Under the pieces are notes generated by a model. It worked only from the letters and a program-made list of their open reading frames with translations. It made no database searches and had not been told where the DNA came from. A DNA stretch of 64,000 nt from Patellaria atrata CBS 101060 (lineage: Eukaryota). Both the position numbers and the translations under genes were made by a program. This document shows, piece by piece, positions 1 through 64,000 of this stretch; position 1 is the first letter of the stretch; the number at the start of each line of letters is the position of its first letter. The DNA lies in the NCBI GenBank assembly GCA_010093705.1, contig MU006091.1, positions 124,001 to 188,000 of the forward strand, read 5' to 3'.

Positions 1-1061
1 ATAAGGCTCAGAGAAATGACGAGGCCGATGAGCGCTAAGCTTGTCATATTGATTTAGGAGTCGATCATTTGGACTATCTTGTATGTATAGACTCCTTTGT
101 TTCCTTTCATAATAGCCAATTTTGCGGGTTTGGCGAAAAGCCGCAAAGGTGAAGAATCGATAACATTTATATTAAAATGAACCCATTCAATGGTCTTGAG
201 ACGCTCCAATTAGTTAGTCTTGAACATTGTCAGCGCGCGCGCGCACCCACCTGATACCGAGGTTTAAGGCGTGCAACAAGATACTGAACACCGACAAGGC
301 GGCAAAACATAAAAGACTTTTGTCGCTGAGTGTTGGCATTTGTCAAATTTCGGTAAGGTGCATACATGCAGGAGTGCCGAAGGTGTACGGTTGTGCAGGT
401 TCGCATATAGCCTACAGCCGGAAGATTATTTCGGATTGCAATACGTCGATTTTGGGGGTTATCGCCTTGAATTAAGAGCACGATAAGGGTTTGTGCTCTG
501 AGAAATACATCGACGCGGATTTGTGGAGCAAATAATGCCGTTCGTCCAAAGTGATTCGGGCCTCCGCGGCCATCATTGAAGAGAAAGGTGGCTTAGGAGA
601 GGTCGATAAAGTACCGACAGAGTTAGCAATATCGATATCAATAGGGTTCATATCGATCTTGTTTAAAGTACCTGTTCCAAAAATACGCAGCGATGCCGTG
701 GGCTTCCAAACCCCTGGTCGAAGAGCGTCCATCCTGACATCTTTTCGTTCCCAATTCTTCAGGTCTAGTAGGGTGCGGGTGGCGGAAGAGACCGAGCTCG
801 ATTGCGATCAGCAGAGGTGCATCATGTTCACAGGCTGAGGTGTAAGCGCGGTAGAGGAATACGAGTTTTGGACACCCCTTCAGACTGAAAGAGGAGAGGA
901 GCTCGGAATAGGGGGGTTCGATGGTGGTGGGATCACTGGAAAGCAAACCGAAGCTCAGGTTATAGTATATCGTCCTTCCCTTAAATTCACGAGGTACAAG
1001 TTATTTGAGAGTTGTTCGTTGAGGAAGAGTAATCTCATGTCATCTGGCGAAACCCCATCCA

Positions 1062-1096
1062 CCCCCCTCCCCCTCCCCCCCTCCCCCCCCGGGGGG
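1062..1096. repeat. C6-T-C5-T-C7-T-C8-G6 low-complexity tract
   Basis: Read directly from the sequence. Confidence 0.8.
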
Positions 1097-3121
1097 CCTG
1101 GTTTTCAAGGTATGTTAAGGTACTATCTGGATTGATGAGTCAACAGGATCAACACAATAAAGCTACCTCGTACTGAACTGTATTACACTGTATCTCATGC
1201 TTCAGGGTTCTATTGTAGATATTGTATGGGGGATGCTCAGGTGGAGGGGTATAAAGGACCTGAAGTTGGAATCGTCCCAAAGGAGGGCGGGAAACACAAT
1301 AATGGAAGTAAGGGAGGGGTAATCACAGTAAAGGTGTTGAGGTATCGCGGGGTTATCGGGATAGGCTTTTCCCCAATAGGAAGGAATCCATGCTTCGATC
1401 CGAAAGGCAACCTAACTTCAACCACAAGCCAACACACTGCATACAAACTCACAGTAGCTCTATCGTAATCTCTCTACCTCACTACCTCCATCAGAGCACC
1501 AGCCTCCGGTTCAAGCATTCTTTCCGAGCCTACATGAATGATCCTTTCGCGGAGATGATGAGGATCGCGGACCGCTCGCTTTTCGAGACGTGGACTTCTT
1601 CTACGGGATAAGAGTTAGGTCTCTCGTGCTATTCTTCGCCCGCTCAGCAGTCACCACTCGCACGACAGCAACGTCTCATCTCTCATTCAGCTTATGCGCG
1701 ATATTCTTTGCAGGAACGGTCATGCGTATGCTCCGATATTAAATTTCTCCAGCTACCAGGCAATAATAAGCCCAAATCTTCTCGTATCTGCAGTGTTCGC
1801 GTGAACTTCGCCCAACAAGCATTTTCTCTGACATCCTCACGCCGTCCCAAAGAAGCGCCAGGAAAGACAAGACTCTCTTACCCTTCTGCCACAATATATA
1901 CCGCTCGCTTCGATGTTAGTTCGCTAACTGAAGGAGCATTTCGATAGCGTGAAAACAGACTGCCGGTGTTGCTTTCATTTATCCATATTAATCTTCGTCA
2001 GTTGTAACTCTTTCCACATGCGAAAGATCGGCGTGGCTGTCGCTAAACCATAAGTCGTCTTACCAGTAGCCAGTTTCGTGGCCAGGCCAAGCATTTCTTC
2101 CCAAGCTTTATGGCGTCTCGTGGACGGGAGCAAACAAAAGGTCGACGATGAGCCGATATCCTATTGTTCTTAGGGCTTTTCGGAGCGGATCGTCTTTGGC
2201 ACTCATGCGTGAACAACGGAATCTGAACATCATCGCTTTTCTAGGAGGAACCTAAGTGCTGACCGCCTGTAGTATTACATTTGTGGGACGTTCAGAGCAT
2301 GCGGTCAACGTGTAGCCCCATCTTGCTTATTCGTCAAAGAAAATCTCCTATCCAATCAGGACCAAGACGATTCACCCCGCGTCAGGGTCAAATCTGACAG
2401 CTTGGAGATCCGGCGGCACGCAGTTTCCCTGCCTCAGCCTCGGACTCATGGCGTCTATCGACCTCCGATATTTTTAGGGAACCAGTGTCGAAACCCATGC
2501 AAGCAGTATCCCTTGCAATCTGACTAGACATGGGATCTCGTGGACAAAGTTGTACGCGGCTCTGGATCTGTTAGACGGCAAACTATGCCGAGAGCTGCAA
2601 GGTAGAGCACGAGGGAGCTGTCGTATTCTCAGAGTGACAGTCATGTAGGTTTGCAGATTTCTCTCCACCTTCTAGTTCAATCGCTTGAGGTAACTCTTAA
2701 AGGATATGACAGCCGTCTTCTCGTTCTTCTACCCAATCAGCAATTACTCTAATCCACAGCAACACTTATTCTGATCGCTGTTCAAGTTGGCTAAATGTCA
2801 TGCCACCCTCTAGTACAACATTTCATGAAAGAGACGATAGATACTTGTCTGTCCCCTTTTTCCTGCATTTCATTTGAGTATTTACTATTTATATAGCCTC
2901 GAGAATGATGAACAAGGTGATATCTGGCCATCCATCTTCTTAGTCTCTCGTTAGAGTTCAATATCCCAAATATTGTCTTAATATACGCTACTCACTGTAG
3001 CTGCCTCTCTTTTACCTGATTTGATTGGGTATACTCTATCCCGAAAGAGTACCCTTCAGCTCATAAAAACGAAATATCTTTCCCCTTATCTCAATCATTA
3101 CTTCACTACTCTCGCTCAACA

Positions 3122-5641
3122 ATGTCTTATCTCATTCGAGTTCTTGCTATTTGCTTGGCAGTACGTCTAAGCTCGGTTGATGCTTGGGAGCACGGTGCCG
3201 GCCCGGCACCGAATAACGGTGCAGCACGCCAATTTATCGTTTTCGATCCAACAGTGGCTGGTAACCCTGCTGTGGCTCAGGCTGTACCCCTTGATCGTAC
3301 AGGATGGACTGCTACTGCTGATAGCTCGCAATCTGGCAACGCCGCGAGCAGCGTACTCGATGGTGATACAGGTACTATCTGGCACACGGCTTATGATCCA
3401 ACCGTGGCACAACTTCCACACAACATTGTTATCGACATGAAAGCCGCAAAATGGATCAACGGCGTTACAATCATGCCTCGCCAGGATGGCAACAACGGGA
3501 ATATCGGACAACATACCATTGAAGTCAGTCAGGACGGCACGAACTGGGGATCCCCTGTGGCTACGGGTACTTATCTAAATGACAAGAGTTTGAAAACTAC
3601 CATCTTCGGAAACAGACTAGCGCGGTATGTACGTATTACTGCTAGGACCGAAGCTCAGAGTGATGCGAACCAATGGACAAGTGCAGCCGAAATCAACATC
3701 CTCGCCGGTCCTGATCCGATCCTTCCACGTGACGGATGGACAGCTACAGTCGATAGCGCTCAGGACACCGCACATAATGCTGCCGCGGCTCTTGATGGTG
3801 ATTCATTCACTATCTGGCATTCGAAGTATACCCCTTCTATCGACCCCTTACCACACACTTTCACGATCGATCTTAAATCAGCGAAGAGTGTATCCGGTCT
3901 AAGTTATCTACCGCGCCCACCTCTCAGTGGAAACGAATCCGGTGTGAATGGCCGTATTGGAAAGTACCAAGTATCAAGCAGTACCGACGGCTCGACTTTC
4001 ACTCAAGTGGCCAGTGGAACTTGGCCGGACAATGAGCTGGCCAAGACAGTGACTTTCTCCCCAAAGTCAGCCCGTTACTGGCGTCTGACGGCTCTTAGTG
4101 AGGCCGGCAACCGTGGAGGCTTCACCAGTGCGGCTGAGATCAACTTGCACGATGGTAGCCGGTCAGCTTATACCCCTCCTCCTCCCGCGGAAGCTGGGCA
4201 ATGGAGCGGTACGATTGATTTCCCTATTGTCCCTGCTGCAGCTGCTGTCGTTCCACGCACAGGAAAAGTACTTGCCTGGTCTGCTTGGGCAGCTACACAG
4301 TTTGGTGGCAGCCCGGGTGGATATACCCTTACAGCAACTTACGATCCGGCCACCGGTGTAGTTTCCCAGCGAAGAGTAAGCAACACGGCCCACGATATGT
4401 TTTGTCCCGGAATCTCGATGGACTTCAATGGGCGACCGGTTGTCACTGGTGGCAACGACGCGGCAAAGACTTCAATCTACGACCCCATTGCAGATACATG
4501 GACTTCAGGTTCGAATATGAAGATTAGCCGGGGATATCAGTCGTCGACGACTCTCTCTGATGGTCGTATCTTCACCATCGGTGGCAGTTGGTCTGGAGGA
4601 AACGGTGGGAAGAACGGCGAAGTGTACAATCCTTCGAGCAATACTTGGACCCTACTTCGTAGTGCGACTGTTGCGAATATGCTCACAAAGGACAGAGGAG
4701 GTGTTTATCGCGCGGATAACCATGCCTGGCTCTTCGGTTGGAAGAATGGTTTCGTATTCCAAGCCGGACCAAGCATCAACATGAATTGGTATGGAACTTC
4801 CGGCTCCGGCAGTGTAAAATTGAGTGGTCCTCGTGCTTCTGACGTTGACGCTATGAACGGCAATGCTGTCATGTACGATGCTGTTGCCGGTAAAATTCTC
4901 ACAATGGGCGGCGGCCAACACTACCAAGCCGCTCCCGGCATACCAAACACTCACGTCATCACCATCAACAATCCCAACGCATCAGCGACAGTGACCAAAG
5001 TGGCGAACATGGCCTACGCCCGCGCTTTCGGAAACGCCGTCGTCCTACCCGACGGCAAAGTCTTCGTCTCCGGCGGTCAAGGTTGGGCCGAACCCTTCAC
5101 CGACAACACCGCCGTCTACTACCCAGAGCTCTGGGACCCGGCAACCCAAACCTGGACAGTCATGGCGCCTAATGCAGTCCCCAGGACGTACCACTCGATC
5201 GGCCTCCTCCTCAACGACGCCACTGTCCTAATCGGCGGCGGCGGCCTCTGCGGAAACTGCCCCACGAACCACTTTGACGCCGAGATCTGGTCGCCACCCT
5301 ACCTCTTCAACGCGGACGGCTCCCGCGCCACACGGCCGCGCATCACTGCCGTCACGCCGACTACGAGCGGGAACGCCGAGGTCGCAGTCGGTGGTACGCT
5401 TACCGTTAGGACGGATTCGGCGGTTAGTAAGTTCAGCCTTGTCCGGATGGGTAGCGCGACGCATACGGTCAATACAGATCATAGACGCGTGCCGTTGACT
5501 GGCACGAGGACGACGACGAATCAGTACTCTGTTAAGTTGCCGACGGATGCGGGGGTCTTGTTGCCCGGGTATTGGATGCTATTTGTCATGAACGATCGGG
5601 GGACGCCGAGTTTGGGGTTTACGGTTAAGGTTAAGTTGTGA
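3122..5641 (+). CDS. gaoA: Secreted galactose oxidase (copper radical oxidase, AA5_2) with two N-terminal F5/8 type C (CBM32) domains, Kelch propeller and C-terminal Ig-like domain
   Basis: 839-aa intronless ORF with signal peptide; two repeats of the PLDRTGWTATADS...DGDTGTIWH...PH.....D module; catalytic motifs HDMFCPG (Cys), RGYQSS (Tyr), GGSWSG (Trp), RTYHS (Tyr-His), ATHTVN (His). Confidence 0.93.
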   Translation: MSYLIRVLAICLAVRLSSVDAWEHGAGPAPNNGAARQFIVFDPTVAGNPAVAQAVPLDRTGWTATADSSQSGNAASSVLDGDTGTIWHTAYDPTVAQLPHNIVIDMKAAKWINGVTIMPRQDGNNGNIGQHTIEVSQDGTNWGSPVATGTYLNDKSLKTTIFGNRLARYVRITARTEAQSDANQWTSAAEINILAGPDPILPRDGWTATVDSAQDTAHNAAAALDGDSFTIWHSKYTPSIDPLPHTFTIDLKSAKSVSGLSYLPRPPLSGNESGVNGRIGKYQVSSSTDGSTFTQVASGTWPDNELAKTVTFSPKSARYWRLTALSEAGNRGGFTSAAEINLHDGSRSAYTPPPPAEAGQWSGTIDFPIVPAAAAVVPRTGKVLAWSAWAATQFGGSPGGYTLTATYDPATGVVSQRRVSNTAHDMFCPGISMDFNGRPVVTGGNDAAKTSIYDPIADTWTSGSNMKISRGYQSSTTLSDGRIFTIGGSWSGGNGGKNGEVYNPSSNTWTLLRSATVANMLTKDRGGVYRADNHAWLFGWKNGFVFQAGPSINMNWYGTSGSGSVKLSGPRASDVDAMNGNAVMYDAVAGKILTMGGGQHYQAAPGIPNTHVITINNPNASATVTKVANMAYARAFGNAVVLPDGKVFVSGGQGWAEPFTDNTAVYYPELWDPATQTWTVMAPNAVPRTYHSIGLLLNDATVLIGGGGLCGNCPTNHFDAEIWSPPYLFNADGSRATRPRITAVTPTTSGNAEVAVGGTLTVRTDSAVSKFSLVRMGSATHTVNTDHRRVPLTGTRTTTNQYSVKLPTDAGVLLPGYWMLFVMNDRGTPSLGFTVKVKL

Positions 5642-6520
5642 GGAGGGGTTTAGGGGGGAGAAAAGAAAGGGAGGGAAAGGGAAGGGATTGGGAGGCGTCA
5701 TGGAGAAGTATGAGGTGATGAATTGGAATGGTTATTTTGCATCTGGGTTTTATGGATGGGGTATTGACTTGGCTTTGGTTCCTTGTTTTACTGACTAACT
5801 CAACATCTTTTGTGCTCTTTTGTTTTTTTTTTTCTTGTACTGTATTATATAATACCATCCCATTTCCTTGTCAGATGATTGCTGTACTTATTTGTGGACT
5901 TCGCCTCGTCTGACGCTCCTCATTCGTGCACGCGATGAGCTTTGAGTCTCTCGTCTGATACTGACTGGGTGGCGACAGCGTAGGGAGGATCTGTGATTTG
6001 GATCTGCGTCTGCAGTTGCTGTTGATCTCTCATTGCCCATATATTTACTCTTATACAGTACTATACGCTTACGTTCAGAGTCCACACCCGGTACGAAAAC
6101 TTCCGACTTGCGTCTTTGTCTAGTGTAAGTGCGCTGTACAGCAGGTCAGAAACGTGACTGACAGGCGTCGAGGGAAGGGGATGCTTGGTATTGTACGTGT
6201 GAGTGCAAAGTGTACGTACAAAGTTCTGGGGCTAGGCCTTCTGGCCGACCGTACGGGGATTTTGTCTGTACGGTACATATCATGGCGGGCCAAAGCTGAT
6301 CGATATGTATACCGCAACATTCACAAGCGAGGAAAGGTGGATGCGGGCAAGAAGGATGGAAAAGCTAGGAACATAGCACTACTATAAGGGAAGGAGTAGA
6401 TAGATTCATTTCCATCCTATCGCTATGTAAAATTTTACTTTTCTGCTTTTCGCTTTTAAAACATCCCTTCATCTACTCATGATCTACGTGATGCTTGATA
6501 AAAGCAGTATTTGGCCCGCT

Positions 6521-8481
6521 CTATCTCGCCGCCTTTCCCGTGGGGATGAGGAACAACACCGCGGGCTGCCCATGCGCAAACGCCCTATCAACTCTAAAAT
6601 ACCCCTTTCGGTCGAACTGAATGACATCGTCCACCCTCAAGCTGGCGACATTGCAATCCGCGGTAGCCTTCGTCCTAACCTCCGTTTTGGGGTTGATGAA
6701 ATGCTCCCAATTGTCGTCCTCCTCGAGCTTATCCTTCGTGATGAGGTAGTCGAAATCGACGAGCTCGACGGGAACGAGTTCCTGCTCGGAGGAGAGCCAG
6801 GTGATCTTCTTCTTCGTCTTCTTGAAATCGCCCTGGAGGTGGAGTTCGAGTTCGACGCCCGTGACGGTTTTGAGGGAGAGCGGGTTGAGCGAGTGCGAGA
6901 CCTTGCGCACGATGGCGTTGCCCCAGTTCATGAGGGTGATTTCTTCGTCCTGGACGAAACTTCGGGCGTCGGCTTGCTCGATGATGATGTTGCCACTGAA
7001 GACGACCTTCTTAGTCCCGAGGTCCGTGTATTTGGCGTGTTTTGCCCTTTCTTCCGTGTAAGGCGCCGCTCGTGCGCCGACGACTGTGACTGGGACTTTG
7101 TGATCGTCCTCGATTGCGGTGTAACGGGCGGCGATGGGGTCGATGAACTTCTTGTTCGTCGCCCAGAACGAGGACCAGTCTAGGTTGACAATGTTCTTGC
7201 TGGGACCTTGCTTTAGGATGAACTCTTGGAGAGCTGGGATGGTCATTCCTCGGCGACGTATACCGCGGACTGTGGGCATACGAGGGTCGTCCCAGCCCCA
7301 AACCACACCAGTTTCGACGAATTTGGTAAGCTTGCGTTTCGATAAGAGTGTGCGAATGAAATTCATGCGCGAGAAATCCCAGTTGTATATGTTTCGCAAC
7401 TTTAAGACTTTTAACATCCATTGATACTGTGCGTCTCGGTCTTTATATTCGGTGGTACGGAGAGCATGAGTTACACCTTCGAGAGCATCGACTATCGGGC
7501 AACAGAAATCGTACGTCGGGTAAATCTTCCACTTATCTCCGGTCCGGTGATGGGGTTGAGGGGAGCAACGGTAGATAACAGGATCACGCATAGCTTTGTT
7601 TGGGTTGTCAACGGAGATCTTTGCGCGAATGAACCATTTAGTGCCTTCCGGTGTGCCAGCTTTCATCTCATCGAAGTGTGCAAGGTTCTCCTCGACACTA
7701 TTATCTCGACATTTGCTGGGGAGGCCGTCCATACGCTCCTTTCGCATGACTTCCTGAAGCGTATTATCCGCGTAAGCATTGCCTTCCTTGATCATTTGGA
7801 CGCAATAGTCATATAGTTCTTGGAAGTAATCGCTTGTATGGGTGGTTGTGTCCGGTTTGATCCCCATGAGGGCGAGATCTTCTATAATCGAGTCTTGAAA
7901 CTCTTGCTTTTCTTTAAGGGGGTTAGTATCGTCGAATCGTAGAATGAGAGTTCCTTTATATTTCTTGTGTGCAAAGAAGTCGTTGAGCAGCGCTGCTTTA
8001 GCATGTCCAATATGAAGATATCCCCTACCATAAGTTAGACATTTCAAACATTGGTAGACCTTTAAACTCACGAAGGCTCTGGAGGGAACCGAGTAACAAC
8101 GCCGTGCTCGACATCCTGCAGCCCAATCTCATAACTTGCACCATCATCCTTCGCCTCTTCTTGAGTGGTTTTGGCGGTCTTAGCTGGCCGTTGAGGTAGT
8201 TCGGTCTTCTGTGGATAGGCCTCCTCGATATATTTGAACCATCTGGATAGGTTTACCATCAGGTTCTGCTTGACGTATGCATGTGCGACCCTATTTTCCC
8301 TCAAAGTCTTCCATACTGTAGTATCCGCATCCGTCAGACCGTATCCGACAATGTATGACCGCAATGTAAGATGCGCATCTAGTTCGGCGAGCATAGGTTC
8401 AATTGCTTTGAGATTCAGTGCCGTCATTTTGGTAGCACGCTCTTGCCAATCCTTTATCCGCTCATCCTTTGAGGAAGCCAT
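6521..8481 (-). CDS. GUS1: Cytosolic glutamyl-tRNA synthetase; 2 exons, intron 8025-8071
   Basis: VVTRFPPEPS joined to GYLHIGHAKA (HIGH motif) across a GTGAGT..TAG intron; RFDDTNP, THALRTTEY, LSKRKL, WDDPRMPT; short N-terminal GST-C-like region. Confidence 0.95.
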
Positions 8482-8775
8482 GATTAGATGATTGATCCGT
8501 CCGGGTAGAGATTTTTGTTCCTTAGTTCAGTATCGCCGGGGAGTGAGATATCGAAAAGTGAGTTGTTTACAAATTTACGAAGAGTACTGAAGTGGGCTGG
8601 CGGGGAGTCAGACTGGTCGGTACTACACCCCTGCACGCTCCGACGCGCATTGATCCTCCATACTTTTGTGTGTGAGCAGTGCTCTCGTCAATACGGAGTC
8701 CTATTGGAATTTTTTCTGTATCTACGTAGAAGCTTCACATCTCCTTTTATTCAATCGATCTCTAATTCCATCACA

Positions 8776-9800
8776 ATGGCCTCCGCGACGGCTTGTGTCG
8801 CTAAACTAAATCGAAATGCTATCTCCTCAGCGTTGAGGCCGAACTCCCATCCCAAGGCCATACTCCTATCTTCACAGCACACAAGACAGGCGTCAAGCGA
8901 CCAAGCGTCAAAGTATAAACGAAAAAATCAAGCTTCGCAAAAGAAGAAAAAGTCAAGATCGACTTTCGTCACATATAATCTCAAAGATGCAGAACAATTC
9001 TCCCTCTGCGACGCGATGAGGTAGGACTCGCCCAAACCCACCGTTCTGCTTCCCCGGCCGTTTACAATACTGATGAATATCTACAGGTATATCCGCGCGT
9101 TTGAAGTAGGGTATCCACCCACATCCCCGAAGTACGAAATGCATATCAAATTGCGAACATTGAAAAACGGTCCAGCAGTTCGCAATCGACTACAGCTCCC
9201 TCACCCGGTGAAAACTGACCTACGTATATGCGTTATCTGCCCTCCAGATTCCTCCGCTGCCGATGATGCTAGCCAAGCTGGTGCATATCTCATTGGAGAG
9301 GAGGACGTTTTCGCTGCCGTTAAAGAAGGCAATATCGATTTCGATAGATGCATCTGCCATGTCGATAGTTTACAGAAGTTGAATAAGGCTGGATTAGGAA
9401 AAATTCTTGGGCCTAGGGGTTTGCTACCTAGCATGAAAACTGGCACGGTGGTTAAGAATGTAGCGCACACAGTAAGGAGCTTAGTTGGGGCAAGCGAATA
9501 CAGAGAAAGGATGGGAGTGATTAGGATGGCTGTTGGGCAGTTGGGATTTTCATCAGAGGAGATGCAGAAAAATATTCGAGCGTTTGTGGAAGAGGTGAAA
9601 AAAGATATTAACCTCTTGAGTGATAAGATTACAAAGGACATTCACGAGGTGGTGAGTCGGCATATATTCAATTACCCTATGGATTTGCTTGATATGCTAA
9701 TTGTCCGCAGGTTCTGAGCTCAACACACTCACCCGGGTTCAGTCTCAGCGGCGAATTTAAGGCTCCGGAGTCTGTACTGACAAAGAACTTCGCGTCTTAG
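8776..9800 (+). CDS. MRPL1: Mitochondrial ribosomal protein L1 (uL1m); introns 9021-9086 and 9652-9710
   Basis: Basic presequence; FSLCDAMR/YIRAFEVG, LPHPVK, LGKILGPRGLLPS, VVLSSTHSPGF after splicing; divergent from GluRS. Confidence 0.88.
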
Positions 9801-9946
9801 TTTTGGCAGATGCTATTGCTAGGTATTGTAAATTAAAATGTATCATTGCCTTTGATATCCTTAGAAACCTCATTCTGCTGCGTTTCATCTAGGATACGTC
9901 GTGCTAGACTGGGTGCTGTATGGATGATTCTGCCTTGCTATATCCC

Positions 9947-10897
9947 TCAATCTCCTCTTGAGTCTTGTATAACTTTGAGTGCTTCCCTTTCTTCTCCCAT
10001 ATCGCCGTAAAGCCCTAATATCGTAATACAGCGACCTTTTCCCTTCTCCCCCTGCTGCTTAGCTTGTTTCAACGCTGTCGCGAGGTCTAAGAGAATAGTG
10101 TTTCTGATCCTAGTAACCCGGTGTTGTTGCGCTACGATGAATGGATGTTCCTGGCCAGTCTGTAATATTTGGTGCAAAATATACGTGTAGTCTTGCACAT
10201 GCTTTCGAAGTTTATGGGTGGGAACATATGTAGATTCTAGCTCATCCTCATTCTCATATTCATCGTCCTCATCGTCCTCATCCTCGTCTTCATCCTCTGT
10301 GCTCTCGGGTATAACGTTTGCGTCACTGTCTGATGGCTCCACATGCTTATTACCTACCGACTCCAGCATCAGCCTGCCCTCTAACTCCCCTATTCGAGCT
10401 TCAGTCTTCAGTAATTCCCACGCCATAATTCTACGCTTCCTAATCTCTTCCCTGCGCCGGAATAGCTCATCGGCCTCTACTTTCCTCTGCACTACCACTC
10501 TCCTCACATCCTCAACAGACTTGCCGAAACCCATCAACCCTACCCGGACACCCTCCACCTTCTCCTCGCCGCCCTTCAAGCTTCCCCCTAGACCCAAGAA
10601 GTCCTGGTAATTTGAGTTCACCAGGTCTAGGAGTTCGCGGTTGAGCAGCTGGGTGCGGGAGCGTAGCTCGGCCCGCAGATCCTCGAGTGTTTGGTGGCGG
10701 TTTCGTAGGCTGGAAAGATAGATCGAGGGGGAGAAATCCGGCGCGACAAAGGCGGAGCGCGGAAGAGGAGTTGGGAAGGGAAGGGTGCATTCGTCATCCT
10801 CGGATGAGGAGTGGGAGGAGGTCGAGGTGGAGGAGGAGGAGCGGCGGGCAGTACTGTGCGAGGTCGCCTCCAAACCTATGGAGAACTTTGCGGACAT
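9947..10897 (-). CDS. COG2: Conserved oligomeric Golgi complex subunit 2-like protein
   Basis: LPFP.PL.RSAF..PDFSP..YLSSLRNRHQTLEDLRAELR...ELLDLVNSNYQDFLGLG motif typical of the fungal COG2 N-terminus. Confidence 0.85.
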   Translation of the reverse strand: MSAKFSIGLEATSHSTARRSSSSTSTSSHSSSEDDECTLPFPTPLPRSAFVAPDFSPSIYLSSLRNRHQTLEDLRAELRSRTQLLNRELLDLVNSNYQDFLGLGGSLKGGEEKVEGVRVGLMGFGKSVEDVRRVVVQRKVEADELFRRREEIRKRRIMAWELLKTEARIGELEGRLMLESVGNKHVEPSDSDANVIPESTEDEDEDEDDEDDEYENEDELESTYVPTHKLRKHVQDYTYILHQILQTGQEHPFIVAQQHRVTRIRNTILLDLATALKQAKQQGEKGKGRCITILGLYGDMGEEREALKVIQDSRGD

Positions 10898-11053
10898 TTA
10901 TTGATTGGAAGATTCTGGTGTGCTTAGTACGCTTCAAGTTTGCATCCGTAGGACTTGGGCATGGAAACTCCTGAGGACGATTGTAATGCTGGAATTTCCT
11001 ATTTCATGGTGATACCTCCATACATCCACGACATCCAAATGGGTGAGGTGCGG

Positions 11054-11066
11054 CAGTGTGGCCAAC
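11054..11066 (+). repeat. Left terminal inverted repeat of the hAT element (preceded by TSD AGGTGCGG at 11046-11053)
   Basis: CAGTGTGGCCAAC, perfect inverted match to 14491-14503. Confidence 0.96.
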
Positions 11067-11320
11067 GATCCGTATCGATAAGGTATTAGTATTCTCGGTA
11101 TTTCATCGGTATTGTATCGAATATCATAATACCTTAACAATACCCTTGGCATTTTAAGATTTGTTTATATTCTTTAGAATTCAACTAAAATATTATCGTT
11201 TTCTTAGAAATTTAATTAAAATAAAGATACTCTTCGTACGAAGGGATTGTATAGCTATGAACAACATCTATAGCTGTTCTAAGATAGAAGGCACGAGGGC
11301 GTGCCTACGTGCCTGCCTGT

Positions 11321-11401
11321 CCACCTGTCTACTGGCCCACCTGTCTACTGGCCCACCTGTCTACTGGCCCACCTGTCTACTGGCCCACCTGCCTACCTGC
11401 C
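11321..11401 (+). repeat. 16-bp tandem repeat (CCACCTGTCTACTGGC)x4 plus a degenerate partial copy, inside the transposon upstream of the cargo gene
   Basis: Perfect units start at 11321, 11337, 11353 and 11369; CCACCTGCCTACCTGCC follows. Confidence 0.95.
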
Positions 11402-11548
11402 AGTTTGTACAAAATAGATCTTCTTTTGAATTTCTCAATTTCTCTTCTTCTCTTCTCTTCTTCTCTCCTTCTCAATCTTTGATTTTAGTAACTCAAAGTG
11501 TAAGTACTCAGCTTAAACCTATCGTACGAAGGCTAATAATACTATAGT

Positions 11549-12082
11549 ATGGCCAATATGCAAGTAGTTCTCTATAACCCAGCGATCACGGCTGCCGCTC
11601 ACGCGAACCGCAACCCGGTTCTACTTGTAACACAGCAGCAATTGGCTCCGTGGTGTCACAGCCCACAGAATAGAGCACTTCTGGCCGTCGGTGGAGGTGT
11701 TGATGTTGAGTTCGTACGCGACTCTATCACACCCGAGCAGATTGGATCTCATAGGCAGTCATATGTCAATGGGATTCTTATCCAGTCTCGTGGAGGTGAT
11801 GTTGATCCTTGTGCGGCTTGTCGTACGAGAGATTTCCGTCCCTTCCTTAGTTGTCACCGCGCTGAGGGACACTTTGGCGGAACATGCGCCAACTGCAAAT
11901 GGCGCGACCATGCAGCACGCTGTTCCGTACGAGCTGGTGGTCCAGATGAGCCTGCTCAAGGAGCCAGGGTGCTTGGACCTGGTTCAGGGGTTGACGGAGC
12001 TGACGGCACCGCCCCTGGGAATGCTATTGTGCTGGACGACGATGAGGGGCTTCCTCCCCAAAATGCTATAATCATTGGTTGA
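11549..12082 (+). CDS. Transposon cargo gene: 177-aa DUF3716-like six-cysteine (putative zinc-binding) protein
   Basis: QSRG...PCAAC-x10-C-x10-CANC-x8-CSV matches the DUF3716 pattern as I remember it (PF.SC...GHFGG.CANC); ORF lies wholly between the TIRs and converges on the transposase. Confidence 0.8.
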   Translation: MANMQVVLYNPAITAAAHANRNPVLLVTQQQLAPWCHSPQNRALLAVGGGVDVEFVRDSITPEQIGSHRQSYVNGILIQSRGGDVDPCAACRTRDFRPFLSCHRAEGHFGGTCANCKWRDHAARCSVRAGGPDEPAQGARVLGPGSGVDGADGTAPGNAIVLDDDEGLPPQNAIIIG

Positions 12083-12219
12083 GCAGAGCTTCGTACGAAG
12101 TATTCTTTGGCGTTTGAGCGTTCTGGCGTTTCGGTGTTCTGCTTTGCCTAGCTATCCAGGGCTGTTGGTAGCACTCAGACGTGATCTGTACCTTTACGTG
12201 TGTCTGAGATCAGTAGCCA

Positions 12220-14322
12220 TTAGGTGAAACTAAACAGATCGTACGGACCTTTCAATAAATTCTTTTGTTTTGCCCAATGTTTAAGACATTCAGTATGTTC
12301 TAACTCTCTTGAACTTAAGCGTGATCTTTCCCATGGTACCGTACGACGAGCTGCTGAAAACACTCGTTCTGGTTCATCGCTCATTGCTGGAATTGAGAGG
12401 ATCTCAATTGCAAGTATAGATAATCGTGGAAACCGAGCTCTTTGAGTATCAGTTAACCACCATTTAATAGGTGAAATGTCCCCAATATCGTACGGATCTT
12501 GGTTGATATAGTCTTCAAACTCATCTCCACTTAAGGGAGCCTTATTAAACCACTCAATTTGATTAAGAACACGTTCAAAATCAGTCATATTCTCAGGTGG
12601 AGTTCTTCTCTTTTCTTCGTACGATGCTGATAACGGTACTGAACAGGTTTTACTCCATTTTTCCCAGTATAATCTAGCAAGCTTAATCATCTGCTCGCCT
12701 TTCCCTCTTTCCTTCTTCCAACCTTCCCTAATAAGCTTTGTACGATAGTAAGGAGTAAAGATTGTCGCAAGAATATGGCAAGGTGAGGTAAGAAGTGTAG
12801 AATAATACTTCTCAAAAAGCTGTAAAGCTTTATGAAGCTGAGGTCCAAAGTCTTTCTTATATATACGTTCATACTTTCTTAAAAGAATATCAAAACCAAG
12901 CATTGTACGAAGTGTCATACCGAATGTTAGAGAATGGCCTTGATTTAGAAGCGTTGCCTCATAAAAAGGGCGAAGAATTGTATGGATCGTACGAAGCTTT
13001 TCCCAATCTTTATGCGAAAGAGAATCTTCTTCAAGATCACTATACCATCTCTTAACATACGAGTCAATTTCTTCTTCTTTACTTAGCGCAATATCTATCA
13101 TGATATACCAGCTATTCCATCTCGTACGATTATCAAGTGGAATCATTCTCTCTGCTCTTGTGGTAAAATCTTTCAAATGACGTGTAGAGCTTCGAATATG
13201 AACTATAATATTATGAAGCTTTCCAAGTGGCCCTACCGTACGGAAGGTTGACTGTCTCTGCTTTCTTAAGCTGGCTTGTCTTATCTCATATTCCTCTGTT
13301 GATACTTCAAGTGTAAGACTACTTAGCCCTTGAGATTCAGTCTGTTCCTCAGCGTCGTACGACTCAAGTAAGTCTAAGTCTATTGTACCTGCAAAGAGAA
13401 AGGTTTGTACAACCAAGTTAATAATATGGCCTATACATCGAATTCTTTGAGATGAATAGTCCCATATCAGCTCTTGACTCTCTTGAAGATATTGACTAAG
13501 TAACTGGCAAAGCTTATCATTCGTGGAAGCATTATCACCAATAATAGTACCAAGCCTTCGTACGATACCATAGTCTTGAAGAACTGGAAGAAGTATCTCA
13601 AGTTGTTCACTAGATGAATGGTTTCCTACTTCTTTAAGACCAAGTAATGCTCTTTGAGGTATCTCCTCCGTACGATCAATGAAATGCGCGATAATACCAA
13701 GAAGAAGTATCCGATTTGGAGAAGTCCAGATATCAAGTGAGATATGGATGTTTGCAGGCGCTGATTGAAGTTGTTTTCGTACGAGATCTTTTTGGAAAGA
13801 GAAAGAAGCTGTAATTCTTTTTGAAATTGTTGAGTGTGAAGATGGAATAAAGCTCTCTGACTGCGGGTTAAGAGCTAGACAAAATGCGCGAAATTCAGGC
13901 CATTCAATCATACGGAAGGGGAGTCTTCGTACGGTAAGTAGTTGAGATAGCGCTTTATCAATAATATTTTGATTAAGAATCTTTTGTAAGACCAGCTGAT
14001 CCAGCTCATTTAATCCAGTATGCTCGCTTGACCGGTAAAGATCTAATAGTCCTTGGAAAGCGTCTTCCCCTATCTTCGTACGAGGCTCTTCTAAAGCTAT
14101 ATTGTGTGTTTTAAGAAGATGCTTCTTAAATTTTGTACTAATTGTTGTATTATATGAACAATTATATTTACACTGATAGAGAGGCTTGTTTTGATCGTTT
14201 CGTGGAGGGTCTCCTATAGTTTGTATACGCGTATGTTTCCAAAGAAGGGATCTTGTTGGTCGTACGATAGTAGATGATGGTTCTGAGGTAAAACTTATTA
14301 TTGAATCAATTTCAGAAGCCAT
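12220..14322 (-). CDS. hAT transposase, 700 aa, apparently intact
   Basis: BED-like finger (YQCKYNC...KHLLKTH), ISLDIWTS, IIGDNASTND, RCIGHIINL, TRWNSW, C-terminal dimerisation motif SIPAMSDEPERVFS. Confidence 0.96.
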   Translation of the reverse strand: MASEIDSIISFTSEPSSTIVRPTRSLLWKHTRIQTIGDPPRNDQNKPLYQCKYNCSYNTTISTKFKKHLLKTHNIALEEPRTKIGEDAFQGLLDLYRSSEHTGLNELDQLVLQKILNQNIIDKALSQLLTVRRLPFRMIEWPEFRAFCLALNPQSESFIPSSHSTISKRITASFSFQKDLVRKQLQSAPANIHISLDIWTSPNRILLLGIIAHFIDRTEEIPQRALLGLKEVGNHSSSEQLEILLPVLQDYGIVRRLGTIIGDNASTNDKLCQLLSQYLQESQELIWDYSSQRIRCIGHIINLVVQTFLFAGTIDLDLLESYDAEEQTESQGLSSLTLEVSTEEYEIRQASLRKQRQSTFRTVGPLGKLHNIIVHIRSSTRHLKDFTTRAERMIPLDNRTRWNSWYIMIDIALSKEEEIDSYVKRWYSDLEEDSLSHKDWEKLRTIHTILRPFYEATLLNQGHSLTFGMTLRTMLGFDILLRKYERIYKKDFGPQLHKALQLFEKYYSTLLTSPCHILATIFTPYYRTKLIREGWKKERGKGEQMIKLARLYWEKWSKTCSVPLSASYEEKRRTPPENMTDFERVLNQIEWFNKAPLSGDEFEDYINQDPYDIGDISPIKWWLTDTQRARFPRLSILAIEILSIPAMSDEPERVFSAARRTVPWERSRLSSRELEHTECLKHWAKQKNLLKGPYDLFSFT

Positions 14323-14490
14323 TATTTAGGAGAAGAACCACCTTATCGTACGTAAGGGTGACAAATTCTATTAAATTGTGGGTTTCGCTGTATTAAGCGA
14401 AGTATTGTTAAAGTATTATTAAGGTATTTATCGATATCGAGCCGATACAATACTAATCCGTATTCGATAGTTATCTAATACTAAAGTATT

Positions 14491-14503
14491 GTTGGCCACA
14501 CTG
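14491..14503 (-). repeat. Right terminal inverted repeat of the hAT element (followed by TSD AGGTGCGG at 14504-14511)
   Basis: GTTGGCCACACTG. Confidence 0.96.
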
Positions 14504-14749
14504 AGGTGCGGTCACCAAAGGTGCACGGGCCATATGCAGCTGAGAGTGAGCTTCCCCTCAATATTTTTGTGCAAGAGATATTCACAATAATTTAACTGGT
14601 AGATAAAGACTGTTACTAATTAATCGTCTTCACGATCGTCCACCACAAAACTCCCACCATATCATAGGTTCCGATGATGTAACAATCAAGAATAAGAACT
14701 AGACACACTTGACCTCGGTCCGTTTTCACCTCTCCTTCATCCCATTCAG

Positions 14750-15164
14750 TTAGATATTAGCACCTGTCGTAGCTGGGCCAGCAGAAATAGCTGTCGCGCT
14801 TGTCGCAGCAAGCACTACGCAGCATTGTATGTCTGCTCCACCAGGGCAGTAACCCCTGAATATCATCAGTGAAATCATTCCTTTACGTAAATCTCTTTCC
14901 CAATCCTCATACTTTTGGAAAAATATGCCACCAAACTCCTGAATAGGAAATATCAACTTACTGGAAGAAAGCTCCATTGGGACATCCCATTGCCGTTGTT
15001 CTACACGTACCTCCCGGCGTACCGGGAGGATAACAGACGATTCCCGCGGGCGTGGGTGATGGGGTAGCGAGGACATCAGAAGTAACCACAGCGGTACGCT
15101 GTGGTGCCGCAGTAGAAAAACCGCCAAAGATGCATATTGCTAGATAAAGACTGCTCTTATGCAT
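14750..15164 (-). CDS. Small secreted 6-Cys protein (about 100 aa); intron 14856-14961
   Basis: Signal peptide MHKSSLYLAICIFGGFSTA; splicing GTAAGT..TTCAG gives CYPPGTPGGTCRTTAMGCPNGAFFQGYCPGGADIQCC. Confidence 0.75.
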
Positions 15165-18100
15165 GTCTGGCTATCGAACGTGACTTAGAATAGCGATGTG
15201 AGAACTGACCAAGATCCGAAGGAGAAAATGGACGTGAATGATGTAGAGCGGAAGGGAAAGGAGTAGTGGTTCGATTTTTAGATCGCTGAGCAATGAGCGT
15301 CCTCACGGGTTTTCATATACTTCAGTAGAGACAAAGGCTGATAATTACCTATACGGTTTAGCACATTGAAAGCTGTCCAAAGGTAATGCGCTTACCTTTT
15401 CGATCTCAACTTGCATTGCAAGGCGTGACTTTGTATCACCTCTTACCGCCTTCGAGTCGAATAGTTTGATAATGACTAACTTGTCAGACTCAGGCGTATG
15501 AGCTTTTCTAGGTCTGACAAACCTGTACTCATAATATAACAATCAAAAGCGGTACTCTTGCTTGAAGAATGTTCAACTAACTCCTTATTCCTCATTTAGT
15601 CTTAGATTCCACAGGCTGGAATGAATTACTGAAAAACTACTATCATTGAGTACACAGAAAGGAATGAGAGTATATACTCTCAGAGAGCAATAGATGCACT
15701 TCGAAAAAAGAACAAAAAGGATATATCAGTTGAAAATGAATGACAAAAGAAGCTTGTGCGAGGTTCTAGGAAACGTTCCACATTACCCCTCAATATTGCT
15801 TTGGCCTTGTTGTACAGAATTCCGCGATTGAACCCTTACGATCTTAGGTTGTATAGAATCTAGTTATTCAGTTAACGTACGAGCTACTTCTTTCACTAAT
15901 ACCACATGAAGATGAGCTAGACCACCCCAGTTAGGAGCTTTTTTTGGTTAAAGACTCAATAGAGGAACGCAAAAAGTGTGACTAGAAGACTAACATAAAG
16001 TTGATAGTGTCGTAAAGTGGAATCCTATGCTCCTGTATGTAGAATGACGGAGTACTAAAGCATTCTTCATTTTTGCTCGCCTAATAGCTTCGGAAGAGGG
16101 GGTATATTACCGTGATATCAAATACATCTCTAGACGTAACTTTTGAAACGGAGATGGTGAGAAAGGGATGTCAGAGATAAGTACTAAGTAATTCCCCTCT
16201 TTGGCGTTTGTTGTAGTTCAGGTTCCCTACGCAACATAGTTTTTCAAGGGAACTCTCTCTCCTACGCTTCGCCTAGCGCTTCTATATTATCAGGGTCAAT
16301 TTCGTGCCTACGACGGGTATACGTTGTGGTTTGAGGTCAGTCCGTGAAAATTGCTGTCTTTACCCTGTATGCTTCCTCGTAACCTAATCAACGGGCTACC
16401 ATGTCGCACAATCGTGTTAAATAAATTCAGAATAAGAGAGTTTTTTCGTCTGTCATGTTCAGTTGTTCGATCGGATTCCATATGATGTAGTGAGAAAGCG
16501 GGAATTGTTATTAAGCATTGTAGATCGGCAAACCCAGGGACCTTAGCCCATGCCCCTTTTTCTGTTGGTACGGCGTCGGCTGCTGCGCCAATATTGGCGT
16601 CTAGTTGAGAAAATGATAGGATAGGAAGACTTCCGGCGTTTGTACTAAAGCAAGCACACATTAACTCAACGTCTGTGCTCAGAACTTTTTACCAACCTCA
16701 GCTCAATTATAATCCACTGTTATCCTGATCACCTTGCCATCTCAGAATCTCTTCGACGTCTTCGTCTTTTCTTGAGAGGATCATGGCCCAATTCAATGGA
16801 TTTGTGTGGCACTGATAAGATCAAACGGTTGTTCACGGCCAGCGATTTCAGTCAAATTAATATGTAGGTGTTCTGCCTGGCGATATTGTGCTTTGGTGAC
16901 ATGAATCAGTTTTTCAGTCGGACATTGCCGCGCTGGTTGCTTTCCCCACCTGTTCTTGTCCTTCGGCCGCAGAGACACGGTACCGGCGATGCCGTTACCA
17001 TCTCGTTACGTTCCTCGAGGCGTGGATGAGCGTCAAGCCAGCATGAAGGCAGAACCTTTGTGAGATCTCCCCTTGTTGCGGTTGTCGCTTCTAGGTTGTT
17101 TTACGGATCCGTACCTCCGCCAGTATCCTAGGGAATCTGAAGCGTCGGTACCTCTTCCAGCCAGGTATAGTTTAAGGTCCGTACAGATCTGTACAGTTAG
17201 CCGCATTGTATGGAGAGTCAAGACTCCTGTCAAGAACCATTGTATAGTAGTCTAGGGATGCCAGAATGAGTGATTAGAATTTTGCTCTCTTTTCAGGAAT
17301 ACACCTTTTCCTTTCTAGGATCCCGCCCATCAGTCATTGTACTGTACACTTTGTTCCTAGCAGTAGTATACTCCCATATGGATATAGGTAATCCTACGAA
17401 TGATTCAAGACTAAATTCGGACAACCTGCTAATAATTAGCAATCGGCTAAGCAAGATTCTCTGATGTGGTTTACTCTGGAATGTGGGCTTCATTCATTTA
17501 CACGTGATTGGGCAAACAACATCTTTAAAGAATCAAGTTCCTCCATATCCATAGGATCAGTAGAAACCAGGGTGATCTTAAGCATAATGTGCAGGTCACG
17601 TCATGGGATCATGGGACAACGGAAGCTTCACGGGCAAGGACTCCCATATGTAGGCACTTGAACTCTCTACATCACTCGGCGGGGAACTCGTGAGAGAGGG
17701 TCTTCCTTTGGAGGCGCCGCAATGAAGAGACGGAATACCATTTAGCTTTTCCTGTCCTTTCAGGATGACACGCCCGTCCACAACATATTCGAGAACAGCT
17801 TCCCAAGAGAATCACCGTGAAACATTGATAATCCTCAAGAGGAATGTGCCTACCTCAATGAGCCCTCCTCAAAGAAGCCACGAATCATACAGTGCGGACA
17901 ACTACTATCAATCACATATAACTATTGCTTTTCCTGTGGATCAGGAATCCTTTCGAGATAAGAATCAAGGTCATGTTGGGGTTACTTCGTATGTCGGTAA
18001 CCAACCAGGACGACTAGACGACTTTGACATAAAGGAACCACCCCATGATAAGCGATCAGTCGCTCACCCCCGGAGGGCTCTGCTTCCATAACGACTTGAA

Positions 18101-18494
18101 GTCTCTACAATGTTATCGCTTTCTCCCTCTATTTGGACTTCTCGCAGGTAGTGTGATATCTGTGCCCCATAACTATGCCTCGCCATCACCCTTTTTCTTT
18201 CAGACTGTGCCACTCAAAAGAAGGCAACATTATTCTGGAAAGAGGATTCACAATGGAAATGAATGTCGTTCTTTCTCGTCATAATGTATGATTCTTAGGA
18301 AGCACTCAGAGACGCTACGCTTGAGGCCGCTTCTATAGGTGTATAAAGCTCATCCGTCATCCTCCACTAGCAGTACTATTATTCAATAACCATCGGGAAC
18401 AATTTAGATATCGCCACCTCAACCTTTAATACTCTTCTCGCCTGAAACATCCATACATCTACTACAACATATTTTCCACTATTACTCTTCTATC

Positions 18495-18847
18495 ATGCAA
18501 TCCGCACTTACTACGAGATCGTAAGTCGTGGAGACTCTGATTATAGAGAACATAACTGACAGAGTAGACTTCGAGAGCCACCACAACCTTGTCCTTATGG
18601 TTGCGGTGATTCTAGCTGCAAAGGGGAATGTCGTGGACGTAGATTCCCCTTGGCGAACAATAATATCAGAGAGGAGATGATTGTGTGGGACAGAGAACCC
18701 CCAGCTCCTTGCCCATTCGGATGCGGTTCTACTAGCTGCAACGGGTACTGTCGTGAGCTCGAGGACTACGCTATCGACCCATTATATTCCTCCGTCGAGC
18801 CTTCCATGAAGCCTAGGGTCGGTCCCCTAGATCCTATAACGGTATAA
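18495..18847 (+). CDS. Small non-secreted protein (about 100 aa) with two copies of a Cys4 motif; intron 18521-18567
   Basis: TATAAA near 18342; ATG at 18495; GTAAGT..CTGAC..TAG intron restores frame; repeats REPPQPCPYGCGDSSCKGECR and REPPAPCPFGCGSTSCNGYCR. Confidence 0.7.
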
Positions 18848-21800
18848 CCTCGTAAGTTCCCCCAATTTATTCGTCCATGAAAGTATTAGTTTCCAGTGTC
18901 GACCTTTGAACAGCTCAAAGTGTTAACCTAATCCATACAGGAGTATTAGATATCACGAGTCTTGGCGTACCAGCCCCAACTAAGCCGCAAGCGCCACACC
19001 TAGTGGCACTACCATGATGTCTGCAGGTGTGCAACTACCTTACCTTAAGGACCTCAGCTTTTACTCGTTGATTGGATACTACCGCATCTTTACATCCTTT
19101 ATGTTTCTACAAATCATCTTTTCCGTCGTTCCTTATAATAAATATTCGTGCCGTATTTTGGAGGTCTGTCTGGAATTTGCTTGTACTGTACACTACAATG
19201 TACTTCGCCTCTTGCTTTCAACATTGGTGGCAAATTCCTTTACTACCTGTTTTATACCTCAAACAATGAAATCATGTACTGTTATTTCTTTCTCTTGACT
19301 TCAATTGTACCTCTCTCTTGACGTGTCACCTTCGATAGTCACGATCATCCTCGGTAGCACCTCATATATATATCACACTACTACAGTTGTTCAGGATCCC
19401 ACATGTGCGAAAGCGAGAGTACCTCGTGATCAGATTATAATAGATCATGAGTGATACTTTGGCTCTCGACTTTTTGAACATGAGCTAAGCTATTCCCTTC
19501 CATGCGACCTTTACGCCAGCATACGCAGAAGAAATTTAGAATAGCTCCTAGTGGAACGACCTTCTTAGTCTACAATATGTTCCTCTTTCGAGTCTCGACT
19601 TCCCTGCATCAAAAGAAGGCGTAGCATCCTTTGATTATCGTGACACTACCGACCTATCCTTTAGAGCTTGAAGATGCTACCACAGAGATTGACACTCGAT
19701 CAGGAATCGTGTTCCAATCAACCAGGCTGATTTTGGTGTGTCAACAATTTTGCCACCCATCGACGTTATATTTTTCTATATCTGCTCTAGGTCAGTCCTT
19801 ATTTTCTCTGGGCGTGTCAATATTCTATGTAAGGCCAAACGAAGATCAGGTGCACGACCCAAAAAGCGGCTTAAGACAACCCAGATTAGCGCTGTCAATC
19901 TCTGCGGTAGCATCTTCAAGTTCTAAAGGGATAGTATCATACCTGTAGAGCTTCTATAGCTTCAGCCATTTTCAAAGGGATTAGACCACAGAATCGATCT
20001 ACAGTCGTCGGTATATGTTCATGGTAGACTCCTGAAAACTGGAGATCGTGGGTTTGGGGTTACGTGTCCGGGTGCATGTATAGCAAACGTACAAAGACCG
20101 AGAAGCCGCGACCATGACGAAGAAAGAAGTGGAATGTTTTCAATAAGGAATCGGAAGAGATTGAGCAGTCCAAAGAGCCAGCCGGACCAGAAGCAGCATT
20201 ATAAACCCACACACTAACAGGTCAATGTCAAATGTCAATTAGACAAGAATGCGTGACAAAGGAAGGGGAAGGTACATAGCTTAATGTGGGAAGTTCCTTG
20301 CACAATTGGTTATTGAGGAGAGGTATCTTCTAGGTATCCGTTCAAAGAAATTTATCACACACTATTCCAGGGCTTATTTCAAAGGAGGATTAGTATACCG
20401 GGAAACTCCATCGGAGAACTAATGTGTTCGATCTTTCTTTTCAATCTCTAAAAATCCGAAGTAGAACAAGAGGCCGACTTCACTCTAAAGGTCTCCGTTC
20501 CAATGTCTCCTCCTTTAGCGGAGTCTCCTATAAAATCGGAACGAGCTATCTGGTAAAGACAGCCCAGAGAAAATTGGGATGGAGATAGAACAATAACAAA
20601 GATTACGGCCAGAGGAATAGGAATATCCATAAGAGAGCATCACCCGATATGAGAACCTTCTAGAGCGCCCAGAAATATATCGGTTCTAGACGTAAGTTGG
20701 TTACGCATTCCTTGTATAGGCAAGGCTGACTATGCAACAACTAGATGTAAGGCTGACTTATGTTGCTTTACCACGTCGGATGGTCGGACCGTAAATTACC
20801 ATAACGCGCCTAGTTCTAAGTTCTAAACGCCTCTCTGCTTCATCGCGAGTTTAATGAATCCTTAGCTCTCATTTTCTCGTTAAATCTTGCATCTGTGGCT
20901 GCTTACATACTGGTTTTAGCTCCGACTTATAACTTCAAATTGAACCGCATAAGCTTTTCTCTTTTCATAAACTCTCCACCAACGTCAGAGAACTTGGGAA
21001 CATCTAATATGTGTTATCTTGGATCAGTTATTTTTACAGAATATCGGCGAATAAGATCCTTAAGGCATACATGAAAGATATCACAACTTACAAAGCGAAA
21101 AGATTACAGCAGATGGAACACCAGGACATTTAGAGATTAAAGTGAAGAATCTAAAGGAACAATTAAGATCTCTCTCAATTCTATCCCTCGGCGTTTCAGC
21201 TCGTTCGATTTATTCGTCTGAGCGAGGTTTCTTCAGTGGTAATTGCGTTCGCCTCGATGCAATGTAAAGAGCCACGTCGTATTCCGTCACTGATTGAGCA
21301 CAGTCACTGTTATGATGATATTCTTATAAAATCCTTTCCTTATACTAAGGCGATTAAATCGGCCCAATCGCGCCAATTACTGTATCGGGGGGGGGAGGGC
21401 GCACATCAACTTCCAACGCCTAGAATTCTTTCACTGTGCACTTGCTCCCGGACCTCTTCTGGTATGCTCATTGTCTATCTAAAGAAAGAGAATGAATTAA
21501 CAGGAAATATGCCTCGTAATCTCTCAACGTCCATCAATGTGCTCAGCTCATGATCATCCATGGTATGACCAGCGATCAAAGGATCCATCGAGCATACCTT
21601 GGGAGAGAAGATGTTGGAAAAACCACTCTGTCGGCGATCACTTTCCATCGGAGTCGCCGATGACACTATTGCCTGGACCAAAGGGACTAAGTTATGTCAG
21701 TCAATTCGGTCATCCAAGAGAGATCAACACACGGGGCCAGAGAATATGTGGCGCTTCACGATTTACAGTCGACGACGAGGTTGACTCGAACGAGACCAGA

Positions 21801-21952
21801 CTGTCCTCCTCAAGTATATAAGAGCGGTCCTGCCTCGCTTCGAAGTACATCCACCAGCAACAACAGTATCGACTTCAATACACATCTCATCACAACTTAT
21901 CAATTTTCAGAGATCTATCCATCTCCCAAAAACCCATCAAGACCCAGCCAAA

Positions 21953-22290
21953 ATGAAGGTCTTCGCCATCGCTCTTCTCTCCCTTCCCTTCGTCGTCCTG
22001 GCAACACCTCAACCGAGCACCTCCCTCTCCGAATCCGACATCGACCTCTTCAAGGCCGCCTTCGAGGGTTTCGAGGTCTCCGGCGAGACTCTCAAGCGCG
22101 AAGTCGACAGCCCCCTTCAGAAGAAAGCGCTTTACCAATTCTGCGGCGCGTGCGTCAATCACTTGACATGCTGCAATCTTTGTAACGTTGGCACTACCGG
22201 CACCATGTGCAGCATCATCTGCGGCAAGAACTGGTAAGTTTCAAGTACTGTTTCAGTCGAGCGAGGGTGAGCTAACCTCTGAGCAGTTAA
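21953..22290 (+). CDS. Secreted pre-pro Cys-rich peptide (8 Cys); intron 22234-22286, last exon T+TAA
   Basis: Signal peptide, acidic pro-region, KR and KK sites; spliced C-terminus ALYQFCGACVNHLTCCNLCNVGTTGTMCSIICGKNC; TATATAA near 21815; C-rich codon usage. Confidence 0.82.
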
Positions 22291-23399
22291 GCGGCTTTGG
22301 AAGTCGTGGATGGGATAGATGGTAGCTGTGGGGAGCGTTTGTGAGAATGTTTGTTTCACTTTTGGACGGTGGTGCGGTGGTTTGGGTGTACGTTTAGGGT
22401 GAAAATGAGTCTTGAACCGTATAGAATAAACACTCGTTAGCTTGAATTCTGATCTCCCGCGACTTGTGGATGCCATGATATAACGCGAAACCTTTTCTCA
22501 CATCTATCTAGAAAGAGTGGAATTGAATAATCGAAGAGGATATTCGAGGAGTTGACGATGGGGTTCCACCATCGAACAGAAATGCGAACTGTGGGAGAGA
22601 AGTCTACGAAGCTCTCTGAATCGATATCGAATCACCCCTTGCTAAATCCCCCACCATCTCTTACCAATCTATCCAATTGTAACAGCTTGGTACTTTTGTA
22701 GTTTAGATCAAGAAGACTCTCGACTTGATGTTTCAAAGGGAAGAATCGTTCTAGACCAATACCATTAAATGCACTGTGAACTAGAGAGAGTCAAACATGA
22801 AGGGGGAAGAGATGCTCCGCTTACAGTATCACCAAGAGCTCCGTACACTATTGTAATTATGAAATCTAGTTTAAAATCTTAGGTGATCTATTTAGCCAGT
22901 TTAATTGGGAGATAATAATTAGCAGTCCGGCAAATATTCTGATTAGTCGACGGTTCAATATAGTCCGAGCTGAAAATCGAGCTCTGTCACTAATAAACCA
23001 CCAGGCATGAATCCTTTCGCGTCATACACCAAGTAGATGAATTAAACTTATCAGATGGAGCATAAAACATCTCTTGGTATGCATCATATTACAAGTCACT
23101 GATTGCGTCCGACCTCGAGAGTTAGACTACCAGTTTTGACTCTCGCTGACAACTGCCTGTTCTTAAGAAAATCCTGCGCGAACTTCGTCAGAGAAGCATC
23201 GGTCGCTAGTGATCGTCGTCAACAACGAGAATTTAATGCTAGGGTGAATATACTTACCTGGAGGTCCAAGGAAAGAGACAACTGCCGGCATGTACTCTTG
23301 TCGTCCACTCACTCGCGATTGGTATGAGATTTGTCCGACTATATCGTTCGTCAATATGAAAGTCAAGGATAATGATTGGGTGAACACACTTGGTATGAT

Positions 23400-25350
23400 A
23401 ACCTCAGGACAGCTCGTTAGTGAAGATATAAAGTTTCGGTGAAAGCCAGAACCGCCAACCCACGGTCCATTGTCACAATCGGTAAGTCAAAACCATTTCG
23501 AGGTGAAGGAAATCATACTCAGCATATATATATCGGTATTCCGGTTCGTCGTCGGAGAGAGGAAGCACAATGAGAGGCCGCATCTCCTCTTCTGCACTAA
23601 CTCCTAAAATAGTTCTCTCGAACCGCTCCTTGAATATTCCATTACGTTTGATCGCTTCTTCGTACATTTCTGGTATTGTATTACGTCCAGCCTCCTGGCG
23701 GCCATCAGCATTTGTACGAAATTTGTTTAAGATTCTCAACTTGCTATTTCAATTTAAAAGACGGGTTGACGTATGGTGCTGTGCCAAACTGTTGGGCGTA
23801 GGCTTCGCGAAAGTCTTTAGTTCGCTCCCAAAGCTCTGGGTTCTTTATAGAAGCCATTGTTTGAAAATCATCTTGTCGATTAATTCTCGTATTGATTTCA
23901 TAGACTAGTAGGATTACCTTCCCAATATATTCCATAATGGTCTTGCCCTCCTTTGACGGGTCTTGTTGGTCCCATAGGGCGAAAAGATCAATGATAGTAT
24001 TGGGAAGACCAAGATACTCTTCCAACTCTTTAACAAACCGATCAAAAGCGATCTAAGCATCTTGATTCTTATAGGTGTATTGCGAAAAGCATATTATCTT
24101 CGTTGGTATATAATCTCTGGCCTGATTATAGTAAGCACAAGACCAAAAAACATTTCCGTTCTCCCTAAAGACGGACCTCTTTTCCACCGCAGAACCAATT
24201 TTCGGTTATCTTTGCCAGAACCTCGATATCTCTAGTCATGACGCATAATGTATCCAGCGGTCTAAATTGAACCGTCAGTGTGTTACAGTTATACGTATTT
24301 GAGCGCAGCAAGCTTACTTTGCTAGAGGGAAAACCCCTTCCAACGAAGCAAGGCCGAATATCGACCGGCTTGCGAAGAGAACCTGCTTTGCCGAATGCTC
24401 CCGGATGCTACCCCCAGGTTCAAACTTGTTAACGAGCAGACTTCTAACAAAGAACATAAAGACGTACTATCGGTAGCAACACTAGCATCTAAGTTGCTGT
24501 AGGCAGCCAGCGCTGCTCCCCCACCGCTAGAGCTTCCTTCTGGAGTCAAATAGCCATCTCCTCATGGATTGAAAGGAAAATGATAGTCGACCCAGTCAGC
24601 TGTCGGTTATTTTGTTCCAGCGAATTATGAGAGCGTAGACTTTCCGACTACAATAACTCCTAGATCCAGCAGAGCTTATAATGCAGGAGCCGTGGCCTTT
24701 TTCTCCGGGTAAAACTCTCCCATGCCCAGTATGAGAGAACTGTTTGGACGCCGTGAAGATCAATGTTGTCTTTCACTAAAATCCTAAGGCCGTTGAGAGG
24801 CTTTTGTTGACTCTTTGGGTAATATAACCTTGAAGGCACAGGTACAGTGAGTCTGCGGACATCACTTACATGGAACGACTGATACCTTGTCATGCCAGTG
24901 AGAGCGAACATGGTAACTTCATTAAACGGGACTGGGCTCACTTCATTGAATTTGCTCGCGTGGGAATGGTTGACAGGAAAAATGCTTCCTGCGGATTTGG
25001 AAAGATTCGCTAGACGCGATGCAAGAATCCCCAGTTGATGAAGAAGGGACCGTTTGTAAGATCCTGCTCGTCATATGTAATGAAAACGTATTTAGACTGC
25101 CAGATGTTCAGTAATTCTTGCGCTTCTGGTTCAACCGCATGTGGTTTATTAGCCGTGGAATGAACGAAGACAATATTCTGAAGATATCCTCCAGTAAACA
25201 CGTCGTCAGATGTCTCGAAACTCTGAATCGTCCGAGGAAGCCTTTGGTATATTATGTCCCCATCATCTACTATGATAATTGTGGTCGGCCCAGCCAAGTG
25301 AGATGGTAATTTGATATGACCGAACTGGGATCATATCGATAGTGCCCTTC
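23400..25350 (-). pseudogene. Degraded amidase-signature family gene (boundaries approximate)
   Basis: Fragments VPSRLYY...[50 protein letters not shown] and FREAYAQQFGTAPYVNP occur in order but are broken by stops and frameshifts. Confidence 0.8.
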
Positions 25351-26945
25351 GTCAATTAAGGCTTCATGCATTTTACAGGAAGCGTACCTCTGGAGCAAAC
25401 CGTGCATAGAATTTTCTGTCTAGTAAATCAAGAGAAAAACCAAGATCATAAGCATATTCTGCAGTGTGGGAGGGAAATGTCTGGTTCTACCTAAAATGAA
25501 CATCGTACCGAGAAAGGGGCCCTGAATCTTTTTGTTGTTCTGCCCGTTCCTGAGCACTCGTGAGTTCGGCGTGAGGGGATGGCATGATAGAGTTGTGAGA
25601 CCAGAAAGAGAGTAAGAGGTGATGAGCAGTACAGGATCGCGATGAATCAGAATTATTCTCGTTTTCGAAATGCGGGCAATATAACAGTTGTATGGAGACG
25701 GACCGACTAGTGTGAGGATACCAGTGGAACAAAGGGAAAGAATTAACAAGCGTGCATGTAGGGCTTTCAAAATCTACCAAATCCCTGCAGGGTGTTGTAT
25801 AACATATGCACTGTCGAGTTCAAAGCTCTACGTAACGCCATCATCCAATCAAGATGGACGCATAAGAATAGTTGATAGTTCAAGACTCCCTATGGAAAAA
25901 GAGAGGGCTTGATAACTCAAAAACCTTTCGACATGGGAGTCCAAGGATATCAGAAGATATTGTCTTAACATGTGGCTATACACCCAAGCGTATCAAAATT
26001 TTCGTAAGGATATTCAGAACGGTTCATGGTGATGTTCTCCAAGCGGGAACATCCACTGCTTCTTGCATTTCTCTACTTTGTGAACCTCATACTCGGGATC
26101 AATCGATGGAGCTTCGATTCTTTATCGCTAGAGAACAAGATTAATTTGAAATAGAATTTGAATAAGAAACTCATAAGCGATAGAGGGTTCTCTGAAGTGG
26201 GGGCCTTGATAAAGATGACGGTAATCGAAGAAAGAGGTGAAGTAGGAGAAAATAGAACGAAAAAAAACACAGGGAGATTCCGATACATCTTTATCTACAT
26301 GACCATCGGTAAGGTCTTATGTGATCATTACTTTGAATATGAAATTCTCATAAACCGTATAGATAGAATCTTATTATCTTGTTACTGTAACGGAGAAGTA
26401 TCTTTTCCTATCTGCTATAACTCTTAAAGGAACTATTGAAAAGAAGTATGATATGTACAATACTGCGAGACTTTTGGAGTTTTCCTTATGATGCTGGATT
26501 TCCTGATGTGAGTCTATACTCTGATGGCAGTGGGTTGATCCAACTGTGTATGTTGTAACCCTGCCAATGAGTGATGGGCTAGAATTAGAACTACCCAACT
26601 ACCACTTGTGGGAAAAGCAGCTATTAGTTAGAACGATGAGTATTCTGTGATATCAAGTTTGGAGCTTCAAATTGAGATTATCAGGTGTTGAAAATACCGT
26701 AAGGGGCCTTGGGGGTTCGCTTAGCGGATCGGTAAAACTTGCCTACTGGAACTAATTCTTATCTTATCGCCGGAAGTAGATCCGAATATGACGTCCACTC
26801 AACGTAACTGAGGTAGAAAAATAAACACAGAAGTCCAACTACCTAGGTAAGGACGAGAGGAGAGTACGTAGCTCCTCTCGTCCTATAAGTTAAGCACTGA
26901 TAAATCCAGATTCTTCATTCTCAATCTTTAAAAACACTACCGAAT

Positions 26946-27911
26946 ATGCTTCTCTCGCACCTCCCCCTAAGCTCCTATCGAGCCATCCAAACCGCAATCA
27001 CGCGTCCCGCGCTCCAAAACACATCCCTCCGCTCCTTCCAAACCAACGCCCTAAAACTCGACTCTATCAAACCCCTCCTCCTAGACAAGAGCGATGGCTT
27101 CGGCTTCGCACGCCACAACCCTCTCCCCAGCAAACCGCGTAAAGTCGGCGTCACCGAGATGCGCGGGCCGTACTACTCCGCCATGGGACCGCGGTACCTA
27201 GCCGACGTGCTAGACACGGCGGGCCACTACGTCGATGGGCTCAAGTTCGCCGGGGGCTCCTTCTCGCTGATACCAGAGCTGAAGCTGCGCGAGATGATCG
27301 ATCTGGCGCATCAGCACGACGTCTACGTCAGCACCGGAGGGTGGGCGGAGCATCTCCTCACGCATACCGATGCGCCTGTGGTCATCGAGAAGTACTTGCG
27401 GAAGTGCAAGAGTCTGGGCTTCGATGTCATCGAGATTTCGTCTGGATTCTTGAGTATTCCCCCCGACGACTGGCTGAGGCTTGTGGACAAGGTCCATTCT
27501 CATGGGCTGAAGGCGAAGCCGGAACTGGGGATACAGTTTGGTGCCGGAGGTGACACTGCTACGGAGGATTTGGCGTCTATTGATACGAGTGACCCTTCTA
27601 AGCTGGTGAATCTGGGGAAACGCTTCCTCAATGCTGGCGTTGAACGGCTCATGATCGAGTCCGAGGGTATTACTGAGAACGTCAAGAGTTGGAGAACCGA
27701 CGTTGTGAGCACGATCATGAAGGAACTGCCGCCGGAGAAAGTCATGTTCGAAGCGGCCGACCCGGAGGTCTTTAATTGGTATGTGAGGGAATTTGGCGTG
27801 GATGTCAATGTTTTCGTGGATCATTCGCAGGTCTTCCAGTTAGCGTGTCTTCGTCATGGTATCTGGGGCAAGACTGATACCTTTGGTAAGATTGTATCTT
27901 TTAGGGAGTAG
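26946..27911 (+). CDS. comA: Phosphosulfolactate synthase (ComA/HSA32) family protein with a probable mitochondrial presequence
   Basis: KPRKVGVTEMRGPYY, VDGLKFAGGS, VYVSTGGW.E, GFDVIEISSGF, LMIESEGITENV..WRTD, KVMFEAADP, VNVFVDHSQ. Confidence 0.88.
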   Translation: MLLSHLPLSSYRAIQTAITRPALQNTSLRSFQTNALKLDSIKPLLLDKSDGFGFARHNPLPSKPRKVGVTEMRGPYYSAMGPRYLADVLDTAGHYVDGLKFAGGSFSLIPELKLREMIDLAHQHDVYVSTGGWAEHLLTHTDAPVVIEKYLRKCKSLGFDVIEISSGFLSIPPDDWLRLVDKVHSHGLKAKPELGIQFGAGGDTATEDLASIDTSDPSKLVNLGKRFLNAGVERLMIESEGITENVKSWRTDVVSTIMKELPPEKVMFEAADPEVFNWYVREFGVDVNVFVDHSQVFQLACLRHGIWGKTDTFGKIVSFRE

Positions 27912-29035
27912 TTGAAAGGTATTTTAATGTCTAAATATGAATGTATAATGATTCTCAACCATTCATTCGCCTTCAGCCGTGCATATGAGTGCGATAATCT
28001 TATTCAACTCTTTTCCAACTTTTTAACTCTCCAACTCAGAACCATCGTTCCTTCATAACCGTAACATAAAGCAGTAATCCCTCGAATGAGGGAAAACATC
28101 GTACCAGGAACGGAATGAGAACCCCCTTTTTGATTCTTCTATAAACCCACAACATAAATCCGTCCTCAAGTAATGCAGTACAGATTATATCGACGAGACA
28201 GCTTGCTCCGTTGGCTAATTTAGCCTACTAAATGCTGAGTTCCAGACTCAAAACTCAACATTTGTTGCTTACTGTACAGATCAAATGGCAGTGCATGTCC
28301 TGATACAGCATCAACTTAGGTCCTGGACGGAATTCTAGGACTCCGTACATTCAATCCGGGGCCCTTCTCGAAAAACTAAAAGCATACAGTAACCTAACAG
28401 TACCTCTGGGAATTAAACAGATCCCTCCGAAGCTCCGTGCATCTCACAAGACAGTATCAAATCAAAAGTCCAAATTATCAAAACAAGAGATTTAAACATT
28501 CCCTATTTATTAACGACGCTCTGACATGAGTATATTACCATATTGTAGAGCCCATGATGCCAGGCATAAATCTACATCAAAAGAAATTCGTAGATCCAGA
28601 GTAATTTCTTTCCGTACGTGAATCCAAGCCATTATGCCAGCAAACCAGCTGCCGCTTGCCCATAACAAAACACAACAGGTGCAGGGGAATATAGCTTTAA
28701 ATGAGAAGAAAAATAAAAAAAATGCGCGCTCAACAGCAAAGCCCTCGCTATGCAACGGAGAACTATCTCTGTCCAAATTTGCTCCTGTTGAAAACTCCTT
28801 TCTGTCCCAAATCGTTATTTCTAAATCATCTACCATAAGGCCCTTCCATTATGGACCGTTGTACATATACCATACCGCCATCCCTTTTCGTGACGCGTAA
28901 AGAGGGGGTTACTATAACATACCGAAACGTCGGGTGTTCTAGGACAAAATACAGCTTTGGACAAGATCATCTTTACATCAAACATATACAGGAGATTCTA
29001 CGCGAGTACGCGAGATGAGACGATTATTACGGAAC

Positions 29036-32000
29036 TTATGGAATCCGCTCCAAATCGTCTCTAGCCCTCAAGTATTTCGTGGCTAGTTGATCACCGCCCT
29101 TCTTGCTCATCTCCATCCAGTGCTGTGCCAGACACATGGTCACTGGGTCGCTGCGAGCTGGATCCTCTTTCCTGCCCGGACGGTTGAGAAGTTCGCTCTT
29201 GAAGACATCCTTGGGTTTGGTCAACGGGAGCACAGTGCGCGGCAGGAGATCTGGATGCGTAAGATAGAGGATTGCAAGCTCGCGCTCTGCAACAGCGTCA
29301 CCCTCTTTCGCGGTTATGATGAGCATGTTTGCAGCATCTGACATTGTAAACTTTGAAAGAGGTTCTGGTAGCGTGAATTGAGTGTTACCACTGGAGGGCG
29401 TGCCTGCGCTGGCGCTTCCGTTTGCGTTCTGCTGTAGACTTGCGGAACGGATCTGCGTGTTCAATGCGACTATGTCATCAGCAATCTCGACCATAACACG
29501 GCAGACATCTTGCTTAAGACCTAGAGCAGCGAGACCAGCATCCCAGAATGCTTTGCCTCGCGCTGTTTTGTCGAGCATTTGAGCCGGGACGAAGGAAGCA
29601 ATATACTGTAAGTCCCGGAAGAGTGACTTCGGCCTAATTTCTGCATCTCGGAAAAGGCCCTGAAGGACATCGACAATCATATCGGTGCTTGGTATACCGC
29701 CTCCCGGTGATCTTGCACCTGTCCCACTGGCGCCTCGATACATAGTGGGCGAAGAGCTGCTGCAACTTTGATTTTGCTGAGCCATGCTATGCGACCGTCG
29801 TTCTTCACAATTAGCAATGGCTTGTTCAAGATTCTGAGCTTGCATTGTCGTGGCTGTCGGCTCGCGGGAGCTCAGTTCGGGTACAGAACCTAGGGTAGGT
29901 GACTGGGGAACGGTGGGAAGGATTTCTCGTCCTTTGTAGCTACGGCCGGAACGTGAACTGAGAGATGCAACGATGAGAAGCTCAAGCTCGTAGAGAGCAT
30001 GCAATTTTGAGAATGGGTTAGGATGAGTTGCAAACTTGCGGAGTAAACGTCTGAACGCAACATTGTAAGGAAATTCAAGGAGGCCTGCACGCTTCGCGAC
30101 CGAAAGACCAGAAGATCGGGCTGTAGCGTCACTGGAGGAAGTTGAGTGCTCGCCAGCTGAATGGACATCAGCAGAACCGGCATGCTGTAGTGTAGCGATA
30201 GGTGCGGCCGGTTGACCTCTCTCCCCACGTCCTAAAGTGTCAAGGGGACTGTTACGGTGTTCACCTCTTGCGGTTTTCATGCTACGCATGCTCTTCTTGC
30301 GGGCCAAAGCTCTCTTGCGGCGTCGAACCTCTTCCTCGTTTCGCTGTATGCACTCCTCGCCCAAGTCTCCAGAGAACCAAGCGTCGGTCTCACTGCCATG
30401 GCCGAAAACCATTGTGCCCAAGTCGCTGAGCAACAAACCTGTCAAAACCTGTTTGAGATCAAGGAGGAAGCGACGTTTATCATCGTTGACACTTGCCGAC
30501 TGTTTAAGTATGACAGTGCCTTTCGATGATGATGAAGTGCGAGGGCGAACGCTTGTCGCGTTCGTTGGGGATTGAGCTGCATGTGTTTGAAAGGGGGACC
30601 AGAAGGTTGTATTCGAATCAATGGTCAAGACTGGGCTTGATGCACCAAAGTAGTCTTGAGAATCCATTAAATCTAGGGGTTTGTTAGTACTCCATTTGCC
30701 GGAATCAAAGCTCTGCTGCGATTCATTACGAGCCGATATCGACCGAAGATTCCCATGGCTTGGACGCGGAGAGAAATCGAGACTTCGAGAAGCAGGTCGT
30801 TCGGGCTGAGTTTCATACTCCTCATCGCCGGCGATGCTTAAAGTACCAACACCAGTGAGGAAGAGGTCTCCCTTTTGTCTTCCGCTGTCCAAAATTTCCT
30901 TATCTCGTCGATATAATTCGCTAGACCATAGAACAGGGCCATCAAGAATTCCATCCCCGACGAGCTTGTTGACACACTTGTCTATTTCTAAGCAGAAACG
31001 ATGTATTCTCTCTTCGCCCTTGCAAAAGTTCTCAACACCATACTGTGTCAACCATCGCAGCGTCAAATCCGATTGCTCGTCAGTGAGTTTGTTAGGGCCA
31101 GCGTGGTCCGACGAAGCTGCCATGATATCAAAGACCTGGGTTTCTGTCCTGAAGAGAGAATTAGCGGCCGAGGATTTGGAAAAGGTCCTGGGCCGTTGGA
31201 GCGGAATAGGCTTGCCGTCCAATGTTTTGGTAGGTTGTCCCATGATTTTGAGAGCCATTGCAACATTCCTAGCCTCCTCATATCCAGCGGAGTTACGAAC
31301 ATCGGTGATATACCAAACTTTGTCTCTCAGATTTTTCATACCGAGCATCATTTCCTCAACAGTAGCATCGTGACGCTCCTGAGACTGCTTGAGCCACACA
31401 AACCATGCTTCAAACTCTTCGATAGCACTCGCCGATTGCCTCACCGACTCACGAGGGCCTCGGGAAAAGTAGTTTAGTAAGGAAGCATACCCATTGCGAG
31501 TTAACGATGGAGAAGAAAGACGGCGCAATTGTTGTAATGTCTTAAAATAGAGGTGTGAGTTGACGAAGTCGGATTGGGCTTGACACTGCAACATAGCAGC
31601 TTCTAACATCGTGAGCAAAACAGACGTGCCTTCCTGATTCTGGTCCTTTCCTTCGGGGTTACTATTTCTGCGTAGGTTCTGGGGAGATCGGTGCCGATGT
31701 GGACCATTTGCGCGCTGATTCGCAATCAGACTAGAGATAGCGCTTTGGGTGGTATTATAAGGATTGCGGGAGCCCATTGTGTCGATAGTTGCAATGGAAC
31801 GGGGCTTGCTAGACCCATACGCCTTCGGACCGCGGTGATGGGTTGAGGTCCTGTTGCTGAAACTCTTCGATTCGCTTTCGGGGGCAAGTTCCTTAGGAAT
31901 ATGCCACTGCTCCAATAGTTTCCCAATAGCTTCCTTGACTTGATGATAGTCGCTTTCTAATTCAAAGATGTCGCTCGGGCCTTCATCATCACTCTCGGAT

Positions 32001-34365
32001 TCCGGTGAATCGTCTTCAAAATCGTCTTCATCTGCGGTATCTTTGCGCATGCGTGTGCGTAGCTCTTTGCCATCTGAGGAAACATAGAGTACCGCCCATC
32101 TCTCGGCACATGGATGGCAAGTACCCGCAGTTGCCTCTATACCAAGGGCTCTTGTCATCTCAGAGCATGCAATTCTGAGCTGGCGACCATAGGCGTCTGT
32201 TGGGGCGACCTTGACCCGATTGTCGTCCTCACCGACTGAAGGCGGGTTGCAATCAACAACTGTACCAGAGGATTCGAGGAGAGGTTCACGAGACGTAGTG
32301 TCGCTTGTATACGACGAAACACTTATGCTGAAGATTGACCCTGCATCTCCAGGTGTTGAAGGTGTATGGAAGGGAAGAGAAATACCGGATATTGATGAAG
32401 CCGCTGAGGCTAATCCAGGGCGACGTTGGATGTCTCTATCCGTATGGCCAGATGCAGGGCGGCGTTCCGGGAAAAGAGTGTTAACCAATGTTACAATATC
32501 TGATGGACAGACGACGAGGAAAGGTTGAACTTCAATGGTTTCCCGGGGAGAAGTAATGGCTTTTGCCGGTAACAGAACAGGTTTCGTATGAGGGCGGTTG
32601 GGCTTGAAGCGGGCCAAAATACCTTCAATATGTGCACGAATTTCAGGTAGAATAGGGACAGCTTGCTTCCTAATGAAACCGTCAGATATACGACACGTGG
32701 CGCTGTACCAGGGGTGGGAAGTAATACCAATTGTAGGTCATGTCTAAGACTTGCTTCTGAGCTCTGATAGCGATCTCTTTCAGGATCTTCTGTCGAGCAT
32801 GCTCACTAATATGATAGCCAGTCATGATACCTTGGCTCTATGTCATGTTAGGTAAGTCAAAATCCGAAATGGATGGAAACAAGACTGACCTCTGGATGAA
32901 TTATAGCACTAAGTAAATATGTTGAGAAGAACCAACGAGAAACGATGAATGTCTGTGCAGCTGCACGATGCTTTTTGGAGTCCTCCAACTTCTTCAGAAT
33001 TGCATTGCCAATTTCCAGAACGCCCTCGGGGATACCACCCGCACTGGGCTCATCATCCACAACCTCGAATAGTTTCTTGACGGCCTTATCATAGAAATCA
33101 TCGGCAGCAATAGTATCCTTGGTGCTCCGGGTCTCACCTGCTGTCCGAGGTCTTCCGGTCTGCTCCTCCATCCTTTCCAATAGGAACTGCCCGTCTTGAA
33201 GGACTTGCATCAAATACAGCTCGAGGTTCGCTTTCCCAGGCCACTCACGCATGCCGGCCCAGACATCCAAGACGCTTTTGATGAACTTATCAGACCCAGA
33301 TTTGCTCTCCGTGATCAGTCTGGCGCAGGTAGTGGCCCACGCATCTGTCCGGCGAAGGTCTTCTGCGGAATCTGGTCCAGAGGAGTTTGCGAAACAAGTG
33401 TAGATGAGAGCAGAAAGAGGATCATGGCGCTGAAACGAAAGAAGACGCTCCACAGGACTAGGAAGATGCGTAGATGGAACTTTTTGAGCAGATCCGGCAG
33501 CTTTACCTCGTCCGGTGACGGCCATAACGGACTCTATGGGATCCAACGCTTGACGAAATGCGGTCAGAGAAGACAACTCTTGCTGGGAAAGGCTACAAAT
33601 GCGACTTGCAAGGAAATCTGGGTTTGTCCGAATCTCTGAAATGAAATCCAATAGCTCATTGCGGGTTTTGTGGGGTATATCATGCATGAAAGTAGAAAAT
33701 GAGTGAACTCGATCACTCTTTGTAAGCTTCGACTTGCCATATTCCAAATCAGGCTCTAGTAAAGCATACCGGCGAGTCGCATCGCAAGAATTCCGAACGT
33801 CGTGGAGAGCATTGTAAAGCGTGGCAAAAGATTTCTTATCATCTGATCTGAAATTATCGACTAGCGTTCTATGCGCCAGTTCTCCGCAGTGTAAGAGGCG
33901 TGCGGAGAGCGCACTGGAAACCAGCCATCTGTGAAGGCGTACACGAGCATGACAGCGTCGCTGCTCTTGATATTTTTGGAGACGTATGAGGTGCGCAAGT
34001 TCGGCGAGTGAAGTTGAGGTCGTGGTCACGGCTGCGGTGGGCAGAAATGTGTCGGTATACTGCGAGATGTCGTGGGGAAGGAGTCGAGGTAGGCGACCCG
34101 CCGGTGCAGAAGAAGATGAAGATATTATCGGACGTAGTGGTGGGCTCAGGTTACGTTCATTGTCGCTGCCAGTCCCGCCAGGTCGACTGCTCATCTTCGA
34201 AGGTGGTGGTGAAGGCAGATGCGACCTGGACGGACTTGGAGACCGAGGGGGTAACTCTCGTGGATTCTCATGAGATTCGGGAGGCGAAGGGGTCGGGCTT
34301 CTTGAGGAGACGTGGGTTATGGTCGGGGAGACAGCTTGGTTCGTTAGCAGGTGCCAGCTCATCAT
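29036..34365 (-). CDS. Very large conserved-looking fungal protein (about 1750 aa, 3 exons); divergent RasGAP-like N-terminal and VPS9-like C-terminal regions suspected
   Basis: 502-aa and 1193-aa ORFs are joined in frame through a short middle exon (SQGIMTGYHISEHARQKILKEIAIRAQKQVLDMTYNW) by two canonical introns near 32838-32889 and 32670-32728. Confidence 0.8.
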
Positions 34366-36688
34366 ACAGTCTTACGCATATTATGGGTACGAGACGATTG
34401 GTATTGGAGATAGGGTGTTAAGGAAAGGCACAAATTGGAGAAGCACGCACGAGGAGAGGAATAAGCCGGCACCGGCGACGAGGAGGAGGAGGATAAGTGG
34501 TTTCGATTCATCTCGAGATTCGCACCGGATCTCGAGACGCTGAGGGTAGGTTGTCAGATCATCGTTCAGCGCAGACACAGTGGGCTGAGCGTGTATGGTG
34601 CTCGAAACGTGGTGTTGCTGCAGCGAAGAGAATAACGGGTAACGATAAGTTATGTGTATGCGTTGGCAAAAAAAAAAGCTATGAGAGAGACGAGTAAGCT
34701 TGTCGTCTCTACCTTACTGTACCTTAAGTTAGGTATGTACTGCGGCGGCGAACTGGGAGCTTGATTGGTGGGGTGAAGGGCGAAGCCAGCGCGAAAAGGC
34801 TCGAGTCAGCGCAACACAACAGAACTGGTGGAAAAAGGTGGATGAGCAATGAAATGAAGATTGGGCGAGGTACAGTACATTCTACTGTGGCAAAGAATAC
34901 GGCCCTACGACAGGCGGAATGAGGAGAATATTCAGTCGATATCCAGCAGATGGGCATTGGCATACTGTCCTATTGTGATAGATGCTGTACGGAGGAGTAT
35001 GAACTTGGAAACGCCAACTCATCGTATGCTGACCCTTCACACTTTAGACCCAAGGAGTCCAGGACCGCGAATCTGTGCGAATCAAAAGCTCAAAAGCTCC
35101 AAGACAGCCAAGCGCAGATGCACTTCTCTTGCTGTCTCGACCTTTTTAAGCCTCTTGCAGCTTCCCAAAGTCTGAAGTCTCATCGAAGAGTCAAAGGCCA
35201 TTCGGTCTCCTTAGTCTTCAGCCTGGAGGTAATGTATGCAACTGTCTGCACTTTTCCTTGGATCGCTTGAGACTCCGTCCATCCATTCCTCAACCTCCCA
35301 TCTACTGGGAGATTTGGTACGGTAAGGCTACCTTGTTGAGGAGCTGCCCAACATGTTCGTTTCAATGAGTCTCCGCATATGGAGTACTCCTACCAACATA
35401 TTGGATACCCTTTTATATACTTTGATCCGCTCTTCGAAGCAACGCCATTTCTGGTGACGGATAGACTGACTCGATAGTTGACGAGTATTCCGTCCTGAAA
35501 AGAAGCCTGTCATTCCATGTAGACGAGCTCGATAGCTTCCACGACCGCTGTCTCCTTTTAGTTGATAACGCAAAAAGTCCCTTCATCAGTTTCCTTTTAT
35601 TGCAAGGGAATTCGCATCTCAACCGCTTCGATGTACGGTAGCATGGCGAGAACGGACGTGATGCACGTCAAGGAGGTTGATGAGTTGGCACTTTGCTGCA
35701 CGTCGGTGCATTTGCATTAGCAGCTGCGAGCACTTGCAACCCCTAAAGACATCCACTGGCTGGAAAGCTCTGAGACTGCGACAAGACCCCATAGAGAAGC
35801 AGTCCCAACCTGTGAAGAGTGAAGACGCAATCCGCCGTGTCTTTTAACTTTCAGAGAAAGAAATTAAATTATTGAACATGCATATGTGCGTGTCTGAGTC
35901 CATGTCGTCAGCACGTCAGGACTGTTAGGCTGCTGTATACCCTTCTCTTTCAAGAATAGCACCTTGAAATCTGCAACCTCCCGAACTAGCCCTCATGGTA
36001 GTATACTCTACTTCCGCACATTTCCCGGTTGTACTTCGGCCATATTACTGTCGATTGAGAAATCTCCAGTAGAGTCTCGATTTGGCTTCTGCTAGAATAT
36101 CCAATTTGGACCTGTTAGGAGAACGTCCCCGGGGGTAGACCTTCAAAGCGCTTGTCGAAGATATCTGAGATGATGACATATATCACGTATAGATATATTT
36201 AGACGGTATTCCTTACCATAACATGAACAGACACCATGTAGATCATCCGAGCCGGGAACAAATAAGAAATCAACCATCTTGATTTATGGCTCTCGATGAT
36301 ATAATTTACTCAATGCTATAGGCTCGCAGACCCTATCGATATGACACTTGAAACAGAACTTGACGGTTGGTATCCTGTACGGATATTTTGACACATGGCT
36401 TAATGAAAGAGGCGTCGCGTGCCTACGACTTTTGTAAAGTCATCCAGTCAAATCTTACCGCGAGCAGGATTCTTTTGGTTTTGGATATCATATCCCGTTG
36501 TCCTCATTAGGACGTCTTACTTCCAACGAACTCTCCGCATCGCTTTGCATCATGTCTGTACTGCACTGTAAGACTATTGAGCTCTTTGTAAGGAACCGGA
36601 TTCCATAGTAGCCAGCCTTTCTGTACTAAGCGTAAAGCGACCTAGATGTGCTTACCATGAGGGATGAAGAGACAACGACGTTTAACCT

Positions 36689-38057
36689 TCAGTTCATAGC
36701 TTCTTTGAGAAGTGGTGCTACTCGTTTTCGACTGTGCTCTGCTTTTCGTTGTCTCCATATCTTTCTGAATTCGGAACTGCTGTCCGCGTCCTGAATGGAG
36801 CCTTCCCAGGCTTCCAAGTCCAGCTCATCGCCTGATGCTTCGACGAATTTCCTTGCTTTTTCAGATGCTTCTGGAGTCAAAGCCCACAAGAGCAATTGTC
36901 TTTGAAACTTTCCCGTGTCAGATGTTGAAGTGGTCATGATAGCATACATCTGCAGACCTCTATCGCCAGCAAACTCTTTCAATCGCGGTAATAGAACATC
37001 GCTTGCAGGTTTTTCTGGATCCTCTTGACCAGCCTTCTTTACAAGGTACTCAAGATCCTTGACCACTGAGCTGATTCCCAGGTTTAGATTGCCTACTGTC
37101 CACTGCTTGTAATCCTTTCTCAATATGTCTTGCAATCGTAAACTGTCAAGATTCTTCCTTGCCTTGTTTATTTCCTTATGGAATTTTGCCCTGTCAAATG
37201 AGACTGCGTCTTGACCTGATAATAACATAATCTTGGACTCAAGATACTGAACAGCTTGTACATCATGCTCCGTAACCTTGTCCTGGGACCGCAAATTGCT
37301 TGTATCCACTAGGATACTAGCCAGTGCCAGTTTCGCGAGTTGTGCGTCCCATCTTGCGGTCACGGAGCTGTCATCGGCAATATCGTGTCCTTGGGAGTGG
37401 GCCGCACCCAAAACCTTCGATAATTGTGACAATCCATCCCAGGCTTCGCGACAATACAGAGTTATTAAACTCGTGCAACTACCACTTTTCGTGATGATAT
37501 GAGGCTCCTTTCCCTCATCATCAATGCGTATCTTCCCTTCATCATCATGATGATCAATGACCCCTCGTATGCGGTCGGAATAGATGGATCCAAGCTTGCC
37601 TTGCAGTACGTTGTGATCTACAAGTATCCACCGTGTATTTGCAGGCGGAAGTTGCAAATCAATCTTAGAGAGGTCCGGTAGATCATCAAGAGTGATTAGG
37701 TGTTGAGGTTCGAGGTTCCCGTGTGGTAGGAGAGCTAGAAACTCGGGGCGAATCTTGATGTCATCGCGAAATATGTTTGTTAGAGGAATGTAAGTCGAGC
37801 CCGAGCCCGAGCTTAGTGAGCTGTTGCCAGGCGCTGTGGAACGAATATACGCATAAAGAAGCGAAGACGTTAAGGAATCAAGATCTAAAGGCACCGTCAG
37901 CCAAATAAAACTGCTGAATGGAAAATGGGCAAAATTACTTGCCAGCGGATTCGTTGCCGATAACAATCGTGACAGGTTTTTGATGCACTATTGCATCTCG
38001 CAACAGAGCCTTAGAAGTGACTAAGAAGTTTCGAAGCGAGGTTTGTGGTAAGGACAT
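36689..38057 (-). CDS. PPX1: Exopolyphosphatase (DHH/Prune family); one intron after GNESA
   Basis: IVIGNESA/DLDS, LVDHN, IDHH, GSCTSL, ILVDT, LRKDYK, SRKRVAP. Confidence 0.9.
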
Positions 38058-38675
38058 AGTATATATAGAAAGTTCAAATATCTTTGATTGCCTAGAGAGA
38101 AGGTGCTGTGATTCTGAAATAGTAATTTTTGGGGTATAGGTAATCAGTGCCCGACGTCACCACTCATCCCCACTAACAACTGAATGCCAAGATTGAACCA
38201 TTCTAATTCTTCATACAACTGAGGAATCCGATAGAACACACAATATGCGCTTAATAGAGTAGCTGGAGAATAATGCCCATGGAGAATGATTTCTAGATAT
38301 CTACTAGACCAGACCAGGTATTACGCGTCGAATTATTTGGTGGAACGTTAAGAAAATTCTCTCACAAGAGTCCAGTATCTTCCCCCTTCCCCTCAGCCAT
38401 TCCCCCCACCCACCTCACCTCTTGAACGGAGAATCTGACAGACCTCTTTACGAACAGGTCTCCGCTTCAATGAGATTTCTGGAATGATAACTAGTATGCC
38501 AGTGGTAGGGGAACATCGTTGATGTAGGAGGAGACTTGTCCGTTCTCTATGCCATCCAAGTAGAGACTGCTCTGATACAACCTGAATTCACCCCAATGAC
38601 GAATAAATGGATGCATAGAGGGTGTCGGATACAAACATTACAGTTCTTGGACGAGCAGGAGGAGAATGACTTTCC

Positions 38676-39486
38676 CTAGAGGCCTAATTCTATGCTCCCT
38701 TGCGGCACCTCTCTGATACTCCTAAGTCTTCTTGACAAGAATTGCATTATAGGTAGCATCTCATCTCTGCTTGAGGGCATGCCATCTGCATTCTTTTTCC
38801 ACTCTTTGATATCAACGAATTCGAAGGAGCTCTTCAGTCTCTCTTTTTCCGCGGGGGTTACCGCTGAATTTCTCATTCCTTTACAGATCATAACCGGGGT
38901 TTTGCATTTCGGAGTCAACGATGGGGGCGAAGTGTGTGGTAATATGCCGCCAATAGCTATAACGCCTCCAAATTCGTTCTTGCGCAGTTCAACAGCCGTA
39001 CCCAGTGCAAGTATGGCGCCCTGCCCATAGCCAAAAAGTATGATGTCGCGCAATCTATATCCGCATTTTTCCATAAGTACGTCGTGAACGAGATTCCTCG
39101 CCAGCAGTTCAGTGGACGAAATGAATCCTGTATCAACTTCCATCTCGCCTGTTGACTGATCGAAGATAAGATCGTCGCCCCAATGGAAACCCCCTAGGTC
39201 AAACGGAAGTGGTGTCGGTGCTCTTAACGATATGCAAAGTGTTTCCGGCAGATTCATTTGCCTCCCAAGTGCTGTAAAAGCGTCATTTGTATCGCCTAAG
39301 CCATGGAGGAGAACGAGAATATTAGTTGCGGGATGTGATTGTGGAGCTATTGATCACTCATTAGCTGCTGGAGCCATCAGCACATGTTGCTTGCGAGTGG
39401 ATCGCCAAAGATTCCCACATACGGGATATGATGGTTGCTTGGACTGCAGAAGGAAAATCTCTCGAAGTTGGTACCCTAGGAAGCAT
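38676..39486 (-). CDS. Phospholipase/carboxylesterase (acyl-protein thioesterase-like) family protein; one intron
   Basis: Spliced N-terminus MLPRVPTSRDF...NILVLLHGLGD; FHWGDD; ILFGYGQGA at the nucleophile elbow. Confidence 0.8.
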
Positions 39487-40087
39487 TTCGTACTGAATTC
39501 GTACAGATGTATTATTACGTCTCTAAGCCCGCAGGAGCTGGAGGTGAACCGCAGATGGCTGGCAAGAAAGAAAGAGTACGTTATAATTTTAGCTTTGCTA
39601 AGCTTTGTTCTTGGAAAAGCTTAGCATTAATATCCCTGCAATACTGCTTAAGTTCAAGCATGTGTAACTTTCATCGCTATCCAGCTCAATAGACCTTCGT
39701 CGCCCTTTACCAATAACCGTACATATTTGCCATTGTTCAAAACACTAGTTTACCCTAAAAAGAATTACTCTGACCAATAATCAGAGATTGTAAACATAGT
39801 AACTTGCGTAATCGTACTGCTTCAGCTGTCTGACTCTCGCTATCCACTAAGTATGGCCATGTATGAACGACTTAGCTCGTCTAGCTACTGGTAAAGGTCT
39901 GGGAAAGCTAAGTGAGAGTTGTGATGACGAATTTATGCAGCAGTCTATGTATAGTAGATTTTTCACTTTAAAAATTGGAGCACACATACCTCTGCTTCTA
40001 CCTGTTACTTTTGTCAATCCTTAAAAAATAAGCAGTAGACATTTATCTTTCAGAGATTTGATATAATATACAATAAAGTTCATCAGC

Positions 40088-40603
40088 ATGGTATTTGGTT
40101 GGGGTAAGGATAGCGTCTAAACTGTCTCGTTGAGGATGTTGCCTGGACCTGTCCTGAACTGATTGCGATATAGGTGAATCAGAAAACGCATACGATAAGG
40201 TCTACAATAATGACCGACCAACCGAGGCAAGTCTTGGACATGAAGTGCTAGCTGGAGGAGCAGCTTTCGCGGGATTAAAAGTCTTTGAGGATCACCAGAG
40301 GAAGAAGAGTAAGTCTATCATACACTCCAAATGAAACGTAGCGGTGCTAAAAGTGGAACAGGCAAACCTGTCTCCCACGCGTTGGCCAAAGAGCTCCTAG
40401 CCGGTTTTGCAGCGGCCGAAGTTGACAAGCTTGTCGAAACGAAGGGTGAGGATGCCTTTGATAGAGAAAGGGCGAAGCACCAAGCGAAGAAGAGCGCCGA
40501 GCGCATGTATGATGAGCACTATATCAATGATCAAGGGGCAGATCAATATGACCCGAACCAATATGGTGCTCCCGCAAGACTGCAGCAGCGACGGTGGGAT
40601 TGA
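40088..40603 (+). CDS. cipC: CipC-like (DUF3759) protein; 3 exons
   Basis: MVFGW / HEVLAGGAAFAGLKVFEDHQRK / KPVSHALAKELLAGFAAAEVDKLVETKG. Confidence 0.88.
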
Positions 40604-41049
40604 TTGAATCTAGAGGTGTGTGTTAGAATAGTCTCATGATGAATTTTGGTTTACCTTTGGATTGTATGCATAGAGTAATCAGCATCTGGGAGCCAGATAA
40701 GCGTCGATATATACTATGTACCTTACTAAGGTATACATCACAATAGAATGACTACTATCTCCACCAGGAAAGTTAGTTTGCTTTTTTTTCTTTTTTTATG
40801 GATGGCGGGGCAACGTAAAGTGTTTCTCTCGGACGCCGTAGTTCTAGCCAAGGGTCTCCCATTCGGCTTCAACTGCTGCACTGTTACGCAATGTCAAAAT
40901 CGGTCAACACTGATCAATTGGCCTGCAAGCACCACTTTACCAACTATTGATATTTGTGCGATGACATCTGTGTCCCCAAATTATCATTCACCCTAGCCAA
41001 ACCCTGAACCGGCTTCCATGCGCGGGGTTAAGTGCGTTCACAAGTGGTC

Positions 41050-44000
41050 ATGAAATTTGCAAAGTAAGTAGATTTATGGTTGTAGTCATGGTGGAAGACG
41101 TCAATTGATCCGAAATACCTAGGGAATTAGAGAACGAGCTCGTTCCTGAATGGAGAGCAAAGTACCTCGATTATAAGGTTTGTGCATTGTAGTCTCTGAG
41201 AGCTCATTGCGTCCTATCTTACTGATATTTTGCCTCGTAGCTTGGGAAAAAGAAACTCAAGGCCGTCGCGCGAGCCCTTCGTACCGTCAACCAAACTCCT
41301 AGGAATATATTGAATAGAAGACCAAATACGTTTACTCCGTCCCCTTTCGAAACAGCACCAAAGTACTCCTTCATAAATAGAGCGTATCCCGACCAACGAG
41401 CGACACCTAACGGTGGGCCTGCTCAAGACCTCCGGAAGAGCCTTGCGATAAGTAGGAGTCGGAGCTTTCGTGGGGTCACTGGTCACGATGGGTCGATCGA
41501 ACCCTCTGAGATTCCGTCGGGTGCAAATCCTGAAGAACTTCCCTTAAGGGGGGCCAATACAGATGATGCCAGACCTGATCGTATGACAAGGTATGGGAGC
41601 ATCATTGGTAGCCCCCCTTCGAATAAAAGTACACAGACATACAACGGAGGTCGGAAACCTCCCACATTGGAGTTACCTGATCCGGCGCTAGATCCTGATG
41701 AGTCCTCCTCGATCATTAGATCGGGTAGACCGGCCTTTCCAGCCAACGGAAAGAGTCGCTCTGGTGTGTCCGACAGTTCTACAAACGCGTTTGAAGTTGG
41801 CAAGACGAAACAACCGCCATCAGGTTCTAAGAACAATAACACGTTGCCAGCGAAATACCGGAGCATATTCAAACCGCAGCGTGTTAATTCCATGCCTCCA
41901 GTCGAAGGACCACGGCCTTTTATGAAGAGAATCATGTCACTAGGTGGCACCCGCTCACCGGGTATTCCAAGAGATACCGATGTCCCCCTTGAGGCTTATC
42001 GTGAGGTAGATATTCGCCAGGCCGAGTTTTTCAACTTCCTTGACCTTGAGCTGGAAAAGATCGAAGGTTTCTACAAACACAAAGAGGAGGAAGCTACCGA
42101 ACGACTCAAGATTTTAAGAGAACAATTACACTTTATGAGAGATCGTCGCTTAGAGGAGCTAATTTCTACTCAGACAGCGAAATTCAAACCCAAACGTCAC
42201 CCTGGAGGGCCAGCAGAATATGAAGATGGGCCCTCCGACGATGAGACCGGCGAAGGACCTAGCCGCTATCCAAATATAGGTTGGTTGAGACCACTGGACG
42301 GGGCGCTCGAAGCGGCAAAGGAAGCTGCCAAACAAGGAAGATTCGGGAAGAATACCAAGGCTATGGGAGAATTAGGAACACCCACAGCTCTGCGTCCGCA
42401 AAGGTTAGATGCTCGAAGAGACTATTCAAGAAGACCGGAACCATCTGAAGTACCATACCGTACGGCAAAGCGCAAATTGAAGGTGGCGCTCCAAGAGTAC
42501 TATCGCGGTTTGGAGCTGTTGAAATCGTACGCTTTACTTAATAGGAAAGCATTTTTGAAAATCAACAAGAAGTATGATAAGACAGTCAATGCTCGACCCT
42601 CGAATCGCTATATGACCGAAAAAGTAAATAAAAGCTGGTTTAATCAAAGCGAAGTCATTGACGGCCACATCCGGGTAGTAGAAGACCTATATGCCCGGTA
42701 CTTCGAGGGTGGGAATCACAAAGTCGCAGTCGGAAAGCTCCGGGTCAAAACTTCTAGAGCTGGAGACTACACTGGTAGTGTCTTCCGCAATGGCCTTATG
42801 ACCGCAACTGGTATAATCTTCGGAATAGAGGGGATTATAAGAGGTGCAGAGCTTGAGTCATCCCCTAATAGAACCCTTGCAACGAGGACAAGTTACTTGT
42901 TACAGGTATGTTCCTATGATTAATAAGGGAATTTGAGTACTAAATTTTCCTTAGGTGTATGCTGGTTACTTTCTCATGTTACTACTCATGCTCTTTTTTA
43001 GTTTAGATTGTCGAGTTATGAGCCATGCGAAGATAAATTACTCTTTCGTTTTCGAATTCGATACCCGCTCAGTTCTGGATTGGAGAGAATTATCTGAGGT
43101 AGGATACCATCCTCCTTGATTGATGCTCTATTAACGTATACTAGTTACCGTGTTTCTTTTTAATGTTAAATGGCATTTTTATTTGGCTGAACTTTAATGA
43201 GTTCGGCTCGAGCGCGTTATATACGTATTATCCCGTTATTCTTATCTCGATCTCCATCATCGTGATTCTTTTACCCGTCCGTATACTTTATCATAAAAGT
43301 CGTCAATGGCTGTTGTACTCTGGCGTAAGTATGAACATCTGCTAATTTCGACATAGCTAACCTCTCTAAGTGGCGACTCCTTTTAGCTGGCTTATATCCA
43401 GTTGAATTCCGAGATTTCTTCCTGGGTGACATGTTCTGTTCATTGACATATACTATGGGGGTATGTATGCATTTCAACTTATCAACACACACCGCTGATT
43501 GGCGTTGCAGAATATCGAGTTGTTTTTCTGTCTGTATGCTCGGGGATGGAACCAACCTGTTCAATGCAACTCCAACCATTCAAGGCTGCTTGGGTTTCTT
43601 GCATGCCTTCCGGGTATCTGGCGTGCCCTTCAATGTATACGACGTTATGTCGATACTCGCAATGTCTTTCCCCATCTCGTTAACTGCGGAAAATATAGCT
43701 TTACAATTCTCTTCTACATGTCTTTGAGCTTGTATCGAATCAATAAGACATCCTCTTTAAAAGCGCTATTTATCTTCTTCGGGACGGTAAATTCTATATA
43801 CTGCTGTAAGTAAATCGGTGATTATAATTTGTCGACTCCGTCTAATACCTTTAGCTATATGGGATCTCGTGATGGATTGGAGTAAGCTCCATACCCTTGA
43901 TAATTATTGTAGTTCATGCTAATTGTGTCAGGTCTCGGCGATCCCTACGCGAAATACCCTTTTTTGCGTGAAACACTTGGATATAAAAGAGTCTGGTGGT

Positions 44001-44671
44001 ACTATGCAGCCATGATAATTGACCCTATTCTCAGATTCAATTGGATATTCTATGCTATCTATGCGCGCGACCTCCAGCATTCAGCATTACTCTCATTTCT
44101 TGTATCCTTATCCGAAGTGTTTCGTAGGGGTATGTGGAGTTTGTTCCGGATTGAAAATGAACATTGCACCAATGTTGGCCGTTTCCGGGCATCACGAGAC
44201 GTACCGCTTCCTTATGAGATCGACAGTGAGGAGGAGAGTCAAGAAGCGCTTGCACCTAGCTTGACCGATACGCAACGCGATGCAACACCTGGGTTACATC
44301 ATACTTCAACAAGAGCACGCGCCACCGGTGTGGATGTCGAGGAAGGAAGGGCTGGAGATTCTCAGAGTTCAACTCGTCGTCGCATGAGCTTCTATGGGTC
44401 CTCCCCTATGTTCCGGGGCCTAAGTCGTGTGGGAAATATCCTGCATACAGCACACGCCCAGGACTTTGAGAGAAAACGCAAGCCAGAGCTTTCTGGCGGT
44501 AAAGGCTCCATCGAAGACGAAGCTGACGCGTCTAGTGATGAGGAGGATGGTGAGGATGCAGGAACAGCCAATGTACACGATGAGAGGGATGAAGAACAGG
44601 TAGCTTTAGCTGAGGGTTTACTTGATGAAGAAGAAGGCGGCACTCCTGACTCACCTCGAGGAGACCATTAA
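41050..44671 (+). CDS. SYG1: SPX-EXS domain membrane protein (Syg1/XPR1/PHO1 family), multi-exon
   Basis: MKFAK/ELENELVPEWRAKYLDYK, LNRKAFLKINKKYDK, VEFRDFFLGDMFCSL, PHLVNCGKY, EVFRRGMWSLFRIENEHCTNVGRFRASRDVPLPY. Confidence 0.93.
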
Positions 44672-44987
44672 GATCTGTATTAGTCCTCAAGGTACAATAA
44701 CTCTGAAGTAAAATTAGATACTACATTCCATTGCAGAACTAATGTGACCATCACCGAGGAGGAAGATATGTGCTACCGTCAATACATAATCCCAATAGAA
44801 TAATGATTGTTAGTCGTAACTTAACGTCTTAGCACTGTCCGGTTCCTACTCGTCATAGGGGAGTTCCAGAAGCACTATGGGGGCTATAATCGATCTAAAC
44901 GTCAACGACTTGACGCCCGCCATCGAGATTCACTAAGATCGGCAACAACCTTACGATGGCCTCAAGTTTATAGCGAAAAGTTCTAGC

Positions 44988-45027
44988 CTTAGAAGAGTAG
45001 TTTTAAGCTTAGAAGAGTGGTTTTAAC
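44988..45027 (+). repeat. 20-bp imperfect tandem duplication upstream of the esterase gene
   Basis: CTTAGAAGAGTAGTTTTAAG followed by CTTAGAAGAGTGGTTTTAAC. Confidence 0.8.
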
Positions 45028-45079
45028 CTCAGCAGATGGCTATTAACATGGCCAATACAGCTATTTCACCACGCAAAAT

Positions 45080-46108
45080 ATGCTCACTCTAATGCGAGAG
45101 GAATCAATGATCCAAGTAATCGAACGAAATGAGCGAAGTTTTTTAATGAGGATATTGCAAGTATTCCTCCGTCCTTTTGGCCACCGTCTTATCTCTTCGA
45201 ATAATACGACTCCAGCTGGTTCGCAACATTTAAGTCCCCATCGTACGATAATGAAGCAATGCACAGTCACCGAGCGTGAGGTGGAAGGCCTCTTCATTTA
45301 TGACCTGGAACCCAAGTCCCCGCCAGCAGTATTTCAGCAACACAAACCGTACAGAATATATTATTTCGGTGGTGGAGGCTGGCAGATGCCCCCTTCCAGC
45401 GAGCACTGGAAAATGGGCTGCGAACTATGTATGCAACTTTCAGACGTAACAACCAGTCTGGTCTCCTATCCTCTCGGTCCACACAGTCCCGCTCCCGTCG
45501 CTTTCCCACAGTTGCTTACGATGTACCGCTCGCTGATGCGTTCGGCCTACGAGGCTGGAGAAACTGTGACATTGATGGGCGACTCGGCAGGCGGTAACGT
45601 CATTCTGGCCCTCACGATAGAGGCGTTGAGACAACATCCAGACAGTCTTGCCCCGAAGTCCCTATTTGTGATATGTCCATCTACAGATTTGACGCGCGAA
45701 AATCCCGCGATCCGTGAACTTGAGCCGATGGATCCGTTGCTAGACTATAAGTCTGTTCTCTCGTCGGCCAAAAATTGGGCTGGAGGATGGGATCGAGCAG
45801 ATCCCCGGGTATCACCTCTCTTTGCAGATATAGCTCTTCTGGCCGCTGCGAATGTTAAGGTCAATGGCATAACTGCTGGCTACGATGTGCTAAGCCCAGA
45901 TGCCATCTTATTCAGGGAAAGGTGTGCAAAGGCTGGTATTCAAGGAAAGTGGTTACACTGGGAAAAACAGATGCATTGCTTTGTGTTAGCATGGGTGTAT
46001 GGTTTGAGGGAATCTAAAGAGGCGAAGGACTGGATGATTGAGACCTTGAGGAAAGTGTTTACGTCTGATACGAAAGTAAAGACAGCTAACGATGGGATAA
46101 ATACCTGA
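45080..46108 (+). CDS. Alpha/beta hydrolase (HSL-like esterase/lipase)
   Basis: GGGW oxyanion motif, GDSAGG nucleophile, DVL.PD and QMHCF. Confidence 0.88.
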   Translation: MLTLMREESMIQVIERNERSFLMRILQVFLRPFGHRLISSNNTTPAGSQHLSPHRTIMKQCTVTEREVEGLFIYDLEPKSPPAVFQQHKPYRIYYFGGGGWQMPPSSEHWKMGCELCMQLSDVTTSLVSYPLGPHSPAPVAFPQLLTMYRSLMRSAYEAGETVTLMGDSAGGNVILALTIEALRQHPDSLAPKSLFVICPSTDLTRENPAIRELEPMDPLLDYKSVLSSAKNWAGGWDRADPRVSPLFADIALLAAANVKVNGITAGYDVLSPDAILFRERCAKAGIQGKWLHWEKQMHCFVLAWVYGLRESKEAKDWMIETLRKVFTSDTKVKTANDGINT

Positions 46109-46759
46109 TTTGTCATGACCCCGGAAGGAACATAAAAAAGGACATCACCATTCTTCTAGTTCTAGCAGATTACAGCATTTTTACGGACGTGTAGTCATTT
46201 GTATAGTCTAGTTGGTATATAAAATTCCCGCCTTGCTGATGAGATTTTATGTTACTTTTGCGTTGCGACCCCTATTGTGTTTGGCGTTATCCCTTATAAG
46301 TTCTGTTTCAGCTTCCTGTTTAGTTCTAGCACATCGGTACCTCACTCTCCATTCAAAGGCTCAACCGGGCCTAAGCAATACTTTGTACATTACAACCTTC
46401 CTTTAACTCCTACTGCACAACATTGCATCCCGCGTTTCTATTGGCTTTGTGTTTCAATACACCCGATTTTACAGCTGCACTGGAACTACTTGGTGGGATG
46501 ATGCGCAGCCTATACGCGCGCTGCTCTGGTGCACGATTGACGAATCCTGGAGAGGAGTCGCCTTCCGGACGTTTCACGTGGGCCAGTCGATGGTAAGAAA
46601 GTCTCTAGGGATGAAAGAGCTAGGGAAATTTGGGGATTTGTGGACTCAAATAGGGACAGACGAGAGACTGAATTCGACAGTATATAAGACAGGTGTCTCA
46701 GTATCCTTAGACCCGCTGTCTCAGTATTTCAGGGCGAGAGGCTATTGAGTGTTGACAGA

Positions 46760-47739
46760 ATGTGGACTCCATTCATCTATCTTTTACTGGCAGGAACCTC
46801 GACGGCCATTAAGGTGGTCCAGTCAAACGATGATGGTTGGGCTGTGAGCAACGTACGAACGCTTTTCGACGTTTTGACAGCTGCGGGACATGATGTGATC
46901 CTTTCTGCCCCTGCGGAGAACAAATCGGGATCAAGTAAGCTTATCTTCTTTCTCTTCTTCACATTATTCATATTCCCTATACCATTCCATTTCATTCACT
47001 GAAACTGATATTTCCAAAAGGCTCCCTTGACGTTCCACCAACACCCCGTACCTCCCCTTGCCAATTCAATTCCTGTCCTGCCAACAGTCCCGCTACTGGC
47101 TTCAATGCATCCAACCCACGGCTCAACTACGTAAATTCCTATCCCGTAACTTCTATCAGATACGGAATATCTACCGTAGCTCCCAAATTCTTCGGCTCAG
47201 CCAAACCCGAACTTGCCGTTACTGGTCCTAACGTAGGATCCAACCTCGGGATCCAGGTTCCCTTTTCGGGCACCGTCGGCACCGCCGTATATGCCGCGCA
47301 TGAGGCAAAGATACCCGCAATCGCATTTTCCGGAAAGTCTGATGCCGAAGCACCGTGGAATGGGCCTACACCGCTTTTTAGCAAAGTGTATGCTGACCTC
47401 GCTCTCAACCTGACGTCGAAAATTATAGCATCCGGAAAACCGTACCTTCCGGATGATGTATTCTTGAACGTTAACTTCCCCGAGGTAACGGAAACGCGTT
47501 GCAATAACGCTCAGCAGTTCAAGTTCGTAGCTAGCAGGATCTATCCGGGATGGATCTCCCCACCTGATGCAGCAACATGCGGATCTACACGATTGCCACA
47601 GGAGTCAACAGTCGTTGGGACTACGGGTTGCTATGTCAGTGTAAGCTTCGGAGATGCAACCGATAAGACTGATACAGAGGCCGCGAAGCAGAGGATTGTG
47701 CTAGATAAATTGAGTGGTCTCTTGACTTGTTTACCGTAG
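46760..47739 (+). CDS. surE: Secreted SurE-family 5'/3'-nucleotidase / acid phosphatase; intron 46935-47020
   Basis: Signal peptide, SNDDGW, SAPAENKSG, GPNVGSN, SGTVG, FLNVNFP. Confidence 0.9.
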
Positions 47740-47876
47740 ATTGGATGATTTGGCTACTGTAGTTGAACAGATCAATATTCTTTGCACATTTCCAAGAGCT
47801 TCTTGCTTTTTGGGTTCTTCACTAACCGTTGAGATTTCCCTGGAAGTTCATGCTCTGCAGCAGCTATAAAATAAGC

Positions 47877-49335
47877 TTACTTGCCTTTACCCATTGTCAT
47901 AGCTGTAATAATAGTTAGACCAACGCCGGATCCATCCTCAGCAGACGTCAGTCTAATTGGAGTATCTTCCTCACTCTCCAATTCAAGAACCTCTCGTATT
48001 GCTTGGTCCCAACGAGCCTTGAATTTTGGGCTTCTCTTTACCACTCCCCCATCAGCTGCCACATGACCCTCCTTGATACCTTGCTTTTTACATATAGCTG
48101 CAACACCACAAACACAGAGCCTCGCACCTCGTGTATTGATCATCTCTGCAAGTCGACGAAGGTACCCAGATTCGTTTTCGGATATCGATAGACCTAGTAG
48201 TTCTTCCAGTTCGGTCACTGCTTGGGCAAAAGCTTGACCATCATCGTCCTCAATCTTAGATAGAAAGGCCGTATCAATTGAATAACCTTCGTCTAGACAC
48301 CTGGCATTCTGGTCTTTGAAAAGTAGGCCCCGTGTATGGAGGTCCCGTACCACGAGTCTAAATATCTCTCCCAGATACAGACCGGCGCTCATCTTTTCAA
48401 ATGCTTGCTCACCTGGCTTCGGTGACTGTTCATCCACAATACTGTCATACTTGGTCCGTGGTAAAACGCGGAGCTCATTATCAAACGCGCCGTATTCGCA
48501 ATTGATTGCCATCTTTGCATCTTGGTCATACTCATGGTGCTTGTCCTGGATCTTGCGAATTGATTTCACGTTTTCCATGTAGGCACCATTACAACCTGTA
48601 CCAAAGATTGCACCTATAATGGTATTTGGATCTGCATAAGCTGACGCCATCAGTGCGCCCACAGTGTCGTTAGCAAGTGCAACTAATCTGATCGGTAGGT
48701 CCTACATATATGCGAATTAGAAAGGACAGTGAAGACATATACTCGGAATAGCACAAGTTGTACAGTACCCTTTCCGTCATAGCATCACGTAGCTGCCTAG
48801 CGACATCTTCCCCTTCCACCCCGGAAATCTCGAGACCCTTGGTCCAGGTTTGCAATATGCCATGGTCTATACTATGTTGCGTGGCGGGATAACTGAAAGT
48901 GAATCCTAGGGGAATGGGGTTACGCTCGTGATGGCCGGAAAACGGGTGCTCATCAATAAACTTCCTGAGACTATCCGCAATATAAGACCACAGATCGTAA
49001 GCACTGCTCTTCTTTAGTTCATCCGGAAGTTGGTATTCCTTTTGGGTAAGAGAATGTTGGCCTTTTCCACTAAGTGTTACTTTGCAAACGCGCAGATTGG
49101 TACCACCCAGGTCAAGTGTCAAATACGTCCCTGTTTCGTTGCCTGTCGGGAATCCCTCAACCCAGGTGATATTCATGGGGATAGTCTTGCCATTTGCAGC
49201 AAGTCCTTCTTCCAGTTCTTCAATGAAACGGAGGGTGATCTGCTGGAGCTTCTTTCCGCTGACCCAGAAGAGTTGTTCTAGCTCTTTAATTTCCCGCTCA
49301 AGTTCATTCGAGCTGTACTTGTTGCCCGCAGCCAT
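47877..49335 (-). CDS. Hexokinase; one intron near 48703-48768
   Basis: DLGGTNLRV, LGFTFSYP, WTKG, ANDTVG, GTGCNGAY, NCEYGAFD, FEKMSAGLYLGE, EDGSGVG. Confidence 0.92.
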
Positions 49336-51021
49336 ATTTTTCGAAGATATCTCGCAGAGTGAAGACGGACCAGTTACCTTACCTTTTCTCGGAGGAGTCT
49401 CGCTCCTCGAAGCCTTTTACTCTAGTAGCGAGCTCAAACGTCATAGTTACTCTATCTGTCCATGGCCCCTTGGCATTGAAAATAATTCTCGTGTCCAATT
49501 TCTCAGCATTTGTAGGTGAGTCGATATCTTTCTAACAATATCACTTTGATCCTTATAGGGGTACAGTCCAAGTACTGTACAAGTTTTCGACCTCTCCCTA
49601 GGGACGTATTGCTAGAAGCCCGTTGAGACGAATTGAACCCATTGGCGCATGAGCGGCATATAATAGATTCTACTAGTGATCGCTGAGGATCTATGTAGAA
49701 TACTACAGTATGTCATCCTAATAATATGAGGAGCTTTACTGTTGTTTAGTTTTCATATCCTAATAAACAAAGGTCTGCAAATCCGAAACTCCAGAACTAT
49801 CTGTCTCTAGCCGACATGCATCTTTAATATTTCTGTACTACAAATATCATCTATCCCAATGATTACAGCAGCGACCCGAATTGCTCTTACGTTTCTCTAG
49901 TTGTAGTCGTTACAGTTCTTTCATCCTTGATACACTCATCAGTAACGTGTTCTCGAACTTTTCTATGTAACTTTTAGATTGATCAACGCAAGTCATCATC
50001 AATGCCGAAGAGGCCGACGCGGCAATGCTGCATGCGCGAGAATATCATCAAGGATTCATCAATGCTAAGTAATCCCAGAAGACGGAGACTTAGTTTTGCT
50101 TGTCAATAACAAGAGTTCTCTATGCTTTTCTCCTTCAAGTTCCGATGTCACCAGTTCTAGCGCTTTAGTCGCATCCTCATCCCTCACGGTGGACAGGTAA
50201 TTGAAAACCATTGTCTTTCATGAACCATTATGTGTATACACTTAAATTGTCATCAAAAGTGTAAAACTGTACACAAAAAGGTAAGATAATTTTTTTTAAG
50301 CAGGTTCATATACTTTCAACTACCATGTGCTCCCTTGGAAAAGTATGAAGCATAGAGCGCATTTTTGATTATTTTTTCCTCTCTCGGAGACTCGGACAAG
50401 GATTACTCCCATGGTCCCTTGCAGATGGGATCACTCTGGGGTAGAAAGAAGAAAACCGAGGAAGCTAGGATACTCCAAATGAGAAAACGTGGTTTAGGCC
50501 GGCGAGCAAATATCTAATCGAGGGGGTTGATCTACGGCCAAGTCATATAGATGAAGCTGGACCCCTTCCCGAACACTACCCACAAATGAATATACTACCT
50601 TCAAAAATGTTGACAGCAAGGTACAAAGCTACTTTTTGAGACAACATTCATGTTGTTCTGCTGCACCCCACAATCGTATATACTCTATCGAGGGATATCA
50701 GCCGCCAACGGATATCATCCGCATTTCCTCCAGTCAGAGATAACCCTTTACAGCTCCCCCAGCAAGACTTTATACCAATAATTCTGCTGTTTACAATATA
50801 TCAACCTCGCCATTAATACTAGAATATCTCTTCGGGGACATCGATGGCAATCATCGAGGAACGTGGCACAGCCGCCCCTAGTAGCCGTCCAACGGTTCTG
50901 ACCAGGTTGGTTGAGGAGACAAATATAAGATGATGCGGCCTCTGAAATTCTTCGAAAAGTCCTCCATCTTCATCTTCAGTTTCCAATTGTTACTGCTACC
51001 AGACCTGCTCATCCATTCACG

Positions 51022-51879
51022 ATGATATTTTCTTACCTTCTCCCCTTGGCGGGTCTTTCTACCCTCGTTCTCGGCCAGGCTCAACAATGCGGTATCAATG
51101 GCTACGATCGGGGCCGTAACCCAGCCATTTACTTTGCCGCAAACACTACCGCTCCACAGTGCAAGAACATCTGTGCCATTCTTGAGGGACTCAGCTTCGC
51201 CACAAGCACCGCAGAGGAATGTCTCGTCTACAACGTGACGGTCACCGGCAATGTCATCCCCGTCATCTCGTCTCCCTACACCTTCTACGATGCCCCATGC
51301 GATCTGCTCCCGCCCGAAGAAGTACTAAAAGCCAGGCAAGCCGAGCCATCTTGCAACGTCCTGGGTTATGACAACGGCCTGATCCCAGCGTACTACTACC
51401 TCAATTCAACAGATTCCGCAGAGTGCAAGGCCGCCTGCACCGCCCAGGAGTGCGTTTCATTCGCCAGCGGCGCAGACGAGTGTTTCCTCTACAACATGAC
51501 CGTTACCGACACCGTCGTCGCCATGGACACCTCTCCCTATGCTTTCTACGACGCCGCCTGCGAAGTCCCAGCGACTCCGCCGACAGGCGTAGCTCGTCGA
51601 CAGGTAGCGCCGCTGTGTGCACAGCCAGGATGGGACAAAGGCGGCGACGTTGTCGCGTATGGCTACTACTCTGGCATCACTATTGAGACCTGCAAGACGG
51701 CATGCGTCAGCCGGACGTGCGGCAGCTTTGCGTACGGGTCTAACACCTGCTACCTTTACAATAGCACCGTTACGGATACGATTAATTTCGATCCCACCAG
51801 CCCGATCAACTTCTATGATCCCGCTTGCGACGTTATGACGCCAGCTCCGTCACCGACTCCCGTGACTCCCCCCGCATAA
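51022..51879 (+). CDS. Secreted protein with three tandem PAN/Apple-like Cys-rich modules
   Basis: Signal peptide; three repeats of C...G[YW]D.G...CK..C....C.SFA.....C.LYN.TVT.......SP..FYD..C. Confidence 0.82.
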   Translation: MIFSYLLPLAGLSTLVLGQAQQCGINGYDRGRNPAIYFAANTTAPQCKNICAILEGLSFATSTAEECLVYNVTVTGNVIPVISSPYTFYDAPCDLLPPEEVLKARQAEPSCNVLGYDNGLIPAYYYLNSTDSAECKAACTAQECVSFASGADECFLYNMTVTDTVVAMDTSPYAFYDAACEVPATPPTGVARRQVAPLCAQPGWDKGGDVVAYGYYSGITIETCKTACVSRTCGSFAYGSNTCYLYNSTVTDTINFDPTSPINFYDPACDVMTPAPSPTPVTPPA

Positions 51880-52574
51880 GGGAGTTTGATGGATGATGAT
51901 GATGGTATGCGTAGATGTGAAGCAAAAGTAGGGTAAATAAAAGTTAAATGCTTCCCAAAGAAATAGGGTTAAGGAGAAAATCGATAAAATGAATAAATTA
52001 GTCGTTAGAATTAACTCTTTTCATGTGACTTCGCGCTCCTAACTCAATATGGGATGGATGTGCCGCGTCCGATTTTACCTTCTGTGATTGAAAGCAAAGA
52101 GGTAAACATGACAGGTCAAATGGATTCAGTTTCGTTTCGTGTGAGCTTTAAAAGATCACTGGTGGGTCTTTACTACCAAACACTAATAAATATCCAATCC
52201 CATATAAGAGATTGGGGCTCACAGGATACTCTATGGGGACCTTGGACACGCTCCCTTATCGACTCATTGTCATTCTTATAATACACTGTTCATATAAGAA
52301 TAACCTCAATTGAGTTGTACAGATTCTTGGAAAGCGACAAAACAAAATTATTCCAGTATTTGTAAAAGTACAGCACTATGCTGCACAGCAAGCGTATAGT
52401 AAACGAGGAATGCCGGCCACAACGAAGGGAGGGACTATTCGATCTAAGCGCAATTGCTTGATGGGCATTCTTGTTTGGTTGAATGTTATTGCACGCTATG
52501 ATGTAGGATATGAAATGATCGCTCGCAGCATTATCGTGATGTGAATTCCAGGTGAGGAAGGAGAAAATCCCTAT

Positions 52575-53625
52575 TCAATCACCGATAGCTATCGCTCCGA
52601 AACCCTCAAGGACCTTGATTATGATCTTTCCTTTCGCTCTGCCCGTCTTAAGCCTCTGAATCGCTTTCACTGCGTCCGAGAACTGAAATACATCTTCAAC
52701 AACCACAAAGAATTCTCCATGCTCCGCCATCACGGCGACTTTCTCCATGTCCTTGCGGCTAGTCTTGCAAATCAGGAACTGAAACCGTCGTTTACCTCCA
52801 CCAAGAAACGACGGTAGTAGGTAATTCTTTGCCGAATTGATGTTCTGGCTGAATGTTGCCGATGCAATCTGAATATATCTTCCGGCCGGTTTCATATACG
52901 GATGCGATTTCTTGTACAGGTCAAGCGGTGAGCCCACATTGTCGACGACAAGATCGTACACCTGCCCCTCATCCACGAGCGATTTGGTTACATCATAGAT
53001 CCTATAGTCTATCACGGCGTCTGCGCCCAGCTCCTCGCAAATCTCGACGTTGGCCGTGGAGCACGTTGTTGTGACGGTGCATTCGATAGCTTTTGAGATT
53101 TGGATTCCGAATGTACCCGTCCCCCCGAGCCTCCGTTGATGAAGACATTGCAGCCGGCGCTCACGAAAGGTACTATACATTGATAGGCGGTCAATGCCGC
53201 TGTCCCAAGTCCAGGTGCTTGGATCGGGTCTAGGCTGGGCGGAGCGTGACAGCATACTGAAGCGTCGGCGACGGTGTATTGAGCTAAAGCGCCGAACTTC
53301 TTTAGGTTCGGATGCTTTCCGAATACCATGTTTCCAAGTCTGAAATCATCGACACTTGAACCTGTTGCGGCAACGGGGCCGTAGAAATTCATTCCAGGCG
53401 ACGCCGGGAGGGTTAGCATCATGTTAGCGATGAGGGTAAATTCTGCAATCTTCACATCAGCAGGATTGAGAGCCATGGTGGCGACCTCGACAATCAACTC
53501 ATTCTTTTGGGGGAAGGTGGTGTTTTGACAGTGTCGAGAAAGAGCTTCTTCTCCAGTGGACCCCTTGTTGATTTGAATCGCCATGCCTGCATTGTGGCCG
53601 GTAATCCAGTCGGTTGTGGAGACAT
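52575..53625 (-). pseudogene. MDR/quinone-oxidoreductase-like (zinc-binding dehydrogenase family) gene broken by two 1-bp frameshifts
   Basis: MSPQPTGLPATMQAWRF...LEKKLFL, shift near 53505-53513, ALNPADVK...VFINGGSGG, shift near 53121-53126, TGTFGIQISKA...GRAKGKIII. Confidence 0.8.
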
Positions 53626-54287
53626 GGTGGAGGCTTGTGTATAGTATGTTATTTAAAGTAACTTGGATACTCCTAGTTGTAGGGACCCTTTGTTGCGAGA
53701 GTATAACACTGAGTGATATGACAAACCGGATGGACGTGATGCACAATGAAACTTCCAGGTAAGATGCACGCGTAATCTGTTTTCGCTTAGTGCTTGATCG
53801 CTTGCATTAGGAATAGTAGGGGCGATGGAAAGCAAATGGAAGGATTTACCTGCGCTCAAAATACCTTTTATAAAACAGCAAAGTCGAGAAAGGATCGATT
53901 TGGAGCTATCTGAATAAACATGTAGTTTAGAGACTTAGGGTATATCGCAAAGAAAACGTAGAACAGCGTACGAAAAGCTTATTCCGAACCGTACTCCAGC
54001 AAGTAGTCAGCACAAGACTAAGAAGACGCAAGACCCAAAGATCATTCATTGCCGCCTCCTTATATGATATTATCCTCCGTCAAGGAGGGGAATGGTATTT
54101 CCTCATTCGAATCTGCCATGTACTGCAACGCGCGGTAACCCCTGCTCTCAAGCAGTACTAATGATGTACGTTGTGCGTGCGATTTTCGAGCGTTCATTAA
54201 GACGTGGTTGGTTTGTCCTGGTCCTTGAAGGGAATTGAGAGAACGAAAAGGAGTACGGAGGAGGAGTCGTAGGAACCAGCCCTACTT

Positions 54288-56467
54288 TCATGTCTTTCGC
54301 CCAAATTTTCTCTCTACTTCTTCGACCGCAGCCCTAGTCCCATCTTCTTTTTCGCTCTCCAGGCGGGCCCTGATGTCTCGAACGAGCGCTTTTGCATCTT
54401 CTACTTCAACACCGTCTTGACACAGTTCGTTCGCAAGTTCCATGCTCCTTTGATATCCACCTCTCATAAACTCCCATCGTGCCAACCACATTCTTGCTTT
54501 GCTAGTCGTAGGCGTAACTCCGACACCACCCCGCTCATTTCCACCACCCAGGAGATCGTCTTCTTCAGGACCCTCTTCCTGGGATAGTACAAGCTCCATA
54601 TATGCTGCACATTCTTCGCGGTCGTCTAAGCGTTCGTAGAGCAGCGCTATCGCGTACAGTGTCTCGGGGTCCAGAATTCCTCCGCCGAATCCTTCACTTC
54701 CAAAGCTATTCCCAGTACCGCCATCATAATAACTCCCTGCTACAAGTGCTCGTTTGTATGCCCTGATGCCGTTCATGAGCTTACCCACTTTACCAAAGCA
54801 GCTACCCACTGCCTGCCACATTTTCGGGTCGTAAGGTCGGAGACTGGCCGCACGTTGATAATAGAACAGTGCGTAACTGTGCATTTCGAGTACTTTTTGA
54901 AGTTAGTAAATTTCAGAGTAAATATGAAGTCTTCCTACCTTCGTAAGTCTGACCTAGCCCGTACCAAGCCCGATAGTCTTTCCTGTTAACATCAACAGCT
55001 CGTCTATAACTTTCGATTGCAGCATGCGTGTTCTTCATCTCTACGTACTCATGGCCCATAAGAGTCCATGCAGACAAGAAATTACGGTCAAGCGTGAGAG
55101 CACGACGAAAGTACATAACCGCTTTTTCGTGTTCCGACTTCAAAGAGTAGTAGTTGCCTACGACACAGCATGTCTCGGGTCGAAACTTGTCAGTAGTGGT
55201 TGCGAGCTGTGCGACAAATGCAAGCTTCGGTCGTAGTTCCATCACATAAAGAATGTTAGAATAGTTATCGAGAGAGTCAATGCGATGGGGATCGGACTGT
55301 AGTAACTGCGAAAATATCGATTCCGCTTCGTCATAATCTTTTGAATGGTAAAATAACAAAGCTCGCTGGGTCTTGAGGAAAGCGCTATCTGGGAAGATAT
55401 TTTGAATTTGCGTAAGCTCATTGTGAACTTGCTCTGTGGACTGATACAGCTCTTGGCTGCTGTAAACATGGAATATAAAGGTCATGATGTTTTGTGGCAA
55501 CTGCTCTGTAAGTAAAGAAAGCTTTTGGCATATTAGCAATGAGTCCAATCGCATTTTCGACCGATGTTATGAAATGCTTACCTCCTCAACTGTACTTATT
55601 AAAGAAGACAACTCTAACCAGGCCCCCCAGTTGTATGGGTAGAGATGGACGCTCCGTACGAACCACTTCTTTGCAAGGTCTTCATTCTTGCTCTTTGCTA
55701 GAATGGTTCCATACAAATACTCCAACCAGCCGTCGCCCTCTAGTCCTCGAGAATGACGATTACTGAACCATTCTTCAAGAGTCAAAGAAATTCCATTAAG
55801 TTCCTTATTGATGGTTACGCCACCATCTTGAGGTCCTAGAATCATCTCGCTTTCTTCATCCTTACGCTTTTCGCCCGCCATATATCTCCCATAAAGTGCT
55901 AGGAACAGGGCCTTCTGACTAAGGCTATTTATACTCTCTGAAGTTGAAGATGAAGCCTTCGGGGTCGTAGAAGCCTTTCCTTTCCCTTTACTACCTAATT
56001 TCGACTTTGCCGAGGAGTGTGGAGACGTAGGGTTCGGGATGGCTTGCCCTTTTGGCAGGGTTTTCGGTAGGAAGACGGAAGCACACCGATCGAACTCCCT
56101 GCAATCAAAAAAGGTCTTTGCAAGCAAATATCTCTTCATCTCTTTTTGTTCTAGCTTCCTTTCATTTAGGTCTCCGTTGAGGCCTCTTTCGGGCGTCGGA
56201 GTAACAGGTTGGTGTTCAGACGTAGGAGAGTCGATGTCCGTATCCGAACCATACCCCGGCGGTTCTTCAACACTGGAAGTTGGTAGAGCATTCAGAAGTT
56301 CGGCTACCCTAAGTGTGACGGGTCAACGGTTGCGTATCCTATTGAACATTCGTGTAGAACACTTACCATTTGGCTCCTTGGTACAGACAACGATCCGTGC
56401 AAGCAATTGTGGCAGTTTGTAAGTGCAGTTGCAATTGCAAAAGCTCGGACTTCGCAAGACCTGTCAT
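54288..56467 (-). CDS. CDC23: Anaphase-promoting complex subunit 8 (TPR protein), multi-exon
   Basis: [73 protein letters not shown]. Confidence 0.95.
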
Positions 56468-56931
56468 AGCTAGATTTCCAAAGGATACACAAGAAGTTTT
56501 CTGTGAGAGCTTGGTTGGTAATTCCCCCGATCTCTAGGTGTGAACAGACTTCCTGGGACATCTAGAGTAACGCTGTAGTCCGTGGGAGTCGATGTGGAAA
56601 CGTCTTCACTACTTGTAAAAGACAAGTAGAGGTATATCACGGCCGTACAATATGCTGAGCGGTTCGAATTGGTCCTCCCGCTTCTTTGTCCTCACGTCGT
56701 ACTTGTAGCCAATTGTATAAGTAACTGTTACCCTATGTCGCGTCAAAAGATTACTCGCGTAGTACGGACTAGAAAGGAGGGGTCACACGCGTGCACGAGT
56801 CAGTAACCAAACACTCCCCCAAATGTTTTGATCTTTGCATATAAAACCTATATCCCAGCTCTCATCTTCTACGGTAATCCTTCGAAATCATTGACTTCAC
56901 AAAACCTATCTCAGCTACTTCACCAATCAAC

Positions 56932-58037
56932 ATGCCAACGACATTGAAGGAATTCGAGTCCGTCTGGCCTCAATTGGTGGAGGCTTTGGCGGACCATTGC
57001 AGGCAATACAAGCTGCCAGATAATGCATTGAAGTGGTTTACAGAGGTAATATCTCTTATATTGAGCTGTCTACCTTTCATTGAAGCTTCATATTTGAACT
57101 AACTAGCTTTAAGTCACTAAATCACAACACTGCGGGTGGAAAATGCAATCGCGGAATGTCCGTTGTTGATACTTCTTCACTCCTCCTCAACCGAATGCTA
57201 AGTAAGGAGGAATACTTCCGCTCTGCAGCTTTAGGGTGGATGATCGAGCTACTACAAGCGTTCTTCCTCGTCTCGGATGACATCATGGACAGCTCAAAAA
57301 CTCGCAGGGGAAGCCCGTGCTGGTATCTCATGCCAAATGTAGGCATGATTGCGATAAACGACGCCTTCATGCTCGAGGCTTCCATCTATGTCCTACTCAA
57401 GAAATATTTCCGGGAAGACAAGAACTATGTGGAGATCATGGAGACTTTCCACGAAGTCACTTTCCAGACGGAACTTGGCCAAAACTGTGACCTCCTCACT
57501 GCCCCTGAAGACAAGGTCGACCTCACCAACTTCAACTTGCAAAAACACTCCTTCATCGTCATCTTCAAGACCGCCTATTATAGTTTCTACCTGCCCGTGG
57601 CTCTTGCTCTTTACTTCTGTGATGTCGCCACGCCTAAGAACCTACAGCAAGCGAAAGATATTCTCATCCCGATGGGCGAGTATTTTCAGATCCAGGATGA
57701 CTACCTCGACAACTTTGCTGACCCAAAAACGCTTGGCAAGATTGGCACGGATATCCAGGACAACAAATGCTCCTGGCTGATCTGTCAGGCCTTGAAGGTA
57801 GCTTCACCTGAGCAGAGAGAGGTGCTCGATAAGAATTACGGTCGGAAGGATAAGGCTTGCGAAGCGGAAGTCAAAGCGGTGTTCAACGACCTCAAACTTG
57901 AGCAAGTTTATCAAGAGTATGAGGAAGAAGCTGTGGGCCGTCTTCGACGAATGATTGCCCAGGTTGACGAATCGGAAGGGTTAAAGAAGGAGGTTTTCGA
58001 GGAGTTCCTCCGCAAAATCTATAAGCGTAGCAAATGA
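56932..58037 (+). CDS. ERG20: Farnesyl diphosphate synthase; intron 57046-57113
   Basis: [54 protein letters not shown]. Confidence 0.96.
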
Positions 58038-59082
58038 ACGGATTCTTCTCTCTCCGTCAAGCTACTTTCTGCGTAGATAGAATTTTTTTTATATCAGCGT
58101 TAGAGTATGGATACCCTGAAAGAATGAACGGTCTCAGACTTACACTTTAATATTCGTGTGTGACAAGATAAGTCGACAGTTCTACAACGAAATTTCATCA
58201 CTAGATTGAGAACTTACTTCTCTCCAAGTCGCTGGTATAACATCATATAAAGGGGAGAACGCATAAACATACCCCTTCGCTTTCTTCACCGCGTCTTTTC
58301 AGGGAAGAGACTTTGGTACCGTCCTAATACGAGCAAAGATGTTTGAATAATTTTTCTCTGACTAGCTGATGTAGGATACGCATTTGATGATTTCAGTATT
58401 TACACAAGAAGCCAAGATCCATACTGTTGTACTGACAATTCTCCACTTATGAGTGCATGCTGCGGATGATTATACTACAAAGAAGTTTTCCCGCATTTCC
58501 GGCGTGAGTGCACAGAGTACAGGTGTATCCCTCCATCCTACGTTAAACCCCCGCTCTGTTTAAAGTTAGAAATTGTATTGAGCGGCTGTGGATCACTTTC
58601 TATCTTAAAAGTAGATTATGTAGTATAGAGGGCGCACCGTCTCGAGGCGTATAGATAAATAGTTGTGAATAAGGTTCTATGTTCACATCTTGCTTGTATC
58701 CCTTAGTCCTAGTAATATAGATAGATGGGGTCCCCAAATGGGAGCCATAAAGTCGAAACTGCGGTCTCCAATAGATGTTTCATATTTCTGTCCAGGTACC
58801 ATACTGTGTGATGCGAGAGGAATCCCTCAAGAATGCTTCATTCTATTTCCATTGAGACAGAAGAGCACGATTGCAAAATCCGACAAAGTACAAATGCTTG
58901 ACTAATTACTTTGTTACGTCGGATAACGATATTATAAAAGCTTTGTGCTTATCGTAAGCAGGACGCACACCAGTTAGTATGTGCTGAAGACTTTTTTTGT
59001 CGTGAAACAGACGCCATATGGGTATACCAAGAACCTCGAACACTTGGCCGTAGTTTTGCGGAAATAAAAAGATACCGAATAC

Positions 59083-60049
59083 TCACTCTCGTCTTGTTCC
59101 CCTTTGTGGACAATTTGCTTTTCGATGGCCCCTTTTTCCGCATCCATAGCACTCCATATTGGTAGTAGAACCGCTAAGGGGGACACGGGGGATATGGCTA
59201 TGGCCAGATATGGATGTGAGCGTGTTGAGCTTTATCTCCTTCTTCCGGCGTGCGTCCGCCATCTTTTCTATCTCCGCCTTTGCAGCTTTCTTTTTCGCTT
59301 TCCGCTCAGCACGGAGTTTCTCACCAACTTCAGTATGTGCTCGCTTGACAAGGCCTGAGCCCGTGGTTTCTCCTTCTTCTCCGTCATCTTCTTCTGATTC
59401 TTCGCCATCCGATTCAGAATCAGAGGAAGAAGAAGAAGAAGAGGCCCGGTACTGCTTTTTCTAATTTCGAATAGTAGATAGTCAGAACATTCCCAGAAGC
59501 ATGGGTGAAGCCTACATAGTGATTATACTCACCTCTAATGCTTTATTGAACTTTCCAAAACTCCTTCTTCCTTCTAACCCCGACGTTCTGGGGATATTTT
59601 CATGATCATAACCGTAAGAATCATGTATTGTTCCATCGATGGCCGCATACCCCGCAGTGACAACCTGTAGCCCGGCTTTGGGAGACTCGTCAGGTTCTTG
59701 GAAGCTCAGCACCCACCGTGTCTCTCCTGACTCGACAGCCTGGCGCTCCACTGCTTGTGACCGCTTGAGCTCTTCCGCTGCGACCGCGGTCTGCACTGCG
59801 TCGTAGTGAGAAGTCGTACCTGTGGGCGCGCCAGTGCCATTCGATAGACGGATGCGTTTCGAGGGTGGTCCTGCAGGGGTCGACGGCGACCTTGACGATG
59901 GAGAGGTCGTAGATGCGGCGCTACGTTGCATGAACTGAATTGGTAGTATGTATGTTAGATTGAAATCTCCCACAATGCGCTGATATATTGACCTTCATAT
60001 TGAGTAACCTCGAAGACATCGTCTTCGAGGACTGTGCGGATGACGCCAT
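59083..60049 (-). CDS. MPP6-like nuclear protein with a C-terminal CCHC zinc knuckle; 3 exons
   Basis: MSSRLLNMK/FMQR and GRRSFGKFNKALE motifs; last exon is acidic/basic and ends CYGCGKRGHRKANCP. Confidence 0.7.
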
Positions 60050-60305
60050 GAGCGCCTTACAACTTTTAAAGTAGCACGTTTAGAGTCGATTAACAAGTTG
60101 CGATCTAGAGATTGGATTTCGGTAATATAAGGAGTTGTGGGAAGAAGTTTGTACCGTATTGAATCTAGTAGGAGAAAGTTATACCCGACAATGGAAGCCC
60201 TGTATAAGATGACGCACAGACCATGCGTCAAGCTTCGACCTCACTTCGACCTCATCTCCGAGCGCAACTTCACAACTTCAAATTGAGTATCGTACGGGAC
60301 ATAAA

Positions 60306-61079
60306 ATGTTCACCTCTTTCCGCAGTGGCCTCCAAAGAGGTGTGCGGATTCCACTATCATCTTCTCGTCTCCGTAACTACGCCACAAATCGCGGTTCCAA
60401 CGCCGAACTTGACGGAGGTCCCGCCAATGACCCAAATCCTAAAGCGCCCGTACCTAACGTCTCAGAGACAAACGCAGTTCCAACGAGCTCGGAAGGATCC
60501 TTTGATAAAACACTACAAGAATCAGTGCCAGATGGCGAGAGAATGCGAGTAATGCAAGCACCCAATCGAAAAGGTATTTGGAGCCGCAACCAGCAACCTA
60601 GGGAGAAGGCAATGGTGGGACCAAGGTTTGAACAGACAATTATGGAGGACCAGGTCAGTGGACTGTTGGTTTTGTTCTAACCTGGGGTTAGGATTGAGGT
60701 GGTACTGATAAAAATCTTTCCTATAGCCACGCCCGTACGCGGCGATTGATCTCATCCACAAACAACCTGTTCGATGGACCAAGGATCGGATTGTTGCTTG
60801 TGATGGTGGAGGAGGGCCGTTGGGCCATCCTAGGATCTTCATCAACACTGATAAACCGGATATCTGCTGGTGCACCTATTGCGGAGTACCATATGTGGGT
60901 GTTTCTTGAACGCCAATCCCGAATCAATCACTCACGAAGAACTATTGCAGGCACACGAACATCATAGAGCACATCTCGAGTCCCTTCCTTCAACAACCTA
61001 TCCCCTTGCACCGACTGGAGACCCGGTGGAAGTCTCAGAATCGCAACGCATCACAAATGAGCCATTGGGCCAGCGATAA
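60306..61079 (+). CDS. NDUFS6: Complex I zinc-finger (zf-CHCC) accessory subunit; 3 exons
   Basis: Presequence; QAPNRKGIWSRNQQPR..AM.GPRFEQT; CDGGGGPLGHPRIFINTDKP....C.YCG. Confidence 0.9.
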
Positions 61080-61339
61080 CTACACAAATAGAGACCACGT
61101 ATGTCAATACTGGGATTGTAAATATACCGAATGAATCTTTTTCCACGTTCAACTTCAACTACATATTGTGCAGATGACCACCTCCTCACGCCTCCCATCA
61201 TGCAACTTGGCCATAAAGTTTGATGGTCTACGGATGATCTCCCACAGGGGACTCGAACGTAGAGGTGTATATTAGTCACATCCAGTCTACCAACTATGGG
61301 ATCATTTCCATGTTATCGCCAGGACAAGCAATCTGGATA

Positions 61340-62269
61340 CTACGCCTTTTCCCCTTGAATTGTAGCCACCACTTTTCTGGAATGACTTCGTGCCCTAAAC
61401 TCCAGATACCAGACACCCTGCCACGTCCCTGTCGCTATATTTCCGTCCTTGATTGGAATAGTGACACTAGCTCCTATAAGTGCGGACTTAACGTGCGCCT
61501 ACAAATTTGCGATGTCAGTGATTTTTTTTTCTGCCTAACGAGCTCTTATCCCTTTCCCGTCATGGCATTCCCCGCGTACTCTACGTTGGACTCAAGGTGG
61601 TCTGCAGCTCTTCTATATGGGAAGGTTAAATGGACGTGGAACGCTCACCACCCATACGTAGGAGTAGGTCATACAGAAAACAGAGGCGCTTATGACTGGA
61701 GATTTACAGTCCGCTAGCTGTTGTTCTGCGAATGTATAGAGGCTGAATCATGGCCAATCGCAACGGAAACATTCACTCACCGGCATATCATCATCCCCTT
61801 CGGCACTGTGTCTGTACAGCCCCTCCCGTCCATTTTTATCACTCGGAACTATCCTGTCCAGCGTATCACTCATATCCGCTCTAACGTCCTCATCCCAGTT
61901 TTCATTTAGACTGAGGGCTGCGCTCGTGTGTTGCATGAAGAGGTTCAGCAGCCCAACCTTGTATTGTCTGATCTCTGGCAGCTGGGATATAATGGTATCG
62001 GTGATGAGGTACGAGCCGCGAGCTTTAGAAGGAAGTTGGATAGTCTTCTGTGTCCAGGACATGGTTGGCTTATTGTACGATTTCGATGGGCTAGTTGGAA
62101 CGCAAGGTGGGGGATGATTAGAGGTGTCGGTTGAACGAGGCAGGAGGCGGAGTGGAAGATGAAGGATTCCAATAAAGAGATTAGGAAAGAAAGCTAAGGT
62201 AAGAATTAGAAATAAAAGAAAGGTATGGTTTGCGGACACCAATGAGGTTCGTTGTCTCTGTTGCTGCAT
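61340..62269 (-). CDS. yjbQ: YjbQ/UPF0047 family protein; intron 61499-61780 (start may be the internal MSWTQK)
   Basis: RGSYLITD, QHTSAALSLNEN.D.DVR.D, YRHSAEGDDDMP/AHVKSALIG, GTWQGVWYLEFR. Confidence 0.88.
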
Positions 62270-62974
62270 ATGGTTGTGGAGTTAATACAGTTCGAATTGC
62301 TCTGATGTATCTTTTGTGGACGAGCGGGAAGTGAGATGATGTCATTGGTGGATGAGATACAGAGTGTATTCCCTCCCCTGTTACGATTTGCTGTACTCTA
62401 AAAACCGAACAGTAAGGCTAAAAGATAATCGTTATGTACATAGTATAGTAAAGTTGGTTTATATAAGTACTGTTGTAAATTCACAGTACGTTTCCACTTT
62501 TACCTCTATAATGGACTCAAGCAATTCTCATGCGTAACTTCCCTGACATGTAGTTTTATTGGCAGAGTGGCAGTGAACGTAGAAAGCACGTGTGAAGAAG
62601 GATATGCCTGATTTAATTCTTATACTATGCACATGATATCTCTGGGGGTCTGATTGCAGTTACCATGTCATCCTAAATTCCTCTCGCACACGCAAACAAA
62701 GGATCAAAAAGCCAGCCCAAGAGGAAGGAAAGAACTACATGAGGATTTCAGATAAAACTCGAACCCCCAGCTGTGCTTCCACTAAAGCCCAAGTTGTTCC
62801 CATCGGAGCGTTCCATTATCCCCGGAACGAGATTAGATCATTCGAATTAACAGGACTTCGAGATGATGCGAGGAAGTGTATGAAATGAATTGCAGTGCAT
62901 GTCTGCTTGATGACGTCAGCGTTGTTACTGAATTTAGGGTAGTAGAGCACGCACGTTAGGGACTGTTCTTGTCC

Positions 62975-63679
62975 TTAAGATGGTTTCTCACGGATGAAAT
63001 AAAGATAGTTGTTCTTCTCGGGATGAACCGCCCATCGCCCTGGTCGACAGACTTTCTCGATCGTCTTGAAATTGCGAAGAACATGAGATCCGTCCAGTTC
63101 AACTACCCAGAACTGCTGGTCGTCTGTGGGATCTTTCGGTACCAGCTCATTGAACTCATACACACCGGTAGCAGTAGCTATCTTCCTGTTGTCCTCTTGC
63201 ACCTCAGCCTTAGAACGTCCATACCAGTGATTGTGCTTCGTATCACCGCTAGGGTTGATTGCTGGCGCGAATGTGGGAGGATATCCGTAGAGGTACCCAT
63301 GCGGACCTGTGCCTGGATACTGCGGAGCGGCAACAGTTGGAGTGTGGGGTTGTGGAGCTTGTTGCGCAAACGGCGCCCAGTATCCTGGTGACTGTGGCTG
63401 ATAGTAAGCATATGGGTTGACGGGAGGCCAATAACAGTAAGGATTTGGGGGCTGAGCAAAGTGAGAAGGTGATGGATGATATTGGAAGGTGAAAGGTTGG
63501 TTTTCAGCAGCTGCTGCGCTTTGATAGCAGCCTTGAGCAGCAGCACTCTGAGTATCAGCTGGCGGTCGCGCGTCTGGAGGCGGCGGTCCAGCTTCTGCAG
63601 CGGCAGCGGCTTGTTGCTCAGAGTGTTGAGCTGCTCGCGATTGCTGATCAATGATCCATTCCCCGTAAGTTGGCATCAT
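62975..63679 (-). CDS. Hypothetical protein: Pro/Gln/Tyr-rich N-half and a globular C-terminal domain
   Basis: 234-aa ORF; WYGRSKAEVQEDN...PKDPTDDQQFWVVELDG...PGRW resembles a domain seen in fungal hypothetical proteins. Confidence 0.65.
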   Translation of the reverse strand: MMPTYGEWIIDQQSRAAQHSEQQAAAAAEAGPPPPDARPPADTQSAAAQGCYQSAAAAENQPFTFQYHPSPSHFAQPPNPYCYWPPVNPYAYYQPQSPGYWAPFAQQAPQPHTPTVAAPQYPGTGPHGYLYGYPPTFAPAINPSGDTKHNHWYGRSKAEVQEDNRKIATATGVYEFNELVPKDPTDDQQFWVVELDGSHVLRNFKTIEKVCRPGRWAVHPEKNNYLYFIREKPS

Positions 63680-64000
63680 GCATTCGGAGTATTGATGTAA
63701 AGGTGGGTTGCGCGATGTGCTGTCAATTTAAGATGATGAAGTGTGGGTTTGATGCGAGTTCGTTGACGGAGGCGGGTGGAAAACGAGATATCTTAGTAAT
63801 TAATGGGAGGAGTGTGGCACCAGACGGGAGTAGGTCGTGTGATGCGTATGTCAAATGAAAGTGGAAGGTGGCAAGCGAGAATAGGAAAAGAAAGGTAGGT
63901 ACCTTAATGACATCGTAAAGGTGATAGAATTACGCTGAAGAGAAAACGTCCCAAACATACCTCAGGTTCAGGATAATGGTATACGATTCTACGCTTCACC

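What the first reader, a model, noticed from the sequence alone, without database searches (positions are those of the whole stretch)
11054..14503. Candidate self-marking transposon system: hAT transposase + six-Cys cargo protein + element-wide lattice of palindromic sites
Seen: one TIR/TSD-bounded unit contains (i) an intact transposase, (ii) a separate convergent gene for a small DUF3716-like Cys6 protein, and (iii) 21 evenly spread CGTACG palindromes confined between the TIRs. Established: canonical hAT elements encode only a transposase and keep their binding motifs subterminal, and Arabidopsis VANDAL transposons encode VANC proteins that bind motifs in their own element to cancel silencing. 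Inference: the cargo protein binds YCGTACGR and coats the whole element at roughly nucleosome-scale spacing. This could shield it from DNA methylation, heterochromatin or RIP, or could regulate its transcription. I know of no described fungal equivalent.
Basis: partly seen in the sequence, partly recalled or inferred. Interest (0 to 1): 0.93.

Follow-up and report, generated by a model that had tools for sequence, protein, structure and literature searches.

The report
Transposon studded with evenly spaced palindromes
A jumping gene in a fungus, and many relatives in soil fungi, keep the same 8-letter palindrome about every 140 bases along their whole length, even inside their genes, probably as landing sites for a small extra protein they carry, which may be how they stay switched on.

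Summary
Window 11054-14503 is an intact hAT transposon with a 16-nt TIR and the 8-bp TSD AGGTGCGG. It encodes a 700-aa transposase and a convergent 177-aa DUF3716 protein. It carries 21 CGTACG sites (core TCGTACGA), 6.1/kb against 0.21/kb in the rest of the window.

In the transposase gene, 14 of the 18 codon positions that could encode the motif do so. Synonymous shuffling gives a mean of 0.8.

Of 80 related elements fetched from soil metagenomes, 40 carry the same motif at the same homologous codon slots, with a modal spacing of 140-160 bp. A 14-member outgroup has none.

All 14 elements with the DUF3716 gene have a dense lattice (5.3-8.8/kb). Of 20 demonstrably cargo-less elements, 9 keep a lattice that is mostly thinner and 8 have lost it. 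The lost sites leave CpG-to-TpG relics.

So the lattice is ancient, is selected at the DNA level, and is coupled to the cargo, but a cargo gene in cis is not required.

Which protein binds the motif, and what that binding does, remain untested. The cargo fold matched no solved structure, and I found no RNA data. Eight literature searches found no description of this arrangement.

My best reading, at about 0.45, is that the cargo protein binds the lattice and keeps the element's chromatin open.

The parts
11046..11053 (.). Left copy of the 8-bp target-site duplication, AGGTGCGG
   Evidence: Read directly. The script found a perfect 8/8 match to the right copy.
11054..11069 (+). Left terminal inverted repeat, CAGTGTGGCCAACGAT
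   Evidence: pair I9: 16 nt, 94% complementary to 14488-14503. The cargo-less relative L051 has a similar TIR, CAGTGTGGCTTTCGAT.
11070..11145 (.). Left subterminal region with short GTATCGATA / AATAC-type repeats. It holds no CGTACG and is presumed to bind the transposase.
   Evidence: I1, I4, I5, I10, D5. In relatives, ATCGAT clusters sit at both element ends. The first lattice site lies 181 bp from this end.
11232..11243 (.). 12-bp perfect palindrome CTTCGTACGAAG. It is the first lattice site and lies upstream of the cargo promoter. An identical copy sits at 12089-12100, just after the cargo stop codon.
   Evidence: pair I21 (100%).
11287..11414 (+). Tandem 16-bp repeats (unit GCCCACCTGTCTACTG) upstream of the cargo gene. 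Possibly a promoter element.
   Evidence: family D1. One run holds a copy 48 bp shorter here (joints table). The function is inferred.
11500..11547 (+). Putative 48-nt intron in the cargo 5' leader (GTAAGT ... CTAAT ... AG). It contains a lattice site at 11523.
   Evidence: Read from the sequence. There is no RNA evidence. Inference only.
11549..12082 (+). Cargo gene. It encodes a 177-aa DUF3716 protein with a basic folded core (residues ~10-128, Cys6His2) and an acidic disordered tail that ends in NAIVL...NAIIIG. The frame can also be read from M4.
   Evidence: Three lattice sites lie inside the CDS, at 3 of the 4 positions the protein permits. The collection's copy of this protein is 174 aa, and the Atlas holds the sequence from residue 4 on.
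12220..14322 (-). hAT transposase gene: 700 aa in a single open frame.
   Evidence: It holds 14 lattice sites in all three frames.
11235..14352 (.). Lattice of 21 CGTACG sites (consensus TCGTACGA) with a mean spacing of 156 bp. It runs through both genes and the non-coding DNA but stops 151-181 bp short of each end.
12739..12909 (.). Two decayed lattice sites (TGTACG at 12739 and 12904) that fill the only long gap. Further one-transition relics lie at 13056, 13909 and 14230.
   Evidence: In one search both appear as RT slots that the protein permits but the DNA does not use. On the coding strand they read CGTACA.
14400..14487 (.). Right subterminal region with GTATT / ATCGAT-type short repeats and no CGTACG
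   Evidence: D5, D19, I4, I5, I10.
14488..14503 (-). Right terminal inverted repeat
   Evidence: pair I9.
14504..14511 (.). Right copy of the 8-bp target-site duplication, AGGTGCGG

Best explanation
This is an autonomous member of an old and widespread clade of fungal hAT transposons.

Besides the usual ends and transposase, these elements maintain a lattice of the 8-bp palindrome TCGTACGA, roughly one site per 140-160 bp. The lattice covers the whole body of the element and is written into coding sequence through synonymous codon choice. Many members also carry a small accessory gene for a DUF3716 zinc protein.

Most likely mechanism: the accessory protein is made by the element itself or by sister copies. 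It binds the palindromes through its basic Cys6His2 core, probably as a dimer, and so occupies the element at about one site per nucleosome-length of DNA. Its acidic tail and conserved hydrophobic C-terminus then recruit host factors. These keep the element's chromatin open, unmethylated and transcribed. In effect it would be an element-wide activator or anti-silencer. When the accessory gene is lost, selection on the sites relaxes and their CpGs decay to TpG/CpA.

Shown here:
- the element's anatomy;
- DNA-level selection on the motif;
- its positional conservation across relatives;
- its even spacing;
- its statistical coupling to the cargo gene;
- decay of sites through CpG transitions.

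Inferred:
- that the cargo protein is what binds the motif;
- that it binds as a dimer;
- that it can act in trans;
- the direction of the effect (activation or protection rather than repression).
For: DNA-level selection:
- In the window's transposase, 14 of 18 permitted positions carry the motif. Synonymous shuffles gave a mean of 0.80 and a maximum of 6 in 20,000.
- At conserved Arg-Thr dipeptides, lattice-bearing relatives use CGTACG in 25 of 30 cases at slot 660 and 32 of 39 at slot 399. Lattice-poor relatives with the same dipeptide use it in 0 of 20 and 0 of 12.

Ancient and shared:
- 40 of 80 metagenome relatives (33-51% transposase identity) have at least 3 sites/kb.
- The sites sit at 13 recurrent homologous slots.
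- A 14-row outgroup has 0-0.5/kb.
- In every lattice-bearing locus TCGTAC/GTACGA is the most over-represented 6-mer (P 1e-6 to 1e-44). Lattice-poor loci show no alternative motif.

Spacing: the median is 140 bp and the mode 140-160 bp over 284 gaps in 13 cargo-bearing elements. In the cargo gene, different elements place a site at different nearby codons, which looks like turnover under a density constraint.

Coupling to the cargo:
- 14 of 14 cargo-bearing elements are dense, against 9 of 20 cargo-less ones (Fisher p 6.6e-4).
- Slot integrity is 71% in cargo-bearing elements, 31-40% in cargo-less ingroup elements and 0% in the cargo-less outgroup.
- Cargo and transposase divergence correlate (Mantel r 0.80, p 2e-4).

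Decay: 58 of 63 one-mismatch variants at the slots in lattice-bearing loci are CpG transitions. TTGTAC/GTACAA is enriched in L014, L049, L033 and L080.

The cargo looks like a DNA-binding regulator:
- It has 8 conserved Cys/His.
- Its folded core has a median net charge of +8 and its tail -6, with 26 of 30 tails negative.
- Residues 10-125 are modelled with confidence.
- Recombinant NCU05718 binds double-stranded TTAGGG directly (PMC4650311, abstract and passages). Its Fusarium orthologue is reported to carry DUF3716 (PMC10776026, passage).

The motif can act positively in a Dothideomycete. The 19-bp element of the P. fijiensis cyp51 promoter has the core TCGTACGA. Insertions that repeat it were found only in isolates with reduced sensitivity to DMI fungicides (PMC6637983, passages).

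The transposase does not need the lattice. Intact transposase frames persist in lattice-free relatives, and no set of transposase columns tracks the lattice apart from the slot codons themselves.
Against: - No binding data of any kind exist.
- Nine of 20 cargo-less elements keep a lattice. Five have intact frames, and L035 has full density at 6.5/kb. The lattice can therefore be maintained without a cargo gene in cis, and the trans-supply explanation cannot be checked in metagenome contigs.
- Phylogenetically independent support is thin: 4 pairs, all in the same direction, p 0.125.
- The motif never varies, so there is no co-variation between protein and site.
- Neither the whole cargo model nor the Cys-domain model matched any solved DNA-binding fold.
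- The only sequence hint in the PDB is a non-significant match to a ZZ zinc finger (E 5.7). From memory, that class binds proteins rather than DNA.
- The 80 loci are the best-scoring of 558 candidates and come from unknown hosts.
- Cargo detection could miss a very divergent gene, or one lying outside a short contig. 47 rows could not be assessed.
- The direction of the effect (activation or repression) rests only on the acidic tail and on the P. fijiensis analogy.
Confidence: 0.45

Rival explanations
1. Host-factor array. TCGTACGA is the site of a host transcription factor. One candidate is whatever reads the same core in the Pseudocercospora fijiensis cyp51 promoter. The element accumulates these sites to borrow host activation or to keep its chromatin open. 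The DUF3716 protein does something else, for example reading histones, bridging to the transposase or modulating the host factor.
For: - Multiplying the TCGTACGA-containing 19-bp promoter element is tied to reduced DMI sensitivity in a Dothideomycete, and no transposon protein is implicated (PMC6637983, passages).
- The lattice persists in 9 of 20 cargo-less elements, 5 of them with intact frames.
- The motif is invariant across transposases only 33-51% identical.
- There is a weak, non-significant ZZ-finger resemblance in the Cys domain.
Against: - Promoter-type factor sites would be expected to cluster upstream of genes. They would not be expected every ~140 bp through coding DNA while avoiding the ends.
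- This model does not predict that loss of the cargo goes with loss of the lattice.
- It also does not predict that all 14 cargo-bearing elements are dense.
- Outside the element the window has only 13 sites in 60.5 kb, with no obvious host regulon.
Confidence: 0.2
2. Transposition architecture. The lattice is read by the transposase or by a transposase-cargo complex. It condenses or marks the full-length element so that its ends synapse efficiently, or so that full-length copies are preferred over internally deleted ones. On this view it is a mobility device and not a chromatin or expression device.
For: - From memory, hAT transposases bind multiple short repeats through BED-type fingers and act as oligomers.
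- The lattice is strictly confined between the ends. In the bounded elements, 21 sites lie inside against 1 outside in 3,000 bp of flank for the window copy, and 24 against 0 for L019.
- Palindromes suit dimeric binders.
- An internal lattice would be lost from deletion derivatives.
Against: - A separate, classical subterminal motif already exists: ATCGAT clusters at both ends in relatives and short repeats in the window.
- Lattice sites avoid the terminal 100-300 bp.
- Relatives with intact transposase frames and TIR/TSD boundaries have no lattice (L067, L072, L055).
- No transposase region co-varies with the presence of the lattice.
Confidence: 0.12
3. Self-restraint. The cargo does bind the lattice, but as a repressor or heterochromatin nucleator that limits copy number. 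Alternatively it sets up a state that hides the element from genome defence during the sexual cycle.
For: The anatomical and comparative evidence is the same as for the best explanation. Nothing in the sequence fixes the direction of the effect. The conserved C-terminal (N/D)(P/A)IVL after an acidic stretch could be a docking motif for a repressive partner.
Against: - An acidic tail on a basic DNA-binding core is the usual layout of activators (from memory).
- The same core motif behaves as a positive element in the cyp51 promoter.
- In the probable source-organism DNA runs (X1/X2), contigs identical to the element have a word depth of about 6,400-6,500 against 427-470 for the flanks. That rough measure suggests a thriving multicopy family.
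Confidence: 0.1
4. RNA-level signal. Because the motif is a palindrome, UCGUACGA is present in transcripts of both strands. It could serve RNA processing, export, or evasion or triggering of RNA silencing.
For: - The two genes are convergent, so read-through would put every site into RNA.
- The motif contains a weak 5' splice-site-like GUACG (from memory).
- One site lies in the putative 5'-leader intron.
Against: - Strict 8-bp palindromy and CpG-specific decay point to double-stranded DNA and a dimeric binder.
- Sites also lie upstream of the cargo promoter and downstream of both stop codons.
- The lattice persists whichever way the cargo gene is oriented.
Confidence: 0.05
5. No function. On this view the motif excess is a by-product of codon usage, amino-acid conservation, mutation bias or an ancestral internal repeat.
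For: Some slots sit at conserved dipeptides (RT, VR, SY), which favour near-motif sequences.
Against: - Synonymous shuffles that keep the protein and codon usage give 0.80 sites against 14 observed.
- Relatives with the same dipeptides but no lattice use other codons.
- Non-coding DNA carries sites at the same spacing.
- The only extended similarity around the sites is the motif itself.
Confidence: 0.01

Closest known systems
VANDAL (Mutator-like) transposons of Arabidopsis and their VANC anti-silencing proteins (PMC5735166 and PMC10398659; abstracts seen in the listing)
   Same: Both are DNA transposons that encode a non-transposase protein alongside a short motif accumulated in the same element family. 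The proposed logic is also the same: the element marks itself in a sequence-specific way so that an element-encoded protein can counteract silencing.
   Different: - Kingdom, transposon superfamily (hAT rather than MULE) and protein family all differ. Pfam finds only DUF3716 here.
- VANC sites lie in non-coding regions according to the abstracts. Here the sites run through coding DNA by synonymous codon choice, at an even ~140-bp spacing.
- The motif is invariant across a deep clade and has not diversified.
- Binding and hypomethylation are shown for VANC and untested here.
Canonical hAT elements (Ac, hobo, Hermes, fungal Restless; from memory)
   Same: 8-bp TSD, short TIRs, a single-ORF transposase with the C-terminal hAT dimerisation domain, and short subterminal repeats.
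   Different: - They have no second gene and no internal motif lattice.
- In this clade the lattice is separate from the subterminal motif.
- 13 of the 80 fetched relatives, plus the window element, carry the accessory gene.
Two-gene DNA transposons with a DNA-binding accessory protein: the Myb-like ORF of PIF/Harbinger and TnpA of En/Spm (from memory)
   Same: A transposase plus a separate small DNA-binding protein encoded by the same element.
   Different: - Those proteins bind subterminal sites and are needed for transposition.
- Here the candidate sites avoid the ends.
- Relatives appear to remain intact without the cargo or the lattice.
- No Myb/SANT domain is found.
REP9, an IS3EU-type class II transposon of Zymoseptoria tritici with two DUF3716 genes (PMC8232023; passages read)
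   Same: A Dothideomycete DNA transposon that carries DUF3716 passenger genes of unknown function. This shows the domain recurs as transposon cargo.
   Different: It belongs to a different superfamily, is 7.9 kb long and has four genes. The passages read say nothing about a motif lattice, and I could not fetch its sequence to check.
The 19-bp repeat element of the Pseudocercospora fijiensis cyp51 promoter (PMC6637983; passages read)
   Same: It has the identical 8-bp core TCGTACGA, in a fungus of the same class. Repeats of the element in the promoter go with reduced sensitivity to DMI fungicides. The paper's title presents this as a new mechanism.
   Different: It is a promoter-proximal tandem array in a host gene, not a dispersed lattice. 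The binding factor is unknown, and no link to a transposon or to DUF3716 has been shown.
NCU05718 of Neurospora crassa, a direct double-strand TTAGGG binder (PMC4650311). Its Fusarium orthologue PSC58 is said to carry DUF3716 (PMC10776026).
   Same: It is the only experimental hint that a DUF3716-containing protein binds a specific double-stranded DNA sequence.
   Different: It is a host gene with a different target sequence, and the binding domain was not mapped. I did not verify the domain content of NCU05718 myself.
CENP-B boxes in alpha-satellite DNA (from memory)
   Same: A short binding motif recurs at roughly nucleosome-scale intervals and is read by a transposase-derived DNA-binding protein.
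   Different: That is a host centromeric satellite, not a mobile element. The periodicity there comes from tandem duplication, not from codon-level selection inside genes.

Membership tests
hAT superfamily of DNA transposons | 8-bp target-site duplication | tested here: met
   AGGTGCGG at 11046-11053 and 14504-14511.
hAT superfamily of DNA transposons | Short terminal inverted repeats | tested here: met
   16 nt, 94% complementary (I9).
hAT superfamily of DNA transposons | Transposase with the C-terminal hAT dimerisation domain | tested here: met
   PF05699 at E 4.7e-15, 55.6 bits against a cut-off of 21.4, residues 602-683.
hAT superfamily of DNA transposons | Conserved acidic catalytic residues and the CxxH motif of the RNase-H-like core | tested here: inconclusive
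   D197, D263, E601, E652, C296 and H299 are invariant in the 25-sequence alignment. Assigning them to the catalytic triad is from memory and was not tested by structure.
hAT superfamily of DNA transposons | N-terminal BED-type zinc finger | tested here: inconclusive
   C51, H68 and H73 are conserved in at least 90% of sequences. The window protein gave no zf-BED hit at E <= 0.1. PF02892 is precomputed for a few relatives.
DUF3716 (Pfam PF12511) | Profile match above the gathering score | tested here: met
   E 4.1e-12, 46.3 bits against a cut-off of 22, residues 76-128. All 30 aligned relatives match.
DUF3716 (Pfam PF12511) | Conserved Cys/His cluster | tested here: met
   C88, C102, C113, C116 and H108 are invariant. 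C91, C125 and H121 are conserved in at least 90% of sequences. Zinc binding itself is inferred.
VANC-type transposon anti-silencing system | A non-transposase protein encoded inside the element | tested here: met
   The same holds for 13 of the 80 relatives.
VANC-type transposon anti-silencing system | A short motif accumulated specifically in the element's own family | tested here: met
VANC-type transposon anti-silencing system | The protein binds that motif | not testable with these tools
   No protein-DNA tool was available. It needs EMSA, DAP-seq or ChIP.
VANC-type transposon anti-silencing system | Binding causes loss of DNA methylation and reactivation | not testable with these tools
   No methylome or RNA data are available. 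No RNA holder was listed.
VANC-type transposon anti-silencing system | Sequence homology to VANC proteins | tested here: not met
   Pfam finds only DUF3716 in the cargo and its 29 relatives. No direct comparison with a VANC sequence was made. The element may work like the VANC system, but it is not a member.
PIF/Harbinger-type Myb-like accessory protein | Myb/SANT-like DNA-binding domain | tested here: not met
   No such Pfam hit at E <= 10 in any of 30 members.
SBP-box zinc domain (binds a GTAC core; from memory) | SBP profile or fold | tested here: not met
   No Pfam SBP hit. The fold searches of either model gave no match.
ZZ-type zinc finger | Significant profile or fold match | tested here: not met
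   The only hit is dystrobrevin ZZ at E 5.7. There is no Pfam ZZ hit and no fold match.

The most novel reading that the evidence does not exclude
The lattice is a self-addressing code in nucleosome register, with one TCGTACGA per nucleosome-length of DNA. It is written even into the element's own genes by codon choice.

A transposon-encoded zinc protein of a fold not yet seen reads this code. Whichever copy makes the protein, it licenses every element that carries the code, keeping its CpGs unmethylated and its chromatin active.

This would be the first anti-silencing system described in fungi. It would also be the first case in which a mobile element maintains regulatory sites inside coding sequence across its whole length. 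Cargo-less lattice bearers would then be free-riders on the protein. The same protein-motif pair may have been co-opted at host promoters, such as the TCGTACGA repeats of the P. fijiensis cyp51 promoter.
Probability: 0.25. Interest if true: 0.95.

Novelty: new variant of a known kind. Interest (0 to 1): 0.85.

Why it matters
Transposons are usually thought to keep their protein-binding sites at their ends, and to be passive targets of chromatin silencing in fungi.

Here a whole clade of hAT elements has kept an identical 8-bp palindrome at homologous codon slots. The transposases of that clade have meanwhile diverged to 33-51% identity. This is strong, long-lasting selection on DNA that lies inside protein-coding sequence.

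The finding gives three things:
- A concrete and cheap biochemical hypothesis for DUF3716, a widespread fungal domain of unknown function. The cargo-type family alone has 1111 representatives at E <= 0.001.
- A candidate fungal counterpart of plant VANC anti-silencing.
- A natural experiment, in elements with and without the cargo gene, on how binding sites and CpG decay interact.

It may also explain why the same core motif acts as a dosage-dependent positive element in a fungicide-target promoter of a crop pathogen.

If the ~140-bp spacing reflects nucleosomes, the system could be used to study how a sequence-specific factor is arranged along a chromatin fibre.

Tried and rejected
- **Own genome.** None is held, so copy number and trans-supply could not be examined there. 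The window itself holds only this one copy.
- **Earlier findings of the scan.** Three look-ups returned nothing.
- **Expression.** No RNA holder was listed. The two runs guessed to be RNA behaved like DNA when laid. Expression and the leader intron are therefore untested.
- **Homodimer prediction of the cargo core.** No verdict. This is not evidence either way.
- **Fold searches.** For the whole cargo model (pLDDT 75.7), Foldseek found no PDB match at E <= 0.001 and VIA-align found 0 of 48,161 chains with Z >= 2. For the Cys-domain model (pLDDT 70.8), Foldseek found 0 matches at E <= 10 and VIA-align again found 0 chains with Z >= 2. A missing match does not prove a new fold.
- **PDB sequence profile.** Only E 0.27 and E 5.7, neither significant.
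- **ESM Atlas.** Only unnamed DUF3716 clusters.
- **Scan of viral contigs with the cargo profile.** One locus with a 44-residue CxNCKWR-like match and 2 CGTACG sites in 8.6 kb. Uninformative.
- **Alternative lattice motifs in lattice-poor relatives.** None found. ATCGAT, which looked like a second palindrome, proved to be subterminal clusters.
- **Transposase residues that track the lattice.** None beyond the slot codons themselves.
- **Variation among copies in the runs.** None of the 40 differences listed falls inside a hexamer. About 1.5 would be expected by chance and 88 more rows were not shown, so I draw no conclusion.
- **Literature.** The searches were:
  - 'DUF3716': 2 papers.
  - 'PF12511': 1 paper, listing only.
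  - 'CGTACG' + 'transposon': 57 papers, 25 listed.
  - 'TCGTACGA': 317 papers, 30 listed.
  - 'hAT' + 'fungal' + 'transposase' + 'second ORF': 6 papers. The one I opened, on ToxB, was irrelevant.
  - 'CGTACG' + 'binding motif' + 'fungal': 33 papers, 15 listed.

  None describes this lattice or a link between hAT and DUF3716. Unlisted papers, subscription journals and bioRxiv supplements were not seen.

Full report
**1. What is at the locus**

Window 11054-14503 is a complete class II element. Two 16-nt terminal inverted repeats, CAGTGTGGCCAACGAT and its partner, are 94% complementary (I9). They are flanked by a perfect 8-bp direct repeat, AGGTGCGG (read; found again).

Inside lie two convergent open frames:
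- A 700-aa protein on the minus strand (12220-14322) with the hAT C-terminal dimerisation domain (E 4.7e-15).
- A 177-aa protein on the plus strand (11549-12082) with DUF3716 (E 4.1e-12).

The subterminal 80-90 bp on each side carry short GTATCGATA / AATAC-type repeats. Upstream of the small gene are four to five 16-bp tandem repeats (D1). There is also a sequence that looks like a 48-nt intron in the leader, but this is inference with no RNA support.

The closest named relatives of the small protein are 77% and 97%-over-42% identical paralogues from Patellaria atrata CBS 101060. The window therefore probably comes from that species or a close relative.

No whole genome is held for this window, and the window contains only this one copy.

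When contigs of two DNA runs of the probable source organism were laid on the locus, contigs identical to the element had a word depth of about 6,400-6,500. The flanks were at 427-470. A run labelled as another organism holds a near-identical copy whose flank differs from the window's. The depth ratio is a rough measure, but it points to a young multicopy family.

**2. The motif is real and is selected at the DNA level**

CGTACG occurs 21 times between 11235 and 14352, and 13 times in the remaining 60.5 kb. Shuffles of the whole window give a mean of 7.4 and a maximum of 17. It is by far the commonest 6-mer in the element.

The consensus is the 8-bp palindrome TCGTACGA.

The gaps run from 86 to 370 bp with CV 0.44. 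Only 6e-5 of random placements are that even, and none has a minimum gap that large. The single long gap contains two sites that differ by one CpG transition.

The 14 sites in the transposase gene fall in all three frames. They encode Arg-Thr, x-Val-Arg or Ser/Pro-Tyr-Asp/Glu.

The protein sequence allows the hexamer at only 18 places, and 14 of them are used. Two of the four unused places read CGTACA. Shuffling synonymous codons among identical amino acids gives 0.80 sites on average, and never more than 6 in 20,000 trials. The small gene uses 3 of its 4 permitted places (P 7.5e-4).

Codon usage, protein conservation and chance are therefore excluded.

**3. The lattice is a family trait**

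The transposase has no relative closer than 46% identity in the 5.8-billion-protein collection. A profile scan of JGI metagenome contigs still returned 558 relatives, of which the best 80 were kept.

In 40 of these 80, CGTACG reaches at least 3 sites/kb inside the transposase match. In 32 it is at most 1.1/kb, and 8 are intermediate.

In every lattice-bearing locus the most over-represented 6-mer is TCGTAC/GTACGA (P 1e-6 to 1e-44). Lattice-poor loci show no other motif of that kind.

I mapped sites onto a query-anchored alignment. They recur at 13 homologous codon slots, each shared by 16-39 loci.

At these slots the amino acids are often the same in both groups, but the codons differ:
- At slot 660, Arg-Thr is written CGTACG in 25 of 30 lattice-bearing rows and in 0 of 20 lattice-poor rows.
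- At slot 399 the counts are 32 of 39 against 0 of 12.

On a maximum-likelihood tree, a 14-row outgroup has no lattice, and the 67-row ingroup is a patchwork. At least 15 changes between dense and poor are needed.

Lattice-poor ingroup rows still carry relics. At the 13 slots, 134 of 214 reads lie within two mismatches of the motif, against 35 of 162 in the outgroup. That comparison is partly inflated by shared amino acids.

In lattice-bearing rows, 58 of 63 one-mismatch variants are CpG transitions. These are only 4 of the 18 possible single changes.

Some poor rows are enriched for TTGTAC/GTACAA, the double-decay product (L014, L049, L033, L080).

The simplest history is an ancestral lattice in the ingroup with many independent losses through CpG-to-TpG/CpA change. 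Established knowledge attributes that signature to deamination of methylated CpG. A RIP-like process cannot be excluded.

**4. Spacing**

Across 13 cargo-bearing elements, 284 gaps have a median of 140 bp and a mode of 140-160 bp. Few are below 60 bp (27 of 284).

Sites stop 100-300 bp (102-301 in four of the five bounded elements) short of the ends in bounded elements that keep a dense or moderate lattice.

In relatives those end zones hold clusters of ATCGAT at 10-20-bp intervals. That is the classical hAT subterminal pattern, and it is clearly a different motif.

In the small gene, different elements place a site at different neighbouring codons and frames: around residues 54-59, 89-96 and 126-127. 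This looks like turnover under a constraint on local density and not simple inheritance.

That ~140-160 bp is about one nucleosome repeat is my recollection and was not tested.

**5. Relation to the cargo gene**

A profile built from 30 cargo relatives finds the gene in 13 of the 80 loci as well as in the window. It is always downstream of the transposase but lies in either orientation. The sister elements L022 and L052 differ by an inversion of the cargo segment.

Cargo and transposase divergence correlate (Mantel r 0.80, p 2e-4, 13 sequences). There are some discordant pairs.

I scored an element as cargo-less if it met any of three criteria:
- at least 1,200 bp downstream of the transposase without a hit;
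- a TIR plus perfect-TSD boundary;
- ATCGAT clusters on both sides.

That gave 20 cargo-less rows. A further 47 rows could not be assessed.

All 14 cargo-bearing rows are dense, at 5.3-8.8 sites/kb. They represent 13 distinct elements, because L031 and L032 have identical transposases.

Of the 20 cargo-less rows, 9 have at least 3/kb, 3 are intermediate and 8 have at most 1.1/kb. Mann-Whitney gives p 1.4e-6 and Fisher p 6.6e-4, neither corrected for relatedness.

Slot integrity by group:

| Group | Intact sites | CpG-transition relics |
|---|---|---|
| Cargo-bearing | 118 of 167 | 11 of 167 |
| Cargo-less ingroup, intact frame | 40 of 128 | 29 of 128 |
| Cargo-less ingroup, degenerate frame | 31 of 77 | 29 of 77 |
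| Cargo-less outgroup | 0 of 49 | 2 of 49 |

Against a simple story:
- Five cargo-less elements with intact frames keep a lattice: L035 at 6.5/kb, L045 at 5.1, L005 at 5.0, L006 at 3.5 and L007 at 3.2 (L045 inspected).
- Only four phylogenetically independent contrasts exist. All go the same way, but p is 0.125.

So the cargo implies a lattice, but a lattice does not imply a cargo gene in cis.

**6. The cargo protein**

The family alignment shows several conserved features:
- a conserved N-terminal part;
- a Cys/His cluster with four invariant Cys, two Cys conserved in at least 90%, one invariant His and one His conserved in at least 90%;
- a low-complexity tail that usually ends in (N/D)(P/A)IVL.

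The core is basic (median net charge +8) and the tail acidic (median -6, negative in 26 of 30 members).

AlphaFold models residues 10-125 at about pLDDT 90 and leaves 131-177 disordered.

Neither this model nor a separate model of the Cys domain matched any solved structure. The PDB profile search gave only non-significant hits. Pfam finds nothing but DUF3716 in all 30 members.

The family is sizeable. It has 1111 representatives at E <= 0.001 and 113 at E <= 1e-30 among 1.84 billion 50%-identity clusters. Most are small stand-alone proteins.

Three papers bear on the domain or the motif:
- REP9, an IS3EU-type transposon of Zymoseptoria tritici, carries two DUF3716 genes (PMC8232023, passages).
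- Recombinant NCU05718 of Neurospora binds double-stranded TTAGGG directly, and its DNA-binding domain is unmapped (PMC4650311, abstract and passages). Its Fusarium orthologue is said to carry DUF3716 (PMC10776026, passage).
- The cyp51 promoter of Pseudocercospora fijiensis contains a 19-bp element with the core TCGTACGA. Repeats of this element were found only in isolates with reduced sensitivity to DMI fungicides (PMC6637983, passages).

**7. Mechanism**

The data require a reader of double-stranded TCGTACGA whose benefit to the element depends on even coverage of the element's body.

The cargo protein is the best candidate, for four reasons:
- It is the only non-transposase product.
- It has the layout of a basic zinc-binding module with an acidic tail.
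- It never occurs without the lattice.
- Its absence goes with decay of the sites.

Intact transposases persist without any lattice, and no part of the transposase tracks the lattice.

A host factor remains a serious rival, because lattices persist in some cargo-less elements and the motif never changes.

I put 0.45 on 'the cargo binds the lattice and keeps the element open and unmethylated'. The other readings are:

| Reading | Confidence |
|---|---|
| Host factor reads the motif | 0.20 |
| Transposition architecture | 0.12 |
| Cargo binds the lattice as a repressor | 0.10 |
| RNA-level signal | 0.05 |
| No function | 0.01 |

**8. Comparison and novelty**

The element is a member of hAT and the cargo is a member of DUF3716. 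Both memberships were tested and met.

It resembles the VANDAL/VANC anti-silencing system of Arabidopsis in its logic (PMC5735166 and PMC10398659, abstracts). It is not a member of that family. The protein family, transposon superfamily and kingdom all differ, and the sites here are dispersed through coding DNA at regular spacing.

Eight literature searches found no description of this lattice or of a hAT-DUF3716 association.

I rate it a new variant of a known kind: a DNA transposon with an accessory sequence-specific protein. It has features without a described precedent.

Interest is high because the pattern is strong, widespread and directly testable.

Noticed in passing
window 11232-11243 and 12089-12100: Two identical 12-bp perfect palindromes, CTTCGTACGAAG, bracket the cargo promoter and CDS (I21). 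The cargo segment is inverted between the sister elements L022 and L052. Lattice palindromes may therefore act as inversion or exchange points for the cargo cassette.
   Followed up: partly
window 11287-11414: Four to five tandem 16-bp repeats (GCCCACCTGTCTACTG) lie upstream of the cargo gene. One run holds a copy 48 bp shorter here (joints table), so the repeat number varies among copies.
   Followed up: no
window 11054-14503, runs X1-X4: A run labelled as a different organism (X3) holds pieces of the element with few differences (1-10 per piece of 293-1321 nt). Its flank differs from the window's at 14504. Either the two labels are one species or the element moved between species recently.
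   Followed up: no
L024, L025 (also L056, L078): Copies riddled with stop codons (16-18 in the transposase frame) still keep a lattice, full in L024 and L025 at 7.2-7.3 sites/kb. TCGTACGA contains no CpA or TpG dinucleotide, so CpA-directed RIP (from memory) would leave it untouched. The motif may have been chosen for that property.
   Followed up: partly
L045 540-1400 and 3640-4000; 4304-6648: This cargo-less lattice bearer has long subterminal tandem repeats on both sides of its transposase. It sits next to a second, unrelated hAT transposase that has only one CGTACG.
   Followed up: partly
L001-L080, transposase matches: Lattice-bearing transposase genes are more AT-rich than lattice-poor ones (median GC 0.415 against 0.47). 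After masking the motif they also have a lower CpG observed/expected ratio (0.705 against 0.825).
   Followed up: no
window 42459 and 42526; 60291 and 60734: Outside the element, CGTACG is still about twice as frequent as shuffles predict: 13 sites observed where about 7 would be expected. Two pairs of sites lie close together. I did not check whether host promoters use the motif.
   Followed up: no
window 9947-10897 (-): The element is inserted 157 bp from the ATG of a 316-aa host ORF with an acidic, low-complexity middle part. Any effect of the insertion on that gene is unknown.
   Followed up: no
cargo protein residues 131-177 and relatives (alignment A2): The extreme C-terminus is conserved as (N/D)(P/A)IVL after an acidic stretch in most relatives. 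From memory this resembles a short docking motif, for example of the SUMO-interaction type. It was not tested.
   Followed up: no

What the first reader, a model, noticed from the sequence alone, without database searches (positions are those of the whole stretch)
11235..14352. Quasi-periodic CGTACG palindromes written through coding sequence in all three codon phases
Seen: 21 perfect copies in 3450 bp (1 per about 165 bp), against roughly a dozen counted by eye in the other 60.5 kb (about 25-30-fold enrichment), although the element is AT-rich. 12 copies are TCGTACGA and 19 of 21 fit YCGTACGR. Gaps between successive copies are 288, 190, 109, 104, 166, 148, 100, 149, 129, 370, 135, 114, 119, 203, 110, 109, 150, 149, 184 and 86 bp, never below 86, so they are over-dispersed rather than clustered. 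In the transposase they fall as x-Val-Arg (TIVRP, GIVRR), Arg-Thr (EPRTK, LRTIH) and Ser/Pro-Tyr-Asp/Glu (ESYDA, DPYDI). Inference: selection acts on the DNA, not the protein, as a second code overlaid on the ORFs.
Basis: seen in the sequence. Interest (0 to 1): 0.88.

Follow-up and report, generated by a model that had tools for sequence, protein, structure and literature searches.

The report
Evenly spaced palindromes inside fungal transposon
A jumping gene of a fungus carries about twenty evenly spaced copies of the eight-letter palindrome TCGTACGA written straight through its genes, a feature shared with distant relatives and most likely a row of docking sites for a DNA-binding protein.

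Summary
An intact 3450-bp hAT transposon (window 11054-14503) holds 21 CGTACG, against 13 in the other 60.5 kb. Amino-acid-preserving codon shuffles of the transposase give a mean of 0.79 against 14 observed. The spacing is far more even than chance.

The array is a family trait. In 80 related metagenome loci (35-46% protein identity), CGTACG is the commonest palindromic hexamer in 36. The family motif is TCGTACGA. About 15 sites sit at the same codons across the family, using the motif-forming codons in 44-92% of amino-acid-compatible loci against about 5% expected. Some lineages shifted their sites but kept the spacing. Others show decayed relics.

It is not the end-binding repeat, which is an ATCGAT-type cluster at the termini. 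All 11 elements that also carry a small zinc-protein gene (DUF3716) are motif-rich. Elements without that gene range from rich to fully decayed.

The same 8-mer is a published activating promoter element of CYP51 in two other Dothideomycetes.

Best reading: a selected array of docking sites for a symmetric DNA-binding protein. I found no description in print.

The parts
11054..14503 (-). Complete hAT transposon, 3450 bp, 41% GC; the transposase gene is on the minus strand.
   Evidence: Perfect 13-bp terminal inverted repeats and an 8-bp target duplication. Two intact ORFs.
11046..11053 (.). Left copy of the 8-bp target-site duplication, AGGTGCGG.
   Evidence: It is identical to 14504-14511.
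14504..14511 (.). Right copy of the 8-bp target-site duplication, AGGTGCGG.
11054..11066 (+). Left terminal inverted repeat, CAGTGTGGCCAAC.
14491..14503 (-). Right terminal inverted repeat, the exact reverse complement of the left one.
11235..14352 (.). Array of 21 CGTACG palindromes, 12 of them TCGTACGA. They start at 11235, 11523, 11713, 11822, 11926, 12092, 12240, 12340, 12489, 12618, 12988, 13123, 13237, 13356, 13559, 13669, 13778, 13928, 14077, 14261 and 14347.
   Evidence: There is no site in the outer 181 bp (left) or 151 bp (right) of the element.
12739..12744 (.). Decayed site TGTACG, one CpG transition away from the motif, at family site position aa 527.
   Evidence: It lies in the 370-bp gap.
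12904..12909 (.). Decayed site TGTACG at minor family site position aa 472.
12220..14322 (-). hAT transposase, 700 aa, holding 14 of the 21 sites.
   Evidence: Pfam Dimer_Tnp_hAT, E 4.7e-15. 282 homologues, the best at 46% identity.
11549..12082 (+). Accessory ORF of 177 aa: a DUF3716 cysteine/histidine-rich protein with an acidic tail, convergent with the transposase. It holds 3 sites.
   Evidence: Pfam PF12511, E 4.1e-12. 37 homologues. Conserved Cys/His columns.
11054..11200 (.). Left subterminal region with TATCGA/GGTATT-type short repeats and no CGTACG.
   Evidence: Sequence read. Relatives have ATCGAT clusters at the same place.
14360..14503 (.). Right subterminal region with TATCGA/AGTATT-type short repeats and no CGTACG.
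   Evidence: Sequence read. Family pattern.

Best explanation
The palindromes are an array of docking sites on double-stranded DNA for a symmetric, probably dimeric, sequence-specific DNA-binding protein. Selection keeps them across the whole interior of a family of fungal hAT transposons.

Shown:
- The sites are written into coding sequence by codon choice, and in places by residue choice.
- They are kept at the same positions for long evolutionary times.
- They are replaced nearby when lost, and they keep a minimum distance from each other.
- They are distinct from the clustered ATCGAT-type repeats at the ends, where the transposase is expected to bind.

Inferred:
- A bound protein roughly every 110-150 bp keeps the whole element transcribed and free of repressive chromatin. 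That is, the array acts as an element-wide enhancer or anti-silencing array.
For: DNA-level selection:
- Codon shuffles give 0.79 against 14 observed.
- Motif codons are used at 15 canonical positions in 44-92% of compatible loci, against about 5% expected.

Family trait:
- CGTACG is the commonest palindromic hexamer in 36 of 80 related loci, with up to 26 copies in 2843 bp.
- Site positions are shared across the family.

Symmetric recognition: the family logo has T at -1 in 84% and A at +1 in 79% of sites, nothing beyond that, and 271 of 405 sites are perfect TCGTACGA.

Spacing is itself selected:
- L027 and L044 moved many sites by a few codons yet kept the intervals.
- In non-homologous DNA outside the transposase ORF, 2 of 79 gaps are under 30 bp against 17.4 expected, P 7.5e-7.

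Not the end repeat: ATCGAT sites cluster within about 100 bp at both ends of relatives, while CGTACG avoids the outer 45-300 bp.

Link to DUF3716:
- All 11 elements with a DUF3716 ORF (10 loci plus the window; L009 and L010 are one element seen twice) have 5.8-8.2 sites per kb of transposase.
- 14 intact elements without it range from 0 to 6.5. Mann-Whitney P 1.4e-4 and Fisher P 0.001, not corrected for phylogeny.
- DUF-bearing elements lie in at least 7 separate places on the tree, with motif-poor lineages between them.
- Motif-poor elements carry decayed relics at the canonical positions.
- DUF3716 has 8 conserved Cys/His and an acidic tail.

Activating role of the same word:
- In P. fijiensis, six copies of a 19-bp TCGTACGA-bearing element raise cyp51 expression at least 3-fold; a promoter swap validated this (PMC6637983, passages and Discussion).
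- In C. beticola, a resistance-associated SNP 124 bp upstream of CbCYP51 turns CCGTACGA into TCGTACGA (bioRxiv 10.1101/2020.11.12.379818, passages).
Against: - No binding was measured, for any protein.
- The DUF3716 model matches no solved DNA-binding fold. The best Foldseek E-value is 3.7, with HAP1 zinc-cluster chains only at E about 5. The wide structural search found nothing at Z 2 or more. The only sequence hint in the PDB is a ZZ finger, a protein-binding module, at E 3.7.
- Five intact elements keep a dense array without a DUF3716 gene in cis: L001, L021, L034, L057 and L065. The gene is therefore not needed in cis.
- An enhancer would be expected to cluster at a promoter rather than spread evenly through ORFs.
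- RIP-like decayed copies exist in the family, so any protection is not absolute.
- Because all DUF-bearing elements are motif-rich, the association could partly reflect shared age or intactness.
Confidence: 0.4

Rival explanations
1. The array is read by a host transcription activator only, the one that reads the TCGTACGA element of CYP51 promoters in Dothideomycetes (a sterol-regulator-type zinc-cluster protein). The transposon hijacks it for stress-inducible expression. DUF3716 has an unrelated job.
For: - The same 8-mer is a copy-number-dependent activating element in P. fijiensis cyp51.
- It is the target of a resistance-associated SNP in C. beticola. There the authors' JASPAR scan predicts a stronger UPC2 site for the TCGTACGA allele.
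- This reading explains the five dense arrays without a DUF3716 gene.
- The closest named relatives of the window's ORF2 are from a Dothideomycete.
Against: - It does not explain why every DUF3716-bearing element is motif-rich, nor why arrays decay where that gene is absent.
- It does not explain the even spread through coding sequence or the absence from the outer ends.
- The transcription factor is unidentified in the papers I read.
- Outside the element the window holds only one perfect TCGTACGA in 60.5 kb, at 45242, inside an ORF.
Confidence: 0.25
2. The sites serve transposition itself. They are internal binding sites for the transposase or a partner that compact the element, bring its ends together, block suicidal insertion into itself, or tether the excised DNA to chosen targets.
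For: - Even coverage of the whole interior with a minimum spacing is what coating or self-protection needs.
- The trait is conserved with the transposase across the family.
- The analogy to target immunity and to autointegration barriers is recalled, not tested.
Against: - The family's clustered end repeats are a different word, ATCGAT.
- Many intact relatives have lost the array yet keep intact transposases and ends, so it is dispensable for at least some lineages.
Confidence: 0.12
3. The word acts through DNA mechanics or chromatin alone: an alternating pyrimidine-purine hexamer that phases or excludes nucleosomes about once per nucleosome length, with no dedicated reader.
For: - Gaps inside the transposase ORF have a median of 143 bp and an interquartile range of 121-156.
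- Pooled over 29 dense runs the median is 144, with 171 of 427 gaps between 120 and 160 bp.
Against: - Outside the ORF the spacing is shorter and loose, median 110 and interquartile range 75-167.
- The tight mode inside the ORF is largely inherited position.
- Strict conservation of an exact 8-bp palindrome is typical of protein recognition, not of bendability signals.
Confidence: 0.08
4. The word works in RNA. Self-complementary 8-mers pair within or between transcripts, or GTACGA acts as a splice-donor-like U1 site on either strand.
For: - The word is self-complementary.
- GTACGA resembles fungal 5' splice sites (recalled).
- Sites lie in both transcribed genes.
Against: - Sites are equally kept in non-coding spacers and near-terminal DNA of relatives.
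- The flanks are symmetric whichever way the genes point, whether the two genes are convergent or tandem.
- No contig joint started at a site (contigs only).
Confidence: 0.05
5. There is no function. The pattern is a by-product of codon usage, shared ancestry, RIP or CpG mutation.
For: - Many sites sit on conserved residues (VR, RT, S/P-Y-D/E) and are inherited by descent.
- Copy-to-copy differences are mostly C>T and G>A.
Against: - Codon shuffles and the codon test across relatives exclude codon usage and protein constraint.
- The word contains no CpA or TpG, and RIP or CpG decay destroys it rather than makes it.
- CpG observed/expected in the element, 0.91, equals that of the flanks, 0.93.
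- Sites turn over with the spacing kept.
- Sites recur in non-homologous spacers.
Confidence: 0.03

Closest known systems
Subterminal transposase-binding repeats of hAT elements (for example the short repeats near the ends of maize Ac; recalled)
   Same: Short words repeated many times inside a hAT element and read at the DNA level.
   Different: - Those repeats cluster within about 100-250 bp of each end at roughly 10-bp spacing. This family has such clusters too, but of ATCGAT.
- The CGTACG sites avoid the ends, run through both ORFs, and lie 110-150 bp apart.
TCGTACGA-bearing promoter element of CYP51 in Pseudocercospora fijiensis and Cercospora beticola (PMC6637983, PMC8252799, bioRxiv 10.1101/2020.11.12.379818)
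   Same: The identical 8-bp palindrome, in the same fungal class. Its effect depends on copy number or on how perfect the palindrome is.
   Different: - There it occurs as 1-6 tandem copies about 100-125 bp upstream of one host gene.
- Here it occurs as about 20 dispersed copies inside a mobile element, mostly in coding sequence.
- The binding protein is not identified in the passages I read.
Yeast sterol response element TCGTATA read by the zinc-cluster proteins Upc2/Ecm22 (recalled; the C. beticola authors' JASPAR scan points to UPC2)
   Same: The TCGTA core is present on both strands of TCGTACGA.
   Different: No Upc2-type protein was examined here. The resemblance rests on a matrix scan by others and on recall.
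Dispersed palindromic sites read by an element-encoded dimer in episomal viruses (papillomavirus E2 sites, EBV EBNA1 repeats; recalled)
   Same: Many copies of a short palindrome spread over a selfish DNA, possibly read by its own small protein. The sites serve expression or maintenance, not cutting.
   Different: These are viruses, not a cut-and-paste transposon. Binding of DUF3716 to DNA is not shown.
REP9, an IS3EU-type class II transposon of Zymoseptoria tritici with two DUF3716 genes (PMC8232023, passages)
   Same: A DNA transposon of a Dothideomycete that carries DUF3716 accessory genes.
   Different: It belongs to a different transposase superfamily. No motif array is reported in the passages I read, and I could not examine its DNA.

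Membership tests
hAT transposon superfamily | 8-bp target-site duplication | tested here: met
   AGGTGCGG on both sides. 8 of 8 matches also in L023, L033, L036, L067, L072, L075 and L080.
hAT transposon superfamily | Short terminal inverted repeats beginning CAG | tested here: met
   13-bp perfect CAGTGTGGCCAAC. Relatives begin CAGGGTGG, CAGGCTYGGC and similar.
hAT transposon superfamily | Transposase with the hAT C-terminal dimerisation domain | tested here: met
   PF05699, E 4.7e-15, residues 602-683.
hAT transposon superfamily | N-terminal BED-type zinc finger | tested here: inconclusive
   Pfam did not report PF02892 for the window's protein at E 0.01. Some homologues carry it in precomputed annotation. 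C51 and H73 are invariant and H68 nearly invariant.
DUF3716 (PF12511) proteins | Match to the Pfam model above its cut-off | tested here: met
   46.3 bits against a cut-off of 22. All 34 aligned homologues match.
hAT subterminal transposase-binding repeats (as a label for the CGTACG sites) | Clustered within the outer 100-250 bp of both ends | tested here: not met
   No site in the outer 181 and 151 bp. The sites are spread over the interior. ATCGAT fills the end-repeat role in relatives.
Dothideomycete CYP51 promoter palindrome or sterol-response-type element | Same recognition word | tested here: met
   The family consensus TCGTACGA equals the core of the published elements.
Dothideomycete CYP51 promoter palindrome or sterol-response-type element | Bound by the same factor and activating transcription | not testable with these tools
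   No binding or expression data exist for the element. No run on record as RNA was listed.
Zn2Cys6 zinc-cluster DNA-binding domain (as a label for DUF3716) | Sequence or fold match to the zinc-cluster domain | tested here: not met
   No Pfam Zn_clus hit at E up to 10 in 34 members. Foldseek gives HAP1 chains only at E about 5. The wide structural search gives none.
RIP product | The word is created by C-to-T changes at CpA/TpG, with skewed dinucleotides | tested here: not met
   The word holds no CpA or TpG. CpA and TpG observed/expected are 0.87 and 1.00, and both ORFs are intact. Decayed relatives lose the word.

The most novel reading that the evidence does not exclude
A transposon-encoded self-marking system. 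A small zinc protein (DUF3716) carried by the element reads an 8-bp palindrome that selection has written about once per nucleosome length through the whole element, coding sequence included. This would keep the element free of silencing or repeat-induced mutation, or steer where it lands. Host promoters such as CYP51 would then use, or have borrowed, the same word.
Probability: 0.3. Interest if true: 0.9.

Novelty: new variant of a known kind. Interest (0 to 1): 0.78.

Why it matters
1. It would be a clear natural case of a second, DNA-level code laid over protein-coding sequence in a eukaryotic mobile element, conserved across relatives that share only about 40% of their residues. It shapes both codon choice and, in places, the protein.

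2. It gives the widespread fungal domain DUF3716, which recurs in DNA transposons, a testable role.

3. It links a transposon family to a promoter word that matters for azole-fungicide resistance in crop pathogens. It therefore points to the still unnamed factor that reads that word.

4. It offers a simple experimental handle, synonymous recoding, on how transposons escape or manage chromatin silencing in fungi.

Tried and rejected
- Whole genome of the window: none is held, so copy number and other transposon families could not be examined.
- Earlier scan notes: nothing near this place. A word search returned only unrelated giant-virus MITE notes.
- Fold of DUF3716. The AlphaFold2 model has mean pLDDT 71.7, with the core at about 90. 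It had no Foldseek match at E 0.001 or better and no match at Z 2 or more in the wide structural search. The PDB profile search gave only chance-level rows. The protein atlas gave one lead at 0.80, which is within noise. No longer fused forms were found.
- DUF3716 homodimer job: no verdict. It counts neither for nor against.
- Sequencing runs: no listed holder is on record as RNA. Contigs of four runs show the element in many pieces at 85-100% identity. Of the 40 variant places shown (118 more were not shown), none lies inside a hexamer core, but only about 1.5 were expected, so this says nothing.
- A switch to another word in motif-poor relatives. ATCGAT enrichment turned out to be end clusters. 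No other evenly spread word was found in 21 motif-poor transposase ORFs, except an unexplained CTTCGA excess in L028.
- The single perfect TCGTACGA outside the element (45242) lies inside an ORF, not in an obvious promoter.
- Literature. Searches for CGTACG plus transposon, DUF3716, TCGTACGA, hAT, fungi and palindromic motif, CGTACG plus fungal transcription factor and CGTACGA plus CYP51 found no description of such an array in a transposon. They also named no factor that binds the word.
Full report
**What is there**

The finding lies in a complete hAT transposon at window 11054-14503 (3450 bp, 41% GC).
- It has perfect 13-bp terminal inverted repeats, CAGTGTGGCCAAC, and an 8-bp target duplication, AGGTGCGG.
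- It carries two intact, convergent genes.
  - A 700-aa transposase on the minus strand (12220-14322) has the hAT dimerisation domain.
  - A 177-aa ORF on the plus strand (11549-12082) matches DUF3716.
- No whole genome is held for the window.
- The closest named relatives of the small ORF are proteins of the Dothideomycete Patellaria atrata, at 77% identity and 97% over a partial protein. More distant ones come from Botrytis and Usnea.
- The transposase's named relatives come from Hirsutella, Purpureocillium and Talaromyces, at 42-45% identity.
- Contigs of two public runs of one organism hold the element in hundreds of pieces at 85-100% identity. The differences are mostly C>T and G>A, so it is a multi-copy family there.

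- There are 21 CGTACG in the element and 13 in the other 60.5 kb. Shuffles of the window give 7.4 in all.
- CGTACG is the commonest hexamer of the element, and 12 copies are TCGTACGA.
- In the transposase ORF, 5000 synonymous-codon shuffles give a mean of 0.79 and at most 5, against 14 observed. The 14 sites use all three phases.
- The gaps have a CV of 0.44 and a minimum of 86 bp. Random placement reaches such a minimum in 5e-6 of simulations.
- The one long gap (370 bp) contains two relics, each one CpG transition away from the motif.
- The element is not CpG-poor or CpG-rich relative to its flanks (observed/expected 0.91 against 0.93). It shows no clear RIP signature.

**It is a family trait**

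A scan of metagenome contigs with an alignment of 31 transposases returned 80 loci out of 416 confirmed relatives, at 35-50% identity.
- CGTACG is the commonest palindromic hexamer in 36 of the 80, with up to 26 copies in 2843 bp.
- Over 403 sites in 25 motif-rich elements, the flanks are T at -1 (84%) and A at +1 (79%), with no information beyond. 271 of 405 sites are perfect TCGTACGA, so the word is an 8-bp palindrome.
- Mapped onto the window's protein, the sites fall on about 15 recurrent codon positions.
  - Nine are present in the window: aa 130, 180, 253, 321, 399, 444, 567, 610 and 660.
  - Six are absent from it: aa 32, 56, 230, 273, 382 and 527.
  - The best-populated positions are occupied in 18-38 of 60-80 loci.
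- At these positions, loci whose residues permit the word use the word-forming codons in 44-92% of cases. About 5% is expected from the family's own, already inflated, codon usage.
- At aa 230 and aa 273 the residues R-T are found almost only together with the word: 21 of 24 and 24 of 26 loci. Here the DNA constraint shapes the protein.

**Spacing is more than inheritance**

- In the divergent pair L027/L044 many sites sit a few codons away from the canonical ones (125, 167-171, 214, 255, 354-361, 495, 570-587, 623-625). The intervals are kept all the same.
- The poorly conserved N-terminus carries one or two sites at lineage-specific places.
- In elements with both genes, the array continues through spacers, the DUF3716 ORF and non-coding DNA up to 45-300 bp from the ends.
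- Gaps inside the transposase ORF have a median of 143 bp (interquartile range 121-156). Outside it the median is 110 bp (75-167).
- In that non-homologous DNA only 2 of 79 gaps are under 30 bp, against 17.4 expected for random placement, P 7.5e-7.
- The constraint therefore looks like [quoted passage not shown]. A strict nucleosome-length period is not supported.

**What it is not**

It is not the end-binding repeat.
- Relatives have tight clusters of ATCGAT within about 100 bp of both ends.
- The window's ends hold TATCGA-type repeats and no CGTACG.

It is not made by RIP or CpG decay.
- The word has no CpA or TpG.
- Motif-poor relatives show decayed relics at the canonical positions, such as TCATATGA, TTGTACAA, TCGTCCGA and TCGCACGA, often with the protein intact.
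- The array is therefore ancestral and has been lost repeatedly.

**Link to the accessory gene**

A profile of DUF3716 finds the gene in 10 loci next to the transposase. The arrangement is either convergent or tandem. An eleventh, decayed fragment elsewhere (L073) was left out.

Elements with defined ends fall into two architectures:
- 2.3-2.7 kb with the transposase alone;
- 3.3-3.7 kb with both genes.

All 11 elements with the gene (the window included; L009 and L010 are the same element seen twice) have 5.8-8.2 sites per kb of transposase.

The 14 intact elements shown to lack it, by their ends or by at least 1.1 kb of downstream DNA, range from 0 to 6.5:
- five are rich: L001, L021, L034, L057 and L065;
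- nine are poor.

The difference gives Mann-Whitney P 1.4e-4, not corrected for phylogeny.

On a tree of 67 rows, DUF-bearing motif-rich elements lie in at least seven places, with motif-poor lineages between them. Fourteen rows with fewer than 480 aligned residues were dropped. This fits relaxed selection on the array once the gene is gone. It also shows the gene is not needed in cis.

**What DUF3716 is**

- It has eight conserved Cys/His (C88, C91, C102, H108, C113, C116, H121, C125), a conserved basic core and an acidic tail that ends in a short hydrophobic motif.
- The model is confident over the core.
- It matches no solved fold and no DNA-binding family by sequence.
- Its DNA binding is therefore an inference from co-distribution only.
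- DUF3716 genes are also carried by an unrelated DNA transposon of Zymoseptoria (PMC8232023, passages).

**The same word in host promoters**

- In Pseudocercospora fijiensis, a 19-bp element, TAAATCTCGTACGATAGCA, lies about 103-122 bp upstream of cyp51. It is repeated up to six times in azole-resistant isolates, and a promoter swap raised expression at least 3-fold (PMC6637983, passages and Discussion).
- A later paper calls it a palindromic element (PMC8252799, passages).
- In Cercospora beticola, a resistance-associated SNP 124 bp upstream of CbCYP51 changes CCGTACGA to TCGTACGA. The authors' matrix scan predicts a stronger UPC2-type site (bioRxiv 10.1101/2020.11.12.379818, passages).
- So in this fungal class the word is a functional, activating cis-element read by a factor that these papers do not identify.

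**Verdict**

- Shown: a conserved, DNA-level selected, evenly spread array of an 8-bp palindrome through a transposon family.
- Inferred: it is a row of docking sites for a symmetric DNA-binding protein. The array keeps the element expressed or unsilenced.
- Rivals that remain open: roles in transposition, nucleosome phasing without a reader, and RNA.
- Six literature searches found no description of such an array.

Noticed in passing
window 11318-11392: About four and a half tandem copies of a 16-bp unit (CCACCTGTCTACTGGC) lie in the non-coding DNA between the left end and the DUF3716 ORF. A contig of run X3 skips 48 bp here, which is three units, so the copy number varies.
   Followed up: partly
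window 11054-11200 and 14360-14503; L018, L034, L057, L080 ends: The family's subterminal repeats are ATCGAT/TATCGA-type words in tight clusters at both ends. This resembles the TATCGATA-type words bound by BED-finger proteins such as DREF (recalled, not tested).
   Followed up: partly
window 10897-11054: The element's left end lies 157 bp upstream of the ATG of a 316-aa minus-strand ORF (9947-10897). It is therefore inserted in a promoter-proximal intergenic region.
   Followed up: no
alignment A2 (DUF3716 proteins), C-terminal columns: Most homologues end with an acidic or serine-rich run followed by a short hydrophobic motif (PIVL, AIVL, AIIIG). This resembles an activation domain or a SUMO-interaction motif (resemblance recalled).
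   Followed up: no
L028:351-2342: This intact, motif-poor transposase ORF holds 13 copies of CTTCGA/TCGAAG against about 1 expected. They are not at the canonical site positions. This is unexplained.
   Followed up: partly
L023, L053, L070, L071, L073, L076: One clade of copies from long fungal contigs is heavily decayed: 26-34 stops, 34-37% GC, rich in TATATA. The pattern is RIP-like, and most CGTACG sites are lost.
   Followed up: partly
L037:2390-2517: A 49-nt inverted repeat, 98% complementary with a 30-nt loop, lies in the spacer between the two genes. Each arm carries one CGTACG site.
   Followed up: no
L036:6614-6957 and L068:2342-2753: The DUF3716 match is split into two frames 30-53 bp apart. 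This suggests a short intron or a frameshift in these copies.
   Followed up: no
L009 and L010: The same 3.7-kb element, with identical site pattern and scores, was assembled from two different metagenomes.
   Followed up: no
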